Origin: Perkinsus chesapeaki ATCC PRA-425
Taxonomy: Eukaryota; Protista; Perkinsozoa
Length of the DNA stretch: 53,280 nt
Direction of reading: 5' to 3'
NCBI GenBank assembly: GCA_013115145.1
Contig: JAAPAO010000202.1
Coordinates: 1 to 53,280 of the forward strand
The position numbers and the translations under genes are program-made. Of this stretch, positions 1 through 53,280 are shown piece by piece; the stretch's first letter is position 1; the number at the start of each line of letters is the position of its first letter. Below the pieces are notes generated by a model that saw nothing but the letters and a program-made list of their open reading frames with translations, had not been told where the DNA came from and ran no database searches.

Positions 1-2
1 TT

Positions 3-197
3 ACCTGGTCGAGGCCGATGACTAGCCTTATAGGCGGTGTCAACTTGGTGGCCTTATATCTATTACTTATTGTGGTCTGGTATGCGTTGTCCGCCCAAGG
101 CCGACGTCAATCATTGACGGTCAATGTTTTGTGTGAATCTTGTCTCCCTCATGCAACGCTAGAAGCGTATCTCAGAGTTATCACTGTAGCGCGCTAG
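3..197 (+). CDS. Possible C-terminal end of a membrane protein (cation/Ca2+ exchanger-like last helix), partial
   Basis: Frame 3 from the window edge reads TWSRPMTSLIGGVNLVALYLLLIVVWY, a hydrophobic helix loosely like the last TM of CAX exchangers; too short to be sure. Confidence 0.25.
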   Translation, partial: TWSRPMTSLIGGVNLVALYLLLIVVWYALSAQGRRQSLTVNVLCESCLPHATLEAYLRVITVAR

Positions 198-350
198 TAG
201 AGGCTGCTTGTAGCACCAAGCTTCGTAGGGTGGTTCAACTCCAAATCGTGAGTCATTAGCACTAACGTGCTGCTCGCTTGAGCCTTGTTTCGTGACCCAT
301 TGCAGCTGATTATCAATCAGTGATTTTTGATTCACTTTTTCGAGTATCTG

Positions 351-3300
351 ATGCCCATAAACTACAATCATATTGTTATCGACGAGGCCCGCATCGAACA
401 AACGTGTCATTTCTGTAGGACGGAAGAGGTTCCTGATGCCGCTGGTCTATGGGTTGGTTGTGATAGATGCTTTGCATGGTTTCATGTCCCCTGTGCTCCT
501 AATTATGGTGATGCGTTAGCTCAGCAGTCTCAGACTAGCCGGAGCTCTCGCACAAGGTCCGGTACTAGAAGGTCGAGGTCTACCAGAGGTAATGGAGTTG
601 ACAGCGATAACCTGTGGCTCTGTCCAGGATGCCGCCTCTCCCGAGAACGTGAAGGAGACCTAAACTGTAAGGCCATTGTTACACCGGTTCTCAAGCTAAT
701 CAATGACCTCCAACTCGAATTTGTTGATGGTACACACAATCTGGCCAAGGAGCTGGTGAAGGCATCGTCGAAGGTTTCTTGTCGTGATTCTGAGTACAAG
801 AAGATTTGGAAACTAGGGGGTGAGCAGAACTCTCCCGTGAACTTGTTGCTTTCGGCTAACATCAAGTGTAAGCTGTCGCTTGGCCGTAAGAAACTACCTT
901 TCTTCGACTTTGCCCGTTTTGTGAGTCTCGAGCTCAGCGGTCTGGAGGCGGAGGCCTTATCACAGCTTGACTACTATCTGAGCCACACTTTTGGTGCCCT
1001 TATCTGCCGTGCTTTGAATATCACAAGTTTGAAGTATTTATGGGAAGCTGATCCTCACAAGCAGGCGGAGACGGCAGCGGAGGAAGAGACGCGTACATGT
1101 CGAGAGAGGCAGGTGACTTTATTCCTGCGCGAGCAGGCAAGCAAGATTGGCCGTGAGGAACTGGATACTCACAGCGTATGGAAAAAGGTCCGCCGCTCTC
1201 TCGAAGGGCTTATTCGTTGTGGTACCAATACTGGTTTACTATCTCGTATACAGTCAGATATGTCTGGCCGCCCTGGTATTATTGATCTTCGCCAGGGGAT
1301 CGCCGACTTTATGCCAGAAGGATTTATAATGATTGCAAGATCCAGCGAGGCCATTGCAGAGAGCCAGGTGACTGTTGGAAATGTGGTCTATGTCGCTAAA
1401 GGGTGTTTTAAGGATGACGAGAATGGTGGTCATGCCTTGTACTATTCGATAGCTGACGGAGAGACCCCTGCACGTGGCTACAGAGCTGTGATGTACATCA
1501 GAGCTAGTGCAGCAGAAGCTGTATGTGATATCTGTTACAAGAATCGACACTCTGAGCATGCTAAGATACGGTTCTGTTGCTGCTCTGGTTCGGTTTGCTA
1601 TGTGTGCCAGTTCCAGCACGCTATTTTACTGTTCTCTAAGAAGCATCCGTTAGCGTGCGTTGTCTGTCGACAGCCTCTACCTGATACTTCTGCTTGTTGG
1701 CGAGTCGCTTTCGATGCTCACAGCTTCATTACCATACTGATAGCGTTGAATCCTCGAAGTCGAGAACTTCTCGAGTCTCAAGGAGAAGAAGCAGTGGTAA
1801 TACCCGACAGTGACGCTAACATCTCTAAAAGTTTGGCCTATGATGTTTTGCTCAACGTTCACTCTGGTAGCAACACCACCGAAAATGATGCTATGACACG
1901 TAGAGAGGTTGCAGCTTTATATCGACAACAGTTGAATCTGTCGCCAGAGCTAACTGATGAAGAGGTTATGAACAGAGCTAGGCGAGCTGCAGAACCCCAA
2001 GGCCTGCTCGATACAGCGCAGCTTCCGGCAGATTTAGCTGCATACCTCCCTGTAGCTGATGCTGGTGGGAACGGCGCGGGCCAATCATTGCCTGACGTGC
2101 TCGATCGTATAATTGCTGACGAAAACATGCTCTCAGAGGGCGATATATCTCCTATACGTAGCGGCCCGGTGTCTATATCTGACGATGGTTCTCCACTGCA
2201 ACGTTCCATGTACGGCTCGAGCGTCGCTAATGATGATGAGGATCGTGATGTTGGTTCTGCTGACGACGCTAATGATGACGAGGGTCGTGATGTTGGTACT
2301 GCTGGCGACGCTGGTGGGAATAATTCACCCAGCTATGTTACTGGTGACGGTAGCACTGCGCAAGCCCTGCCATCATCTGGACCATCTCTTCTCTCCAGTA
2401 CCTCGAGAGGAAATGGTGGATCTAATCTCTTACTGACGAGTGCCAGTGGATTGCTTCCAGCTGGCGGACATGCAACTCAACAAGCCAGCGTATCATCACT
2501 TGGCTTTGATGAGGAAGCTAGTGGTGTGATCAATAGTGGAGTCACTCGAAATACATCTGATCATGCTGTGGTGGGCATTTCTTCTGGATCTATCCTACAT
2601 AGCAATCCACATCGGGCAAATATGCCCTCGGTGATCAGCTCTTCGACGTCGACCGGGGATAGAGGTGCTTCAAGGATTTTGAGTTCTTCGGCAAGATCTT
2701 CTCCGCTCCACGCTCGGCTAGCTCCTGGTGGTAATTTGTCTAACGGCAATCGTACTTACATGGTTGGAGCTGATCAACTGGAGGATGCGACAACCCCTCA
2801 ACCGTTGCGGCAGTCCGACGCGGCCTTGGAGGAGAGTGGTATGGTTATACAAGGTGAACAACAACCTGCTCGAGCTTCTAATCCCAGCGGCACACCTCCT
2901 GGAGCTCCTAATCTCAATGGTACACCTCCTCGAGCTCCTAATCCCAATGGTTCAAATCCTCATGGTGCTACTATAGCTGGGATGACTTTCACTTCGACCA
3001 ATAGAAACAATGAGGCTTTCTGGTGGGAGTCACGATTGTATGCCAGAGAAGGTAATGAGAGCCGTATTGGTGTACGGTATCGCTGCCGCGGCCCGGGTCA
3101 CTGTACGTCTTCATGCACTTTGAGCGTCGACAGAAGTCAGTGGGTTCGTAGGCCGTCGAACCATGTGCCCGGCTGTGTTGCTGATCCCCATCGTCAAGAA
3201 ATATCCTTGGCTGCTCGGCGTCTCCAAGCCTCCGCTCGCGCTGACGAGAATATGACGGTTTTGACTGCTCTAACCACAACTGGCAATAATGAGTATGCTG

Positions 3301-4430
3301 ATACAAGAGATCTCCGCAATCTCCGAGAGCGACAGTCTTATACTATGAGAAGATCCCTTCAGCTTCCCGGTCTACCCACTGGTCCCATAGGTTCGCGACA
3401 GTTTATGGTTCAAAATCATGAGAACATCACTCAATACGGTGGGCAGACACTCCAAGGTCAAGCTTTCGTTCGCTTCAACGACGTTGACGAGGGTGTGGCC
3501 GTCTTCGCAGCAGATGAATGTATTCAGAGATGGAGAGAGGTCGATATGTTATTCATCGACTGTACCTTCTTTGTGACACCTCCTGGTTTTTCGCAGACGC
3601 TCACTGTAACAGGCGCTATCGGTACTCAGTTCATTCAGTTGGCCTATATCTTACTGCCTGATAGACAGGAGAGAACATACCGCTTGGCTCTGCGTGAACT
3701 TAAGCGTGTTGTAGAACAGGTGAATGGTAGCTGTGATGTGGTCGCGGTTATGACAGACTTTGAGAATGCTTTGCGCAACGCCATTACCAGCGTCTTCCTG
3801 GTGCAACCTCAAAATCTTCGTGGATGCCTCTTCCATGCCAGCAAAGCCTGGTTTAGTAAGCTTCGTGCTGAAGGTCTAGCGGCGGTATATCGTGAACGTG
3901 TTTCTGAAGGCGAAGTACACAGTCCCCTGAATCGATGGCTACATGCAATTTTTGGTCTGCCGTGTTTGCATCCTTCGGAGGTCACTCGAGTTTGGAATGA
4001 CCTAAAGCTTGGCCAACCTCTAGATCAACGGGCTGCTGTTCTTGTCGAATATCTCGATCGGTATTTCATGCAACCAACATCTACTTGGCCACCTATCTAC
4101 TGGGCTGCGGCGGCAGGAGAGCGGCACAGAACTAACAATGCAGCAGAGTCCCTACATTCTACTCTAAAGAGATTGATTGGCCGAAGGAGGCCCAACATAA
4201 GGTTTTTCTTGCACAAACTGAAGGTTCATCATGAAGCCGTTCGTGTAAGACTCCGTTCTACAAGAATTCCGTCAAGCCGCAGATCTCCCAAGGAGCTGCA
4301 ACGGTGTCTGATAACTGATAGATACTTGGCCGGCGATATGACTCTATATGAACTACTCGAGAGTTTGGGTCGCATAAATACCTTTCCCAACTTGAGTGCT
4401 GATGGTGATATGGGTGATGATACCCAGTAA
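351..4430 (+). CDS. Mutator-like (MULE) transposase fused to N-terminal PHD finger and C4C4 RING finger
   Basis: Single uninterrupted ORF (first ATG at 351). PHD C4HC3 at 405-632; RING at 1524-1676; FLYWCH-like YRC..C..NH at about 3040-3170; MULE motifs FIDCTF (D 3558), VMTDFE (D 3756), GCLFH, RTNNAAESLH (E 4146). Confidence 0.9.
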   Translation: MPINYNHIVIDEARIEQTCHFCRTEEVPDAAGLWVGCDRCFAWFHVPCAPNYGDALAQQSQTSRSSRTRSGTRRSRSTRGNGVDSDNLWLCPGCRLSREREGDLNCKAIVTPVLKLINDLQLEFVDGTHNLAKELVKASSKVSCRDSEYKKIWKLGGEQNSPVNLLLSANIKCKLSLGRKKLPFFDFARFVSLELSGLEAEALSQLDYYLSHTFGALICRALNITSLKYLWEADPHKQAETAAEEETRTCRERQVTLFLREQASKIGREELDTHSVWKKVRRSLEGLIRCGTNTGLLSRIQSDMSGRPGIIDLRQGIADFMPEGFIMIARSSEAIAESQVTVGNVVYVAKGCFKDDENGGHALYYSIADGETPARGYRAVMYIRASAAEAVCDICYKNRHSEHAKIRFCCCSGSVCYVCQFQHAILLFSKKHPLACVVCRQPLPDTSACWRVAFDAHSFITILIALNPRSRELLESQGEEAVVIPDSDANISKSLAYDVLLNVHSGSNTTENDAMTRREVAALYRQQLNLSPELTDEEVMNRARRAAEPQGLLDTAQLPADLAAYLPVADAGGNGAGQSLPDVLDRIIADENMLSEGDISPIRSGPVSISDDGSPLQRSMYGSSVANDDEDRDVGSADDANDDEGRDVGTAGDAGGNNSPSYVTGDGSTAQALPSSGPSLLSSTSRGNGGSNLLLTSASGLLPAGGHATQQASVSSLGFDEEASGVINSGVTRNTSDHAVVGISSGSILHSNPHRANMPSVISSSTSTGDRGASRILSSSARSSPLHARLAPGGNLSNGNRTYMVGADQLEDATTPQPLRQSDAALEESGMVIQGEQQPARASNPSGTPPGAPNLNGTPPRAPNPNGSNPHGATIAGMTFTSTNRNNEAFWWESRLYAREGNESRIGVRYRCRGPGHCTSSCTLSVDRSQWVRRPSNHVPGCVADPHRQEISLAARRLQASARADENMTVLTALTTTGNNEYADTRDLRNLRERQSYTMRRSLQLPGLPTGPIGSRQFMVQNHENITQYGGQTLQGQAFVRFNDVDEGVAVFAADECIQRWREVDMLFIDCTFFVTPPGFSQTLTVTGAIGTQFIQLAYILLPDRQERTYRLALRELKRVVEQVNGSCDVVAVMTDFENALRNAITSVFLVQPQNLRGCLFHASKAWFSKLRAEGLAAVYRERVSEGEVHSPLNRWLHAIFGLPCLHPSEVTRVWNDLKLGQPLDQRAAVLVEYLDRYFMQPTSTWPPIYWAAAAGERHRTNNAAESLHSTLKRLIGRRRPNIRFFLHKLKVHHEAVRVRLRSTRIPSSRRSPKELQRCLITDRYLAGDMTLYELLESLGRINTFPNLSADGDMGDDTQ
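2226..2309 (+). repeat. 42-bp tandem duplication inside the transposase linker
   Basis: Encodes ANDDEDRDVGSADD / ANDDEGRDVGTAGD. Confidence 0.9.
2865..2954 (+). repeat. 3 x 30-bp tandem repeat inside the transposase linker
   Basis: Encodes PARASNPSGT / PPGAPNLNGT / PPRAPNPNGS. Confidence 0.9.
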
Positions 4431-5494
4431 TTATAATCGACATTATCGATTTCTGACTATCCTAGGCTCCATAGACATGCCACATTCGATAGGTTTGTGG
4501 ATTTCGTTTTCTTGTGGGTGTTCGTTTCCGTTTTCTCATCGTATGGTTGTTCTCTCTGTCCTTGTTCACTATTATGGTTATTTTCGAGCTGTTGTGAGAT
4601 GCTTTTCTGTAAGAGTGTAGAGAAATGATTTTTTAAAATTTAATACAAATCAGAGTATTTTGGTAAACAAAACCTTCGTAACTGCTCTACCCGCAGCTTG
4701 CGCCATATATTCTGGGATCCAGATGGACTACGGTAATAACTGACGCAGTCCAAATATCATCTCCACTTTATTGTCAGGTAGTCATCTTGCAAGCAAGACT
4801 TCCATGAGAAGCCAATGGATTTTGATACGGCGGGTTAAGAAGTGTATCGATATTCTTGTTTTGACCCAGTGGTTTGTGAAGACTCTTTTATTAGGTACTG
4901 CAGCGGTTTCAATTGATAAGTTGATAACTTTTTAATCGAGATAATGATAGTAGCAGTTTCTGATATGCTGTTCCAGTTCATGAAAGTCGTGTTGAGTTAA
5001 CAAGTTAAGGTCACCTTAACAAGGTGATAAACGTAGCCCTGGTTTAACGCGAACAGACAGCCTCGCAGTTAGAGGCAATAATGAGAGTAGTAGACCCCCG
5101 TGAAGTCAAGAAATAGAATAATACTGAACATATTATGGTACTGTACTATGGAAGCGAATGAAACGAGCTACGGGAAAACATATAAATACGGCGAATTCAA
5201 GACCGATTGGTGCTAATAAGGCTACGAGAATCACATTGATTGCGCAAAGCAAAACGACGCGGTAATCAAACAGCTATGAAAATTAGGATAAAACAACTTG
5301 TAAGAGCTGCGCGAATGTGCAAGTCGCATGGATAATTAAAGTGTATTAGGGCAGAGACGCGTTAGCAACCGTACTACGTGGAAAAGTGGGAGTGTATAGT
5401 CCGCAATCTGACAAGCTCTAGTGTAATCTCAAGTGTAACGTCGGAAGTTCGAAGTGGAAACCTAGCATGCGTTCACCATGGAACTTCCGTGTAC

Positions 5495-5788
5495 TCATTG
5501 GGTAGAATTTGATATATAAAGCCACCAAGTGGGATTCCCCTAGCAGAATATATTAGGAAAAGTAGGCATAAACCGGTATGGGAAGGAGATACAGCACTTA
5601 AGATGGCGTAACCCGGGTAGTAAACCCGTGTAACAGCGCACTCGCCGCAACCCACACGAAAAGCATCGCATTATGAGGAAACCTGCAAATCTAACGGAAA
5701 GACCAACAAATAGGCGAAATCCAGCGCTTTTTGGCGAAATACGTCTGTTTAACCTACGAAAGTGGTGAATGGCGTTGACATGACTCAT
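5495..5788 (-). CDS. Possible small spliced single-TM protein, head-to-head with the gene at 6107
   Basis: One plausible splice gives MSHVNAIHHFR-RFPHNAMLFVWVAASALLHGFTTR; downstream exon choice is ambiguous. Confidence 0.3.
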
Positions 5789-6106
5789 TTTGCCAAGGCG
5801 ATCTTGTCGAAACGCAGAACCAGAGGCAGAATAGATTACATGGGCGCGCGAGTTGGCCAAATTTAACAAGCGGTTTACAACAAGGTGTGGCAATAACCGG
5901 TAAATTTCTTTACCAAGTCGCTGTAATACCGTCTAGAATAGGCCCTGTAACGTGAAAGAACAAGTAGGTGAGAGTGTAATGAATTTGGGAAATCGCCGAC
6001 GTTGGTGAGTTGGCGAAACCTGGCGCTCCGCCAACTTCGTAAAGGTGAACGCGAGTTCTAAGGCGTTTAAGTGTAGGCTTTTGTTGAGCTTGCTCCCACA
6101 ATCTCA

Positions 6107-7023
6107 ATGCTAACCTTTCCAAGGAGGTCCTTAGGGTTGGTCGCTGGTGCCCGCAGATTCATCAGGCCTCTTGGCGCGAGGTATTTCAGTGTCTACGAAG
6201 GTAGGTTGAGCTTGCATCTCAGAGATCATAAGATTCTCGTTTTAGGCCAGACTGTTCAAGAGTCCGAGTTAATTCCACAGGAGGACGACTGGGTCATCGA
6301 GGAGACCAACTTCTGTTTGGGAAGGTCGGCATTTTAACTAGCTTCGTGCGGCCTCGGATGCCCAGTGCCCTATCAGGAACTGCTATGTTCGTTTTCGCGA
6401 GGAGGATGATCTGGCTAGGCGTGCTCTCCATCAGATGGATTCCCAGTTGAATAAGATGCATACTAGGTTGCGTGATGGTAGCCTCTCCTTCTTCACTCGT
6501 ACCACATAACCCCTCCCTCAGGTACCGTTATCCCCTATATGTCTTTTCACCCGGATGAGATGGTCGATAGGCCCGGTAGGTCGCCCGAGTCTTGCTCAGC
6601 AATGTCAATCCTTCGTGTCAGCTCCCGTCCATACTTTCACGGAGAAGCCTTTGTTGAAGTGGACATGGGATGAGACCTACGAGGAGGCTTATGATGATCC
6701 CGATGCTCCTTCTTACAAGCGAGTCCCTTATCCTGGTGATGCTCAGACTGAGGCACCTGAAGAGGTAGGGCCGCCGGTGAACTGCTTGTATCATTTTATG
6801 CACTTTCCTCCAGGTCGAAGAGCCTTGGAAAAAGCTCAAGAAGTCCACTAAGACTGCTGAAGCCGACCCTTCCCCTCCTGATGCGGAGACCCAGCAGCCT
6901 CAAGAGATTCCAGATGCCGAAGCCACTCCATCTGAGTCGGCAAAGGTAGGGATCGTAGGACCTTTAAAGGGAAGGGTATTTTATCTGTGTCAGGGCAAGA
7001 ATAAGAAGTCGGGCAAAAAGTGA
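6107..7023 (+). CDS. Uncharacterised protein with predicted mitochondrial presequence (7 exons, about 210 aa)
   Basis: Six GT-AG introns (e.g. 6201-6245, 6325-6376) splice to one open frame: MLTFPRRSLGLVAGARRFIRPLGARYFS...EETNFCLGRNCYVRFREEDDLARRALHQMD...PVHTFTEKPLLKWTWDETYEEAY...GKNKKSGKK*. N-terminus is Arg-rich, acid-free, with an RYFS cleavage-like motif. Confidence 0.8.
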
Positions 7024-7520
7024 GGTTGCTGCTGCCGCGTATAGTGGCACGATGATAATATTGCTCTCTACTATCGTACATCCAGTGGCGACTGCTGCCC
7101 TGGACCTAGCACCTCTACACCGTCTTTTTGCTGTGTATTTGTGGTCTATTGCCATTGGGCCATGATAGCCAAATGAAAGTGGGACGAGGCTCATATCAAT
7201 TTTGTTTACCCTCCTTATGCTTGCGTTCAGTACCAGCTACCAAGGATCACCAGTAGGAATGGTGCCCCTGCTGCAGAGTGCTGCAGCGAACAGGACCAGT
7301 CATTGAGGAGATGTGCAGCATCTCCATGCGTATTTAGATCAATCAGATTGTAGAAACGGATATCTTTGTATCCTTTCTACTCGCTGCTGGTGTAGCAGCG
7401 TAATTCCGCGGACACAACACGGCAAAGGCAGGACAGTCCATAACGGACTATAATGGATGTTAGGGGAACGACATGAAAGTAGAACAGATAGAAATAATAA
7501 TCCGAACTAGTCCAGGAACC

Positions 7521-7622
7521 TGTGCAACCACGCCGGTACCAAAAGCCAGTAGGATAGCCGTTACAAACATCTCGGCAAAGCACTTCTTCCAGAGTGGTGG
7601 CTCACCAGAAGGCGACTGTGCC
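7521..7622 (-). pseudogene. Aquaglyceroporin 5' relic (TM1 region only)
   Basis: About 100 bp nearly identical to roughly 11420-11520 of the second aquaporin; start codon and the rest of the gene are absent. Confidence 0.85.
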
Positions 7623-7639
7623 TACCGCGGCAGCTCAGA

Positions 7640-8284
7640 AGATCACCTACGAAACCATTGTTGGCTTGAATCTGAAGATTATTTGTTGCTGCAATTGAAC
7701 CAAGAAGCACTTGGGGAGAAAAGTGCTATGCTGTTCAGCCAAACATGCCCTTGTATATGCCCAACGAATTTTGCTTCCTGTCAGAAGTTTTTCGTCGCTC
7801 AACCGCATTCGTATAGGTCATCTCGCCCCCTCGCCAATTGAATGCAATTTGAAGTCCCAGAAATGAAAATTGTCTCTTTGTGTTACTATCAAAATGAGTA
7901 AGTATCCTTCAGAATTATCCGGTTTAGATCGTATACTTCGGAAATGGTATGTACTATCAACATAAGCCGTACCCGTGAGAAACAGCAGCCCGAAGCGCCT
8001 AAGGGAGAAGTGCGAACTAGAACCTGGCCAATGGAATAAAGTGTACAGACGGTAGTCTGAAAAGACAATGTGACTAATGATGCGAGCTAAGTGTTGAAGC
8101 TAGGCAATTCAGGGCCTATGTTTCGATATTGAATGGCTCAGATACGGTGATGTGACGATCAAAAAAGTTCACCTGTAAATATCAGCACTGACGATTTCGA
8201 CAAGTAGTTGTAGGAAGCTCGAACCCTGAACAAATAATTATAGTGACGGCAGAGCACTGCTCTAGATTGCAATCAAAATAGTAG
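7640..8284. repeat. Diverged duplicate of the inter-aquaporin spacer at about 11690-12826
   Basis: Shared blocks such as ggtttagatcgtata, tactatcaaca(c/t)aagccgtacc, gaacctgg(c)(c/g)aatggaataaagtgtacagacg, gatcaaaaaagttcacctgt. Confidence 0.85.
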
Positions 8285-9088
8285 CTACAATAGGGTGAGC
8301 CTTTGGAGAGTAATACCAATAGTTCCGCCTAGCATGGGGCCGACTATAGGGACCCAGAAATAGTAATTGTCCGCCGTGAAGACCTGAGGGCCCCATCCTG
8401 CTAAAGCAGTGAATAATCTAGGACCGAAGTCTCTTGCTGGATTTATAGCATAACCAGTATTGGCCCCAAAGCAGAGACCAATTGCTAGTAAGGCAAGACC
8501 GACGAATCCAGCGATGTGGAAGCGATTGGCGGGAGCTTTATCCTTGCTGTGGATAACCGCAGCTATCGCTGTTGTGAGGAGAGCAGTGCCAACCATCTCA
8601 TTAACGATCTGGTTGAAGGCGTTTGTTCCTGGCCTGGGATAGGTCGCAAAGACACCGGCATTGGAAAGGTCCTTCACTTCCATTTCTTGATAGTAACATA
8701 GAAATGTTATAGCAGCACCGATGAACGCCCCCAAGATTTGTGAGCCAATGTACGGCAGAAGGTTCCTCCACGGCATAAGTTTTGAGACACAAAGAGCCAG
8801 CGAAACCGCTGGGTTTAAGTGAGCACCAGATATGCGGACACTGGCAAGGATGCCGAATACCAAACCGCAAGCCCAACCAATGCTGAGAGCCAGGTAGTTG
8901 CCGACAACATCCACTTTTACTTGGGCCACTACACCCGTTCCGAACGTAACCAGGACAGCCGTCCCGAACAATTCGGCTATACATTTCCTCCAAAGCGGGG
9001 CTTCACCAGACGTTGACTCAAGGGGTGCAGCCGATGAGCACCCGGAGGAACGACGCCAATTTTTGAGGGAAATTCCGGAACCACTCAT
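8285..9088 (-). CDS. AQP: Aquaglyceroporin (MIP family), copy 1, intronless
   Basis: SGAHLNPAVS and GYAINPARDFGPRLF motifs, six hydrophobic helices; Asp after second NPA marks the glycerol-facilitator class. Confidence 0.97.
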   Translation of the reverse strand: MSGSGISLKNWRRSSGCSSAAPLESTSGEAPLWRKCIAELFGTAVLVTFGTGVVAQVKVDVVGNYLALSIGWACGLVFGILASVRISGAHLNPAVSLALCVSKLMPWRNLLPYIGSQILGAFIGAAITFLCYYQEMEVKDLSNAGVFATYPRPGTNAFNQIVNEMVGTALLTTAIAAVIHSKDKAPANRFHIAGFVGLALLAIGLCFGANTGYAINPARDFGPRLFTALAGWGPQVFTADNYYFWVPIVGPMLGGTIGITLQRLTLL

Positions 9089-9214
9089 TTCGCTGAAATG
9101 GTGAAGCGTAATCCGGTGAACACAACACGACGAAGGCCGAACAGTCCATAACGGACTTCAGTAGATGTTAGGGAAACGGCATGACAGAAAAAGAGATACA
9201 AATAATACTCTGAA

Positions 9215-10064
9215 CTAGTTCATTAAGGCGTGGACATCGGTCTCTCCGAAACAAACAGTAATACCTTGAGTGGTTTAACATGGAAGGCATGAAGAGTACG
9301 GTCACGTTGTATTAGACGCAAGGTCACTCACTCCTTCCACGAAAATCCTTAGGTTTTATATGGACCTGTGTGTGAACATTGAACATGGTTTCACGGGGGT
9401 ACTTAGGGATACCGATAACAAGGGCACTGAATACCTGCCAGTTGAGCGTAGAGTTATCCAAGGGCGTCATCTCGGAGTAAACAGTCATCCGAAAAGAGCC
9501 AGAGGCAGATGGGCGGGAAGAGAAATCTTTCCCGGTAGTCCAAACAGATGCTCGCAGTATTCCCTTACCCGAAATGACTGAGGATTCTACTGGCACCTTG
9601 AAAGCATCAGCAACATGTGTCGCGGTACTACCATTGAAGTAAGTAGTGTTACCAAACGTAGCAGCTGATATGATATTGGTACTCGTACAGATGGTCGTAG
9701 CGGCTCGGATTTGCGGAGGTTTAAGTTGGACGTAGACTGGTGCTGCACAGCCGCCTGCCCGGGGAATCATTCCCTCTACACTCCCATTATGAAGCGTCAA
9801 GATGACACCGAAAAGGACCGTCTTCTCAGGATGGTCTACATCAAACATGTAGAGATCAAAGACGATCCACTTCCTCAGAGGATCCAGAACGCCCGTTAAA
9901 CAATAGGGCACCTTCTCGACTTGCTTCGTAATGGAACAATTAACCGGAACCGAGAACGACGCGGGATAGTCCGTGAGACTCCCAGGCATTTCATTGCTAA
10001 CGTCATGACCCAAGCTTCCAACAGTGAACAAAGCCATTATGGTGATGGCGAATAGAGGGATCAT
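9215..10064 (-). CDS. Putative secreted glycoprotein of unknown family (2 exons)
   Basis: Signal peptide MIPLFAITIMALFTVGSLG from ATG 10064; five N-x-S/T sequons; intron 9265-9331 then ITVCFGETDVHALMN*. Paralog fragment at 31276-31709. Confidence 0.8.
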
Positions 10065-10142
10065 GAGATGGTAGGGAGCCAGATGAGATGTGATGATTGA
10101 GGATGCCGAGCGAGAATACGCGGAGCGATAATTAGCTATATG

Positions 10143-10333
10143 CATCCTCGTAGAGTAGACAGTTTACAACTCAAGGAGCCCCAGACTAAAGGTAACAAGG
10201 TAGAATTAGAGTTTCTTCATAGAGCGCCTTGTCTCCCGTGACCTAACTATATTGGATCCATACACCCAAACTGGGCATATTCCTCACTGCACCCTATCAT
10301 AAGTGAAACGTATTCCACTCGTAAACGCTGGCG
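10143..10333. repeat. 191-bp block, near-identical to 31710-31900
   Basis: Direct comparison shows one mismatch in 191 bp (gagccccagac vs gagccacagac). Confidence 0.95.
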
Positions 10334-10781
10334 TGGGTGGACAGTCCGCCATGGATTTGAGTGAGAAGACGTATATGGATATTGCCTTGCTTGAAGGCCT
10401 GTCTATGGGTAAGGCTGCCTGTGGTCAAACGAATGACCAGGAGAGCCAAGTGGTCACAGTATTAACAACACGAGCCACATGTCAACAGGAAAGTGCCAGA
10501 AGCGCCTCTTTATATTTAATCGATCACGAAGAGCAAACGCAAATCTGGCGAATAACGGTACAAGCGCTAACCTAGAAAACCGAGTTTAATCCAACGGGGA
10601 TAACGGAAGTGGTAAGAGTCGGTGCCACTGGAAAGGAAGGAAGCAATATCGCCAATGCCATGGAGTCGGCCAGTGCTTCTATTGAGTTCGGAGGCTTTGC
10701 TAGCGTGTTAGTATGCTTCAGTAGGCAGAGACTCTGCAGCAGAGTCTAGAATGTATATAAAGTAACAGAACAAGCCCTTGG

Positions 10782-11582
10782 CTACCGCAAAACGAGCCTT
10801 TGGAGGGCCATTCCGATGGTACCACCCATGAGGGGGCCAACTATAGGAACCCAGAAGTAATAGTTATCTGCAGTGAAGACTTGAGAACCCCATCCGGCCA
10901 TAGCACTAAACAGCCTAGGACCGAAGTCTCTAGCTGGATTTATAGCATAACCGGTGTTCACTCCAAAACTAATACCAATTGTTAAGACAACTAGACCGAC
11001 GAATCCAGCAACGTGGAAGCGATTGGCTGGGGCGCTGTCTTTGGTGTCGCCAATAGCAGCAATGGCTGCTGTGAGGAGGGCGCTACCGACGACTTCGTTA
11101 ACAACAGAGTTAAAGGCGTTGTTACCCGCTCTAGGATAGGTTGCAAACACTCCTGCGTTAGACAGGTCTTTTACTTCGAAGTCTTGATAATAGCACAGAA
11201 AAGTAATACAAGCACCAATGAAGGCACCGAGGACTTGAGAAGCAACATACGGGACGAGGTTCCTCCATGGCATTAGGTTGCAGACACACAGAGCTAGCGA
11301 AACCGCTGGGTTCAGTTGGGCACCAGAAATACGGTAGCTGGCAAGGACACCGAAAGTCACACCACATGCCCAACCAATGGCTATGCATAGGTAGTTGCCG
11401 AGGCCACAGACGTTGACTTGTGCAACCACGCCGGTACCGAAAGCCAGTAGGATAGCGGTTCCAAACATCTCGGCAAAGCACTTCTTCCAGAGTGGTGGCT
11501 CACCAGAAGGCGACTGTGCCACCGTTGATGAGCTTCCGGAGGATTGGCGGCAGGTTTTTAGAAATATATCTGAGCCGCTCAT
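10782..11582 (-). CDS. AQP: Aquaglyceroporin, copy 2 (most divergent), intronless
   Basis: SGAQLNPAVS and GYAINPARDFGPR; ATG at 11582. Confidence 0.97.
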   Translation of the reverse strand: MSGSDIFLKTCRQSSGSSSTVAQSPSGEPPLWKKCFAEMFGTAILLAFGTGVVAQVNVCGLGNYLCIAIGWACGVTFGVLASYRISGAQLNPAVSLALCVCNLMPWRNLVPYVASQVLGAFIGACITFLCYYQDFEVKDLSNAGVFATYPRAGNNAFNSVVNEVVGSALLTAAIAAIGDTKDSAPANRFHVAGFVGLVVLTIGISFGVNTGYAINPARDFGPRLFSAMAGWGSQVFTADNYYFWVPIVGPLMGGTIGMALQRLVLR

Positions 11583-12826
11583 TCCATACAAATCATAACT
11601 GAGGATAAATAATGTAAGAGAAACCTTCTCCTGGAGGAGCGCTTCATCGATTTGCTATGAAGGCAGCTCAACGAGGATCTTTGAAAGAAAGACCATCTAC
11701 GATACGGTATCGTCGATATGAACGCTAGCATAACTCTAAAGTTTTGTCTTTTCGGGCTGCCATTACTGGAATTGAAACTTGGCGTAGCTAAGAAGAAGTA
11801 TTTGGGGAGAAAGGGGTTACGCTGTGGAAAACTCGTAACTCATCAAGCAAAGCTGTCCCCTATCTAAGGCCAAACGAATTCTGTTTCCTATCCACCGCCC
11901 TTCTTTTAATGCAGCTACAAGTCCTAGAGAGTCTTATCCGAGTTATTTGTCGATGTGCAGAAACCGATTGCCTTATGTCCGCCAAGGGGTCCATCGAATA
12001 CCTGAGGTATTATACCTCTATTGCGAATCACTCTTCTGACACTCGTTAACATTCTATAGGGAAATTTACTGAGAGCTGTACCTATGGTACCATAGGTAAT
12101 CGAACCTGTTAAAAAATCTGAACCAGCTTTGCTAGCGCAATATACCCGTAAAACGGATCATGAGATATGTCACTGTAATTAAGAGCTGTTGGCATTCGTT
12201 TCGATGCCATTCGCAATGTAATCAAAGCGACGACGAAAAGGTAAGCGCTGTTACATTACAAATAAGCGACTAGTAGTCGTCGACTACAGTTACAACGCGG
12301 TACTGTTGCACAATATTTGTCTCCCTTCACGCAGCGGTGGGGTCTCTTTGTGTTACGTGTCTATCTTGATAGTATGTCTTTCTCGAGATTATTCGGTTTA
12401 GATCGTATATTCCGGGAACGGTATTTACTATCAACACAAGCCGTACCGGGAAGAAACAGTAGCCAGAAGCGCCTCTTGGGCTTTAAGCGAGGAAGAAGTG
12501 CGAACTTGAACCTGGCGAATGGAATAAAGTGTACAGACGCTAGTCTGGGAAGACACTGTGACTAATAGTGCAAGCGGAATGTTGACGCTAGGCAACTTAG
12601 TGCCTATCTTACGACGTGAAACGGCACAAGTACGGTGATGATCAAAAAAGTTCACCTGTGAATATCAGCACTGTCGATTTCGACAAGTAGTTGTAGGTAG
12701 CTCGAAGCCTTAACAAATAATTATACTGCTCTGGAAAGCAATCTTCTGCTCCTCATTCCTCGGGCGGGGCACGGCCTATAAGGCCCTGCAGGCTGCAGCC
12801 TCACTGGGTTGCAATCAAAACAATAG

Positions 12827-13630
12827 CTACAATAGGGTGAGCCTTTGGAGAGTAATACCGATAGTCCCGCCAAGCATGGGGCCGACTATAGGGACCCAGA
12901 AATAATAATTGTCCGCCGTGAAGACCTGAGAACCCCATCCTGCTAAAGCAGTGAATAATCTAGGACCGAAGTCTCTTGCTGGATTTATAGCATAACCAGT
13001 ATTGGCCCCAAAGCAGAGACCAATTGCCAGTACAACAAGACCGACGAATCCAGCGATGTGGAAGCGATTGGCGGGAGCTTTATCCTTGCTGTCGATAACC
13101 GCAGCTATCGCTGTTGTGAGGAGAGCAGTGCCAACAATCTCATTAACGATCTGGTTGAAGGCGTTTGTTCCTGGCCTGGGATAGGTCGCAAAGACACCGG
13201 CATTGGAAAGGTCCTTCGCTTCCATTTCTTGATAGTAACATAGAAATGTTATAGCAGCACCGATGAAGGCCCCCAAGATTTGTGAGCCAATGTACGGCAG
13301 GAGGTTCCTCCACGGCATAAGTTTTGAGACACACAGAGCCAGCGAAACCGCTGGGTTCAAGTGAGCACCAGATATGCGGTAGCTAGCAAGGACGCCGAAG
13401 ACTACACCGCACGCCCAACCAATAGTTATGCACAAGAAGTTGCCGACACCGCACACCTTGACTTGGGCCACCACGCCCGTTCCCAACGTAATTAGGACAG
13501 CCGTCCCGAACAATTCTGCGAAGCATTTCCTCCAAAGTGGGACTTCATGAGAAGTTGGCTCCGGCGGTATAGCCGATGAGCATTCAGAGGAACGAGGCCA
13601 TTTTTTAAGGAAAATTCCGGAACCACTCAT
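12827..13630 (-). CDS. AQP: Aquaglyceroporin, copy 3, intronless
   Basis: SGAHLNPAVS and GYAINPARDFGPR. Confidence 0.97.
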   Translation of the reverse strand: MSGSGIFLKKWPRSSECSSAIPPEPTSHEVPLWRKCFAELFGTAVLITLGTGVVAQVKVCGVGNFLCITIGWACGVVFGVLASYRISGAHLNPAVSLALCVSKLMPWRNLLPYIGSQILGAFIGAAITFLCYYQEMEAKDLSNAGVFATYPRPGTNAFNQIVNEIVGTALLTTAIAAVIDSKDKAPANRFHIAGFVGLVVLAIGLCFGANTGYAINPARDFGPRLFTALAGWGSQVFTADNYYFWVPIVGPMLGGTIGITLQRLTLL

Positions 13631-13708
13631 TTCGCTTTTATGGCAACTGCGTGGGGAACTAGAGCACTACAGTGGCTTGGAGAGTAGTTGACGCAACACG
13701 GTGGTGGT

Positions 13709-14280
13709 TTATGAAACTGACGCCAGCTTGTCGTGATAGTGTTTGATCTGTTCGTGCTCCCGTTGTCGGAGCTGTAACTTGACAAGACTGAAGAGGAAGT
13801 ACGTAAGGAGGTTACTTTACATAACAGGGCCTTATTCGCTCAAGACCCAAAATGTTTTGTTGTCAATCAAGTCCAACTTGATAGTAAACAGGCTACCACT
13901 GTCGACACTGTTGCCAGTCACCTAGAAGAAACATGTTAGTCGGCGATGGTCGATTGAAATGGTCCTTAATAACGAGCAAATACATGATACAACAATCACG
14001 TCTTCTTGCTCTAAGGCTACTGGCCTTCATTATCATCATCATCATCATCTGCTCCTTCATCCTCGGGCCTCGAAACACTCGACGAGTCTTGACGGCTCGA
14101 TGAGTCGGCGATGGTCATGTTACCGAAAAGGCGTCCTTTTCTGGTTGCTCCGAGGACGAGATAACCTTTACTATTTTCACCAGGTTTTCATAATTCAGTA
14201 CGGTTATCCTGCCAGCAAGAGCATTCCGCTGGCCGGGTGACCAGACTGACGGTGCCAGGACTTGGCGTCAGAATGATTTG
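13709..14280 (-). pseudogene. Decayed duplicate of the ET-domain exons of the BET-like gene
   Basis: Aligns to 16417-16800 (QRNALAGRITVLNYENLVKIVKVI; FTIKLDLIDNKTFWVLSNLVKLQ); 22-nt frameshifting insertion at 14232-14253; no bromodomain exons seen upstream. Confidence 0.75.
13938..14116 (-). mobile_element. 151-bp insertion flanked by a 14-bp direct repeat inside an intron
   Basis: agtcggcgatggtc at 13938-13951 and 14103-14116; the paralogous intron near 16630-16674 is short and has only one related motif. Confidence 0.75.
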
Positions 14281-15006
14281 GCACAGGGAGCATTGCTTCG
14301 GCACAATCCCCTCTCTTAGGGACACATTTAGCTGTGGTTTCAGGGCTCAAAGACCCATTGGATTGCATGACGCGCCATCTCGTTTGAGATGTTTGAGAGC
14401 TTTGCATCTCACTGTTTGGAAATAGCAAAGCCTTTATCGAAGTTTCGTACACGTTCAGCATATCTTGAGGAGTGTATCGTTTTCCGGGGTGTATTATTAT
14501 CTTTCAGGGCTAAGGTGGCTTCCTGACGTCCATCTTATACCAGGGGTGACTGTGGGACATTTCCTTCGCTAGTTTGAAGCATCGCCTACGCTGAACTAGT
14601 GACCATCCGCTCGGATGAGCGTCATCCGATGACGGCTACTCCTGGTTGATCTCACCAATAACCCAACATTGCCTGCTAGACTGTTTGTAATAAGGGGCGA
14701 TGTGGAGAGCGTAGACCCAAACAACTAGTATATGTACTTCAGCCACGACAATAAGTGCGACCAAGTAAGAGCTGGATTCTGCACACAGCAACGTGCTCCT
14801 GCAAATATTGCAACCAATATTGAGGAGACAAAGCAGTGCTTATACTAGGGGATCGATCAGGTTACTTGCGGTGATCTCGCGAACAAACGCTCACCAGCAA
14901 GCTCAATGATTGTCTATGTAGACGGGTAGTTCTCGAATGCTCAAAATATAATAAATGAGGACAATCTGCCTTATAATGAAGAAATAGTTACAATATAAAA
15001 TAGTAG

Positions 15007-15804
15007 CTACCATAGAACAAGTCTTTGGAGAGTAATACCAATAGTCCCGCCTAACATGGGGCCGACTATAGGGACCCAGAAATAGTAATTGTCCGCAGTG
15101 AAGACCTGAGGGCCCCATCCTGCTAAAGCAGTGAATAATCTAGGACCGAAGTCTCTTGCTGGATTTATAGCATAACCAGTATTGGCCCCAAAGCATAGGC
15201 CTATCGCTAGTAAGGCAAGACCGACGAATCCAGCGATGTGAAAGCGATTGGCGGGAGCTTTATCCTTGCTGTCGATAACCGCAGCTATCGCTGTTGTGAG
15301 AAGAGCAGTGCCAACCATCTCATTAACGATCTGGTTGAAGGCGTTTGTTCCTGGCCTGGGATAGGTCGCAAAGACACCGGCATTGGAAAGGTCCTTCACT
15401 TCCATTTCTTGATAGTAGCATAGAAATGTTATAGCAGCACCGATGAAGGCCCCCAAGATTTGTGAGCCAATGTACGGCAGAAGGTTCCTCCACGGCATAA
15501 GTTTTGAGACACAAAGAGCCAGCGAAACCGCTGGGTTTAAGTGAGCACCAGATATGCGGACACTGGCAAGGATGCCGAATACCAAACCGCAAGCCCAACC
15601 AATGCTGAGAGCCAGGTAGTTGCCGACAACATCCACTTTGACTTGGGCCACCACGCCCGTCCCAAACCCTACAAGGAGTACAGTGCCAAACAATTCGGCT
15701 ATGCATTTCCTCCAAAGTGGGGCTTCATGGGGAGGCGGCTCGAATGGCTTCTCCGATACATCGGAGGAACGACGCTTATCAACAGCAATTCCGGAACTAC
15801 TCAT
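15007..15804 (-). CDS. AQP: Aquaglyceroporin, copy 4, intronless
   Basis: SGAHLNPAVS and GYAINPARDFGPR. Confidence 0.97.
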   Translation of the reverse strand: MSSSGIAVDKRRSSDVSEKPFEPPPHEAPLWRKCIAELFGTVLLVGFGTGVVAQVKVDVVGNYLALSIGWACGLVFGILASVRISGAHLNPAVSLALCVSKLMPWRNLLPYIGSQILGAFIGAAITFLCYYQEMEVKDLSNAGVFATYPRPGTNAFNQIVNEMVGTALLTTAIAAVIDSKDKAPANRFHIAGFVGLALLAIGLCFGANTGYAINPARDFGPRLFTALAGWGPQVFTADNYYFWVPIVGPMLGGTIGITLQRLVLW

Positions 15805-16416
15805 TATACCCTACTGCTAACTGAATAGACCCCCGTATACTATGGGCTCATTGCCGCCCGACATTCACTTTTTAAACTGAGCCCTCTTCAAGAGAGTTCC
15901 TTAAGAAGGCTCACCCACCCCATTGCCATGCGCTCACGTACAGATTTGCGTGGAGTGCATGATTCTCGTTTGGTATAGCACAAAGTGTTGTGTGAAGTGT
16001 AGGGTCGGCAATTCGACGGGCAGTAATACTGCTGGGGCCCAGTAAACCATTTATTGACCTTGGCAAGATGCCGCTTTAATGTACTGTTATTGCTCCAAGG
16101 TTGGGCGATTCGAAACTGAGGTGAAGCGCCGAGTGCTCAGACTCGCGCGGTTGCCACGTTGAGTGGCGGCAACTTGCGCGACATACAGCCTCGGTTTCAA
16201 CCATGTCGGTTGATTGTAACGTTCACGCCTGAGTAGCCCTGTGAGTGCCGTCATGTATAGTAGCAACGCATTGCTATACAATTGGGGAATAATGCGTCAT
16301 CCGAAAATGAAGGGGAAGAAGCGCAGGCAGCGCTCGCCCATCAACTGCGTGAAAGTCTGCAGAAACCTGCAAGGTGGCGCCTCCTCAAAAAAGGTTCAAT
16401 TCAACACAATGGCGGT

Positions 16417-18128
16417 TTATGAAACTGACGCCAGCTTGTCGTGATAGCGTTTGAACTGTTCGTGCTCCTGTTGTCGGAGCTGTAACTTGACAAGACTGAA
16501 GAGGAAGTACGTAAGGAGGTTACTTTACATAACAGGGCCTTACTTGCTCAAAACCCAAAATGTTTTGTTGTCAATCAAGTCCAACTTGATAGTAAACAGG
16601 CTACCACTGTCGACACTGCTGCTATCCACCTAGAAGACACGTGTTACTCGGCGATGGAGCCATGCTCATCTTACTGAAAGGGCGTCCTTTTCTGCTTGCT
16701 CCGAGCACGAGATAACCTTCACTATCTTTGCCAAGTTTTCAGGGTGCAGTTTGGTTATTCGGGCAGCAAGAGCATTCCGTTCCCCAGGACTCGGTGTCAA
16801 GAGAGAGAAGCGATCCAGTGGAATGACCGTGGGGGCAGGAACGGCTGAGAACGAACATCTAGCCGACATAGAATGCCACAGCAGGTGGGTACACGAAGGG
16901 GATGCCGGACTCTCCAAGTCACCATCGGACGAGCTTGCAGACTCGGAAGTAGCGCGCTGAGGAGGAGAAGTCGGCCGGCCTGCGGGAAATTCAACCAACC
17001 TTCTTCCGCTTCTTCTTCCTTTTGGACGTCTTTGAGCTCGCATCGCCTATGGCAGGATAACTAGTTCCACATCCTTTGGGCGAGCAGCTCACCTTTCTTA
17101 GGATCCTTTTTGGACTTCTTCATACGGACCGACGACGATCCTAAGGGGAACTTCGACAGAGTGAAGTGACAGTGAGATTTCCAACCTTCTTGCTCATCCT
17201 CAGCCTCACTGACCTCCCTCAGTGCCTCTGCAGTCAACCGAACACTTGGGCTAGGCTCGAGCTCTTTCATCCGGGCATCTTAAGAACACACCGTGATACC
17301 CGATTACTGCCGACATTTCTCGCAGCAGCGGTGGGAGAAGATACACGGTTTCGACAATAGCCATTCCCTTAGGGTGCTCTCAGTATTCAATAATTCATTG
17401 AGTTATTCATCCGTGTATAGGACGAACTCTCCTACGTGCTTGAAATTCCAGCACCGTCGCGATTCCTTCAACGGTGAGACATCTTACTTGGTATATTAGC
17501 GATGACCCAATCATCCACCAGAGCTCTACTGATAGTCTGCATCTCCTGGGAAGCTGAATAGGCGTCGCAGTCTGGTCTGTTGTACCTTTACGAGACAGCG
17601 TGCGGCTGAAGGAAGAAGCCTAAGGAGCTACGTCATGCAGTTGATCCAAATCTGCTCCAAATCGTTAAAAACATCCTGAACGAACTGGTACTTCTCAATC
17701 GGTCTGAGGTTCAATAAGACAATTACGGCAAGATATTTCCATAGGATAATTCAGAGTGGCCAACCATGACCAGTGTTCCGGAACGACTCACGGTTTGGGT
17801 ATTCGTGGCTTCCTCCCCCTTCGGCGCCCCTTCAGCTTTATCTCCATAGTGGAGAGATCCATCGGCCGTTTCACTATGTCCTTGTACGTGGGATAGACCT
17901 TCGTGTCCACAGGCTAGGAGAAGGGGCTCGTCGGTGGAACAAGTTGCACTGAGCTTACCGTCAGGAAGTACTCGGCGCGTGGCTCTTCACGAATGCGATC
18001 CAAGAACTGACGGGCCCGTCCGCAAGCGTAATGGAGACCGTGTTTACCTTCAGAAGACTGTTTCGAAGAGGATCATCGATCTTGGTTTTAAGCAGGAGGT
18101 CCTGGGTCTCATCAGAGAGCTTTGACAT
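16417..18128 (-). CDS. Bromodomain + extra-terminal (ET) domain protein (BET/GTE-like), multi-exon
   Basis: Spliced: LLKFLDRIREEPRAEYFLT-PVDTKVYPTYKDIVKRPMDLSTMEIKLK...YQFVQDVFNDLEQIWINCMT-YN (bromodomain); ERNALAARITKLHPENLAKIVKVI...FTIKLDLIDNKTFW (ET). Confidence 0.9.
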
Positions 18129-18343
18129 TATCCGACAAAGACCGCGCGCCGTCCACTGAACCACTGAGCCTTAGGCCCCACCAACTGGTAACGCAACAAA
18201 CAGATAGAAAAGAGAAATTGGTAATGTTCGCATATTCACGTCAGTATCATCGCCCGCTGCCTTTCCGTAATGCGTCGTAGTCCGTCGGAGCTTCCTTTCG
18301 ATAACGCTCAATAACCGCTCGAGCCCGGTCTGACCGCTCGCCC

Positions 18344-18950
18344 TCATCCCGAACCTATATCAAATTCGTGCACCAAAACACATTGATCACAATGATTCTT
18401 ACAAATCGGCTCATGATAACTCGACAGTTGTACACGCCAGCAACGTAGAGGAATGACACTGGAGGCACCTACAAGGATTTGATGAGCCCTGGCGTAGTCC
18501 GCAGCGGCCTTACTATTGCAAGGAACTGAGGCAGGATAGGCCGATTCCGGAAGAGGGGAAGGCGGCTGACACTTCGCCACGTTATAGGGTAGGACAGGGC
18601 TGAAGAACACCGGATACTGATGAAAAACCCTTCCTACAAAGATTTCGGGGACGCAGGAAAAGGAAGCTTTCTGCAATGGCACGGGTACCGACCTGCTATA
18701 AGTCCGAGTGTCAAAGGGGAACCGGACCTCAACATGTCGGACTCATACCTGATCATCGGAGAATGCAAAGGCGCCTCGTGGCCTGCTGATTTTACATCGT
18801 GAGACATTCACCACTGTGCTCATCTCTCCCGGTCGGTTTTCCTTCTGGCCACTTCAGCTCTCTACAGCAGTCAATTAATGCTCTGAAACATCATCTTAGA
18901 AGTAGGCAACGAGAAAAACCACTCTGACATACTTCCGATTCCGCAAAGAC
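18344..18950 (-). CDS. Possible hypothetical multi-exon gene
   Basis: Several canonical-looking introns and open segments, but the reading frame could not be fixed. Confidence 0.3.
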
Positions 18951-19123
18951 GCCCATATGTCGGACAAGTATGACGTCATGAAGGTGAAACTACGTAACAT
19001 TCCATTATGGATCGGACAGACACGTCGCCTTACTTAGCTGCAATAACGCAACTTGATTCTTGATAGAAGAAACATGCGCTCAACGCACCCGATGGCAGCC
19101 AATTTGTATTGATATAAACTTTG

Positions 19124-21270
19124 TCATTCTTCATACTTTTCCCGGAGAGCCTCGAAGTCCGCCGGAGACATCGCCTTGTACATATCTTTGACAATTTCAT
19201 CCTGGCTACTCAAAGGGCCGTCAAAATTTACCTGAGATAAGCGACAATCTCAAGTTGGTTCTTGCCTAGATAGGAAGCATACGATCTCACGAATGACACC
19301 TCGAAAGTGATGCAGCATTGACACATAAAGTATGCTTATCGACGGTATCTGACTGGAGTACAATCCCCTGAGGGTGCCAAGGAGCCTACAGCGCAGATGA
19401 CCAGCGGTGCCGGGGGCGGTAGCCTTTTGATTGCAGGCCATCGGAGGGCTTGTCGCAGAAGCAGAGGATAGACGAGAGCTGAGTAAGAACAGGTTTCATT
19501 GCAGCTGCTCTTTGTATTGCATCACCTGCGAACATGCCTACAAAGATGGGGGTTCCGCTATCCTTGAGGATGATGTTGGAGTCGAATCTATCAAAAGGTA
19601 GATTACAAGGCTTGCGGCTAGCATACCTCGCTGGACTCACTCATCGAAGTTATCTAATCGCGGTTTAGAAAACTGTGATTCCAGTTTACCCTTGGCATAG
19701 CAAGTGAACAACGACCTGAAAACAGATGGCGCACGACACTCGTGGGCAAGATAGCTCCGAGCTATCATGCCCACGAGCTATTAGCTCGTCGCTTAGGTTT
19801 CAAGAAAACTTGTACTATTTAACACCATTTTTGCCTATCGCTAGAGTTAGCACCAAGAATACCACGGGGAGCTGCTCCCCGAGACGATAACGCAACATCC
19901 GGCAGAAATGGCGTACATGCTACACAGAAAAGGTCTTCCTCAGAATGAAGATGTCAATATCGATACATGGTGTATCATACACCACCTGCATGACCATTCG
20001 TGGCGGCCGGGAATTGAAGTTCATGGTCTATGGGAAATACCCACTATGAATGCTGCTACTTTTACAGTAAATAACAACCCCACGAGTCGTGGGCACAGCT
20101 TGGCCAATGCCGTGGATAACAGAGGTTATCTCAGCCGTTAACCTCAGGTCCGAATAGTCCCTACTTTGACTGCGAATCACTTTCGAAAAGTAGTTGGATC
20201 CCCCCCGATATGGCGGACATATGCTTCCCAATCAGGACATTGCCCAAGAAGGTTCGAGTTGGCATCCATGGTCTCGCGTACGTCTCCCACAAAGTATATA
20301 TGTCCCATAAGCTCAACTCGCGATATGATACGTATCCGATTCAATGGATTTTTAAACACGGAATGAAATAGTTAAATTCGTGTATACGTACCACACTGGA
20401 GGTGCCCGTCTGCACACCCTTGTCCTTCACATCGATTTTCTTGACACCTACTAAATATTGTAGTATTGCAAGGAATGTTATTACTTTCCCCGCGAGTCGT
20501 GAGTCACGACCTTCTAAGAGGTCGTGGCTAAGTGCGCTAATCCGACCGGTGAGCTATTTTCGTACCACATGGGGAGTCCCCATTGAGGACAATTTTGCAG
20601 TATCCTTCGGAACAGCCGAGAAGCCTTCTGGGAGAAAGTGATTCTTTTTCGACGGAGGAACTACCGTCAAAATCTCAGTTTTTTTATTTCATTTGGTATT
20701 AGACAGAAACTGTAATCCCTAATTCGATCGGAGACGATGTTGAAGGCAACAAGGTAACATTTTGTTTGAAAGGCTTGTTCACGAGGATTAGTCTCGGGAG
20801 TGCCTTCAACAGACCTGATAAGTTAGTCTACTCAGTTGCGGGGTTCCAACGTTCCAACCTCAAGCTGCCACGTCCACGGATCAAAGAAGTTAGTCGGAGA
20901 GATGAGAACATACTATGTTCAACATGGGTACAACTGGAACACCTATAAAGTGTGTAGAGTCCGCCTTAGTTTATAGCATAAACTAAGGTGAACTCCGCCT
21001 GGCGGAGGCCTGCCAGGATGATGTAGTCTAGATCTCCCAACTGTTTAGCCAATCCACACCGCACCGGATTGCTTCACGCCCACGGGAAGCGCGAGTCAGA
21101 AAGAGTTAAAGTCACGACAAACATGCTACCGCTTTTAAGTACACGCAAAGCTACCTGCAGTTCAGTAGAGTGGCTGCCACATCATTTGGGAAGCTCTGCA
21201 GGCCAGGGGCTGATCTCATTCTGCCAGATGAGCTAGAAAAGCGACCGAGGTCGGCACCAAGAATGTCCAT
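19124..21270 (-). CDS. Hypothetical multi-exon protein
   Basis: Exon fragments MDILGADLGRF..., LGDLDYIILAG, GHIYFVGDVRETMDANSNLLGQCPDWEAY, FVGMFAGDAIQR, last exon VNFDGPLSSQDEIVKDMYKAMSPADFEALREKYEE*. No family recognised; may be more than one gene. Confidence 0.55.
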
Positions 21271-21422
21271 TCACAAAAAAAGGTAGAAACAAGCTGCTGA
21301 ATCAATCAAATGAAGGACGCACCGTCACCGTTTCCCGAAATCAGTCCTAGCCAAGCAACAGAAACATTAATGACAACAGCATGTCATAGCACGGGCCGTG
21401 CTGTATGGCTAGTAGCCGTCGG

Positions 21423-22345
21423 CTACCACGGTTTGTTGTATACCCACCCAGGTCGACCCTTCATAAACTCGTAATCGTCCGGGCACCACTCACGATAAAG
21501 ATCGATGATCTCCTGAGCTCTTGGTGAATTCTGACCTTCATTATATATCTAAAAGCCCCATGTGTCAGGATGGCTACCAGGCCCCAGTGAGGGCGCGAAG
21601 GAGCGTTGCGGGAAGGCACGAAGTATCTCCGACAATTTGACGGCACCAAATGAGACTCGGTCGCCATGCCCATCTGTCTTCTATTTCGGAGCTTTTTCTA
21701 CGGTCTCCCTTGCTGCTCACAAATTGGCATATCATTCCCCTTCTCATATACGATCTCCTCCAGATGCAGAACAACGCTGGTGGGACCTGTCAAAGTCGAC
21801 ATTCCAGCAATGCTGAGACAGCCGGCGGCGTGACGTACGAAGGCAGTGGTGAAAACGGTAGCAGGACGGTTTGCTAGGGGAGGGTAGGCTCGCAGAAACC
21901 GCCAGCTGACGAGGGCGACAATACCTGAAACATAAGCAGTTTTGATATAATAAGCTGTAGCGGAACTACCTGCAACAGCGTATGTATTGAATGGAGCATC
22001 GAAAGCTTCGTCCACAAGGATACCCTCAAGCCTACAGAGTCAGTAAGAACTCGTGGGTACCAGTGATAGAGAATAATTACGGCGAAATTGACTTGCGGCT
22101 GACTATCCCAACTGCACTCTGCCGGTCATCTCGTTTTTGCATTTTGAACTCCGCAGCACATTCATTCATAGGACTGAGTCGACAGCATTCACCCATATAG
22201 TATTATAAGAGCGGTTGGTGCCTCACATATAGTAGTAGAGGGAACGCCAGATGTCCCCCCAATACTGCCAGGCCATAGCCTTCAGAGCTTCAGTAGCCGC
22301 AGGACCATAGTCGATCTCCTCATCATTGTTAGCAGCCGAGGCCAT
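21423..22345 (-). CDS. Hypothetical membrane-anchored protein, multi-exon
   Basis: MASAANNDEEIDYGPAATEALKAMAWQYWGDIWRSLYYY...FNTYAVAGIVALVSWRFLRAYP...EIIDLYREWCPDDYEFMKGRPGWVYNKPW*. Confidence 0.6.
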
Positions 22346-22479
22346 AGGCTCAAAATTAATTCTGAGGCGTGAATCCAAGTGCACTGCCAACGCAAGAATG
22401 ACGTTCTATTGAAACGCTCATGCCGGAAACGATAAAGACAGAAACGTAATTAAATATTGAACTTCTTTGGTCATGTGAA

Positions 22480-25400
22480 TTAGCCGCCCAAAGTGGTGAT
22501 GGGCTGAGGGTCCTGCCCGAATATATCAGCGAGCATCTCTTCCTCGTACTGCCGTCGAACTGCCTCCTCCTGCTCACTAGTACTAGAAGGGAACTTATCG
22601 CCGTCCTTCATGTCAATGTCCGGTACCTCCACGACAGCGCTACCGAGACTACGGATGCGGTACTTTAGCTTACCTCAACTTTACTCCACTCGATGTACTT
22701 CACTGCGTTAGGATGAATCGGACCGATCTGCTTTGCTATGAAGCTATTCACAGATCTCGTGACGATTGCTTCGTAAACCTGCGACCGCTCATGGAAAGGG
22801 CATAAACGTGGAAGAGGATGGGGTTAGGTCAATTTTGCGTTCCGCAGACGCCTTGGAGAAAATTCTAGATATGTGCTGTATGTGCCCAGGAATCATTCGG
22901 GCAGTCTAGGCGTCACTATTCCCTACCTCTCTTTGAGTGACGTCCTTAACAGCCCATCCCAGCAAGGCCAATTGCCTGTGCCTCATAGCAGCTGTGCCCA
23001 GTGGCCTTGTACCGCCAGGCGAGACTAGACTATCGGGGCAAAGAACCTGAGATCAAATTGGAAGTCCAAGAGCGAGACCTAGGAAGTTTTTCACACAGCG
23101 TTGTGCTACGTATACGGTTCTAATCTTCTTACATCCAAGGCCGCCAACTGTGAAGGGAATCCAGCGGCAACTCTATACAGGTTATCAACGACATAAGATG
23201 TCTTATGTGGTATCCTCAGTTGCTCCAGCGCTGCAGATACCCACGAGGATGCAGTCGTGGCTGAGAAACGGTCGCACTAACCGCAGTTCCACAGCACGGC
23301 CGTCGTGACTACTGTGCATCAAAGCCGTCCCCCTATGATTGGCCTTCTTGCCGTATACCACTGGATAGAGGTCGTTGCGCTTGATGGCTCTGACCTGATG
23401 ACCGAACAGAAAGTGGAAAGGCAAGTTGAAAGAGTGCTGAATTACATCCTTTACGAAGGTGTCAACTCTGGCATCATCCCAATTAACATCAATATAGTCA
23501 TCACCGTACTCTAGCTGGACAGCAATCTAATAGCAAAGCATTTCTAAGGGCATCGGTTATCCAAAAGATATGGCAGACAAGATGACCACAATGCAGCTGT
23601 CAAGAGATCTACTATATTAGTTTATATGGGTTGGAGTAATTAGTAATGAACTATAGTACTCCGATGTGTAGGTGATGAAGGACGACTTTCATGGAGGCCC
23701 GCAGTTTTCCACAATATTTAGTAACTCATAGTATTCTATATTCTCCTTTTCTGCCACAGAGCAGCAGCGAGCCTTACTTGTTGAGCCATAAGCAGTTGAG
23801 TTGGTAGTCTTTCCTCAAACATTATGCACATCTCCGTGATGAGCTCCACTGGTGGCGGCAGGGATAGAAACTGACCAAAGTGCTATAGCGACCACGAATG
23901 GGAAGGTAGCCATACCACTGCTGACCAAGCCAGCATTAAGATATCCTCCCCATTGCCACCCTCCCACATTCCACCATCGATAGCCTCACGACAGAGAACC
24001 TAAAGATGAGCAGAGCGGTACGCGGGAAAGACGGCCGAGTGCAGATGGCAACTTATCCAGCCGCCGTCAGCAAACAACTTCACTGACTATTTACCAAGAC
24101 ACTTGTAGCCTAGGATCGTCACTGTCACAGTTACACTAAGAATCGCGCATCAGTGTTGTTGTTATATGCTCCCGTATGATAACCGCTACGGAGCCTCTAG
24201 CCCTACTAGATCGTTACCCTAGCCATATCCAGCCTTGTGTTAAGCTCACATAGAGCGTAGACTAACCGAGCCATACTCTGGAATGAGCGGAAACCAGCAC
24301 TCCTAGTGAGGTGCTGATCCACATACTCTATTAACCGTTGGACCTACAGAACACAAGAGATAACCAGGCGAGTTTCAATCATGCTTGAAGCTTTATACTA
24401 TCAATACGGAAGTACTCGCTGTTTCCCACCCATTAGAAGACTTGTAGAAGATCAAAACACTGATACTCATCGTGATGTTGATGAGCAGTAGCAGCATTAA
24501 TATCGTATAACGACTAGGTAGATATTATCGCGCATACCACTACTTGGAAATAATTCACTGGTGATGGTATTACTTGTACGCTACAACATACACCTAGTTC
24601 TCCGTCAACTGATCTATGAACTATTTAAATTTATTAGATAATTACCTTTAACATTCATACGCTACACTGTGTAATCTACACGTCCCTCACTAAATACACA
24701 CGCTTATACATCACCCTACTAAGACCGCCAATACCGCAAAGCGTTCCGAACTTACAAACATGCCATCATCATATCCTATTCTCGCACAGGCATAAACCAA
24801 GTCAGCCAGAGTCTCTTGGTCCAACTTAGATATGGTGGAGGAGCACAGCTCCTCAAATAGCCTGTTGAAGGCGTTCTGTAGCCCCACGTGCTTGTGCAGG
24901 AGAACCTGAAATACACACACTAATTAGAAAGACACTTGATGAGCGTTGGTTGGCGAAAAATGAAGAAGTTTCACAGAATTCGGGTAGAATTTTGCGTCGT
25001 ACAGTACCAAGGAGTGCCTTCCCTGCTATCAAGATTCGGTAGGGAAATTCAGTAATCAGCTGCAGCAAGATATCTCACCATTGGGGACAAATTTTCCCCA
25101 GTACTCTGAAACCAAAATTCTGAAATTTTGAACCTATTCCATTTATGTTCATGGATTCGCTCTGAGAAGTTGATGCCAGCTGTGGGAATCACCTTCACAG
25201 CATCCCGAGATCTATCGGGCATCTCCGCACAAGAACCAAGAATCCGTAGGAAAATATCACTAGTGCCTGACAATACATGGCAGTGAATTACATAAAAAGG
25301 GGACAAAGGATACTACAGCTTGGGGCCTTACTGGCCGGCGATAACATCATCAATGTGTTCTCCAGCAGCCTATCATTATTCAACCTGATCAAGGCAGTCA

Positions 25401-28400
25401 TAGAACCAAGCCAGCATGCACATTGGTATAAAAAATGACCAAGTCAAATTAAACAAAGAGTGGCCTATACTTTGCTCCAAGTACCCTAAGAATCACCAAC
25501 CCACACCAATCGGTAGCGGAGGGTGAGTGTATAAAGTGTAATATGCTTCTTACCGGAAGCTTTATGAACTGCTACTTAGCCCGTCATGATAGGTTAGTCA
25601 CAGCGAACTACTAGGGGGGCTTTTGGCGATATTTTCTATTATAAAAATGACATACTGTATATAGATTCTAAATTCGGCATACACTTTTATATAATGTCTA
25701 TCGATACCCATGAGCATAGATTCCAATGCCTTCATCAACCGACACGATGAGTTTGCCATCCACCATACCGCAACTTCGCGTCGGCAATCCCCACACCCCG
25801 AACTCCCCCTGCAACCGTCGGCCTACTTCAGCATAACGAAGGATTGCAGCACGTCAGCTATTTCCGGCCCACTTGGTATCCACCTTACAGTAGTCTTCAT
25901 TTTAGGCCCTAACAACACACATTACACCCCCCCCTTCAATCAACCTACTCAGTTGCTCTGCCACCGCCTCACCCAAGCTGGATCGCTGCTCACTGGGCTC
26001 CACGTGAGCCACCGCCTGCAGACATAACGTAACTTCGAAGCGATCCGGCAGCCCTCACAGTCAAGAGCTGCACACACTCAGTAGGCCCTAGCTTGTCCAG
26101 CTGGCGACCAAGGTGGTCCAGAAGGGGCCTTGTGAGCTCCGGAATGAGATAGTCAGCTTCCATCAATGCACATAGTATCTGACAGGCCATGTTCAGGGAC
26201 GATTCGAGAGAAGTTTGGTATTAATTGTTCATTACATCGCAGACGTTCTTAGCATACATCAGATGCAGCTTGCTTATCGACGTGAGAGTCATCTCATAGA
26301 ACCTGTCATCCACTCTTCCCCACAGGCGGCCCTACTATCCTACAATTTCTTGTCTCTGACACCGGCCACTCCAAAGCCATAGAGAGTCCTACTGAGCTGC
26401 AAGGGAGTGAATGTATGCATTAGGCGGAATGATTGCTGTTTAAGTGCCTCGAACCTGATCTTCAGCTGTTACGCACTCAGCAATGACTTCCAGTGCTATC
26501 AGAACGCGCACCCATTACGAAGCGAATATAAACCATACTGGTTAGCAACAACCGGCTCCCCAAGGCCCATTCCCTACAGTTCCTTATGTGAGTATTGTAG
26601 AGACGACAATGCCACCACTGCTGAACAGGCGTCCTGAAACAAGAGGTGCACAGAGCAGAGGACGAGGAGGAGGACCGTCCAACAGGCCATACTGCAGAGA
26701 TTTTGCAAGGAAAAAGTTAAGACCGTGAAAAGACTAAGAGCTGTCATCCTGGGGTGCCCCTCCATCACTCCTCATCCCAGTATCACTGCGACCTAGGGCG
26801 TCTACAATGCACACCAACGGTGACAAAGTGGGCGATTGAAAGCGTATCTATGTTGAAGAGATAATCATCATCACCTGACAGTTCATCTCCCTTGTCTTTG
26901 GCATGAGGGCATGTGCTATGTCGCTCATAAAATCTACGTCATACACATTGGCATTGGCGAAGCTCCAGGCCAACGCACATAGGTCTTGCACACTGTAATC
27001 CAGCATGAACCTGGCAACGGCCACAAGCATGAGCCATTTCGGGGCGCGTGACTTACGATCTTATCGTTGGTGCTAGAGTATACCTGAACAGGTCTTCCTC
27101 GCCTCCGGTCTCCCCCAGCTTGGAGAGGCTCCACGTGAGAGACACCAGCGACTTAACCGAACACTCGCTTGTTCGAACCTCAAGTCCAGGTAACATTAAG
27201 CACGCATGCGCGAAGCACTTACTGTTAGAGAGTCCCTTATCTTCCTGAAGAGCTCCTTATCCGTGAACTTGGCGCGAGCAAATGCCCAGGATACCGCAGC
27301 AATATCCTGAAGACCGGATCGTATAACCAACAGATATATAATGCTCTAATTCCTCTGGTAACTCAGCACGCTGGTATCAGTTTTATGGAGTAGAAAAAAT
27401 CAAACTACATGTACCTTTCCATCTGTTATAGCCTAAAGCCCCTTTCAGTGTGATGTCCTTTAGCCCAACTCCCCTCCACTCACCTCCATATCAAAATCAT
27501 CCATTTTCTCCGACACCCGACTCCCAAGAGCCGAAAAGATGGTCTCATCCCTCACGCCCAGCTTAGCCAGGGACGTGCCTGAGGGACAGCCAACGAATGC
27601 AGGCAGCAAGGTACTAACCCTTCCCCTCTTACAGACACTAACAAGCTCATGGGGATCGGCAAACTCATCAAGTCTGGCTCGGACTTGCCCGTGTAGGGCC
27701 GATTGCAGAGCCTTCATCGCTTCCGTTGGTGCCACATGCTTAGACATCCTATACACACAGTAAAGGCCTTGACCTGAGCGGTCAATGGTTATTTATTAAA
27801 AAGCTTTTACCGGGGATCGAACCCGAGACCTACCAAGCTGCTTAGGTTCTAGTTGATCAACAATGCTAATACACCTATCCACCAGATCAGATATCCACTT
27901 AGGTGCCGCTGTAAGGTACGATTAGATCAGCAATGCATTGGCATTTGTTACCTGTATTCAGCCGCACCAACGCCCATAGAGTGTTCATCAGACCAACGCC
28001 ATCCAAGGTATTAAGGTGGGCTCCTAGACGCTCCACCAGAGAAGCATATCTGATAGAAAAAGCGAAAAAACAAATGCCAACCAGCGGGTAGAAACGATGA
28101 AAATGAGCAGAATAGTAAATATATAAAAATAAAGAGAAAAAAAGTAATATTTTTTTGACGCCCCTTCCTAGTCTGCGGGGGGGAATCCGGTTGAGGAGCA
28201 CCTTGGAGGTGTAAATACTCTCATGAGCATACTTCGGGGCATGTAAAGTCATAACCAATGAAAAAGCGCCAGAAGCCGGGCCCATAAGGGAAAACGTGTG
28301 ATGGATTCTAAACCTCTGATAGGAACCTCTCACAGAGGACAATGACGGTGATAGTACGAGTGGAGATAAGATTGACACTGTCCACTTGCTCCCAGCAAGC

Positions 28401-29300
28401 GTTTCATTCGATAACAATCATTTGGATATTGCAAAGCCGCTGCTTAACCAGTGATACAAGAGTATCACCGAGTCGAAGATGACAAGTGTTCAACTCTACT
28501 ACGAGTGCGTCTCCTCCTCTCCCTCTATACATGTCCACTCGACAGCTCACTCCTCAGGGAGCGTACAGGTTCCCATCTTACCTCGGGTCATTAGCAACCT
28601 GTGATACTTGATACGATCTTGAATGCTTGGCTATACGATGAAGGGCTGTAGCCATATTGATGCCATCCATATTCTCTAGCTCATCTGCTACCAACACCAA
28701 CACCTATCACACCACCACCACCTACAACTTACCCAACTTAGCTCGCCTACTACCTGGCCGCTGGTTTTGGACTTGGACAGTTTATGCTGCAAGGCAAGAC
28801 ACTCAGGGTTGGAGGTCAACTGAACGGAAATATGAATAATGCTAAACCCTCAACAGACCCCATATACGCTGGACCCATCCTTCAAATCCGAGAGGAGCTA
28901 TATTTTCGTGCATGACAACAACAAGCTAGAGAGCATTCAACATGCCGAGAGCTTTGATATACATAAACCTCTTTTCCCCATCCTACCAAAGCCTCAACAC
29001 TTGCCGACGTCCCTTGCAACAGGCTCTCCAGCCTACCCTTCTCCGGTGAGAGCATACTAGTCTCCATGAACTTACTAACCTATGTTACGTCATCTCCACT
29101 GTTATTACACATCACCGCCATTACCTCGTTCAGCTCCTTTGTCTTTTCCTCCTCAACTCTCACTGAGGCATTCTTCTCAGTCTTATCAGCAGTCCGTTCG
29201 AGCGGGTCACCCAACGTGGATATTGCACCCTGAACCCCACAGCTGCCACCGTAGTAAGTCGTGGTATGAACAGGGAGGCACAAAAGCCTCACAGAAATGC
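22480..29300 (-). CDS. OPR/HPR-type helical repeat protein with RAP domain (FASTK-like organellar RNA-binding), many exons; 5' end approximate
   Basis: Repeats such as DYSVQDLCALAWSFANANVYDVDFMSDIA, TLDGVGLMNTLWALVRLN, KLDQETLADLVYACARIGYDD, INMATALHRIAK; RAP motif VLCPDSL...RPLGTAAMRHRQLALLGWAVKDV at about 22925-23047. Confidence 0.8.
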
Positions 29301-29479
29301 GGGGAGTGAAAAGTGTTAGTAATGTGGAAATCCAGTGAGAGTTTTGCTAGAAGATATATCCCTAGACCAAAAGGTAATACCGAATGCATTCCTTCAGATG
29401 CGCCTATATGGCTCGCTGATGGCGTGAAGCAGTGGAAGAGTAAAGGTGCCACTCACCGAGGTAGAGGCATATCCGAACT

Positions 29480-30740
29480 CTGGCAGTTCCCCAAACTTGG
29501 ACTTAAGGTCCTCAGCTACCTCCCCTTCCACGAAGAACTCTTCCAATGCAGCCCTCGCATCCTAAAATATAAGCCGTAACGTCCTGGCAGCAGCAGCAGA
29601 CTGCTTCTTCGAAAAGGCTACCGTTTACAGTATACATCACCAGTCATAGCAGTAACAAAAGATACTAGCAGAGGTCGACTTCATGCACCAATAAAGAGTC
29701 GTTTTATTATGGAAATACCTAGGCTTTTGAAAACGACATCTGCGATGCGCTCTGCCACGACGCAAGAATGTCAAGTCGACGTGCTTTTCTGATAAACCTC
29801 TCCACTACCCTTCCAAAAGCGTCAATTTTCAACTACCGCTCTCTCCACAAATCACAATGGGAACTACCCTCTGGCATTAAAGATCCCCCATTAGATACAA
29901 CCTGTGGTGCTTCCTCTATTGCTTTAGCATTATCCTTCTTCTTAGCCTCTCTTCTATCCTGATTAAGCTGTGACACCTTCACGTATTTAGACTGACTCTG
30001 GGAACGTATATCAGCCCAAAAGGCATCACCTGCCACCGAATAGCTAATAAGGAACAGCTCCGAATGTGACGTCTAGCGTATCTTCCTACGAGGTGAAAGA
30101 TTCCTTTCATCCCCGCGAAAAATTCAGCCGATAAATTTTGAACTGAAGCTTCAACTCCGACGTTTTGTTGATAATTTACTTCGAAGTAGTTGAGCTTATC
30201 GTCCATACGTATATTAGTGCATCTTACCGGAACATACCGAACCAACGTAACGTGAGCACTAGAGAATGCTCCTCCCCATCGAGTGACAGCCAAACCCTCT
30301 TGTGGGCAAATTCCATTATTAATGAAGTTCCAATTAACAATACCCCAGCCCACGCTCTTACGTTCAGCTTTATCAGATACCCCCAACTCGGCCTTCTTCT
30401 TATCTGCAAATGCTCCCAAATGATAGGCCTTCTCAAACTGAAGCACCCCAAGTCTCCACTGCTGGCAGAACTAGGTCAATACCTTTCCTCCCCGATCCCT
30501 CCTAATAACCCTCGTTGTCACCGCGGGGCCTCCTCCAAGCTCGCCGTATTCGTCCATGTCAGCTGGTGGCTCATCGAACAGGTTATTGAACGAAGATGAT
30601 GAGGATGAAGCAAAAGAGGCTGCACGAGTAGGAGCTAAGACGAAGAGTCGTGCGGACTCGCCGCAAAATTGCCAGTCTTACCGCAGAAGGGCAGTAGGAG
30701 TAGCTTGGACTTGCCTGACCTTAGAGTAGCCATTGTGGGG
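29480..30740 (-). CDS. Hypothetical exons; separate gene or 5' part of the RAP gene
   Basis: Open exon fragments (FNNLFDEPPADMDEYGELGGG..., FEKAYHLGAFADKKKAELG, MDDKLNYFEVNYQQNVGVE) separated by short GT-AG introns. Confidence 0.5.
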
Positions 30741-31275
30741 AGGGGTAAATGCTTTAACCAACAAGGGACACTAGAAACCCCGAAAGGTAGAACTCGTCAG
30801 CTAAAGGTGTCAGAAAAACGTGGTCACCATGAATTCTCAATGTTGTATAGTGGCGGCTATATTGACATCTGTCCAACGTGAACGCTGTTGGTGGTGCGGA
30901 AAGTGGGGATTCTCTTCGCGTGGAACTCGGTGGACTCAACACGAGGAAAGGTGGAGAATCCATAGGGGACTCCAACAGATAGATTATTTCAAGTTGACGA
31001 CATGAAAAGTGATACAGGAAACTTAAGGAGTGTCATATAGCGATACCCGGCAAACGGTAGTGTCGATAACTTCTGACAAGTTGAAACGAAGCCTCAACAC
31101 GGGGATACGAAAAGATGAATATTGTGGACTCGTCCATTAACATGCGGACTCTGAGTCTGTTGTAAATAAACACTGAGGCCTTGGATGATAGTAAATCAAA
31201 TATACAAGGATCCCGAGCGTCGCTTGCCCATTGTATAGCACTCTTCCACTGTGTAGTCACTCTTCCAACAGTTAT

Positions 31276-31709
31276 CTACGAACCGGCTAAAGTGACAATT
31301 GTCTCCACAGAGATAACTTCCTTGAATTCGACTTCAGGGAGGCCGATTTCCAGTGAATGAATCAAGCTCCATTTCATCATTGATTTATCCTTGGGCTTCA
31401 TCATAGAAAGGAGACCCATCCGGAATGCATGCCAAACGTCTACTCCCATTTCTATATCGTGGTAGGTCTTGTCGGGAGTTCCTGAAACCGTGAAATTATC
31501 ACCAACATTTTTTTTGTCGCCATCGAAGTATGTAGTATAGCCAGACACAGTGAACGAAGTAGAATTGATACTACTTGTACAGATCGTCGTAGCAGTCCTC
31601 TGTCCACCAAGACGTGGTGAGCTTAACATTGAGAGATAAGCCGGGGCGGCACAGCCACCAGTTCGGGGAACCATCACCTTGGCGAGGCCATTCTCAAGGG
31701 AAGCGTTAA
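31276..31709 (-). pseudogene. 5'-truncated paralog of the secreted protein at 9215-10064
   Basis: NASLENGLAKVMVPRTGGCAAPAY..RTATTICTSS aligns with ILTLHNGSVEGMIPRAGGCAAPVY..RAATTICTST; signal peptide and about 90 N-terminal codons missing, replaced by the 191-bp block. Confidence 0.7.
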
Positions 31710-31900
31710 CATCCTCGTAGAGTAGACAGTTTACAACTCAAGGAGCCACAGACTAAAGGTAACAAGGTAGAATTAGAGTTTCTTCATAGAGCGCCTTGTC
31801 TCCCGTGACCTAACTATATTGGATCCATACACCCAAACTGGGCATATTCCTCACTGCACCCTATCATAAGTGAAACGTATTCCACTCGTAAACGCTGGCG
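31710..31900. repeat. Second copy of the 191-bp block
   Basis: 190/191 identical to 10143-10333. Confidence 0.95.
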
Positions 31901-32527
31901 AAATGGAAGACCTGTCTAGATGTGCCCCACAGAAAGCACAGCACATGGAGGTCTCATCCGGAGGTAATCCGCCATTTTGAAACCGCCATGCTGAAGCAAT
32001 AGACGGTGACACGTATTGCCCTACGGTTACTGAGTGCGGGCGTTCTGAGTTAAAATAGCCGAGATAACTCGAAATGGGCGCCTCATCGCTGAGCTACATG
32101 CAGCAGGATGAATCAGGAATTCATCCAGGAACCTAAAATGTTCCTGTCGAGTCAACATGTTAGTTCAAATGTTCCTAGATTTAATCTAGTAGATATTGTT
32201 ATTGACCTCTCTATTGCTATTTCTGATGCTGTGGTAGCTGCGCCACAGGCCATACGGGCTAGCCCCCCAACAGGTTACGCCCCCCCCCTCCCGCGAAGCA
32301 GTGCTGTGAACAATGCTCACTGAGCATGCGTCAAGATTAAATTCCCATTATGGGAAGCTGGTAGTAACGCGTCATTGAACCCCTGCGCCGTACCGCAGAG
32401 ACTTACCTGAGAGTCGCAATATAAAAAGGGATAAATGATTTAATTAACAAAAGACGGTGGATCGGTTGATGTTTGAACTCAACAGCTAGAGGTGTCAGAA
32501 ACAAAAAATCATGATCAGCACGTATCC

Positions 32528-33612
32528 TCAATGCTCCATACTGGCGGCTATCTTATCCATTTTCTCGGCCAGAGAGAAGTCCTGAAACAGATCGATATGA
32601 AGTGTATTCTCATACTAGTGATGATGAAAAGCAACATAGAGGACGCACTTATCTAAACGAGCGGTACCGTGAAGGTTTTAAAAGCGAATCTCCTGTATAG
32701 GTGGTATTAATAAATGTACCCCTCAATATAACATCATCATCACCTATACATTGATGCGGTCATTATAATATGCTAGTTACTGAGGACGACGAGAGAATCG
32801 AATGGAAAGGCAGCAAGTGAAACCGAGCTGTCAGGCAAAGTGCTCCTCTCTGTAATATTTATTATGTGACACTCACTTATATCACTGCACGACACTAATA
32901 AACGAATATGTACTGCCTACTACGCCTATCACACGGTTGGTATGCCCCTAGAAAGAACACGCGAAAGTGTTATTATTATTATCAGACAAGTTATGATATT
33001 AAGGCCACCAACCTTCTCGGTAACTCCTCCAGCATCATGAGTCCATAGTTCGACATCTACTTCATTATAAACATTGAACCAATTAGGATGATGATCAGCC
33101 TGAGCAGCACAGTAGGGACCAGCATTCCCTAAGCTGCAAGAGGATAACGCATACCTTCTCCGCGTAGAGGGCAACTCTGGTCATGAACCCAAAGGCCTCG
33201 TTGAAGTTGCGGAACTGGAAATTACGACTGATCTTCTCGGCCGCACCGACCTGGAATGAGGACTCCGGTGATCGAAGTTTGACAAGGATGACCAAGACAA
33301 TATTTGTTCTCAATACGGAGATGTAACGAGTTGCTTGGAGCAAGGAGGAGCTTGAAAAACATTCCTCCTGAGCCCACGGGTTTTGTTTCTCTACTCACAA
33401 TCTGACTTATCTACATGCTATCGCTCCTAGTTGATATTGGATCGACCTCGAGTCGACTCAAGTGTCTTAAATGATTAGATACAACATAACTCCACGTCAA
33501 CGTCTTCTATCAGTTACAAGATCATTACAACACCCACCTGAGTCCACTTGGGAGCCCTACTAGATATCATAGCCGTCACTTGTTGAGCGCTCAGTCTAGT
33601 TACACTCGGCAT
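32528..33612 (-). CDS. PCBD: Pterin-4-alpha-carbinolamine dehydratase
   Basis: Spliced: [103 protein letters not shown]. Confidence 0.95.
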
Positions 33613-33703
33613 ACTGTTAAATGACTAAGTCAATATCCCCTCTTCGACAGCACTGTCAACTCAACATTGTAGTAGACTATAGAACACCTTCTTGTAACGT
33701 CTT

Positions 33704-36070
33704 CTAGGCAAATAAGAAATCATCTTCACTAAGTCCTTGTGACGCTAGATGAGCCCTCTCGGCCTCTTGCCGTGCTATAAACCTACCAGCCGTACTGAGA
33801 CAACGCTACCTACGACCAAAGCTCTTACTCGTCCAAGCTCAGTTCCTTCAATGATGATGTTTCGTGGTCTACATGACGGCCATCGGTATTCTAAAAAAGG
33901 GGAGCAATTAATCGCGAGGGGAGGACGGCGCTCGTGGAGCGTACGCGTGCACAGATACCACTCACATTTCCGTGACCAAGCAATTTCACGGCCTATAACA
34001 ACGAGCGATTGAGATTGGGAATGCACGTTAATGCGAATAATCGAATATGTTGCTTTGAAAAACAGCAGGTGATATCCTACCAACTCAACAAGTAAAATAC
34101 ACTGCGAAATTTCCCATAGAGCATGGCCGAGATCCAACGGTAAGGCTTACATTGCAGTCGAGCCACCGCGGTTGAATGGCCCGCTGTAAGGGAGCATCAT
34201 AGTAGTTGATACCGTAGCCCTCAAAGAATGTCTCTTGAGTTAATGAACCTGACAAGAGCCATCGTCGATGGCCAATAAGGGAGGGGCTTACGGTCCATGT
34301 CGTATGCTATCAATACGTATATACAATCTATCCTATCATGACGAAGCAAAGCAACTTCTTTGTCTTCAAATTCCTCGACAACCTGAAGCGAGCAGTAACA
34401 GCAAGACTCTACAATGCATGCTCCCTTACGGCTGCGAGATATCTCAGTCCGCACTTAACAATATCTACCATATGAGGCGAGTCCCTTTCTAGATGGGCCA
34501 TACTGAACAGGAGAATCCAGGTGACACCGAAGAAGCAAAGGAGCCTACTTCAGCTGGGTGTAGTTGTTGAGGTCGTTCAAGCTCCACTCGCCGTACTGCT
34601 TACCAGTGGTATCGGTATCGTCAAAGAACTCGAAAAATGATTTGAAAAGTACGTAAGTGAGCGGTTACATTTTTGAAGAATGTTTCAAAGGCCTCGGTGT
34701 CGGTAGGATCTGGACAACTGAAACCTCCACCGAAGGGACCATCAGTACCTAAAGAATGACAAAGAGTTTGATTGTCGAAGGCGGGCAGACTTAGACCAAG
34801 TCAGGCTGGCATCACCGACGTACTGCGATACGGAAGATAGACAATGGATAGTTGCAAGGATCAATGTAGATAACGGTAGGAACCAAGTACTAGGAGTTAA
34901 AAACTATCACAAATATCGCCAAATAATTGAGTAATAAATCGGCGGACGGCAATGGACGACGACGACGATTATATCCAACATGATGATGGACCATAAAAGT
35001 GAAGGTTGAATCAATAATGACCGCCATTTTACGACAAGATGACGGTGAATGAAGGTCGAACTAACATCTAAAATACTGCGTAAAATAATGAAGGCTATGG
35101 GGGAATATGCAGCAGCAGATGTCCCTCAACTTACAGAAAACGCCGCCGGCATTGTATCCTCCGGCATCATAGTCAGCTCGGCTATCCTCATCAGAGAGGA
35201 CCTCATACGCTCGGGCTATCAATTTGAAAACACTCTCGGCAAATGCTTTGTCGAAATCATTCCTAAGAGCAACATTGATAATGTAAACAGAGGATGTAGA
35301 CGAATCCATGACAATCCTCGCTTTCAACCTCCTTGTCGGCAATAAAGAAAACAAGTGATAAAAAACGAGTGAAGAAAACGATCGTGATAAGATTGTGTTT
35401 CGTATCACGTTCTGCTCCACCCCTCACAATCTTTACTGGCCCATACATTTCTACCAATCTTGGAGACAAATAATACCACACAATACTCTACTTATAAAAA
35501 ACGTCACAGTTCACAGACGGACTATCTGTCGATCCACCTCAGCTGAATCCTACCACTCTCCCACCAAACCGATGCAGTAGATACAACTCATAATGAGTGA
35601 GATGGAAAAAAACGAATTTCGCGAAATTTATCTCTCCAACACTGTAACAGTTTCTCTCCAACTTCACCAACAGCCTCGCAGAAAGTTCCCAAACCGCTAC
35701 CTATGCTTATCAGGATGCCACCGTACTGCCAGCTTCCTATACGACTTCTTTATCTCCTTAGGTGATGCCCCTTTATCAAGCCGAAGTACATCATAGAGAT
35801 CCTAAGCACCACCATCAGTAAGGAGGCATTTACCGAGTATATTCATTTGTACATGATATCTTATTACTATATTTTACATATTCCTCTAAATAACTTATAC
35901 ACATCCTCAAGATTATTGTTATTATCTATATATTTCTTATTATTATTATTTATATATCCCTCCTAATACTAGTATTCAATAGATATATAGGACTTACTAT
36001 AGATGAGGAGCTATCTTTACTGTCATTAACGATGCGATGGTAAAAGGCTGCTTCTTCGCATTCTATGGCC
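33704..36070 (-). CDS. DnaJ (J-domain) protein, multi-exon; 5' end approximate
   Basis: [34 protein letters not shown] spliced to [32 protein letters not shown], then G/F-rich [10 protein letters not shown]. Confidence 0.9.
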
Positions 36071-36679
36071 ATATTATTCAAAATAACGAATTAAATAACA
36101 ATACCAACTACAACTCAGATTAAGACCTCCTCAAAGAGACCAGAACACATTTGCAGGGCAGGAAAAGTTGATAGAAGAGTGCACAAATATATACATGATG
36201 CGCAGGAAAAGGATCCAATTTGCTATGGTTTCCATCTCATTAGATTCACATATTGTAGTGCAGACTCAATGACCACGAAGTGAGATCTAGAGTATCTTAG
36301 CAGCTCAACAATCAGATACCCCTCACTTTTGGTATGTTACACAACAACTGCTAGATTCCCCAACAACCCGCCATAGCACAGGAAATCCTTCTGTGACAAT
36401 CTTAAAAAACAGTCCCCGGTTCGAATCCCAGCAGAGACATTCCGCAGTGAAACTCAACGGCAATAAAGACGGAAAATGATGACACAATTCGTCGCATAGG
36501 CGATTGAAGCCTCCAATAGACCAATCCACTGGGGTAGCGTGTACGTAGCAGCAGCCGCAGCCGCAGCGCTGGAGTACTATACTAGGTTATAAATTCAATT
36601 TACGATATGCTCTAAGTTGTCAGACTACGATTGGACGGAAATATGGTATCAGATTCGACTACCAAATAGTAACCATGAA

Positions 36680-39474
36680 TTAACGGGATTTGTTGAAGGT
36701 CAGCGGCTGGAGGATCTCCCGAGGCACCCAACGCCAAGTATGGCGTGCATCTCCTCTGCAACGGCGAACCTAAGATACCAGTCAAAAGTTATGACCGCGC
36801 GCCATGAATTACGAGCGCCCAGCCGTTGACAGGATTCCCCTTCATTCGCACCAATTCCCCCTTGACCAGGGACAGCTGAGCAAGCAACTCGTAAAAAGCC
36901 GGCAGATTTCCCGCTACCTGCTGCATGCTCTCAGCAGTGTAATCCATCTTAGCAAGAAACTTGGGGTTGACAGCGGTACTCCTATCAACCTTCCGAGAAT
37001 CATACTGAGCCTGATACGCTGCCTCAGCAACTCCCTCCACCTTCTCCACATCAGCTGCCGAAGAGTAGCCATCGACACACCATTCCTCCGCGCTCGAAAG
37101 GCTAGGACTGGGGCAGGATTGATCGGAGGGGGACTCTCCTAGGTCATCGGGGCGAGCATAGGTCGCAGCGTGCTCCAGCTGGCTGTCTTTGCCGATAACC
37201 TTCACATTGAAACCTCCACCGTCTGGCGCCGACTCCTCTTCATCCACCACGGAAGGCTCCTTCACATCGACTTGATTTTCCATACATCCAACCACCTCAA
37301 CCGGGGATATACTAGGACACTCAACCCGCCTCTCAAATCGTGCATCGGTTCTAATCCCAGCACCTCCATCGCTAGCCACCGAGCTTTGCTTCCTCTTCGG
37401 CGGTGCCCTCCTGGGCGGACCCTTCCGAGTAGTATCTTTTCTCGAATCAGATCCCTGCTTAACCTCCCTAAAGTCATTCTCCGCCTCAGTGCAGCTAAAG
37501 AAGCCTTCCTCTCCACCATCACTTCCATCCCCCCCTCTATCATTCTCCCCCTGCCCCTCGCTCTCCCCACTAGTTGACTCCCTCGAGCTCCCACTCAGAC
37601 CGCTAGAATCCCTTCTAGTAGTGTCTGTGGAATCCTCCTCCTCCTTCTCGGTAGCCTTCCGAGCCCTCCATGCCTCGGCTGCCGCAGACTGATCCACCGA
37701 ACTCTCCAGCTCGGCGCCAAACCGAGCCAGCAGGCGTGTGGTAAGATTGTCCAGTCTTCCAGAGTCACAGGCGTATATTCGAGCCAGACCTACAAAGGCA
37801 GGTGCTGGGAGGTTGGGACAACTGGAGACGTACAAGTGACAGCATCCACTTCGAAGCCAGCAATACCAGTCTCAAACCTCCACCATAGGGAAGATTTGCT
37901 GAGGTCAAGCCTACCCAACTCAACCTGACAATATATAGTATAACGCCTGTGGGTTGGCATAGGAATAGTAACAGCAAGGTGATTGCTAAATTCGTTGAAC
38001 GAGTTCAATGATTAGCAACTGGAATCAACCGACAAAGGACAATAACCTTAAGGTAGTAGATACTATATAAGACCAGTATACCTCTTCAACTCTAAATTCG
38101 ACAAACAAAAAAGTTGAAGAAACAAATCCGAATTTCTAGTTGAACAAAATTTGTGGATTAGAACGGAAGGCAATACTAGACTGATGAAATAAGGATGTTC
38201 GTAGCTTTTCACGGGTTGAAAATAGATCGAGAGTCAGTGAAAATGGGAGGTTAAATTCGCCATTGTGGGTTGTATGAGAATCTTGACAGAGCACTCGCAC
38301 GCAGTGGTCCCCTACGAGCCCAGAAATATCAACAAACTGGTAACACAGAAAGTCGCTGCCCGCAGCACTAATTCCCTATACTATCAGAAGTGGGGTTTCG
38401 TTGCTTGAAATACGCCTTGTGTTCAATTAATCTGCTCTCTTGTTAGGCGAATTTAGCCTTCCGTTTTGATATCTGACTTTCATATTGCACCCTTCTGTGA
38501 ATACCCACGAACGTACGAATCTCCTTAGTCAATTTAAAGTGCGATTCTTCCCTTTTCTTCTTTTTTTCTATTTCAAATATGAATAGGAGTACAACGCCCC
38601 CCAGCCTCCTCCCCCTTACTACCCCGTGTGCATAGAAGAGCCCTTGAGTCCTATACCGCAGTTCCTCTTCATTCCATTCTCCTTTATATAAGTAATACCT
38701 TACACTCCCCCAATCACCCCTTGCCATAAGCCACAGCAATCCCCTACCTATCTATCAGAACTCTACCACTCCTTTCCCAATTCATCCTCTCCCTGTGGGA
38801 CCTCCAATTCCACCGTTCGTCCAACCAGCGGCTCAAGCCAGACTGCCGTCCATATCCACCATCATCACCAACTTGCTGGGGTGCTTTAATCAGATTTGAA
38901 TACGCCTCGTTGAGATGTTGGAATACTAGGCATGGATCTCTGAGCGAAGGGGATGCCAAGGATATTAAAAACTATATAGAATACATAATACTTTGAGTAA
39001 ACTCACTCAAAGTCAGCAGCAATCTGCAATTTGATTTTCGCCTTAGAAACAATTTACGAAAATGCTAAGTATGTGGAAGATGAGCCAAAGCACGCGGGTG
39101 GCCTTGAAGGAGCCTTCTCTGGGATATTCACATTAAACCAATACGCTGGCCTACGTCCAAAATCGACGGGGAAACGCCAATCTCATTTTTGACCATCCGC
39201 GAAGATCATCACAACATTGTCCTTGACTCTGCTACCTCCTCCCTGTGTATTTATCCGGATGCCAGATCCGAGCCAGCCTCTTGTATGCCGCCTTTATCTC
39301 ATCAAGGTCCGCTCCTGGCTTCAAGCCAAGTACTCGATAGCATTCTTGACGATCCTGAGGTTGAAGCTGGTCCGAGACTCAGTATAAAGATACCTTCATG
39401 TCAAACGAAGTAACCATTGTATAAAAAGCATCCTCTTCCTCCTCTAGTAGGCTATTGTCCATCCCATCAGACAT
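36680..39474 (-). CDS. J-domain protein with acidic low-complexity region and C-terminal SH3 domain
   Basis: CYRVLGLKPGADLDEIKAAYKRLARIWHPDKYT...LVFQHLNEAYSNL (J-domain); FLAKMDYTAES..QLSLVKGELVRMKGNPVNGWAL-VRRCRG..WRWVPREILQP (SH3). Joining of all middle exons into one gene is inferred. Confidence 0.7.
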
Positions 39475-39900
39475 GGTCCGTAAGGGAGACATTGAGTAAC
39501 CAAAACATAAACAAAACTACACAAACCATTTGAGCCGGGGAGGCCCCACCATCCGGTTCAAAGGTAAGGGAGAATTTACTCTATATTGATACTCGTTATT
39601 AGAAGCTAGGCCTGGCACAGATGTCTTCATACCTCCGAAGCTAGATACCTTCCACAACACTATAGGGGCATAGAGATCTTAGTGAATGTTGAAGTACTGT
39701 ACCAGGGAGGAGCTTTGGAACTCAAGTTAAGGCTTATGGAACACTACGAGTAATGATGGGAATGGAAATATCTTCAACAGAGCAAGATTCGCCAAGGTCC
39801 AACATCCTGCATGTGCATGCGTGCAAACACTCTTCAAAATGATCCAAAGTGACGCCAACTCCAACTGTATCGAATGACCCCAAAGTTTTCCCATTGTAGC

Positions 39901-41901
39901 ATGCTGTCCAGCTGTATCAGTCTAAGCTTCTTGCTTTCACTAGTAACCCACGGAGCACCCCTTTATGCTGATGTCCTGCACAACTTCATAGTAAGTCTTT
40001 TGCAATTCAACCTCGGAAATATCTTTCTAGTGAAATATCGAACGCGTTCGCATGGTTTAACATGCGATGTTTCCTCTATGGTTTGGTTGGCTTCTCCCCG
40101 AAAGATTAAAGTCCCCTTCCAGGTTAAACTCAACTTCACTCATACCGACAATCCCCCAAATCACAGAGAGACCACCCGGATACGGTTCCCCAACGGTCAG
40201 CTATTTTCATGCGCAATAAAAAGTGATGGAGGCAACTCGAGAGACACCAACCCACAAGAGGACTTAGTAGGCCTCGAAAAGCCTCCTAACTCCGAAAGCG
40301 TTGCGGTTTAGGTAACAGTAGGGAAGACGCTGGCCATCTCTCCTCGATGTCAGCATGTAAGCTATCCAGTAGTATTTCACTTCACTGTGGTGTCAGTACC
40401 GAATGGCCAGCGAGTACTGGTCCTATGAGCTGTGCACTGGAAAGAAGGCTTCCCAGTTCCGAATAGACGAGTCCACCATCAGTGCTGCTCTCGCACCGAA
40501 GACGCTTATTGGTAAGGTTGCTAGGTTATGGCTGGGCAGAGGCTTGTGATAGGGAATTATGTGGAGGGAAGTCGACGAGTGCTTCGCAATGGCACTATTG
40601 AGGAACTATACAGCGGCGGCAATGGGAATCGATCGGCAACTGTAAGGAGGGTGGATACACTTTGACGATTCGGCTTTCCTAGGTCCACTATGTATGTGGC
40701 AGATCCATTCAAACATTCATCGAAATAACCGAACCCGAAACTCATCAGTAAGAGGTGGCATTGGAAGGGCTCTGAGAGGGATGCTGGGTAGATATCGTTT
40801 TACACTGGGGCACCCTGCAGCTTGCTTAACCTACACTATGGACGACGGGAACCGCGTTTACGATGATTTTGAGGAAGAGGAGGAACCGGTAAGGACGCCA
40901 AGCAGCATCAAATGGGACGGGTTTTGTAATGCCAGTTTGAGAAGCTCAGCGATGTACCGGAGGCCCAGAGTGGGTCCATCACTGAGGACAGGCTTATCTC
41001 AGTAGACTATAGGGTAGCATATTGCCTGGGTACGGCAAGTATGTTGGGTTCTCAGCGGAAAGTGGGGGGCTACTATAGCGGCTCTTGGAAGGCATCATCG
41101 GCATGCACCAATTTCACTATAGGGTATTGGTCCTACCAATACTGTTACCCTCACGTACTTTGGCAATTTCATATCTCACCAACAACAGGCGCGGTAAGGG
41201 TTTACAGTGACCGATGGGGGGGAACATTATAATTCTCAGATGGAAGGCCGACCGCATCTACTAGGGACCATCACGAATGTAAGCGAGTCTCTCTTCGGCA
41301 GAGACGGGAATCTTTCAGGGAAGCCGAGAGTCTCTAGAAGAAGACGAGGAAAGCTTTGCCACTCGAGTTCCCAAATTCACAATTAGTTCCACGGCCCTCA
41401 GCTCCAGTGAGGGAGGCCACGTAGGAAGGCTGCCTGGCAGGCTGCCTGGCAGCTTCTGCGAATCGCCGTCCTTTTCTAGGGCCGTCGATGGCCGCTGGCA
41501 GTTCGACACGAAATCATGTACACCCTCGGAAACGGAAGCATCTGTCATGAGAACAACGAAACGAGATCAGTATGAGAATCCACCACCGAAACCCGTATCA
41601 AGTCTTGAGCAGGTTTTGGTGAAGCTGTCATGCCCAGAGGACTGGGAGGATTGGCATCCAGGAGACAAGCCTCGCGTTGACTCTCTTGTGGAGGTATCTT
41701 TCTGGCTTTCGAGTATCTTTTAACCTATTTCTTTAGGTTGCACTGTGCCGTTATACTCTATCGGTCTCGGTTCCGGCCCTTTGCGCTGACACCAAGATGC
41801 TCCCTCGGAGACGTGACTCTGGAAAGGACGAGATAAGCTGTTCCCTAGTAGATGAAGAAGACCCTTCTAGAGCAGACGTCCCTCGACTTGACATCGCCTA
41901 A
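39901..41901 (+). CDS. ERLEC1: ER lectin with two MRH domains (ERLEC1/XTP3-B/OS-9 family)
   Basis: Signal peptide MLSSCISLSFLLSLVTHG; MRH1 CQYRMASEYWSYELCTGKKASQF...VHYVCG..EITEPETHQYRFTLGHPAAC; MRH2 CTNFTIGYWSYQYCYPHVLWQFH...YTLGNGSIC...CRYTLSVSVPALC. Confidence 0.85.
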
Positions 41902-42307
41902 AGATAGCACATGCTTTTGACGGATTGCCGCGTTGCCATCGATCCGCGATATTTTTTATCATTTCGTTTCATCGCGACATCGCCTTTCGCGTGTTAGTGA
42001 GTATAGTGGGGGACTACTGTCTGATTGAAGGCGGATTGTGGCATTGACAAGTCGCTGTCAAACTCTATAGAGTTGATAGTAGCTTATATGGTACTAAGAC
42101 TTACCAAACTGTTGAAACCAGTTCACCTTTCGAGCTCCATAATAGGCAGGAAGATCTTGCTCAGTAGAGATCTTCAAAACGGCAAAGTCAATAATTGAAG
42201 GAAGATTGCTGTTTGAGCTTTTAAGGTCTTATTGCAAGGCAGCAGACCTCCGATAACATTACACTAATAACAACAATACACCAGAAGTGTACAACACATC
42301 AACATCA

Positions 42308-42677
42308 TTAACCAGCATCATACTTAATCGCATTTACTTTACTTTCCCCGACGGCTTTGCAGTCTTGCGTACGGTAAATGCCACACCCGCCTTTCGGCCA
42401 GGGCCGGTTTTCACCTCCTTGGTGAATTGCCATTTCTGGTCGCCAGCAGCTTCCACTGTCCTCGAGCCCGTTTGGACCAAACGGTTTGGTGGTAGAGTTT
42501 GCAGATTTCACGAAATTTCCCTAGCTCAGCCTTGATAGCGTCTTTTATTTCCAAACAAACCGCTTTAAGTTCACGACCTTCACCGTCGTTCTCAGCGTAA
42601 GCGGGTTCTTCTAGAACAGGGATAGTTCTGGCCTTGGCGAGGGCAGGCGATCGGGAGAGCCTCACGAGAGCTTCCAT
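42308..42677 (-). CDS. Small hypothetical protein
   Basis: Open segment MEALVRLSRSPALAKARTIPVLEEPAY...ELGKFREICKLY; exon structure and ends uncertain. Confidence 0.4.
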
Positions 42678-42898
42678 GGGGTCGTAACCGCCAAGGTCGC
42701 TGGTATCGTCTTTAAAGTTATAAGAGGTTGTCGAGACCCATTATACTGAGTACGGTACCCCAGGTCCGTACGGGATCGGTTTCCGGGCGAGCGCGCAATT
42801 ACTAGGGCGAGCGAGATTCTCCGACCGTTTTGAGAAGCCCAGGATTCAAAAGGATATGAAAGTGTTCTTGAAGTTCATTATTATATTAATTGAGTATA

Positions 42899-43498
42899 AT
42901 GTTGCCAAAAGGAGTTAAACATCCAACTGCTGGAAAGAAGACTGCCGGTAAAGGGCCGTCCACGGAAGTTGTAAGTCTATTCGTTCTTGTCGGAAGTAGT
43001 ATTCAATGGTTGTCTGTTCTCAGCGTCGCACTGGTATCAAGAAGAAGAAGCGTACCGAGTCCTTCGCCTTGTGGGTTAATGACTGGTCTGCATCGGTGGG
43101 ACGGCGCTGCTAGGTACATTTACAAGGTGTTGAAGCAAGTCCATTCTGACGTTGGAATTTCCAAGAAATCAATGTCTATTATGAACAGCTTTATCAATGA
43201 TATTTTTGATCGTTTGGCGACGGAGGCTATCCGCCTCATCCGTTATAATAAGAAAAAGACGTTAACCAGCAGAGAGATACAAACAGCTCTAAGGTGGGTG
43301 TGGTTAGAATGCATTTAATGAAGCTTGCTGGTAGGTTGCTCCTGCCTGGTGAGCTCTCTAAGCACGCTGTGTCTGAAGGGACGAAGGCTGTTACCAAGTA
43401 AGATTACGTTCTAGTTGGGCTGCAGTAGGCCCATTCGCAGGTACACCTCTTCCGCTCCCATGGGCCTGCCTGGACAAGGCAGTAGCGGTAAGGCTTAG
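42899..43498 (+). CDS. H2B.Z: Histone H2B, H2B.Z (H2Bv)-like variant, 5 exons
   Basis: [140 protein letters not shown]2B is certain; variant assignment is from recalled apicomplexan sequences. Confidence 0.9.
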
Positions 43499-43814
43499 AC
43501 CTCGTATTCTACTACTGCAAGATTAGGTGAGTCGTGGTGTTTGCATACTGTATTTTACCGTTTTTCAATCAGAATTGACACGCTTCTTGGCGGCCTAGTG
43601 TGCTAAGTTGACGGCGTCGTTGTTGTTAAGTGTATGGTGACCTGTTCACTGGCGAGAGCAATAAGTTATAACTTTTGCCCAGTTGTTGAGTTCACCATAC
43701 CCCCAGTGCTTAAAAGGTTTGTCCTTACCTTTCCTACACAAGTATCGCGCATCCAGCTAGGCCGTCGCTATTTGACGTGCGAGGTAAACCACGCTAATAC
43801 GTGAAGGGTAGGAA

Positions 43815-44965
43815 ATGCTTATCAGCCAACTTGCCGACAACCTTGAGTTTGGAGCAATGCAGCTGCCCAGCGGGGATGAAGCACACCGATAGATGTGTGC
43901 TGGGGCTTAGCGAGTTCACTCCGTTAATTGTAGGTGATAGACGGTAGGGAATTGGTAGAACTGTTGTAGATACGCAATAGGCGAAGTAGAATGATGCGAC
44001 GGCATAGCGAGGCTGCTGGGGCGACAATATTGGGTAATCTTGAGAATAGTGACGCTCTTCGAGGTGGATGGCGCGTATCCTTCTCTTCACTGTGGTGTTG
44101 TTTCAGGTCAAGCGTATGAGATAGTAGAAGGGGTTGTCAGCGGGTTGAGCAAGTTTGTCAGTACAGCGATACCGACGCCGCCAGTTGATGCCATTCCATC
44201 CCTGTTGAGGCCGCCCATTAGTACCAGTGCTCTCCCAACCTTAAATGATGCGACCAAGCTAGTCCTAGTGACAACACTTCGGCCGTTGGAGGGCAGTAAA
44301 TGCGATATCTTGACGGCTTTCATGGAAGAGTCGAGGAAGCCGGTCGTCCCTGCGTACCATTTCCGCGAGGTTTTGGAAACGTTGTGTAGAAGGTCCACAT
44401 ACGTCGAGGATAAAAGGTGGATATTTAGGGATTGGTGAGGGTTGGAAGGTTCAAAAGGCGCCGGAAAATGGAGGGTCTCAGGCTGGACTACAGCATCGAA
44501 GTTCTCCTATTGTTGTGTGGGAAGTCCCAGGAGTGGCTCCAGCAGCTTCGACCGCGGTGCCAACAGAGCCTAGCGCTTTCCGCTAGACTTGAAGCTGAGC
44601 TCAGAGATCCACATTGGGAACTGGTAGGAGGGATGTGGGTGAGGCTGAATAGCTGTCGCTATCCGGTGCCTTGTCAGCTATATCTTTTGAGCTTGCGAGA
44701 GACGGACATCGACCTTTATCAGCACCTTTTATCGACTTGGTTTGAAACTTCCGTAGAAAATGCTGTCGAGGAAGAAGGTGGGCTTCATTCAACTCGCCTA
44801 GTGCCGAAATGCGGTTCAGAGCCTGGAAATGTCCAATCAGAGCGCTCGGATGATACCTTCACTTGGATGGTCGAGACCCTCGTGGAGCACGTCGCAGAGT
44901 TGCCAGTTGTAGCTGTAGAATCGGTTATCAAGAAAGTAGGACGTAGCCTCCGATCAATAACTTGA
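43815..44965 (+). CDS. Hypothetical protein, multi-exon; ends approximate
   Basis: Long open exons 44040-44438 and 44500-44965 linked by short introns; no family recognised. Confidence 0.6.
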
Positions 44966-45354
44966 TTTTGTCCACGCTTGCAGTCTGGCTTCATCTCCCA
45001 CCTTGATCCAACAAGCGGGGGTGGGTACCTTGGGCTGCAGAGGAGGGAGAGGCTGGTCATCTTCCCGTCCCAGTAGGCGCAATTGGTTCATAGCTCTGCC
45101 GTAATCATACTTCTCAGTTGGGATTCCCTCAGTCTATGCGTAGAACAAGTTGACCGCTCACCCTACATGTAAGCCACTGGTGAAGCATTCCAACCCAAAG
45201 AGCGTCTGTAGGCGTTATGAGCATATTGGACGTGATTCGGTTCAAGCAGTCGATAGCTAACATGTCATGAAGATTATTCGCCCTTTGGCGTTAGAAATTG
45301 CATGCTTTGCGTTTGGGAGGGCATATGCCAATTGTCAAGGTTTGCTGCTTCACG

Positions 45355-46220
45355 ATGGAATCTTCACCGGAGTCATCTTCTCCAGCAAGCAGCTCCCCAG
45401 CGGACGGAATCGAGACGGATACTCTGGAGTCTGCTGTGAAGCAAGTGGTCTCGAGCAGCGATCTTGAAAGGGTATCTTTGAGAGAGCTAAGACGAAAACT
45501 GGAGCAGAAGCTCGGACTGCCTGAACTCGCGCTTGATAAGTATGAGCAGCCTGATAGGGGGCCAAAAATACAGCGATTTCAGGAATAAGAACACTATTAA
45601 GGAAATGGTTGGGAAGGCCATCACCGAGGCCGAACAGAAGGCTGAGGAGAAAGTGAAACCGGAAGTAGTCGCTGAGCCCTGGTCTAGGTCAGTAGCACTG
45701 ATTACACTTCAGGCCTCAGTGAAGCGGGAACGAGAGGGATCAGCCTCATCACGAGTTGTTAGGAAACGAGCAAAGAAAGAAGAGAAAACTGAAGACAACG
45801 AAGGCAGTTCACCTTCGGCGTCATCATCTGGCTCTGGGAGCTCCTCTTCGAGCGATGCGACATCTGATGACGATTCCGATAGTAACTCCTCGACACCAGC
45901 GAGAAAGGCCGCACCGAAGCGGCGGGCACGGAGCAGGACGCCACCACCTGCCGGCCTCACAAAGAAGAGTTTTGAAAGAAAGGCAAAGCCATTGAAGCTG
46001 ACCCTCGGAAAGCAGGTGCGATGGTCACCAAGATGTCGATTGTGCAATCGCAAGTGGTTGTGCTTAGGAAATAAACATACCGGCCCGAGTTTTCAAGACA
46101 GGATCGTGTGGATGGTGGGGCAGATCTAATATTAAAGTCCCAGTTGGAAAGAATAAAGTGATGGCCAGTTGTCAATTCCAAATCATTGTGCAAAAGTCAA
46201 AGGAATGGCCTGAGAAATAA
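45355..46220 (+). CDS. DEK C-terminal-like domain protein with Ser/acidic/basic linker and an unassigned C-terminal module
   Basis: TLESAVKQVVSSSDLERVSLRELRRKLEQKLGLPELALDK-NKNTIKEMV (DEK_C); C-terminus LTKKSFERKAKPLKLTLGKQ-EINIPARVFKTGSCGWWGRSNIKVPVGKNKVMASCQFQIIVQKSKEWPEK*. Confidence 0.8.
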
Positions 46221-46470
46221 CGACATCGCTTCTCCGTATATTGAGCCCGAATGGGCTATCATAATAATAGTCGATATCATCACTGAGTTATGCTGCTGCC
46301 AAACAGTTGTGCCTTTTGTTCAGTAATAACATTTAGTCACTTTAACGCGAGCGAGCGCGAGTGACAGTACCGCAGACTCGATAGGCTTCCGGTGGACGGC
46401 AGCTATCGACTATTAAACGCAACACCAAAAGCCCTTTCCAATATTACATAACAATTACAAGAATACAGCG

Positions 46471-46827
46471 ACTGGTGTAAAGGACCACTAGTAGCAGTTG
46501 TACTGGTGTAAAGGACCACTAGTAGCAGTTGTACTGGTTTAAAGGACCACTAGTAGTAGTTGTACTGGTTTAAAAGACCACTAGTAGTAGTTGTACTGGT
46601 GTAAAGGACCACTAGTAGTAGTTGTACTGGTGTAAAGGACCACTGGTAGTAGTTGTACTGGTGTAAAGGACCACTAGTAGTAGTTGTACTGGTGTAAAGG
46701 ACCACTAGTAGTAGTTGTACTGGTTTAAAGGACCACTAGTAGTAGTTGTACTGGTGTAAAGGACCACTAGTAGTAGTTGTACTGGTGTAAAGGACCACTA
46801 GTAGTAGTTGTACTGGTGTAAAGGACC
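46471..46827. repeat. 31-bp minisatellite, about 11.5 copies
   Basis: Consensus ACTGGTGTAAAGGACCACTAGTAGTAGTTGT, head-to-tail with few substitutions and no spacers. Confidence 0.97.
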
Positions 46828-46840
46828 CCCTTAAAAGCAG

Positions 46841-48989
46841 CTATCGTCTCCGAGCAATATACCGTTGACGGAGACCCGGCACTTCATCAAATAGCCGTAA
46901 ATCTTCCTCGGCATTGCCATAGCCGTCAGCGAGGTCGGGCGTGAATGTTACCTGAGAGAACAGTCATCAATTCCCTCGATCCCTGTCAGCTGCAACTCAC
47001 CAGCTGGATAGGCGGCATTTTAACAGGAGCCGCTTGCGCTTGAGATCCTCGCCGCCGGAAGGCTTTGTAGTTCACCTCTTCGGGAGGGACCTGGAGAGGA
47101 CTTTGTCAGGAGCTGTGGATTTCAGGAAGCATACACAAGCTTCTTTGGCGTGCTCGTCGGGCTGGAGCCTTCGGGTGAACTGTCCTACTGGTATCGGAAC
47201 TGAGCCCTCCTCGGGATACTCTGCTGTTGCCCTGATAGCCTCGGATATCGAATAGTAGAATTAGTCATGCTCGTACTCATTCTGCAATCGAGGCCGCTTG
47301 CAGTGCCATCCACCACTGCCACTCAGAGCTCTGGTCTGTGAGTCACCCAACGGGGAGTGTGTCATGGCTCTCCGTCTGGTACCAGGCGTCTGCAGCAGTG
47401 ACCTCTTCGGCGAGGGGTCAGGCGCCCTGGCCTTTTCAGAGGCTACCGTTCTGACTGGACTAGCACTCATGTCGGTATCTGTAAAGACACTTCAAGCTGC
47501 TACAATCGCAGGTAGTACTTACCCTCCTCCACTATAGGTCGCTCTAGAGGTTTCAGACAAACCCTCGGCCGAAGCTGTGCGCTATCGACTTCCTCGCGGT
47601 CGTCCTGGCGGCAAAGCCGTTCTGCAGAACCTGAGCACATACACTTCATTCACTTAACTATTGCCGCTACCCACCTTCTGGGCCAATCAGGCCGAACCTG
47701 CCTTCGGAGTGTCCCGAGAGAATGCACGCAATCACATCTCCAGTAGAGGTGTAGTATGCGGCACCAGACAGGCTGCCAATAATGACCGAGGAGGGCTGAA
47801 GAATTCGCATGCGCGCTTTGCGCTCACGATCGGTTCGGCGTACCTTCTCTCCGTCAACATAGACAGTAGACTCTGTACTCCGCAGAGGCTCTGCGGTCAA
47901 ACAGGCTGACGTGAAGCGCAATGATTGGTCGAGACAGCGACAAGCTTCGGGACTCTGCAGATGAAAATGCACGCTGGTGAAGAGCTGTCGTCGGTTGATC
48001 CTATCGCTGGTTGAGGAAAGATACCTTACGAGTCTCAAAGCACCAAAGATATAAGAGTCAAACTTACTGTTCCAGCAGCTCGGCACACTCCTTTGGACAA
48101 AGCCTCGACGTTGCTGGTGGAAGATGATTCGAGATGAACCAGTGACGGAATTGTCTAAGTCAAGGCAGACTTAGGTGGCTCCCAGCGGCTCGTAGCCAGG
48201 TGGACTTCCTACTCGCTCACTTTGCCAGGATCCGAGCTCCAATCTGTCCCCCAGGCTACTGTGGTGAGATTAAGGCACTTTCCACCATTAACTAAAATGC
48301 CGAGTGCCGCTGAGGATGCAATAGGCTTCCCGAGAACCACTGCACTCAGAACCTGAGTGTGAAGGGTTGAGTGAGGCTGGCAACCAATAAGCGAGCTCAC
48401 CATTGGGTCGCTCGCTTCGGCCTCCCCCGGCAGAAGCAACAAATCCGCCGCTTCCACGGAGTCCACGGTTTGAAATCCCGCAGCCTCGCACTTGGCGTTG
48501 TCACTTTCGGCGGCACAGTCAACCAGCAGGGGGACATCGAGGACCCTGATTGTTGTGGAAATCCTACTGCCTTCGAGGCAGCCTGGCTACCTGAACCCCT
48601 CTGAAGCAGAGCCGATTTTGACAGCATCGCCACTCGCAAGCTCCATCGTCCTGTTCGAGGAGGTTATGTCCGAGCCGTTGAGATAGGTTGTGTTATACTG
48701 AGCAAAAACACTAGTCTGCCAACCGAGCTACACTCTCACCCTGGAGACATCTTTCACGTGGATCGATGGGCGCACTGCAGCACCTATCGGAGCTGCCACT
48801 ATGAACTCGCATTGCTTTCGCGAGATAGTATTGTCTGATAGGATGCACTATTATCACAGGAGTCGAAGGATGTCTACCGTTCTGCACTACTATGTCAGAT
48901 CGTGCCCGTCCCACTGTGGTGACCCCTAGTGGTAAAAAGTACAGTGACCGTGATGAGCTACCCTCGAAAGGCAGAAGGAGCCATACCAT
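46841..48989 (-). CDS. NBS1: Nibrin / NBS1 / Xrs2 orthologue (FHA-BRCT-BRCT, Mre11-binding motif)
   Basis: MVWLLLPFEGSSSRSLYFLPLGVTTVGRARSDIVV (FHA start); TYLNGS..ELASGDAVKIG; VLSAVVLGKPIASS (BRCT1); RRQLFTSVHFHL (BRCT2 start); EVNYKAFRRRG (NFKxFxK-like); acidic AEEDLRLFDE near the C-terminus. Confidence 0.85.
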
Positions 48990-49124
48990 CCCCAACGCTT
49001 CTGTCTTGTCTTTAAGCTTCCTCAACGACTATAACGCAGCAGCGGTAAAGTGCCACAAAAATGCTTAGTGAATAATGACTGTATGATAGGTAGAGCAAAC
49101 ACTTCATTGCATGCTGTCATTTGA

Positions 49125-52100
49125 TCAAGCGTGGTCTCGGGATGAGTCACCGTGGTCTCGAGGAGAGTTGGCCACCGCAGCCGTACTGACGTTGAAGTTG
49201 GTTATCTGGTTGATGACCTCTGCAGCCTGCCGCAGCACTCTGATCGCCTCGGTGCACTGGGCGCGGCCCTGGGCTATCTCTGGCGCCTCGTTGAGCAGCT
49301 CACTGAAGAGATCCTCCTTGTACAGTTGAGTGACGAGTTCTCGGTGAAGGACCTACAACAGGTAATCGGGGAAGCCTCCTACCATCAAAGGCAAATACCC
49401 TACCATATCAGCGCCAAAAGTGTTGACCATAAAGCACATTACTGCCTTAGGAACAAGATCGCAGATTGACCGTTTCACTATATTGAGGTATCTGACGACG
49501 ACCACAGCAGTAGCCATGCCAATGTTTCGGTGTTGGGGCAATACGATGCTATCAAGCTCTTGATGATGTCGGTCTCTATTCGCTCCTTCTCAGTAAGCTG
49601 GCTCGAGTGCACCGACACTATTGCAGGGGGCGCGGCCAGGCGGATGCCAGATGGGAGCCCTCCAGTGAGGGAGCTGATACTGTTATCTCTTTCGAGGCCT
49701 ACAATGGCCTTGGCGGTGAGAGGGCCGCTACTGGTCTACCTATCATAGGAGACGCAGTAGTGTTACGCAAGGGGCCGAGACTCCAGAGGAGGCCGCCGCT
49801 GCACTGTGGTGGATTGGCGGAAGCCAAACCAGCAACTGAAGGGAAGGCTTGGACACCAGTGGGAGTAGCCGTGGGCTTACTGGATATATGAGAACCACCA
49901 TTAACCCTCGGAGACATCGGGGACGGGACCGCTGATGTTGCTGATGGTTGGGCGTCGGTGTCCGAATGCCGAGAGAACTCACGACGCAGAGTCGAGGAGC
50001 CACCACTGTTGGCATTACTGCTGGCTGAAGTAAGATAACCATAGTACGGTGGTACAAAATGCAAATAGAGGTGCTACTATGCGCGCAAATCACGCAGAAA
50101 CAGATTTCGATAGTTATTCAGTTTCATTACAGACTTGTTTATCAGTAATAAATACTAATTAGGCACACTATGGGTTGCCCGACAGGCAGTGTTGAATAGT
50201 ATGAGCTATCGGTAATGGGCACCTTACCTCGCCAGAATCCAAAGATACCACTTCTCACCGCAGCTGTGCCGCCTGCACCACCGACCTCTGGAGGGTCCCC
50301 TAGAGACATACCCATCTGCTGCCCCCCATCCGGGGCAGTGCTACCGCACTCCGACCTATACTGACTATTCCTTACCACCCCACCAGAGCGGCTTACAATG
50401 ACGGTGTAGGGTCCATAGTGGACATAGCAGTAGGAGGCTCGCCTTTGGGAAAGTGGAAAGCTGCGCTGGCCTCCATGGTCGAATAGTGTGGGCTGTCGGT
50501 CGAGTAGGCCATGGTACCTCACAATAGCAGACAGACGACGACGCCGAGGCAGAAACGGCCAAGTGTGAAGCTACAAGCGTACCGAGCCGCTGGCCGGCAA
50601 GGCAGATCGTACAGGAGAGAGCGAAATTCTTCAGCAGAACGGTACACAGCGTCGGACCGAGGAGACACCACTGCCACCACCATCGTATCAGCTTACAAGC
50701 GCTAATAGCTCTGGAGCCGCCGATGAAGTCCGGATGGTTAGTGTTGATGTAGCCAGTCTCGATCTTGATGAGATTGCCTATCATCTCCTTGGTTGGTGCC
50801 AAACATGATGCCAGCACCGACCGCACCACGTCGTGAACGCGAGACCTCAGTTTATCAAACCTAAAACCGTTATTGGCACAACCGAACCACAACAAGATCC
50901 GCTTTGGCAACCTTCGAAATTCTGGTATGGACCGTATGGTGACATTCAGGCACTTGGTGAGCTCCGCGTGGACGAGCTCGGCGCACTGGATGGACGGAGA
51001 CAGCAGCTTGCTAATCTGTCCCTTCACAAGTGTCTCGAACGCTGCCTAAGAGAACGCTCCCCAAGTGATACCCTTCGCTGTTGTGGGGGCGGCACCTCTG
51101 GCACGAATAGGGGGCTCTTAGGGCCGTTGGCGTTGCGGATGCTGGTCCTGATGTCATGGTCAGTGAGGCCGTCGAAGGGATCGAATTGGTTCACAGCTGT
51201 GCCGAACACATCGAAAAATATATAATGTATTCTGGCTCCGCCCTAAGGGAAGGTAGCGGGCACATGGCCGGCAGCTTAGCCTCACCACTATGGCAGACGG
51301 GGCAGAGCTGCCGTCCGCGAAGTCGTTCCGATTGGCGTTGTTGCGACCCTCAATACAGTCAGCAAAGCATCTAGAGAACTTCGTGAATAGTTGAAGGATG
51401 AGGTTACCAGCCTGACAGAAGAAATAGTGAACTTTCGAGGGCTGGAAACTCCTTGACGCGGAGTACTCGCGACTGCAGCACCCCAGCAACTGTGCACTCT
51501 AGCAAAACTAACTCATCGACAGGTGCCTCGAGAGGAACTAACGACCAGCGTCTCACCTGCGTCCGGTCTAGCGCTTCTCCACCAATATATGTCCCATAGT
51601 TCATAAGCTCTATCTCCTGCTCATGTAGCATGGCGGTTACCCGATCCCTCAGGCCAGGCAGGGCATCTCGAATGTGTGCCATTAATATACGGTGTAGTTG
51701 ACGTGCCATATAGGCTGTGCCACAGTGTGAGGCAATGTGCCTGAGTGGAAGGCTGTTACGCCAAGTCGAGAGCCAAGGACACCGTAGTAGAGGTACCGGT
51801 AAGCATCGTGCTTCTTAAAGAAGGCCTCCTCGTTCTTAATGCTGTCCCTTATGGTAACTCCATTCTGTATATCCTTCTGTGATCGGCAAACCACGCCAAC
51901 GTATCCCTGTCGAAGAGGGTAGACCTGCCACCGCCGCCGCAATAGTGCAGCGAAAAAGGAAGTCTCTGCCCACCTTGCCGCTAATCATGTCCAAAGCATC
52001 GGTGCCTTCGTCCATGCAGTCCATTTTCGTGATGACTCCCATGGTCCTGTCACCAGAGGGATCAACCTGCCCCAGGATACCAGGCCACTCGTTCCGACTT

Positions 52101-52767
52101 CTATAACCCTTCTCGAAGCTTATAATAATGGCTACAGAAACTCAAGCCGAAAACGAATACCCACTAAGCTTTAATTATATCTACGAGGGAAGGCCAGAGG
52201 CCTGCAAGAGGGAGATCGCGATAGGCTATATAAGCCTATATTCTGAGGAGTACTGATGGGTCTACCATATACGGCTGATCACCAATTTAGCCTACCACGC
52301 CGCATACTATAAGGAGGCCCGTTGGAAATCTTCCTACGCAATTCCTGTTAGCACTGTCCTACCTGTCGGGCAAGTTGTAGAGAGTCGCTGTTGGCCAGGT
52401 CCGTATTAGCTGCGGTGACTAAAAGAATCGACAGCAGTCTGCTGGCAGACTCGACTTGCAGTTAGGCTTACCAGCTAATATTATGCAATTAGGTTTTGAT
52501 ATGTAGGACAGGACCATCTCCTTTATTCTAGCCTCGACGTCCAACGGCTGGTCCCCTACTGGTACCTTGGTGATGCCTGGCAGGTCGATGAGAGTGAGAT
52601 CTGATGAGGAGCCCAGTTTGCCTGTTACTGCTTTGCCTGGGTTACCAATGACGTAAGGGGAAAATATCTTGAGGCAGATCGGCTCGGGACTGACTCCCTT
52701 TGATGCGCCGCAGACTCTTTCGGTGTCCTCCTGAATTTCACGACGGATCTCCGAGAAGTCCGAGAAC
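49125..52767 (-). CDS. Dynamin-related protein (Drp1/Vps1 class), many exons, 5' exons not in window
   Basis: [104 protein letters not shown]; G1 P-loop and G2 motifs not found. Confidence 0.95.
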
Positions 52768-53280
52768 CTATCAGGAAAGGTGCATACACCAGCTGCTGCA
52801 GTGCTCGGGAATCTGCTAGGGTGGTAATACGGTAAAGTGGCAATGATGCATGAGCAATTAACAGTTACACAGCTTTAGATTATAGGATGTCTCAGAACAC
52901 TCAAAGCGTTGTTATGGCCAACTAAGGAGTAATAGCGAGTAGATCCAGTGAGGGCGACCCAGAGGAACACCAAATGCCCCCGGGAGATGTAATTGGCGTG
53001 TCTATTGCTATAGGAATATATTTCCTACCAAAACTAGTAACATATCTCCCCAATGGGAACCATTTCCGAACCTCCAAGGAACACAGCGAGAGTCTAGATG
53101 AATGCCAAATGGGTTGAAATGGAATTAAAATCGAGTATAGCAAATAGAACCAAACGAGGATAAGAATCGGTTATGACAGAAAAGCGAAAGGAACGAGGCA
53201 CACGTGATATGCTGGGTTCAGCAGTTGATTGATCTGTCTACTTTTGTGCATGACGTATGAGTCATTGTGGTGTTGGCTTA

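Follow-up and report, generated by a model that had tools for sequence, protein, structure and literature searches.

A Mutator-like transposase with an extended N-terminus

The window, the whole 53,280-nt stretch of Perkinsus chesapeaki ATCC PRA-425 DNA analysed here (contig JAAPAO010000202.1), carries near its start an intact transposase gene of the Mutator-like (MULE) family. As a sequence-only reading of this DNA had claimed, the gene is an intact, intronless open reading frame (ORF) of 4.1 kb, running without an internal stop from position 351 to 4430 of the forward strand, on which all of the domains below also lie, and comprising 1359 codons plus the stop. The 5′ limit of the frame offers an in-frame TTG at 327 and an ATG at 351, the latter being the start position of the P. 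olseni relative too. In full-length members of the family the order of domains is a PHD finger, a domain with a predicted USP fold, a CNOT4-like C4C4 RING finger, a helical region, a disordered linker, a C2HC zinc-finger-like motif, and the DDE core. The whole window protein had no match in NCBIfam, and an exact-sequence look-up found no identical entry in the protein collection.

The PHD finger (C4HC3; aa 19–94, nt 405–632) has C19, C22, C37, C40, H45, C48, C91, and C94 as its zinc ligands, all invariant in the alignment of relatives, as are W43 and W89. It is split by an Arg/Ser-rich insert of about 30 aa (aa 56–85, nt 516–605) that has a pLDDT under 50 in the predicted structure and is missing from the PHD finger of the paralog L002. 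Pfam PHD (PF00628) scored 26.9 bits on the N-terminal piece, and also 28.6 bits, above its cut-off of 24, and the family profile matched solved PHD fingers in the PDB (KAT6A, PHF2, TAF3, ING, and BPTF) at E 2.5e-8. Judging from the alignment, W34 and W43 may sit at the aromatic-cage positions of H3K4me3 readers.

The RING finger (aa 392–439, nt 1524–1667) has the ligand spacing C392-x2-C395-x13-C409-x-C411-x4-C416-x2-C419-x16-C436-x2-C439, with 8/8 cysteines invariant in 7 sequences. When the family profile was compared with the PDB, the best match was human CNOT4 (1e4u, E 3.7e-4), aligned ligand for ligand, followed by TRIM32, ARIH1, RAD5, and HOIP. For the predicted fold, the first 24 listed matches are all RING or U-box domains (Z 4.2–6.4), including HOIP, HOIL-1, and ARIH2 RING1 at Z 6.0–6.4; CNOT4 aligns at Z 5.0 (rmsd 2.0 Å over 52 aa), and PHF7 is also among the matches of this region. 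Pfam searches with single sequences gave no significant RING match in any of them (best zf-RING_4, E 0.57), and three relatives are labelled "RING-type domain-containing" in UniRef. The finger is followed by a conserved helical region (aa 447–548, nt 1689–1994) with invariant N467 and P468, which no fold-search match covers.

The long linker noted earlier (aa 549–875, nt 1995–2975) is indeed of low complexity and poorly conserved, and contains 42-nt and 30-nt tandem repeats. Behind it stands a conserved C2HC zinc-finger-like motif (aa 885–942, nt 3003–3176) consisting of W-x3-R-x-Y, then RYRC, C, and H-x3-C, whose residues C912, C918, H938, and C942 are conserved and whose position is that of the MULE DNA-binding finger. 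This motif had been called FLYWCH-like; the conserved C2HC motif stands, and the FLYWCH label itself is unsupported, as neither FLYWCH nor any other Pfam or PDB profile matched. The MULE DDE catalytic core (nt 3546–4160) matched Pfam MULE (PF10551) with 38.5 bits (E 1.7e-9, cut-off 27.6) and with 36.2 bits on the whole protein. Its key residues, whose catalytic roles we assigned from the published MULE signature, are D1070 (nt 3558–3560), D1136 (nt 3756–3758), C1159-x2-H1162 (nt 3825–3836), and E1266 (nt 4146–4148). D1070, D1136, C1159, and H1162 are invariant across five aligned relatives, and E1266 is conserved in the three full-length sequences that cover it. The split PHD finger, the CNOT4-type C4C4 RING, and the complete D-D-E core with CxxH, all originally read from sequence alone, thus each survived testing.

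A predicted USP-like domain between the two fingers

The region of about 290 aa between the PHD and RING fingers had been described as globular-looking and unassigned. It is real and conserved, and can now be assigned a USP-like predicted fold with papain-like thumb and palm (aa 104–386, nt 660–1508). The AF2 model, built from a 7-sequence alignment and the basis of this assignment, has a pLDDT of about 85–93, and VIA-align aligned it with USP12 (Z 10.2, 156 aa, 3.5 Å). The best 47 VIA-align matches are USPs, coronaviral PLpro, and other papain-like viral proteases (FMDV Lpro, rubella); 189 USP chains match the predicted fold at Z 8 or more, the 50 of them listed all being USP catalytic domains. 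About 155 of the 283 residues in the model align to USPs, and model residues 196–289 form three long helices.

The likeness to a USP deubiquitinase catalytic domain is thus one of predicted fold, with no match at the sequence level: Pfam UCH and UCH_1 gave no match at E up to 10 in any of 6 members, the family profile of the region recovered no USP among PDB sequences, and in the aligned relatives no Cys or His is invariant where the Cys and His boxes would be expected. Because sequence-level similarity is lacking and the catalytic Cys and His are not conserved, the domain is probably a pseudo-enzyme. A USP fold in this position would strengthen the link between the N-terminal module and ubiquitin. 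Residue 162, which follows the conserved Q159, was considered as a papain-type nucleophile and rejected, since fold alignments put the nucleophile position in the region of residue 107, on the first helix.

The window copy alone has a Cys and a His (C106 and H361) near the expected catalytic positions, and its domain might be an active deubiquitinase, so that the protein would both write and erase ubiquitin. Aligned ranges, used here in place of residue-level superposition, map the USP catalytic Cys to model residues 107–108, and C106 lies at the N-terminus of helix 106–120; GGH361 stands just before a palm strand, like the His box of USPs. Transposon-borne deubiquitinases with intact sites also exist (PMC9741609). 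However, neither C106 nor H361 is retained in any of six relatives, intact L006 and L002 included, no third catalytic residue is evident, and the surroundings of H361 are modelled at lower confidence (pLDDT 64–73). Together with the missing Cys-box, His-box, and UCH similarity, this makes activity very unlikely in our view, and we treat the domain as a probable pseudo-enzyme below.

Relatives, flanks, and mobility

Among 1.84 billion representatives, homologs were found in Perkinsus proteins only. A word-based homolog search gave no match at E up to 1e-3 for the transposase half and P0001 only with the N-terminal profile, and a metagenome scan with the transposase alignment turned up 65 pattern matches, 0 of them confirmed. 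The family comprises five or more lineages that diverged deeply, each apparently single-copy per assembly, and two lineage pairs cross species (window/L006 and P0003/P0011). The architecture is continuous in P. chesapeaki L002 (a 1186-aa open frame), in P. olseni P0027/L006 (1367 aa), and in L001, the allele of P0027/L006 in another P. olseni strain, so that the full layout is present at different loci in two species; P0010 has the PHD plus MULE parts, and L003, L004, and L005, which are more distant, are broken or incomplete copies. Synonymous sites are saturated (pS 0.75–0.85), making dN/dS incalculable, and we therefore give pN against pS: pN is 0.14–0.49 in every domain, and all lineages are under purifying selection.

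Capture of host sequences is well known among MULEs, and the N-terminal module could have been a passively captured host gene fragment in the style of Pack-MULEs, or the fusion an artefact of assembly or annotation, as might be suspected from relatives whose public gene models (727 aa and 959 aa) are inconsistent. Those short models, however, are explained by a contig end in one case and a falsely placed intron in the other, and our reading corrects these truncated models in public Perkinsus annotations. The fusion is not a chimera, because four independent assemblies, from P. olseni and P. chesapeaki, show the same layout in one unbroken ORF. The module is also conserved down to 22–29% identity with every zinc ligand invariant, and pN is well below pS. 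Capture and artefact are already largely refuted, and we give them almost no credence.

Mutator elements are typically recognized by terminal inverted repeats (TIRs) and target-site duplications (TSDs) of 8–11 bp. The window and the surroundings of L002 and L006 yielded neither; only 350 nt upstream of the ORF are present in the window, and the 5′ end probably lies outside it. There are MULE groups without TIRs (PMC6446971). Positions 1–41 of the forward strand weakly resemble the 62-bp unit of a tandem repeat that precedes the ORF in the P. olseni relative, and this marginal likeness (score 31; highest score among shuffles, 29) suggests that the window may start inside the 5′ repeats of the element. 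In L002 and L006, subterminal-type tandem repeats flank the ORF on both sides, with minisatellites 3′ of it; the window copy has neither. A 17-nt inverted repeat (43–59/5514–5530) was rejected as a terminus, having no flanking duplication and leaving the conserved 3′ block described next outside the element, and an 18-nt motif in the upstream repeats of L002, with one inverted copy downstream, was rejected as a TIR because it is within chance expectation. Rfam gave no match on window positions 1–9000, and a tRNA scan found none.

About 1.5 kb 3′ of the stop lies a conserved non-coding block (5983–6031, forward strand) common to two non-syntenic relatives, with 93% identity to L006 7334–7374 and 81% to L002 16439–16486 on the same strand, where 0 such matches are expected by chance. 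The window and L006 are not syntenic downstream, yet they share 41 nt of this block equally far from the stop, and the block is a candidate cis-acting site of the element. It has no inverted partner upstream in L002, L006, or the window, and a stem-loop was rejected because the three copies show no co-variation between its arms.

We lean towards 351–4430 being the gene of a low-copy cut-and-paste MULE that is autonomous now or was so recently. A possible but less probable alternative, of a kind that the sequence-only reading also offered, is that these are domesticated genes, immobile and kept by host-level selection as MULE-derived chromatin or ubiquitin regulators or as nucleases of programmed rearrangement. 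The single copy per lineage and assembly, the pairing of lineages across species, the strong constraint on all domains at saturated dS, and the persistence of very old lineages in intact form are all consistent with domestication, as are the missing TIRs and TSDs, the occupation of the same locus in two P. olseni strains, and the absence from the window copy of the tandem repeats flanking L002 and L006. Domesticated MULE proteins that retain the DDE motif are also known (PMC3558436). The full retention of the catalytic D, D, CxxH, and E counts against domestication here. So do the several broken or truncated members, which resemble decaying transposon copies, the subterminal-type repeats on either side of L002 and L006, and the non-coding block, which travels with the ORF between loci whose 3′ flanks are not syntenic.

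Proposed function and comparison with known systems

As a mobile MULE, the protein would bind and cut the element ends with its zinc finger and DDE core, while the PHD finger would dock it on histone H3 tails. The RING could recruit E2~ubiquitin in the way that CNOT4 engages UbcH5B, and direct ubiquitination to chromatin close by, to the transposase, or to a host factor; the USP-shaped domain, lacking a conserved nucleophile, would serve as a scaffold that binds ubiquitin or an E2, not as a protease. A transposase that reads chromatin and ubiquitinates a host factor, as the sequence-only reading proposed, might gain target choice in open chromatin, local signalling for repair once it has excised, or a shield against silencing.

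In the Chapaev/RAG1 line, a RING and a partner PHD finger couple the cutting of DNA to the state of chromatin. Transposases with a RING ligase finger are, to our knowledge, very rare and best known from that line, and we know of no established role in transposition for the ubiquitin or SUMO enzymes that transposons carry (Ulp1, OTU, and VTD). A Mutator family in which PHD finger, RING, and deubiquitinase-shaped domain have stayed together across very long divergence would be a second, independent system, in which one can ask how a cut-and-paste enzyme exploits ubiquitin and histone marks to choose targets, for repair, or to evade silencing. The middle domain also illustrates that structure prediction can name a sizeable conserved domain unseen by sequence profiles.

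The core is like that of other MULE transposases (MuDR MURA, Muta1, Hop, and Jittery) in its Pfam MULE match, D...D...CxxH...E signature, and upstream zinc-finger-like motif; unlike them, the window protein has about 870 extra N-terminal residues (PHD, USP-fold, RING, and long linker) and no SWIM finger, and no TIR or TSD was found. Parts of this extension have published precedents: Rehavkus has a PHD, MuDR-37_PI a single C3HC4 RING, and several MULEs carry Ulp1 (PMC6446971, PMC2836005). In the literature we found no catalogued MULE with an N-terminal PHD and RING, in agreement with the sequence-only reading, and no description of a PHD, deubiquitinase-shaped domain, and RING combined in any transposon. 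Rehavkus, reported from arthropods and annelids, has a PHD in its transposase, with no RING or protease-fold domain reported (PMC6446971); compared by description, its minisatellite before the 3′ TIR may recall those between ORF and 3′ end in L002 and L006, whereas the window copy has no minisatellite and no TIR was found. MuDR-37_PI of Phytophthora infestans, also compared by description, is a MULE listed with a RING finger, of C3HC4 type and replacing the SWIM finger of its subgroup, with no PHD or USP-like domain listed (PMC6446971, Table 1).

Transposons have recurrently acquired ubiquitin or SUMO proteases, and some Ulp1-carrying proteins have a PHD too (PMC2836005, PMC9741609). The Perkinsus protein resembles Ulp1 MULEs, Ginger1, OTU/VTD Helitrons, and a T. 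vaginalis transposase_11 plus Peptidase C19 protein in joining a transposon protein to a papain-like ubiquitin/SUMO protease fold (PMC2836005, PMC9741609), but its predicted fold is USP-like, the catalytic dyad is not conserved, and a RING E3 finger accompanies it. It shares C4C4 ligand spacing with CNOT4/Not4, its best profile match, but has no RRM or other CNOT4 domain and no homology outside the finger; the pairing of PHD and RING recalls the chromatin E3 ligases UHRF1 and PHF7.

According to PMC4411706, RING fingers were otherwise known only from Chapaev/RAG1-type elements. Like RAG1 (a RING E3 with a Transib-type DDE) acting with RAG2 (PHD), and like Chapaev RING transposases (PMC4411706), the Perkinsus family unites a DDE recombinase, a RING, and a PHD of the type that reads H3 tails. 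Unlike RAG1/RAG2, it belongs to the Mutator and not the Transib superfamily, has PHD and RING in one polypeptide, and has a C4C4 RING; the RAG-like assembly looks independent and convergent. An unlikely further possibility is that a Perkinsus transposase independently built the RAG1/RAG2 logic of DDE nuclease, RING ligase, and H3-reading PHD in one polypeptide and added a USP-fold ubiquitin-handling domain, in which case the module would write, and in the window copy perhaps erase, ubiquitin on targeted chromatin, and some lineages may serve their hosts as factors of programmed DNA rearrangement or chromatin.

The open frame, its transposase core and its relatives

The ORF listing revealed a single open frame, 327..4430 (+), much the longest in the first 6 kb. 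It encodes 1359 residues from an ATG at 351, and the closest relatives begin at the same point in the alignment, so the sequence-only reading was correct in describing an intact ORF. Pfam MULE (PF10551) was matched at 36.2 bits by the whole protein and at 38.5 bits by its C-terminal piece, both above the curated cut-off of 27.6 bits. The residues that we assign as the Mutator signature are kept in a four-relative alignment: D1070 (F-I-D-C-T-F), D1136 (M-T-D-F-E), C1159-x2-H1162, and E1266 (N-N-A-A-E-S), the last at a position covered only by three full-length sequences. The profile scores and these conserved residues uphold the D-D-E core with CxxH that had been read from the sequence. Ahead of the core, the alignment keeps a pattern of W-x3-R-x-Y, RYRC, C, and H-x3-C, but no profile matched this region, which leaves the earlier "FLYWCH-like" label unproven.

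A HMMER scan with aa 1-470 across 1.84 billion representative proteins returned seven matches; five span the N-terminal module of PHD, USP-fold, and RING domains, all from Perkinsus olseni or P. chesapeaki. The same layout was found as one continuous frame at three further places on relatives' contigs. The second P. chesapeaki copy (L002, 9995-13561, JAAPAO010000239.1) has an open frame of 1186 aa, though its public model, KAF4666270, is only 727 aa long, ended by a false intron. The P. olseni copy (L006, protein P0027) has 1367 aa and no introns, and L001, from another strain, is a 99.6% identical allele of L006 whose frame leaves the contig end; KAF4721821, at 959 aa, is short because of a contig end. 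PHD and MULE are likewise combined in P0010, a more divergent protein of P. olseni. The layout is therefore a continuous frame in four independent assemblies, which excludes an assembly chimera as the source of the fusion.

Identity matrices separated at least five lineages. The window copy pairs with P. olseni L006, at 75% identity in the core and 48% in the N-terminal module, and L002 falls outside this pair. At L003 7711-17744, P0010 is flanked by a pair of ammonium-transporter genes encoded on the other strand. Its coding matches are spread over different reading frames, with ~50-nt and ~860-nt gaps that are either introns or disruptions. The P0014 lineage (L004 5360-9338, P. olseni; also P0007) retains PHD and RING. 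Its USP-like domain has lost ~110 residues, and no DDE core is detectable downstream; it represents a decayed copy or else a derivative lacking the transposase.

The disordered linker differs by about 170 residues in length among paralogs. In the window it contains in-frame tandem repeats at 2225-2312 and 2864-2951, with 42-nt and 30-nt units that are acidic D/E-rich and PNxNG-type. In other lineages (the C-termini of P0003 and P0004, and P0007/P0014), long perfect peptide repeats occur past the helical region, with units such as PPANAV, QQQNLQGGAPP, and a 22-mer of acidic character. The linker seems especially prone to repeat expansion.

PHD, RING, and a predicted USP fold

When the N-terminal 110 residues were scanned alone, the Pfam PHD model scored 26.9 bits against a cut-off of 24, and a paralog without the insert matched the full model at 28.6 bits. 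A six-sequence family profile retrieved 195 solved PHD-finger chains, including KAT6A, PHF2, TAF3, ING, and BPTF, with a best E of 2.5e-8. The C4HC3 ligands are all invariant in the family alignment, as are W43 and W89. The Arg/Ser-rich insert (aa 56-85) is disordered in the AlphaFold2 model and confined to the window/P. olseni lineage. Profile matches and invariant ligands together bear out a PHD finger split by this insert.

No single sequence reached significance for the RING, either in Pfam or against PDB. Its eight cysteines are nevertheless invariant across seven sequences otherwise only 22-48% identical, and the top match of the family profile among solved structures was human CNOT4 (1e4u, E 3.7e-4), whose C4C4 RING lined up with it ligand for ligand; TRIM32, ARIH1, RAD5, and HOIP came next. 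Modelled with AlphaFold2 (pLDDT 81), aa 380-550 matched the RING1 domains of HOIP, HOIL-1, and ARIH2 at Z 6.0-6.4 and CNOT4 at Z 5.0, with an rmsd of 2.0 A across all 52 residues. The best 24 fold matches listed were RING or U-box domains without exception; the UbcH5B-CNOT4 complex (1ur6) was among the matches, and PHF7 among the fold matches. We accept the CNOT4-type RING proposed earlier on its invariant cysteines, family-profile match, and predicted fold.

Between these two fingers lie ~290 residues that had been described as globular-looking and unassigned. In an AlphaFold2 model of aa 1-560 built from seven family members (mean pLDDT 78), pLDDT was about 85-93 over aa 100-350. When the model was aligned to 48,161 PDB representatives, aa 104-386 were placed on USP catalytic domains, best on USP12 (Z 10.2, 156 residues, 3.5 A), followed by USP35, USP36, USP2, CYLD, USP30, the pseudo-USP Sad1, USP14, USP18, and USPL1. 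The best 47 matches comprised USP-fold enzymes, coronaviral papain-like proteases, and other papain-like viral proteases (FMDV Lpro, rubella protease). Realigned Foldseek candidates gave 189 chains with Z >= 8, the best 50 listed all being USPs, and Foldseek's own list, weak as it was, likewise consisted mostly of USPs. Only about 155 of the 283 residues are alignable to USPs, and model residues 196-289 form three long helices. Pfam matched the domain in none of the six members searched, and a profile search of PDB sequences with it returned no USP. The predicted structure gives aa 104-386 a deubiquitinase fold.

The aligned ranges place the USP nucleophile at model residue 107-108, at the N-terminus of helix 106-120, and the family alignment has no invariant Cys or His at the nucleophile or His-box positions. 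The window copy alone has C106 at the nucleophile position and "GGH361" before a palm strand; equivalents of both are lacking in six relatives, two of them intact, and we consider residual activity in this copy improbable. Because the relatives share neither the Cys nor the His of the USP active site, we take the predicted domain for a probable pseudo-enzyme with a USP fold.

Selection and mobility

Compared with L006 or L002, the window copy shows saturation of synonymous differences in all domains (pS 0.75-0.85), whereas pN is 0.14-0.19 for the zinc finger and core, 0.31-0.45 for PHD, USP-like domain, RING, and helices, and 0.47-0.49 for the linker. This contrast indicates from sequence comparison that the accessory module is as old as the lineages and under purifying selection, and rules out a passively carried fragment.

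Downstream of the stop, the window and L006 loci have one block in common and nothing else: window 5991-6031 and L006 7334-7374 are 93% identical, ~1.5 kb past the stop in both. The block is also in L002 (81%), beyond about 1 kb of extra minisatellite, and lies on the same strand in every copy, with a chance expectation of zero matches. In L006, all six occurrences of the motif TTGGCGAWA within 15.8 kb lie inside 415 nt containing the block. Tandem repeats flank the ORF on both sides in L002 (8862-9593 and 13667-14565; 134-bp and 58-bp units) and L006 (1047-1539 and 5866-6250; 62-bp and 136-bp units), and the units of the two loci show no sequence relation. The window copy has no such flanking repeats within reach; its nt 1-41 show a weak resemblance to the repeat unit upstream of the L006 ORF, which suggests that the window starts inside the element. 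Farther along, window 8285-15804 (-) contains five consecutive ORFs of similar size (265-273 aa), the first with a major-intrinsic-protein/aquaporin-like translation bearing two NPA motifs.

The shared 3' block, the TTGGCGAWA motif clustered around it in L006, the flanking repeats, the resemblance at the window start, and the distant copies L003, L004, and L005, which are interrupted or without core, all argue for mobility, and we lean toward a low-copy transposon that is active now or was recently. Searches of the window, L002, and L006 for TIRs and target duplications found none, each lineage is apparently single-copy per assembly, and the three close lineages have all remained intact despite their great age; these points favor a domesticated gene, which we regard as rather unlikely.

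Proposed mechanism and known systems

Histone-acting E3 ligases typically pair PHD and RING, as in UHRF1 and PHF7, and CNOT4, the nearest RING, partners UbcH5B. We infer a protein whose C-terminal half would act as a standard Mutator cut-and-paste enzyme while the PHD finger anchors it on H3 tails. The RING may then recruit E2~ubiquitin, whose target would be chromatin, a host factor, or the transposase itself, with the USP-shaped domain gripping ubiquitin or E2 without cleavage. Such a combination of tether, RING, and non-cleaving holder would be the most economical model. Possible gains include insertion into open chromatin, interference with silencing, and ubiquitin-dependent signalling for repair of the break left by excision, a role suggested before for protease-bearing transposons (PMC2836005).

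Among some 50 MULE groups, Dupeyron et al. give PHD for Rehavkus only and one RING only, a C3HC4 in MuDR-37_PI (PMC6446971). For the Mutator-like Muta1, excision and reinsertion have been assayed in yeast (PMC5225508). Kapitonov and Koonin place the RING finger, among transposable elements, only in the Chapaev/RAG1 type (PMC4411706). In Ginger1, Mutator, and Helitron proteins, Bao et al. described OTU as well as Ulp1, the latter in some cases with PHD, and they reported a T. vaginalis protein joining transposase_11 to Peptidase C19 (PMC2836005); Erven et al. added the VTD deubiquitinases of Helentrons (PMC9741609). Swart et al. reported 21 MULE-domain proteins in P. marinus with no such module described (PMC3558436), and we did not find this architecture described in the literature on Perkinsus, Mutator/MULE, PHD, RING, and deubiquitinase. 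The original observation is confirmed and extended: the architecture is that of a Mutator-superfamily transposase with a module of PHD, predicted USP-fold, and RING domains.
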